From positions 3,846 to 12,194 of IMG/VR virus record IMGVR_UViG_3300013947_000211: a DNA stretch of 8,349 nucleotides, one strand, 5' to 3'. Origin of the DNA: a virus. The notes below the pieces were generated by a model. The model had not been told where the DNA came from, did not search any database, and worked only from the letters and a program-made list of their open reading frames with translations. Of this stretch, positions 1 to 8,349 are shown one piece after another (within the stretch, counting starts at the first letter, position 1; each line of letters begins with the position of its first letter). A program made the position numbers and the translations under genes.

Positions 1-26
1 TGTATTATAACTTCTACTTCTACCAT
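1..26 (-). CDS. 5' end of an unidentified gene running off the left edge (MVEVEVII...)
   Basis: ATG at 26..24 is preceded by GAAAGGAGG (40..32) with a 5-nt spacer. Only 8 codons are visible, so the product is unknown. By position, downstream of the late-activator-like gene, it could be the first late or packaging gene (inference). Confidence 0.45.
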
Positions 27-46
27 ATTATCCTCCTTTCGTAAAA

Positions 47-121
47 TGGTTGCGGGTAATGGAATTGAACCATTATTCTTTAGCCTCTGAAACTAATATG
101 TTACCGTTACACCATCCCGCT
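47..121 (-). tRNA. Phage-encoded tRNA, anticodon CAG (nominally Leu), atypical class-I shape
   Basis: The reverse complement folds as a cloverleaf. The acceptor core is GCGGG/CCCGC. U8, A14, the GG of the D-loop and A21 are present. D-stem is GTGT/ACAT. Anticodon stem is TTAGT/GCTAA with loop TT-CAG-AG. The variable loop is 5 nt (AGAAT). T-arm is AATGG-TTCAATT-CCATT. Discriminator is A and CCA is encoded (49..47). Oddities are A.A at both 1:72 and 7:66, and no long variable arm. Confidence 0.7.
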
Positions 122-201
122 TATTTATAATCATTTAGAATATTAAGTACAATTGCTATACTTGCTATTGTTATTAATAATACTAAACCAATTATGATCA
201 T
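121..201 (-). CDS. 26-aa hydrophobic mini-ORF (MIIIGLVLLITIASIAIVLNILNDYK), candidate single-pass membrane peptide
   Basis: Hand translation gives ATG at 201..199 and TAA at 123..121. AAAGGA lies 7 nt upstream of the ATG. The peptide is one uninterrupted hydrophobic helix with a polar C-terminal NDYK. The stop codon abuts the first tRNA nucleotide. It is below the size cutoff of the ORF track and could be fortuitous. Confidence 0.3.
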   Translation of the reverse strand: MIIIGLVLLITIASIAIVLNILNDYK

Positions 202-228
202 TTATTTTTCCTTTCTTTTTTTAATAAA

Positions 229-400
229 CACTGTACTAATATTTATTTATATGGCCTCCTAGATAGTTGTTAGCTAGGTTCTATCTCTAATTTGGGTTAA
301 TTCTTCTTACCGCGTAAGAGTGACACGATAACTAAATACCCTTGTATATTTTCCCTTTTCGAGTAATACAACTATAACCTCAATAAATATCAGTACAGTG
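229..400. repeat. 19-nt inverted repeat arms (229..247 and 382..400) enclosing 134 nt
   Basis: cactgtactaatatttatt compared with the reverse complement of aataaatatcagtacagtg gives 18/19 complementary positions. The single mismatch is 238:391. Confidence 0.9.
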
Positions 401-404
401 CACA

Positions 405-429
405 TAAAAAAACAACCATTAAGGTTGTT
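405..429 (-). terminator. Terminator-like hairpin plus U-tract on the minus strand (may instead be an internal helix of the ncRNA)
   Basis: The minus strand reads AACAACC-TTAAT-GGTTGTT followed by TTTTT-A-TGTG. The stem is only 7 bp and of moderate strength. It sits between the two structured halves of the non-coding region. Confidence 0.3.
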
Positions 430-535
430 GGGACCGCAACGGGTCAATGTTAGTACATTATTAGTACCGTATTAAGTAAATCAGACGCATAAGGGTTCAA
501 ACCTTATTTATTAAATGCTCATATAATCAGCGCCC

Positions 536-656
536 GATTTACTCAATACGCTACCAGTAAGGTAGCAGTACATATTTACTAGCACCATAGAGTAAATAGT
601 CAACTCGAGTTCTTATAATCTATAAACTATCTACTCTATGCTACTAATAAAGTAGC
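536..656. repeat. Two copies of a ~30-nt unit (536..566 and 626..656) ending in hairpin gctacY-aRtaa-RGtagc
   Basis: tactcaatacGCTACCagtaaGGTAGCa compared with tactc-tatGCTACTaataaAGTAGCa. The C:G closing pair of copy 1 is replaced by T:A in copy 2, a compensatory double change. Confidence 0.8.
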
Positions 657-775
657 ACGGTGATTTTATTGTCTTATTTATAGACAATGTGCAAGATAAT
701 ACAATTTGAAAGGAGGTATAAAAAAGAACATTTTTTAAACCTGGTTATCTGTTATCGGCTTCTATTTTTCTGAAT

Positions 776-982
776 TTAATACTTTATAGATGACATAGAA
801 CATAATAAAATATTAAATCCCCCAAGAATAGTAACTTGCGTATTATCTTCCACATCGGCTATAAAGCCGACTGGGGTTTTTGAACCAAGTAAAGGTATGA
901 AAGACACTTTTTGTGTAATCTTCCACAATAACATTGTATACCAAATTAATAGGACATAGTAGGACATAATGTGACATTCCAT
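776..982 (-). CDS. Hypothetical small protein with two hydrophobic segments (possible membrane protein)
   Basis: 68-aa ORF in the track. Its ATG overlaps the upstream TAA as TAATG, which suggests translational coupling, and there is no own SD. Hydrophobic stretches are SYYVLLIWYTMLLW and VTILGGFNILLCSM. It has no recognisable family and could be spurious. Confidence 0.45.
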   Translation of the reverse strand: MECHIMSYYVLLIWYTMLLWKITQKVSFIPLLGSKTPVGFIADVEDNTQVTILGGFNILLCSMSSIKY

Positions 983-1389
983 TATTTTTTTGCGTTACTA
1001 TATAAACGGCAGCAATGTCTTGTTGAATAATTAAATGTTTTACTTATTTCTTCCCATTTCCATTTTAATGTATCTCTGAAGAAAACTATACATTCTTCTA
1101 TAGGTTTGGATCTTATCATTTCTCTTATTTCATTAATTGCTTGCTCTTTGTAGGAATCATATGAGGCTTTCACTATATCAAACTCACTTTCTAACTCTTC
1201 TCTTTTTACAAATTTATTTAACATTATATCTCCCTTTTTACCGCCCCCTACAACAATATCTTTCCAAGTAATAGCAGTAACTAAGCTCATTAATCTGTGT
1301 TCTTTTTCTGCTATCTTAATTAATCTGCATTTTAATACTTTCATTTCATCAAACAATTCTTTAATAGTTAATTTTTTCTCTAATATCAC
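982..1389 (-). CDS. Phage transcriptional regulator, sigma-70 region-4-type HTH (RinA/ArpU/DUF1492-class late-gene activator-like)
   Basis: GTG start 4 nt after GGAGG (1398..1394). The C-terminus IVFFRDTLKWKWEEISKTFNYSTRHCCRLYSNA fits the pattern seen in Firmicute phage late activators (hydrophobic-R-x-x-x-x-x-W-x-E-I-x-x-x-x-x-Y-S-x-R-H/x-x-x-R-x-x-x-x-A). The central LVTAITWKDIVVGGG..GD segment resembles the DUF1492 core. Its position just before the non-coding region and the next module agrees. The family call rests on motif memory only. Confidence 0.75.
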   Translation of the reverse strand: MILEKKLTIKELFDEMKVLKCRLIKIAEKEHRLMSLVTAITWKDIVVGGGKKGDIMLNKFVKREELESEFDIVKASYDSYKEQAINEIREMIRSKPIEECIVFFRDTLKWKWEEISKTFNYSTRHCCRLYSNAKK

Positions 1390-1397
1390 TTAACCTC

Positions 1398-1829
1398 CTA
1401 TTTTGTAAATTTCCAATTATTTATTTTTATATTATTCTTTTTTGCATATAGTAAAAATGCTTGCTTTTCTGCTTCATTTCTAAAACCTATCAAAATACTT
1501 GGTGGTGTAGGCAAATGTTCTTCGGTTGGTTTCCAGATATGTAAACAATGCTCGTGATTATTTACATAATCTTCTTTTCTAGGATGATACTCAACACAGC
1601 ACTCACTTTCGTTCCAGAATATATCCTTCATCATACACATTTGTTCCCAACTAGGTGTTTTACTTGGCATACTTACTGACAAGTGTTCCCATCCCATTTG
1701 GTAACTAAATATGAAGTTAAGTCTTTTATTATTAAATCTATCGTAATAATAACCACCTATTCCATCATTGTCAGTTTCTGCTCCAATAACTAAATTAGGT
1801 GTGTTTTTAATTTCTTCTAATGATTTCAA
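1398..1829 (-). CDS. Hypothetical protein with conserved GWEHLSVS ... HPRKEDYVNNHEHCLHIW motif (possible metal-binding)
   Basis: TTG start with GGAGG 7 nt upstream (1841..1837) and no nearby in-frame ATG. The stop TAG overlaps the next gene's SD. The motif block looks like a widespread phage domain of unknown function that I cannot name with certainty. Confidence 0.85.
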   Translation of the reverse strand: MKSLEEIKNTPNLVIGAETDNDGIGGYYYDRFNNKRLNFIFSYQMGWEHLSVSMPSKTPSWEQMCMMKDIFWNESECCVEYHPRKEDYVNNHEHCLHIWKPTEEHLPTPPSILIGFRNEAEKQAFLLYAKKNNIKINNWKFTK

Positions 1830-1843
1830 TATTAATCCTCCGT

Positions 1844-2278
1844 TCAGTTCCGTTTAGATCCGTTCACTATTTCTTTATATTTATTTAAAACTTTCATCAA
1901 CATATCAGTTTCTATCTCTCTTATATCATATTGTGTATGTAAATTCTCAACGATTAGAGGATTTTTGCATTTATAGTCATTTACTTCACATTCTAACCAG
2001 TCTATAAACTCCTTTTGTTGTTTTGCCATATTACATACTTTTGATTGATTTAACTGCATATTTTTAAATGCGTTTTTGTTTTGATTGTCTAAATCTTTTA
2101 TATCTTTTTTATATTCATCAACTTGTTTCTTTAATTCCTTGTTTTCTTCTTCTAACCTATTATGTTCTTCTTCATCAAAGCAATGTGTTGTACATCTTAA
2201 TTGAGATTTTAGTTCTTCGTTTTCTTCTTGTAATTTTGATATTTCTAGTTCTCTAATTAAATCTTTATCAGTCATCAT
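1844..2278 (-). CDS. Hypothetical coiled-coil protein
   Basis: The ATGATG start overlaps the upstream gene's end by 11 nt. The N-terminal half is a heptad-like E/K/L-rich sequence. Confidence 0.8.
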   Translation of the reverse strand: MMTDKDLIRELEISKLQEENEELKSQLRCTTHCFDEEEHNRLEEENKELKKQVDEYKKDIKDLDNQNKNAFKNMQLNQSKVCNMAKQQKEFIDWLECEVNDYKCKNPLIVENLHTQYDIREIETDMLMKVLNKYKEIVNGSKRN

Positions 2279-2507
2279 TCCATCCTAATTCATTTATTTG
2301 CTGGTTTATTGCTTGTAATAATTTAACATTAAACCAACTTGCTTTATTTTCTTTTCTATAAACCATTACGCATTTGTGATTAAAATTAAATATTATTTGT
2401 GGTGCATAATCTCCACTTTTAGAATAATTAATCTCATCTTGTTTTTCTTCAAAATAACTTTCTTGATATATATATCCTAATTCTTCAAATATATCTTTAG
2501 CACTCAT
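2268..2507 (-). CDS. Hypothetical protein
   Basis: ATG 5 nt after GGAGG. The upstream stop TAA lies directly before the ATG. The sequence is globular-looking (FEELGY...ELGW). Confidence 0.85.
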   Translation of the reverse strand: MSAKDIFEELGYIYQESYFEEKQDEINYSKSGDYAPQIIFNFNHKCVMVYRKENKASWFNVKLLQAINQQINELGWNDD

Positions 2508-2738
2508 TTATTCCTCCACTAAGTAGCAATTGTTTGCACTAATTAAGTAAGTTTTTCCATTAGACTTTATTTGTATTTGTTCACCATCATAATCGTTCCA
2601 TTTATCTATATCTAGTTCAAATTTATCGCCATTGTAATTACAATATGCTTTATTGAAAGTGTATTTAAAATCAAATACTTGTCTATTACAACCAGTTATT
2701 AATAAAACTGGTACTATTAATAATAAAATTTTCTTCAT
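2508..2738 (-). CDS. Small secreted lipoprotein (signal peptide plus lipobox LITG|C)
   Basis: The N-terminus MKKILLLIVPVLLITGC has a basic n-region, a hydrophobic core and a lipobox cysteine at residue 17. GGAG is upstream. The ATG overlaps the previous stop (AAATGA). Confidence 0.85.
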   Translation of the reverse strand: MKKILLLIVPVLLITGCNRQVFDFKYTFNKAYCNYNGDKFELDIDKWNDYDGEQIQIKSNGKTYLISANNCYLVEE

Positions 2739-2956
2739 TTGTTCTCCTCTTCTAAAAGTCTTCTATTGTATTCATCAATTCCTAATTTTAACACTAAATC
2801 TAATTTTTCTTTTTCAATTATATTAGGAATTATATTATTTTCCTCGCAATATCTTTCTATTGCTTTTAATGTTTCTTTATCATGGTTACTTACAATTTCA
2901 GTAATCATCTTTTCAGTGTAAGTGGTTATGCAATTTTCTCCATCATAATCAATCAT
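2735..2956 (-). CDS. Hypothetical protein
   Basis: ATG 8 nt after AAAGGAG. Tightly packed with its neighbours. Confidence 0.8.
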   Translation of the reverse strand: MIDYDGENCITTYTEKMITEIVSNHDKETLKAIERYCEENNIIPNIIEKEKLDLVLKLGIDEYNRRLLEEENK

Positions 2957-2958
2957 AA

Positions 2959-3324
2959 TTATTTCTCCTTTAAATTGTTGATTTCATCTATTAGTTCATT
3001 CAATTTGTCTATCGTTGTAGATAATGCTTCATCAATCTCACATTCACTATTTGGGCTTAGTTTTAAAATATTTGCAAAATAATCTTCACCTTCTTTTTCT
3101 TTATAAGTTTCTAATTTTCCTATCTTCTTTGGTTCTTCGATTATTTCTACATAGTCGTTTAAAAATTCAACAATTTCAAAATTCCTTCTTTTTTCAAACT
3201 CTTTATAAATATTGAACAAAAAATCATTTTTTATCCAAGTAGCACTATTATATTTCGTTTTTACACTTATTTCTTCTTCCCCATTTGCAATTTTTACTAA
3301 TAAATCTTTTACTTTAATTTTCAT
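2959..3324 (-). CDS. Hypothetical protein
   Basis: ATG after AGAGGTGA, with the upstream stop directly adjacent. Confidence 0.8.
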   Translation of the reverse strand: MKIKVKDLLVKIANGEEEISVKTKYNSATWIKNDFLFNIYKEFEKRRNFEIVEFLNDYVEIIEEPKKIGKLETYKEKEGEDYFANILKLSPNSECEIDEALSTTIDKLNELIDEINNLKEK

Positions 3325-3528
3325 TTACTTCACCTCTTTCAATTCACCTTCTAAAAAACTAATTATAACAACTAATTCTTCACATCTTCTTATTGTATCT
3401 AAATCACTTATTATTAAAGTTTCAGTTGCTATACTTACACCTAACTCTTTATGTAATTCGATTAATTCTTTTTTATATTCATCAACTGGTTTTAAAAACT
3501 TAAATTCGCCGTAATCTTTTATTTTCAT
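3325..3528 (-). CDS. Hypothetical protein
   Basis: ATG after AGGAGGTAAGAA. ATGA overlap with the upstream gene. Confidence 0.8.
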   Translation of the reverse strand: MKIKDYGEFKFLKPVDEYKKELIELHKELGVSIATETLIISDLDTIRRCEELVVIISFLEGELKEVK

Positions 3529-3728
3529 TTCTTACCTCCTTTGTATTTTCTCTTTATAAATGGATGTACCCAGTAATTACATTGTGGACATACTACACCA
3601 CTAAAATCAGTAGAACAATATTTTATATCTTCCTCCATATACGTAAATTCACAACCGCAAGTCCTACATTTTGTAATGTAAATTCTTTTATCTGGTGGTG
3701 TTTTAGTTCCTTTTTTAATTATTTTCAT
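3525..3728 (-). CDS. Small zinc-ribbon protein (CxxC ... CxxC)
   Basis: CRTC at residues 21-24 and CPQC at 47-50, plus a basic C-terminal tail KRKYKGGKK. GGAGG is 9 nt upstream. Confidence 0.85.
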   Translation of the reverse strand: MKIIKKGTKTPPDKRIYITKCRTCGCEFTYMEEDIKYCSTDFSGVVCPQCNYWVHPFIKRKYKGGKK

Positions 3729-3936
3729 TATCTTCTACCTCCTCTATTAAACCATCTTTTTTAAGCATTTTTAAAATTCTATTATTCTTATCATTACAAG
3801 ATATTTCTCTCGAATGAAACCAAATGCGAATGTATGTAGAGCAGTCTTTGCTGCTCCAAAAAATACTACCGCTGTCTGAAGATTCAAAAGGATAATTTTT
3901 TAATATTTTTAAGTCTATATTATCTTTAATCTTCAT
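3715..3936 (-). CDS. Hypothetical protein, shorter paralog of the gene at 3926..4270
   Basis: Shares K-x-NIDL-x-x-L-x-x-Y-x-F at the N-terminus, an internal HSREI, and an acidic L(I/V)E(E/K)V tail with the upstream gene. Confidence 0.8.
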   Translation of the reverse strand: MKIKDNIDLKILKNYPFESSDSGSIFWSSKDCSTYIRIWFHSREISCNDKNNRILKMLKKDGLIEEVEDNENN

Positions 3937-4270
3937 TATTACCTACTTTCTCGACTAAATTGGCGTTTATTAAGTCGTATAATGCGTCATACTCTTCATT
4001 AGCGAATTCATTGTAGTAGTAACCTTCATTACTTCCTTCAGTTGTACCATATTGTGCTCTATCTACCCATCTACATTTTGGGTTTGACGATTTGAATACA
4101 ATTATTCCTTCGGCTTGTATTTCTCTACTGTGATCCGTGCTTCCATTTTCACAACTGATGCAATAACAAGGAATGTAAACAGTCTTCATTCTCACCCAAA
4201 AACTGTATTTCTCAATAAAACCGTATTTTTCTAATTCATTTAAATCAATATTTTCCTTTAATCTCAACAT
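3926..4270 (-). CDS. Hypothetical protein, longer paralog of the gene at 3715..3936
   Basis: ATG after AGGTGAGATAG. See the shared motifs listed for 3715..3936. Confidence 0.85.
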   Translation of the reverse strand: MLRLKENIDLNELEKYGFIEKYSFWVRMKTVYIPCYCISCENGSTDHSREIQAEGIIVFKSSNPKCRWVDRAQYGTTEGSNEGYYYNEFANEEYDALYDLINANLVEKVGNNED

Positions 4271-4377
4271 CTATCTCACCTACTATAACCCTTTCTCCTG
4301 TTACTATATTTTCACAGTAAATATATTTATTTTCTATAAAGAATTTTAAGTATTTTGCTACTTTTATTTTTACTATA

Positions 4378-4578
4378 TCAAGCATTCTTTTCTTCATTAT
4401 TTAATTCCTTTAATGCTTTATTCATAATATTTCTAATTGCTTTTATATGCTCTATAAGTAGTTCCTTATCTCCACTTTGAATTTGAAATATTTCATATGC
4501 TGCATATGCTGTTAGATTACTGTTATTTGATAAAATTTTTATAACTAATGACTTTGCAACTTTTACTACATCACTCAT
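4378..4578 (-). CDS. Hypothetical protein (66 aa from ATG 4578; the track's 74-aa version starts at TTG 4602)
   Basis: The track start at 4602 is TTG and gives a 32-nt overlap. The in-frame ATG at 4578 has AAGGG 8 nt upstream and reduces the overlap with the upstream gene to 8 nt. Confidence 0.7.
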   Translation of the reverse strand: MSDVVKVAKSLVIKILSNNSNLTAYAAYEIFQIQSGDKELLIEHIKAIRNIMNKALKELNNEEKNA

Positions 4579-4900
4579 TATTTTTGCCCTTGAGTATTGC
4601 AATATTTATTTCAGCAATATCGATTATTGCATCACCAGAATATATTATCTCGTGAGTTGGTTTGTAAAATTCTTTTATTTGATTTATATCTTTTCGATTA
4701 TGTGCTATTGCATCTTTAATTCTTTTTTTTAATGTGTCATTCTCTTCTTTTAATTCCCAATATTGAATTTCAAAATCTTCTAAATGGCATAGCATCTTAA
4801 ATTTTGCTTTTGCATTTTCATCCTTATATTGACCTTTTGAAAGACATCTTGCTTTCATTTCTTCCTTTAATCTTGTTTCTTCTAATGTTAATGGGTTCAT
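4571..4900 (-). CDS. Hypothetical coiled-coil protein
   Basis: ATG after AAAGGAG. TAATG overlap with the upstream gene. Confidence 0.8.
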   Translation of the reverse strand: MNPLTLEETRLKEEMKARCLSKGQYKDENAKAKFKMLCHLEDFEIQYWELKEENDTLKKRIKDAIAHNRKDINQIKEFYKPTHEIIYSGDAIIDIAEINIAILKGKNNE

Positions 4901-5337
4901 TATATTTTCTCCTTTAAAATATTTTCTATTTTTATTAATACTGGTTCTATTGCTTCTATTTCAATATCTGTGTATTCAGTAAACCCTTTGTTTTCTTTGC
5001 AATAAATTTTATAATCATTTATTTTCTTTAATGCTTTATCTATTCTAGTATCTAAGCCAACCAATTCATCATATTGCTCATGTATCGTTTCTTCTTTTCT
5101 TTCACAACTTCTGCGAAGATATTCAACTTGTTCTTCTAGTTGTTTGTTATCTTCTTGTAATTCAAAAATCATGTCATTAGTTGTTTTTGTATCATTTTCT
5201 AAACAAAAAACACCATTTTTCATATATAATTGTTTTGCTTTCCAATAGTCTAGCAAATCCTGCTTAACATTTTCTGAAACTGAATTTGATAATTCTATAA
5301 TATTCTCTATTAGTTTTTCTTTAGTTCTTGCTTTCAT
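4900..5337 (-). CDS. Hypothetical coiled-coil protein
   Basis: ATG after AAAGAGGTG. ATGA overlap with the upstream gene. Confidence 0.8.
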   Translation of the reverse strand: MKARTKEKLIENIIELSNSVSENVKQDLLDYWKAKQLYMKNGVFCLENDTKTTNDMIFELQEDNKQLEEQVEYLRRSCERKEETIHEQYDELVGLDTRIDKALKKINDYKIYCKENKGFTEYTDIEIEAIEPVLIKIENILKEKI

Positions 5338-5750
5338 TCTGACACCTCTTTTAATATATCTAAATTTTTAGTAGTAATTTCATTTTGCGAATATACATAA
5401 TCACTATCATTAATTATTTGGTTTAATTCTATCAATTTATTAATTACTTCTTTTTGTTTTTTGGCTTGTTCTAATAGATCATCATAAGTTGGTTTAGAAG
5501 TAGGTTTAATAATAAAACTTATATCTTTTTCAAAAGAATCTAGTGAAACTTTTAATCCCATATAACTATGAACTCCAGTAAATTTGTCTTTAATATCTAA
5601 TATATTTTTGTTTAATATAATTTCAAATCTTCTTTGTTCTTCTTCTATAGCAATCTTTTTTGCAATTTCCTGTATTGCGCCTCGGAAATCTTCATTAGGT
5701 TTAAGGTCATCAATATTTATATTAAATCCTTTTAGAGTCTCTTTAATCAT
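5334..5750 (-). CDS. Hypothetical protein (138 aa from ATG 5750; the track version starts at TTG 5768)
   Basis: The track start is TTG and overlaps the upstream gene by 16 nt. The ATG at 5750 has AAAGGA 7 nt upstream and lies 2 nt after the upstream TAA. Confidence 0.75.
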   Translation of the reverse strand: MIKETLKGFNINIDDLKPNEDFRGAIQEIAKKIAIEEEQRRFEIILNKNILDIKDKFTGVHSYMGLKVSLDSFEKDISFIIKPTSKPTYDDLLEQAKKQKEVINKLIELNQIINDSDYVYSQNEITTKNLDILKEVSE

Positions 5751-5752
5751 TT

Positions 5753-5956
5753 TTACATCCTTTCCCAAAAGGTAACCGCTACTAAAGCATCTTCTGAATT
5801 ATCTCTTTTTTTAATTTTTTTTGCATATGCTGGAGTTATTAAGTATCTTATTGTTTTAGCATTGACATTTCTTCTTTTAGCAAGTTCATTTGCTGTTCCA
5901 ACATCAATAAATTTGTCGCCTTTATATAATCCAAATATTTTAACTTTCTTTCTCAT
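5753..5956 (-). CDS. Small helix-turn-helix DNA-binding protein
   Basis: GTANELAKRRNVNAKTIRYL reads as a classic HTH (helix, turn, recognition helix). ATGA-type overlap with the upstream gene. Confidence 0.75.
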   Translation of the reverse strand: MRKKVKIFGLYKGDKFIDVGTANELAKRRNVNAKTIRYLITPAYAKKIKKRDNSEDALVAVTFWERM

Positions 5957-6174
5957 AAATCATTTTCTCTATTCAAAATCATAACTGCTCTACCTATGTA
6001 ATAAATAGCATCTTCACTTTCCATTACATAGATAAAAGCTGTACCTTGATTAGGTATAGGAACTCCTATCATATACCTAGTATCATTACCACATTTTTTA
6101 ATTTCACAGATAATTCCTAATGAACCACACCATTTATGTTTCTCATTAAATTGAACCACATCATTTACTTTCAT
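5953..6174 (-). CDS. Hypothetical protein (beta-rich, SH3/KOW-like impression only)
   Basis: ATG 8 nt after GGAGG. Confidence 0.85.
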   Translation of the reverse strand: MKVNDVVQFNEKHKWCGSLGIICEIKKCGNDTRYMIGVPIPNQGTAFIYVMESEDAIYYIGRAVMILNRENDL

Positions 6175-6176
6175 TG

Positions 6177-6416
6177 TTAGAACCTCCTGTAATCCCCAAT
6201 TTGTTCCTCAATTAACTCTTGTGGTGTTTTGGGATTATAATAATTTTCTAAATCATCCTTTAATTCACGAACTGTGTCACTCAATTTATAAATTTTAGTA
6301 ATTAAATCTTCACACATTTCATTTAGTTTATCATTTGTAATAGACCCATTAGTATCATATTCTCTATTAAATAGTTCACATATTTCTTCATACCATTTTA
6401 AATCATTTACATTCAT
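6177..6416 (-). CDS. Hypothetical acidic protein
   Basis: ATG after GAAGGAAA. ATGA overlap with the upstream gene. Confidence 0.8.
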   Translation of the reverse strand: MNVNDLKWYEEICELFNREYDTNGSITNDKLNEMCEDLITKIYKLSDTVRELKDDLENYYNPKTPQELIEEQIGDYRRF

Positions 6417-6862
6417 AATTTTTCCTTCACATCCTTAATAATTTTGCTAGTCTTTGCTGAACTTTTAACCCCTATTCTTTGCTTATTTGGAATTCTTCCA
6501 GATGGTATTTTATTAATTAACCATTTGTCTTTTTTAAAATCAGCATATTCTTTTTCAACTGCTGATTTTTCTTCTTTTGTTAACCTTAATTCTTCTTTTA
6601 AACTAGTTACTTCTTTTTTTAATTCAGTAACCTGCTCTCTCAATTTATCTTTTCTATTTAATAAATCATTATGCTTTCTTATGACTTTTTCTTTATCATC
6701 TCGTAATGTATTAAGCAATGCAGATAATTTAGTTACTTCATTTTGACTTGCTTTTAAATCATCGGCAAGTCCTTTATTTGCTGTTTCAGCCAAATTTAAT
6801 CTATCTTTTATAGATTTATATTCTTTCTTCAAAACCCTCTGATATTTAGATTTAAATATCAT
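6413..6862 (-). CDS. Hypothetical coiled-coil protein with basic C-terminal tail
   Basis: Long heptad-like region (LKASQNEVTKLSALLNTLRDDKEK...). The ATG overlaps the TGA of the unlisted small ORF upstream. Confidence 0.8.
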   Translation of the reverse strand: MIFKSKYQRVLKKEYKSIKDRLNLAETANKGLADDLKASQNEVTKLSALLNTLRDDKEKVIRKHNDLLNRKDKLREQVTELKKEVTSLKEELRLTKEEKSAVEKEYADFKKDKWLINKIPSGRIPNKQRIGVKSSAKTSKIIKDVKEKL

Positions 6863-7008
6863 TTTTCTAACTTTTCCTCCAACTTTATAATCTTTTTTGT
6901 TAATTCCCTTATAACTTTATTTTTTTGATTTATAACATTTTTAGTTAGTGCTAGCTCACTCTTGTAGTATTCAATTTCACTTTTTAATGTTTCAATTTCA
7001 TTTTCCAT
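6859..7008 (-). CDS. Unlisted 49-aa coiled-coil ORF (MENEIETLKSEIEYYKSELALTKNVINQKNKVIRELTKKIIKLEEKLEK)
   Basis: Hand translation. It fills the otherwise unexplained 135-nt gap. Its TGA overlaps the next ATG (ATGA) and its start overlaps the previous gene by 11 nt. The sequence has clean heptad character. SD is weak (GAAAGG 13 nt upstream). It is below the track size cutoff. Confidence 0.5.
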   Translation of the reverse strand: MENEIETLKSEIEYYKSELALTKNVINQKNKVIRELTKKIIKLEEKLEK

Positions 7009-7471
7009 AACTATTCATTAACCTTTCAAATTCAACATCATCCAATGTTTTTATTCCAACTTTTTTACACTCGTTTTCTACCCCTTTAATTAGTTGCCAG
7101 AACTCTTTTGAATTGAGTTCGTGTGTTCTTTTGTAAAATACATAAAAGTCTTTCATATCGGCTCTTTTGTACCTTTTTGCATAAGGATAAAACTCTCTCA
7201 TATTAGTACCTTGCGGAACTATAGCACAAATTGCTGAATTATTTTTATCTGTGGCTATAGTCCCATATGCAAGATTTAAATCAATTTTCATATCTTCATC
7301 TGACACTGCAAATCCATTAGCACGATTATATTTTGCAAGTTCATTTGCAAGTTTGTGGAAGTAAGCATTTGCATCTTTACTTCTCATTTTTTTATATTCT
7401 TTAATCTCATAAACTTTATCTCTATCAAGATTAAATAATACTCTTGATAGCTCTTCGGGTTTTCCTATCAT
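6998..7471 (-). CDS. Hypothetical protein, possibly NinB/Orf-like recombination mediator
   Basis: ATG 2 nt after the SSB stop, so coupled. The segment KKMRSKDANAYFHKLANELA resembles the RSLDQNRKLWACLGDVS segment of lambda NinB/Orf. Its position next to ssb fits. The functional call is tentative. Confidence 0.8.
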   Translation of the reverse strand: MIGKPEELSRVLFNLDRDKVYEIKEYKKMRSKDANAYFHKLANELAKYNRANGFAVSDEDMKIDLNLAYGTIATDKNNSAICAIVPQGTNMREFYPYAKRYKRADMKDFYVFYKRTHELNSKEFWQLIKGVENECKKVGIKTLDDVEFERLMNSYGK

Positions 7472-7473
7472 AA

Positions 7474-7917
7474 TCAGAATGGGAATTGACTTGGATCAAT
7501 TTCATTTTCATTTGCAAAATCAGCATATGGATCAGAAGTTTGAGGTGCATTATTACTTGGTGCTGGAACTCCTGGATTAGGGTCAGTAGGTAATGGCTCG
7601 TTACTTTTTGAATTTAAAAACATTACTTTACTTGCTAACACATAAGTTCTATAATGTTTACCTTGTTCATCCTCCCAATTATCGACTTTTATTCTACCTT
7701 CTACAGCAACCTTGCTACCTGTTGAAGTATACTTTTTCATATTTTCGGCTTGTTCATTCCAAACGACACACACTATATAGTCAGCAGCTTTTTTCTGTCC
7801 ATCAGCGGTTTTACCATTATTAACTGCGACAGTGAACTCACCTACAGCTTTATTGTTTGGTGTATATTGAATTTTTATATCTCTTGTTAAATTTCCAATT
7901 AATATTACTTTATTCAT
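7474..7917 (-). CDS. ssb: Single-stranded DNA-binding protein
   Basis: Canonical N-terminus MNKVILIGNLTRD..., OB-fold core (..AVEGRI..DNWEDEQGK...), a Pro/Asn-rich linker and an acidic-aromatic tail DPSQFPF ending at TGA. Confidence 0.95.
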   Translation of the reverse strand: MNKVILIGNLTRDIKIQYTPNNKAVGEFTVAVNNGKTADGQKKAADYIVCVVWNEQAENMKKYTSTGSKVAVEGRIKVDNWEDEQGKHYRTYVLASKVMFLNSKSNEPLPTDPNPGVPAPSNNAPQTSDPYADFANENEIDPSQFPF

Positions 7918-7923
7918 ATTTTT

Positions 7924-8349
7924 TTAATTCTCCTTTGGTAATGTTATTTTTACATAACCTTTTTTGCCTTTCTTTATTTTTTCTTTATCTACTAAATATT
8001 CTGCTTGTTTCAACTCATATAATTTTATTAATTCAAAATTTTCTTTTTTAAATAAATCTTCATCGACTTCCTTCTCAATGACAGTTTCATCAGGTTTATC
8101 CTCAATTAAAGTAATCTTTGTTCCATTAGGTGTTTCCCATTTTTTTATCTTTTTATCTTGCATTACACTTTTTAATTTTCCTTTAATCATATCTACTTGT
8201 TTTTCAGTCTCTTTCATTCTTTTTAGTTGGTCCTCTAGCAATATAACTCTATTAGATAACTCAGTTAAATCAGTTGGTAATAATTCTTCTTCTGTTATAA
8301 AAGGATTTTCTTTTACTTTTGCTAAATCAATTTTAAATTGTTCTACCGA
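7924..8349 (-). CDS. C-terminal 141 aa of a coiled-coil phage protein (partial; Gp157/Mu Gam-like arrangement is possible but unverified)
   Basis: The track start at 8241 is an internal TTG. Hand translation shows the frame stays open to the window edge (...SVEQFKIDLAKVKENPFITEEELLPTDLTELSNRVILLEDQ...). A coiled coil is followed by KKIKKWETPNGTKITL and DKEKIKKGKKGYVKITL, reminiscent of Gp157/Gam family layout. Confidence 0.8.
   Translation of the reverse strand, partial: SVEQFKIDLAKVKENPFITEEELLPTDLTELSNRVILLEDQLKRMKETEKQVDMIKGKLKSVMQDKKIKKWETPNGTKITLIEDKPDETVIEKEVDEDLFKKENFELIKLYELKQAEYLVDKEKIKKGKKGYVKITLPKEN

Follow-up and report, generated by a model that had tools for sequence, protein, structure and literature searches.

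What is encoded by the gene-free stretch that lies beside a tRNA gene in this viral DNA? Within the window, by which we mean the whole 8,349-nt stretch that was analyzed, the original prediction had read positions 202–775 as one structured RNA of ~570 nt, transcribed from the minus strand and resembling the large RNAs ROOL and GOLLD. The structured minus-strand RNA was borne out by our analysis, while the likeness to ROOL or GOLLD and the single RNA with one architecture were not. The region is made up of three tandem copies of a phage RNA cassette that was previously undescribed.

Results

A structured stretch without genes

In agreement with the original prediction, no ORF of at least 60 aa was found in 202–775. 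Alternative genetic codes were rejected as the source of a hidden ORF, since reading through TGA or TAG opened none; with either of these read as sense, the longest open frame over 203–981 was 67 codons. The three long helices reported earlier (229–247/382–400, 468–482/536–550, and 586–600/626–640) were all present, each with one A·C mismatch on the plus strand (238:391, 474:544, and 595:631). A repeat search returned them as longer inverted-repeat arms (217–247/382–412, 454–488/530–564, and 575–600/626–651), and when the helices were extended to roughly these arms, the plus-strand mismatches were 11 A·C and one G·T. As minus-strand RNA, 202–775 had a predicted folding energy of −174.1 kcal/mol, compared with −114.8 ± 6.4 for shuffled sequences (z = −9.27), while the plus strand reached −130.4 kcal/mol (z = −4.38 against shuffles). 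The sense strand folded more stably in all the relatives examined.

The structured non-coding stretch is probably longer than 202–775, running from ~926 to 203, because the 68-aa ORF at 982–776 is frameshifted between relatives that are 88%–94% identical and holds a fourth long-range helix. This helix, an inverted repeat of 26 nt with 88% complementarity, was also part of the minimum-free-energy structure predicted for the entire leader. On the other side of the region, the neighboring tRNA gene is genuine by the two calls given in Table 1 and was also present in two related loci (L006 and L008). The translation of the small ORF that follows the third unit was conserved in five related loci (L005–L008 and L019), and a DNA match with 73% identity was found in another (L012).

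Table 1. Features of the non-coding region and its surroundings, in window coordinates
Feature	Position	Strand	Basis and remarks
p135 gene, 135 aa	982..1389	−	Putative sigma-region-4-like late regulator; the non-coding region follows directly
Three direct repeats, ATGTCAC / ATGTCCT / ATGTCCT	951..977	−	10-nt spacing; at the −35 position
Extended −10-like element, TGGTATACAAT	933..943	−	TGnTATAAT in relatives at this position
First leader domain	677..865	−	Helix 865–840/702–677 around ~137 nt with local hairpins; overlaps the 68-aa ORF
Unit 1 (H-like)	566..658	−	Hairpin a, P1 586–600/626–640, small apical insert, hairpin-b region
Unit 2	451..568	−	Hairpin a 566–550, P1 468–482/536–550, ~55-nt insert, hairpin b 469–453
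Small G+C-rich hairpin, GACCCGUUGCGGUC	431..446	−	Predicted fold; between unit 2 and the terminator; conserved in L006 and L008
Intrinsic terminator, AACAACCUUAAUGGUUGUU followed by U7	404..429	−	Terminator scan; between units 2 and 3
Unit 3 (C-type arms UGUACUGAU...AUUAGUACA)	229..400	−	229–247/382–400; 134-nt multi-hairpin insert
26-aa hydrophobic small ORF (MIIIGLVLLITIASIAIVLNILNDYK)	121..201	−	Follows unit 3 directly; ribosome-binding site AAAGGA
tRNA gene, anticodon CAG, class-I shape	47..121	−	ARAGORN; Rfam, 47.9 bits; same leader, co-oriented with the cassettes

Three copies of one module

Rather than belonging to one fold, the long helices belong to a module of ~90–170 nt that is repeated three times. 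In order, the module consists of a small hairpin (a), a closing stem (P1) of 15–21 bp, a variable structured insert of 40–160 nt, and a second small hairpin (b). P1 usually has a G·U pair at position 7, and each long helix of the window is a P1. A covariance model (R1) that was built from other phages only, with the window excluded, detected unit 1 on the minus strand with 33.5 bits (E = 2.8e-5). For unit 2, the same model gave 37.4 bits (E = 2.9e-4) when 549 kb were searched, and 20.9 bits over 451–560 with the filters off. The P1 of unit 1 has 14 Watson–Crick and two G·U pairs and that of unit 2 has 21 bp, including three G·U. The pairs 474:544 of unit 2 and 238:391 of unit 3 are the position-7 wobble that is conserved across the family. 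Unit 3, which has neither hairpin a nor hairpin b, was not detected in the R1 search of the window; a 168-nt version of it is common to the window and one related locus (L005).

A widespread, strand-specific element

In phages of gut Bacilli, the cassette is a widespread RNA element that covaries and is strand-specific. With only two P1 arm patterns, 72 (the C-type pattern of unit 3) and 105 IMG/VR stretches were matched, and several copies of the unit were found per genome. Among the P1 pairs not fixed by the search pattern, 427 were Watson–Crick, 45 were G·U, and only 3 were A·C, and a model-guided alignment of homologous helices gave 111 G·U against 7 A·C. Sense matches outscored antisense ones by ~20 bits, and the neighboring ORF was on the strand of the element in 53 of 61 cases upstream and 48 of 61 downstream. 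In the covariation alignment, which was fitted to the model and included antisense rows, 93.7% of the cells were paired (80.1% in shuffles), double-sided changes were seen in 20 of the 21 pairs, and the covariation score was 0.42, compared with 0.18 for shuffled alignments and at most 0.08 with the partners slid. The covariation of the helices among homologs, by which the original prediction was to be judged, was strong in the P1 of related units: for P1 alone, 95% of the cells pair, and 11 of the 12 pairs showed double changes. Contigs with identical p135 (L001, L003, and L004) were ~100% identical and thus uninformative for covariation.

Hairpin b also covaries (AGUGCU/AGCACU, AGUAUC/GAUACU, and AGUACC/GGUACU), as does hairpin a in the H-type units. 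Together, hairpin a, P1 with its G·U, and hairpin b form what we call the clamp, which is near-invariant in sequence across otherwise unrelated phages, the conservation of the C- and H-type arms being partly imposed by the exact-match search patterns. This conservation exceeds the needs of a generic RNase III site and hints at a sequence-specific partner. An outer helix between the 5′ strands of hairpins a and b was considered and set aside, as no correlated changes were seen on inspection. TATAAA strings in the hairpin loops were likewise rejected as promoters, being poor −10 matches on stems that covary.

As for known families, cmscan was run on the whole window at gathering scores and on positions 1–1,100 at E ≤ 10 with sensitive filters; tRNA was the sole family matched, even in the permissive search, besides chance hits to microRNA hairpins, and ROOL and GOLLD were absent. 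Only tRNA was found by Rfam in eight related loci, and the searches of the window and 17 related loci, at gathering scores, E ≤ 10, or E ≤ 1, gave tRNAs and chance hairpins only. A self-cleaving ribozyme such as the hammerhead was rejected, there being no Rfam ribozyme match in the window and 17 module-bearing loci and no conserved GAAA in the inserts to partner the string CUGAUGA, which is itself paired in P1. With BLAST, neither the window nor the consensus arms matched anything in GenBank phages beyond tRNA fragments. The family is new relative to Rfam 15, and it may be an unnamed entry in a catalog of 10,006 viral RNA candidates (PMC10690425). No consistently co-occurring enzyme was found when reverse transcriptases, nucleases, recombinases, and Nop proteins were sought among the neighbors. 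The commonest neighbor families were p135-like and TerS-like, and the top Pfam matches were ordinary phage proteins.

The inserts are exchangeable and sometimes contain tRNAs

The insert of the cassette is freely exchangeable. In 154 distinct units, the arms were common and the inserts unrelated, and near-identical phages carried from one to four units between identical flanks. In one pair of loci, the unit of L067 was replaced in L031 by 33 unrelated nucleotides. The inserts are themselves structured RNAs, since their hairpins stay paired through double substitutions in L028, L051, and L078. In three loci (L164, L116, and L172), a complete tRNA-Trp(CCA) with encoded CCA lies between H-type arms, and the unit of L108 holds a tRNA-like RNA that scored 44.5 bits on the Rfam tRNA model. 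In total, only four to seven of the 154 inserts were tRNAs or tRNA-like. The adjacency to a tRNA gene, taken in the original prediction as a sign of ROOL or GOLLD, is meaningful for another reason, because relatives of the window units hold tRNAs inside.

A putative late promoter ahead of the array and a terminator within it

The product of p135 had no Pfam match and belongs to a family of 157 members, all unnamed. With its AF2 model (pLDDT 81.8), the top Foldseek matches were sigma factors and sigma region 4, though only at E values of at least 0.5, and the HMM hints were faint; neither a sequence-profile search of PDB nor the structure search gave anything significant, merely a consistent lean to sigma factors. 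The three direct repeats are putative p135 binding sites that would serve as the −35 of a late promoter. When ~25 members of the family are compared, the repeats vary in step with the C-terminal helix of the protein: RHC[CR]RLY is found with ATGTCC, RQCHNLY with ATTGCAC, and RQCHRLY with ATGGCAC. The −10 elements of relatives are TGCTATAAT, TGATATAAT, and TGGTATAAT. The element of the window was not called in a generic sigma-70 scan because the −35 hexamer is absent. From these sequence features, we infer an activator-dependent late promoter at ~977–933, upstream of all three units, from which transcription would start near 926.

The terminator at 429–404 is the only intrinsic one on the minus strand of the 8.3-kb window, and terminators of the same type are found behind the cassette arrays of many other phages. 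A terminator follows at all the p135-family loci, and a same-strand unit was found within 1.5 kb downstream at 39 of the 43 loci with a p135-like gene. Of the 69 arrays, 22 were followed within 120 nt by a terminator on the sense strand, where the background is 0.21 per kb per strand, and about two thirds had none nearby. The minus-strand RNA is hence supported by the folding asymmetry, the excess of G·U over A·C, the covariation, and the co-orientation with genes, and is further backed by the putative upstream promoter and the terminator inside the region.

Discussion

A proposed leader of small-RNA cassettes

We favor, at roughly even odds (a probability of ~0.5), the reading that these are co-transcribed small-RNA cassettes, in which P1 is a leader–trailer stem that acts as a processing and insulation platform in the leader of a late operon. 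On the minus strand, the region would form the 5′ leader of the operon for the late phage functions (packaging and structure), and each cassette would consist of a variable cargo RNA whose flanks pair as the conserved 15- to 21-bp P1, the stems of units 1 and 2 adjoining a small hairpin on each side. Transcription would start near 926 in a p135-dependent manner, and most transcripts would stop at the terminator, leaving a leader RNA of ~0.5 kb with units 1 and 2. Transcripts that pass the terminator would extend through unit 3, the small ORF, and the tRNA into the late genes. Comparable to the leader–trailer helix of an rRNA precursor, P1 would let each cargo fold on its own. A nuclease specific for double strands, and most probably host RNase III as a pure conjecture, may then cleave P1. 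The released cargo would be a stable small RNA with hairpin ends, and hairpins a and b would stay behind to protect the 3′ end of the upstream RNA and the 5′ end of the downstream one.

What was found at the related loci agrees with a leader–trailer arrangement, as complementary flanks enclose structured inserts on the same transcript, including complete tRNA-Trp genes. On the other hand, RNase P and 3′ nucleases suffice for a tRNA cargo, for whose maturation P1 is not required, and because of this the model leaves the benefit of the clamp without an explanation. Also against this model are the lack of flanking hairpins in unit 3, the small number of tRNA inserts, and the many arrays without a terminator nearby.

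A broader and more tentative reading, which we consider possible but doubtful, takes the clamp as a phage-borne platform for shufflable RNA cassettes that is recognized by a specific host or phage factor. Such a socket would let phages acquire, exchange, express, and excise varied small effector RNAs, the cargo being tRNAs in some cases and otherwise, for example, host-takeover or anti-defense RNAs. If true, this would be an RNA-level analog of integron cassettes or microRNA clusters, and would point to a wealth of unexplored phage ncRNAs.

Other explanations

The large ornate ncRNA of the ROOL/GOLLD kind, possibly assembling into multimeric cages, now appears highly improbable. The ~0.5 kb from the putative start to the terminator, the prophage context, the neighboring tRNA, and the very stable folding would all suit such an RNA, but no large-RNA family of Rfam was matched even at E ≤ 10, every unit folds independently, and the same units are found singly at unrelated sites. 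There is no fixed global fold, since phages whose neighboring protein is 89%–96% identical differ in the number (one to four) and type of their units, these being gained, lost, and swapped, and distant relatives of the locus have none. The shared architecture of ~0.5–0.6 kb expected of a ROOL RNA was not seen at homologous positions, which hold one to four different units. For GOLLD, which has ~0.8 kb and a conserved 3′ half, the Rfam model had no match at E ≤ 10, and the stretch is modular and shorter from start to terminator. Only slightly more credible, and still very unlikely, is that the inverted repeats act as DNA, whether as miniature transposable elements with cargo between terminal inverted repeats, attC-like sites for single-strand recombination, or pac, cos, or origin sites beside the terminase genes. 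Conserved arms with a variable interior, changes in presence and copy number, several copies per genome, and the location of the array directly upstream of the packaging genes would be expected of such sites. However, nearly all the mismatches are G·U when read as the transcript (45 to 3 and 111 to 7), the orientation follows the genes, both flanking hairpins covary, the tRNA cargo is sense-oriented, and a change of terminase type leaves the upstream part of the region conserved. Since G·T would also be tolerated in a single DNA strand that folds, this sub-case is weakened rather than eliminated. No transposase, integrase, or recombinase was found in the window or in 10 kb downstream. Miniature inverted-repeat transposable elements in particular were rejected on the orientation bias (53/61 and 48/61), the lack of a target-site duplication at the L067/L031 junction, and the same mismatch counts.

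Two further readings accept a transcribed element. RNase III sites of phages T7 or SP82 and repeats of the REP, ERIC, or Correia type are precedents for mRNA punctuation, in which the units would be leader or intercistronic stem–loops for stability or processing and the inserts would be functionless. That the units are intergenic, sense-oriented, optional, and several per genome, with very diverse neighboring genes and a long, near-perfect P1 duplex with flanking hairpins, speaks for this explanation. We regard it as unlikely, since the inserts are structured, span 40–160 nt, and never shrink to a simple loop, compensatory changes keep their pairing, and some are complete tRNAs, which a stability element would not need. 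Rather less probable still is that the units are cis-acting RNAs for processive antitermination (like HK022 put, EAR, or the conAn2 RNA behind the small conAn1 gene) that allow reading through terminators in the leader and the late operon. The order of a small regulator gene, a structured RNA of 0.3–0.8 kb, a terminator, and a long operon is the one expected, conAn2 is a poorly conserved RNA of 260–600 nt whose 238-bp center in pLS20 lies between 20-bp inverted repeats (PMC8191782), and contact with the host RNA polymerase might be the reason for the strong conservation of the unit base. Yet the inverted repeats of pLS20 were dispensable for antitermination (PMC8191782), many units are located behind a terminator or between genes for structural proteins, and tandem copies and tRNA inserts would be unexpected. 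Moreover, the units are not needed for the promoter–terminator switch, because relatives without any unit (L014–L016) have the same promoter and terminator.

Implications

If the small-RNA cassette model is true, phages of gut Bacilli use a standard socket of a stem plus two hairpins to carry and release small RNAs, and the cassettes are a new and widespread phage RNA family, absent from Rfam 15. It would account for the clustering of phage tRNAs and unusual structured RNAs in the leader before the packaging genes, and would provide a list of testable cargo RNAs, with the clamp as a means to search for others and for its nuclease or protein reader. Just two exact arm patterns yielded more than 150 distinct inserts. 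In addition, the covariation between the repeats and the recognition helix of p135 offers, for a family of late-gene regulators that lacks annotation, a DNA-recognition code that can be tested.

Comparison with known systems

ROOL and GOLLD are Rfam families (PMC5737381, PMC12286853). Like the region described here, they are ncRNAs of Bacillota prophages, often beside tRNAs, several hundred nucleotides long, and of unknown function; unlike them, the region has no covariance-model match and no common overall fold, and is modular, with units of 90–190 nt and a varying copy number.

TIGR arrays are phage tandem stem–loop units next to a Nop-domain Tas gene that give 36-nt guides with spacers of 8–12 nt (PMC12045711). 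They share with the cassettes a variable center and a terminator after the array, they are processed unit by unit, and the 5′ arm of the cassette contains a box-C-like CUGAUGA. However, in TIGR the stems vary and boxes C/D are conserved (PMC12045711), whereas here the stem is conserved and CUGAUGA is base-paired. No Nop-domain gene was found by Pfam in the 18 kb examined (10 + 16 ORFs of the window and 10 downstream ORFs in L001). A TIGR–Tas system was rejected on these units of 90–190 nt, with CUGAUGA paired within P1 and a 3′ arm, AUCAUUAGUACA, lacking a CUGA box D; reading CUGAUGA as a box C/D RNA more generally failed as well, with no model match, the string paired, and its partner motifs absent.

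The YrlA Y RNAs also have a long stem formed by the ends and a variable module, sometimes a tRNA mimic with D and T arms. The best YrlA score was 17.4 bits (E = 0.77), on L108, the one tRNA-like unit examined, against a gathering score of 69, there was no match in the window, and this assignment was rejected; most inserts here are not tRNA-like, and no Ro/Rsr gene was seen nearby. In conAn, a bipartite antitermination system of Gram-positive conjugative elements (PMC8191782), a small protein gene is likewise followed by a structured ncRNA of 260–600 nt that heads a long, terminator-containing operon, whereas our units are optional at the same type of locus, repeated, present elsewhere in the genome, and able to hold tRNAs.

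Closest to the favored model are the rRNA leader–trailer helices cut by RNase III, in which the flanks of a structured RNA pair and seal co-transcribed cargo off. In comparison, the clamp is of ~15–21 bp, near-identical across unrelated phages, and equipped with two hairpins of its own; its cleavage we infer, its cargos are small (40–160 nt), and it occurs both dispersed and in tandem in phage mRNAs. The RNase III hairpins of T7 and of the Bacillus phage SP82 lie between genes and are simple, cargo-free structures with an internal loop. Like the cassettes, they are repeated, related in sequence, and sense-oriented, occur in leaders and intercistronic positions, and leave a hairpin at the mRNA end, but the units described here enclose long, variable, and structured inserts, including tRNAs.

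A structured stretch at the boundary between gene modules

The 8,349-bp window is a complete contig of metagenomic origin. All its genes lie on the minus strand, and those beyond it are seen in L001, a longer and nearly identical contig (L-numbers denote related phage contigs or loci). Downstream of the window are three small genes, the Terminase_3 large subunit, an SPP1-type portal, a minor capsid protein, an HNH endonuclease and a scaffold protein, while SSB, a NinB-like protein and many small genes lie upstream of the region, which is therefore the junction of the early/replication genes with the packaging/structural genes. This is a temperate phage, and related prophages were found in MAGs of uncultured gut Bacilli.

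Between the gene for p135, a 135-aa protein, and the tRNA, no convincing gene was found except a 26-aa hydrophobic ORF. In the stretch 202–775, originally predicted to specify a large ROOL/GOLLD-like RNA beside a tRNA, no frame opened even with TGA or TAG read as sense. The three helices of that prediction are present as described, each with one plus-strand A.C mismatch (238:391, 474:544 and 595:631). Folded as minus-strand RNA, the stretch reaches −174.1 kcal/mol against −114.8 ± 6.4 for dinucleotide shuffles (z −9.27), compared with −130.4 (z −4.38) for the plus strand. The observation is thus confirmed and lies far beyond chance.

The helices are copies of a dispersed cassette

An inverted-repeat search showed the three helices to be segments of longer arms. 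Phages whose p135 is 89–96% identical form a block mosaic at this position, and the arms of the helix 229–247/382–400 recur in distant relatives too, with different interiors. An exact-match scan for one arm pattern (C-type, TGTACTGAT ... ATTRGTACAGT) found 72 IMG/VR stretches with 61 distinct elements, whose interiors of 75–160 nt are mostly unrelated. Of 53 elements, 45 have hairpin a (CACUACCU...AGGUAGUG) directly next to the 5′ arm and 40 have hairpin b, which covaries clearly, directly next to the 3′ arm; both hairpins fall outside the search pattern, yet are conserved. A unit thus consists of hairpin a, a closing stem P1 around a variable insert, and hairpin b.

A covariance model was built from 24 elements of the C-type scan, leaving the window out. 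From its matches and the recurrent arms, we conclude that the window holds three units. A second arm type, H-type, which closely resembles the arms of unit 1 (ATAGAGTAGAT ... ATCTATTCTAT), occurs in 105 further stretches with the same layout, and there hairpin a covaries richly.

Features of the region between p135 and the tRNA
Feature	Coordinates	Strand	Remark
p135 gene	1389–982	minus	no Pfam family
68-aa ORF	982–776	minus	overlaps p135 stop codon; no family match
Three direct repeats	977–951		10 nt apart, directly after p135 stop codon
Sequence after repeats	943–933		TGGTATACAAT
Predicted transcription start	near 926	minus	
Additional long-range helix	865–840/702–677		within leader
Unit 1	658–566	minus	33.5 bits, E 2.8e-5
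Unit 2	568–451	minus	37.4 bits
T-arm-like hairpin, unit 2 insert	489–505	plus	AAGGGTTCAAACCTT, by inverted-repeat search; resembles T arm of neighbouring tRNA; transcribed strand reads AAGGUUUGAACCCUU
Intrinsic terminator	429–404	minus	only one found on this strand of the window
Unit 3	400–229	minus	arms present, flanking hairpins absent
26-aa ORF	201–121	minus	MIIIGLVLLITIASIAIVLNILNDYK; directly 3′ of unit 3
tRNA	121–47	minus	anticodon CAG (Leu); CCA encoded

Units stand alone or in tandem groups of two or three, and a genome can carry them at several sites; the neighbouring genes include those for terminase subunits, portal, minor capsid protein, HNH/NUMOD endonucleases and glycosyltransferases. 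Their number varies between the same flanks in near-identical phages. In L067, a 190-nt cassette (7246–7439) lies between a terminator and the ribosome-binding site of the next gene; in L031, which matches it in flanking genes and upstream terminator, 33 unrelated nt (8183–8215) replace the cassette, and this junction shows no target duplication. A unit lies within 1.5 kb downstream in 39 of 43 p135-like loci; in L014–L016 the p135 promoter and terminator are present and the unit is absent.

Strand, covariation and alternative explanations

Were the region a single ROOL-like RNA, its helices would belong to one large molecule; instead, they are three copies of one module. At gathering scores, the tRNA was the sole match of Rfam 15 in the window, and at E ≤ 10 with sensitive filters, positions 1–1100 gave only sub-threshold microRNA-precursor models, which merely recognise long hairpins. 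Eight, six and four further related loci likewise returned tRNAs only, and membership in ROOL or GOLLD was not borne out. Alternatively, the units could be elements acting at the DNA level. Across 31 units with arms that the C-type pattern left free, P1 comprises 427 Watson-Crick, 45 G.U and 3 A.C pairs, and a model-guided alignment of 96 sites gives 111 G.U against 7 A.C. The G.U at position 7 of P1 is retained in 66 of the 80 profiles; two of the three mismatches in the window are this wobble. At the same site, sense matches exceed antisense ones by about 20 bits, and ORFs are co-oriented with the unit upstream (53/61) and downstream (48/61). The covariation alignment is fitted to the model and includes antisense rows, caveats on its counts: 93.7% of cells are paired (80.1% in shuffles), both sides change in 20 of the 21 pairs, and 299 cells are compensatory against 56 expected. 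Its covariation score is 0.42, compared with 0.18 in shuffles and at most 0.08 with partners slid. These results support the structured minus-strand RNA of the original prediction.

The units could also be mRNA punctuation whose cargo has no function, or put/conAn-like antitermination elements. A sense terminator follows within 120 nt in 22 of 69 arrays, compared with a background frequency of 0.21 per kb and strand. As for the cargo, insert hairpins stay paired through double substitutions in L028, L051 and L078, and a T-arm occurs in sense in 7 of 154 distinct units and in antisense in none of the 154. Complete tRNA-Trp(CCA) genes with encoded CCA were detected by ARAGORN in L164 (~1660–1840), L116 and L172, and L108 (8931–9034) carries a tRNA-like RNA scoring 44.5 bits on the Rfam tRNA model, with P1 extending the acceptor stem. 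All four are enclosed by H-type P1 arms, beyond which lie hairpins a and b. With tRNAs and other structured inserts held in P1, the clamp of P1 and its two hairpins is a socket for different small structured RNAs. The element is a strand-specific, covarying and widespread RNA cassette with exchangeable cargo.

Putative promoter, leader and small genes

The repeats after p135 co-vary with its C-terminal helix across ~25 family members: RHC[CR]RLY goes with ATGTCC, RQCHNLY with ATTGCAC and RQCHRLY with ATGGCAC. They occupy the −35 position, and a TGnTATAAT-like −10 follows in all members compared. A structure search with the AlphaFold model of p135 (pLDDT 81.8) returned, without significance, almost only sigma factors or sigma region 4, and HMM hints lean the same way. 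The family looks like unannotated late-gene regulators that resemble sigma region 4 and whose DNA code can be read. We infer an activator-dependent late promoter, and the region would therefore be transcribed in the same direction as the genes. An intrinsic terminator lies 60–500 nt past the promoter in every family member; in the window, the cassettes sit behind the inferred promoter and around the terminator. The 68-aa ORF is probably non-coding and part of the leader, because it is frameshifted among 88–94%-identical relatives and holds the additional long-range helix.

In relatives without cassettes (L011 at ~4620–4740, L014–L016 and L024), another long-range helix lies 3′ of the leader terminator, downstream of a p135-like gene. 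Its arms, ~100 nt apart, covary (GAGGCAUAAAGG/CCUUUAUGCCU, GAGAUUAUAAAGG/CCUUUAUAAUCU, GAGGUAUAAAGG/CCUUUAUACCU), and this helix forms a second leader structure.

The 26-aa ORF is conserved in L005–L008 and L019, and more distant relatives have a 40–45-aa membrane protein at its position; its putative product could be a holin-like, exclusion or type I toxin-like peptide. The tRNA, also found in L006 and L008, has A.A mismatches at both acceptor-stem ends and a CAG anticodon, but a class-I short variable region. Its identity is uncertain, since a long variable arm is the norm for bacterial tRNA-Leu.

Proposed mechanism and relation to known systems

The leader would be made as a terminated RNA of ~0.5 kb, and read-through transcripts would extend across unit 3, the small ORF and the tRNA into the late genes. 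By analogy with the rRNA leader-trailer helix, P1 may insulate cargo folding and may be cleaved by an RNase specific for double strands, with RNase III as the probable enzyme; the RNA ends on either side would then be capped by hairpins a and b. A weak point of this processing model is that tRNA cargo would not need the clamp. Another is that the clamp is conserved in sequence, which suggests recognition by a specific, putative reader; no such factor was found.

No description of the cassette was found in Rfam 15, GenBank phages or the literature searched, and it may be listed namelessly in large computational catalogues. Closest in working, by analogy, are leader-trailer and RNase III processing stems; the cassette differs from these in being sequence-conserved, dispersed as well as tandem, cargo-bearing and located inside phage operons.

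Follow-up and report, generated by a model that had tools for sequence, protein, structure and literature searches.

The window analysed here is a stretch of 8,349 nucleotides, corresponding to bases 3846-12194 of the 12.2-kb IMG/VR viral contig IMGVR_UViG_3300013947_000211, and all of its genes are carried on the minus strand. In the order of transcription, the early genes for SSB and a NinB-like protein are followed by about 25 small early ORFs, a 135-aa ORF and a 68-aa ORF; then come an ORF-free stretch of ~575 nt (775-202), a mini-ORF (201-121) and a tRNA with the anticodon CAG (121-47). Past the end of the window lie a 70-aa ORF, the gene of an HTH protein in the position of the small terminase subunit, and the genes of the large terminase and the portal. 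The host phage is best explained as a siphovirus-like phage of gut Bacilli/Erysipelotrichaceae, in which a tRNA/ncRNA island precedes the packaging genes. This island is anchored by the tRNA (47-121, minus strand; 47.9 bits with the Rfam tRNA model, also called by ARAGORN), which carries a Leu anticodon and occupies this place ahead of the terminase genes in ~25 related phages as well; being only 72-75 nt long, it does not have the long variable arm of bacterial tRNA-Leu. The hydrophobic mini-ORF of 26 codons (121-201, minus strand), as read from the sequence, has a Shine-Dalgarno-like AAAGGA, lies directly downstream of the RNA array described below and has its stop codon directly against the tRNA. 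The mini-ORF is kept in the relatives L003 and L005, and in another relative, L021, a different small hydrophobic ORF takes its position. Two genes upstream of the array, a 143-aa protein (1398-1829, minus strand) contains DUF7694 (E 1e-25); among 80 relatives, within the flank compared, this gene occurs only in L003. Pfam and PHROGs identified no RNA-binding or RNA-processing protein near the array, and in a tblastn search of the neighbouring window proteins against the 80 relatives no gene tracked the presence of the RNA elements beyond relatedness.

The middle of the ORF-free stretch (468-656) had been presented in a preliminary description as an internally duplicated RNA domain, in which two tandem modules share one architecture, a long helix followed by a 6-bp hairpin. 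Every helix listed there is present in the sequence, and we refer to the two elements as cassettes M1 (573-662, minus strand; module 2 of that description) and M2 (447-572, minus strand; module 1). The tandem 6-bp hairpins (550-566 and 640-656) form a 21-nt direct repeat, 81% identical, at a spacing of 90 nt. On the plus strand, the helix 468-482/536-550 is paired at 14/15 positions, the exception A474.C544 being a G.U pair on the minus strand, and 586-600/626-640 is likewise paired at 14/15 positions, with an A595.C631 mismatch, previously overlooked, that also becomes G.U on the minus strand. The proposed correspondence of A474.C544 in one module to G590:C636 in the other holds in the model alignment, where it is the family stem column 32/179, a G.U pair in 15/17 seed sequences and G-C in M1. 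The helical arms are longer than first described, namely 454-488/530-564 and 575-600/626-651. M1 consists of a 5' hairpin termed hp1 (640-656), a basal stem (586-600/626-640), an outer extension of this stem (575-584/642-651) and an apical cargo of 25 nt (601-625); the basal stem has a pair probability of 0.998, the extension one of 0.98 and hp1 one of ~0. M2 consists of hp1 (550-566; pair probability 0.99), a 21-bp stem (468-488/530-550; 0.93-0.99), a cargo of about 41-42 nt (489-529) and a 3' hairpin (452-468).

Minus-strand folding of 440-700, which the preliminary description had proposed as a check, gave -88.1 kcal/mol against -51.5 +/- 4.2 kcal/mol for shuffled sequences (z -8.6), compared with -64.3 kcal/mol (z -4.7) for the plus strand; the whole stretch 122-775 folds at z -12.2. 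The structure is of RNA type and strand-specific, as had been supposed, in that both the fold of the minus strand and its scores with the covariance model described below exceed those of the plus strand. A constrained fold of M2 with the outer extension enforced returned an energy below the MFE, which was an artefact of a forced non-canonical pair and was discarded. As a further observation on M1, its apical loop contains a perfect palindrome of 10 nt (602-611; AACUCGAGUU on the RNA) that is identical in the relatives L003 and L183. A kissing-loop role for this palindrome was considered and dropped: perfect palindromes of at least 8 nt occur in 12/51 cargos, compared with ~17 expected from shuffles.

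The two cassettes are embedded in a larger array. The segment 628-780 (minus strand), with an A/U-rich hairpin at 714-742 and a second hairpin at 668-688, is 94-95% identical to L003, L005 and L183, and the cassettes that come after it are 76% identical or replaced in these relatives. This segment may serve the RNA array as its leader or promoter; a promoter scan gave no convincing sigma-70-like promoter upstream on the minus strand. On the other side of M2, a small hairpin (432-445) is followed by an intrinsic-terminator-like hairpin (411-429) with a U-tract, the whole spanning 404-445 on the minus strand. The terminator scan of the 1.1-kb region yielded two sites, compared with 0.3 expected, 411-429 being the one on the minus strand; the pair probability of this hairpin is 0.96, and in L003 and L005 its stem is kept and its loops vary. 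Beyond it lies a third cassette, M3 (217-412, minus strand), which has a stem of the type that we designate C/D and is recognised as an inverted repeat with 31-nt arms, 84% complementary, that forms in the MFE fold a long stem (382-412/217-247) around a 134-nt cargo. The U-tract of the terminator (404-412) can also pair with an A-run (211-217) just upstream of the ribosome-binding site of the mini-ORF. This pairing is the outermost part of the M3 stem, and it could couple termination, M3 folding and translation of the mini-ORF.

Using the large terminase protein as query, we collected related loci, 80 in viral contigs and 26 in prophages, the latter from MAGs/isolates labelled mostly Erysipelotrichaceae or uncultured Bacilli and derived from rabbit, mouse, ruminant and human guts. 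In the ~25 viral contigs with tRNA(CAG) at the same place, the tRNA is preceded by ORF-free gaps of 200-1200 nt, and the gap of L016 holds five more tRNAs. Relatives with a 60-70% identical large terminase have no gap of at least 150 nt at this place. All-vs-all comparison of the gaps revealed short (25-40 nt), highly conserved segments common to many otherwise unrelated gaps, and these belong to a cassette design that, read on the gene strand, comprises a 6-bp 5' hairpin (hp1: GCUAYC, loop, GGUAGC), a basal stem, a cargo of 25-155 nt, the 3' strand of the stem and, often, a 3' hairpin. The 5' strand of the basal stem reads C-AUAUUGAGUAAAUA, with the variant C-AUAGAGUAGAUAUA, and its 3' strand reads UAUUUACUUGAUAU-G or UAUAUCUAUUCUAU-G, after which comes GUGCUUAUAAA, often closing the 3' hairpin. 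The sister type, C/D, has the outer parts of the family and a different inner stem (GUACUGAUGAUAU / AUAUCAUUAGUAC). In the MFE fold of most copies, the basal stem of ~15 bp is lengthened by 10 bp outward across a G.G mismatch, and this outer extension uses the loop and the 3' arm of hp1.

A covariance model, R1, was built from 17 cassettes, with M2 in the seed and M1 left out. M1 matched R1 on the minus strand with 46.5 bits (E 6e-9), compared with 17.2 bits for the plus-strand mirror, and M2, as a seed member, scored 88.5 bits, compared with 40.2 bits for its mirror, so that both window modules fall within the stem-clamped family. Across the 80 loci, oriented by their terminase genes, 29/29 primary R1 matches lie on the gene strand. 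They occupy two slots, the first preceding the terminase genes and the second lying 3-4 kb downstream of where the large terminase gene starts; this second slot contains tRNAs and skipping-rope RNA in relatives. As individual cases, a skipping-rope RNA (RF02924, 47.9 bits) lies in this second ncRNA slot, downstream of the portal region, at L022:8301-8385, and elsewhere the slot holds tRNA-Ser, tRNA-Pro or a cassette; in L004, an intrinsic terminator directly follows the cassette there. Exact-motif scans added 31 viral contigs and 55 metagenome contigs, mostly from gut, bringing the total to at least 102 distinct sense copies, which come from gut metagenomes and from related phages and prophages of gut Bacilli/Erysipelotrichaceae. 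In five host genomes, among the 150 candidates scored per genome, cassettes were found only inside prophage. At gathering thresholds and at E <= 10, Rfam returned for the region only tRNA and chance matches to microRNA precursors, of the generic long-hairpin kind, and blastn of 130-780 against 50,697 GenBank phage records gave no match. The cassettes have no match in Rfam 15; a catalogue of 10,006 candidate viral structured RNAs (PMC10690425) may include them. Judged by Rfam and the GenBank phage records, the stem-clamped RNA cassettes are apparently a phage RNA family that has not been described before.

The preliminary description treated the two modules as one internally duplicated domain and named the lack of one module in homologues as an observation that would speak against it. 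Such homologues were found. The closest relatives share the flanks (94-95% identity over 628-780 and 88% over 389-471) and are unlike one another between these flanks, with a single module in L005, two in the window and at least four in L003 and L183; in L141 the homologue of M2 has other neighbours. Because the number of modules varies in this way, from one to at least four, the pair M1 and M2 is not an obligate unit. The one module of L005 is a hybrid that has the 5' flank of M1 and the 3' flank of M2, and the series from L005 through the window to L003 and L183 indicates that modules are gained and lost by recombination between the conserved stems. Tandem runs of 1-3 copies were detected per locus, the count rising to at least four in L003 when motifs are counted, and the A/B and C/D types occur in either order among relatives. 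M1 and M2 are independent cassettes of a larger family, and as such paralogous copies of one architecture.

The claim that compensatory changes favour RNA structure was borne out, since differences between the copies as well as between homologues preserve pairing. Compared with its homologues in L003, L183 and L165, M1 shows seven differences in the stem, all of them pairing-preserving, of which one is a double change from G.U to U-A and the others place C/U opposite G or A/G opposite U. The homologue of M2 in L141 (1441-1568; 86.7 bits) has an identical cargo loop, and its stem differs by two double changes, A-U to G-C and U-A to C-G, and by one loss, G.U to G.A. Across the family, compensatory change keeps the stem among homologues. 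In the seed, 99.0% of the cells of the 25-bp clamp are paired and 6 pairs carry double changes, a result reached by 0/500 shuffles; in 64 distinct matches, 96.8% are paired and double changes occur in 19/25 pairs and 93 cells (0/500 shuffles), counts that come from alignments fitted to the model, which favours pairing, and that overstate the number of independent events, because many copies are closely related. Slid controls of the 64-sequence alignment were 28-51% paired. For the C/D stem, including M3, 96.3% of cells are paired and 17/23 pairs show double changes (0/500 shuffles), the latter count being inflated by one A/B-type row in the alignment. In 55 sense copies, 98.6% of the pairs are canonical, 14.5% of these being G.U; with a G.U share of ~14%, the opposite strand would be expected to pair less well, and only 84.6% of its pairs would be canonical. 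Stems that are 97-99% paired with many compensated changes point to continuing selection.

A switch had also been proposed for the window, in which 591-598 pairs with 573-580 instead of 628-635. The candidate partner (AGUAAAUA, 573-580, minus strand) is perfectly complementary over 8 bp; the probability of this pairing is ~0, enforcing it costs +15.5 kcal/mol, and the switch was abandoned on grounds of energy and conservation. The segment 573-580 lies outside the family consensus and probably remains from the 5' strand of another cassette that has been deleted; the segment's complementarity to the 3' strand of the stem would then arise because it is the start of that cassette's 5' strand, truncated in the window. 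In L003, the junction GGUGCU-AGUAAAUA opens a complete extra cassette. At the level of the family, a different alternation is supported, that between hp1 and the outer 10-bp extension of the stem. All six pairs of hp1 can form in 41/55 copies, compared with ~2.5 expected, and the competing outer extension is 99% paired. In addition, the last base of hp1 (C/U) covaries both with the first base of hp1 (G/A) and with its partner in the stem (G/A). The two window copies are predicted by folding to be in opposite states, M1 being extended (0.98) and M2 having hp1 formed (0.99).

The cassettes are closely associated with tRNAs. At loci with a tRNA, the nearest one called by ARAGORN is on the same strand for 54/54 modules, at a median distance of ~300 nt. 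Among the cargos, that of L051 reached 40.8 bits with the Rfam tRNA model, above threshold, and was the only such cargo at E <= 0.5; the cargo of L170 was called as a tRNA at the default settings of ARAGORN, and at a relaxed threshold ARAGORN made two dubious calls among 29 cargos. The call in L170 is a short-bodied tRNA-Ser(UGA) that lies inside the cassette. D-arm-like and T-arm-like parts are present in the cargos of L098 and L100, and T-loop hairpins occur at 0.85 per kb of cargo compared with 0.046 per kb of background, an enrichment of ~18-fold. The cargo of M2 has a T-arm-like hairpin (491-505, AAGG-UUUGAAC-CCUU) 2 nt before the 3' strand of the stem, a placement roughly like that of a T-arm preceding the 3' strand of the acceptor; the rest of this cargo is not tRNA-like, and ARAGORN reported M2 at the relaxed threshold only, as an undetermined tRNA-???. 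With RF00005 at 29 bits or more, neither M1 nor M2 was matched, and 50-121 was the sole tRNA match in the window. The cargo of M1, a 25-nt loop, has no tRNA-like feature, as is the case for ~15/20 cargo types including it. Since L051 alone was scored by Rfam and two of the ARAGORN calls were dubious, we describe only a minority of cargos as tRNA-like. The real tRNAs inspected in the islands have no enclosing clamp, and in L004, L095 and L097 the 5' hairpin of a cassette overlaps the 3' end of a real tRNA. One cargo type of 139 nt shows compensatory change in 17/63 pairs, and judging from such alignments cargos can be selected structures in their own right. This type, seen at L090:9804-10016, L107:1175-1388, L016:1807-2021 and other loci, is a multi-helix RNA with conserved internal loops; it had no Rfam match at gathering thresholds in the scanned loci and is a candidate new motif.

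Several known systems resemble the array in part. ROOL and GOLLD are non-coding, highly structured RNAs found beside the tRNA islands of phages and prophages (PMC5737381; bioRxiv 10.1101/2024.12.08.627333). Their genomic niche is that of the cassettes; however, each of them (ROOL, RF03087; GOLLD, RF01998) is one multi-junction RNA of ~580-800 nt with pseudoknots, whereas the cassettes are simple and modular, 90-215 nt long and variable in number. Neither ROOL (threshold 99.1 bits) nor GOLLD matched window positions 1-1100, even at E <= 10, and a full-length ROOL of 154.5 bits was detected, as a positive control, in the syntenic slot of L021 (2215-2801). The ROOL of L021 is preceded by a C/D-type cassette, whose cargo has two T-arm-like hairpins (GUUCGAUUC), and on its other side come a terminator, a small hydrophobic ORF and tRNA(CAG). 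In YrlA, a tRNA-like domain is reportedly carried on a long stem and bound by Ro/Rsr. The cassettes likewise have a long conserved stem formed by their two ends, 5' and 3', with a tRNA-like distal part in some members; they differ in that most cargos are not tRNA-like and that no Ro-binding helix sequence was recognised. Y RNA and YrlA models of Rfam did not match window positions 1-1100, and a TROVE (PF05731)/Rsr gene was absent from five host genomes, with control genomes positive. The nearest mechanistic analogies are with RNase III substrates. Between the early genes of T7, RNase III hairpins with a duplex of at least 20 bp and a small internal mismatch are repeated within one transcript, and in rRNA operons cleavage frees a functional RNA from the leader-trailer stalk around it. 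By its length and regularity, the cassette duplex would fit such hairpins and stalks; in contrast to them, the stem sequence is conserved far more than in usual RNase III substrates and the enclosed RNAs are small and heterogeneous. In the put element of HK022, finally, a phage transcript carries two stem-loops in tandem ahead of terminators. The array in the window is comparable in layout, with tandem stem-loops before a terminator; unlike put, the cassettes vary in unit number and in cargo, and copies also stand alone at a terminator of their own.

The segment 447-662 contains a conserved structured element twice, as independent copies; this element is strand-specific, restricted to phages and associated with their tRNAs. 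Judging from the sequence comparisons, the cassettes are very probably a real transcribed RNA family. On balance we lean towards reading M1 and M2 as adjacent, independently folding, phage-specific stem-clamped cassettes, with M3 as a third, in which the stem would serve as a handle for processing or stability. In such a mechanism, the cassettes would be transcribed together with the tRNA island; the conserved duplex of ~25 bp would be their common handle, as an RNase III-type site and/or an end-protecting clamp; through this handle each cargo would be set free, or kept stable, as a small RNA; and the effector role would fall to the cargos, some being mimics or relics of tRNAs. The handle role in itself is a tentative proposal by analogy, made because the length of the stem, its conservation and its position at tRNA islands resemble those of known systems.

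Other readings of the array have to be weighed against that of stem-clamped cassettes. The hairpins might be a cis-acting leader of the late (packaging) operon that acts on the polymerase or on the terminator 404-429, by put-like antitermination or as an attenuator, and so controls read-through into the mini-ORF, the tRNA and the terminase genes. The array does separate the last early genes from the small terminase gene, an intrinsic terminator comes after it, the segment upstream of it is the best conserved, two stem-loops before a terminator recall HK022 put, and the family has two alternative base pairings. We nevertheless consider a leader unlikely, given that the cassettes vary in number (one to at least four) and in the order of A/B and C/D types, that the copies in the second slot are intergenic and end at their own terminator, and that diverse, partly independently conserved cargos would be superfluous for a hairpin that purely modifies polymerase. 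Still less likely, in our assessment, is that the modules are domains of a single ornate RNA of ~450-500 nt like ROOL or GOLLD, placed in the slot that ROOL has in L021. The strong fold of 122-775 (z -12.2), the syntenic ROOL of L021 and the typical proximity of ROOL and GOLLD to phage tRNA islands (PMC5737381; bioRxiv 10.1101/2024.12.08.627333) would agree with it; however, neither model matched even at E <= 10, an internal terminator splits the region, the modules are shuffled, deleted and multiplied in relatives, unlike one fixed tertiary architecture, and in L021 a cassette stands beside ROOL and does not take its place.

An element acting as DNA, whether a terminase-binding or cos/pac site, a structure of ssDNA in replication or recombination, or linker sequences that promote exchange, would suit a region that by gene order is at the packaging-site/module-boundary position of many siphoviruses. 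Conserved flanks around many unrelated inserts and the hybrid module of L005 show recombination at the flanks, and ssDNA hairpins tolerate G.T pairs and would give the same strand asymmetry. Against this, the strand-specific wobble is on the coding strand in every copy of known orientation, cargos have RNA-type features (a tRNA score, T-loops, compensated helices), terminators come directly after cassettes, the second slot is far from the terminase genes, and the cassettes are missing in relatives with a 60-70% identical large terminase; we judge a DNA-level role to be improbable. The least probable of the readings is that of decaying phage tRNA genes with a paired leader and trailer, now functionless. 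Stems that are 97-99% paired with many compensated changes do not fit decay, nor do non-tRNA cargos that are kept by covariation, such as the 139-nt type, and the real island tRNAs inspected have no clamp, even though a tRNA score or a T-arm persists in some cargos and a cassette's 5' hairpin runs into the 3' end of a real tRNA in L004, L095 and L097.

Read as stem-clamped cassettes, the array would mean that phage tRNA islands hold, besides the enigmatic large RNAs ROOL and GOLLD, modular small structured RNAs with one clamp and differing cargo, and a shared clamp with differing cargo points to a common maturation or recognition step and an exchangeable RNA payload. A broader view, which we regard as rather doubtful, is that of a portable RNA expression cassette in phages of gut Bacilli, with a bistable 25-bp clamp as the universal signal and diverse RNAs swapped in. 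Were it true, the clamp would be a signal for processing, stability or recognition, and cargos, including tRNA mimics, T-loop RNAs and the 139-nt multi-helix RNA, would be exchanged by recombination at the clamp; such RNAs would be exchangeable phage effectors, for example decoys against host defences that target tRNAs. The family could also help to explain why phages retain non-canonical tRNA-like genes. For annotation, the cassettes explain an 'empty' region of 500 nt that precedes the terminase genes in many contigs of gut phages, and R1, together with at least 102 distinct copies, most of them from gut phage, prophage and gut-metagenome sequences, provides a defined, testable family model. 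A further observation in the related loci concerns tRNA-like RNAs with a long variable arm, at L051:2770-2860, L098:12882-13041 (minus strand) and L016:2078-2169. In the region of the anticodon loop, these RNAs carry a palindrome of 6-8 nt (GCGUACGC or GGGUACCC), and from copy to copy its changes are symmetrical.
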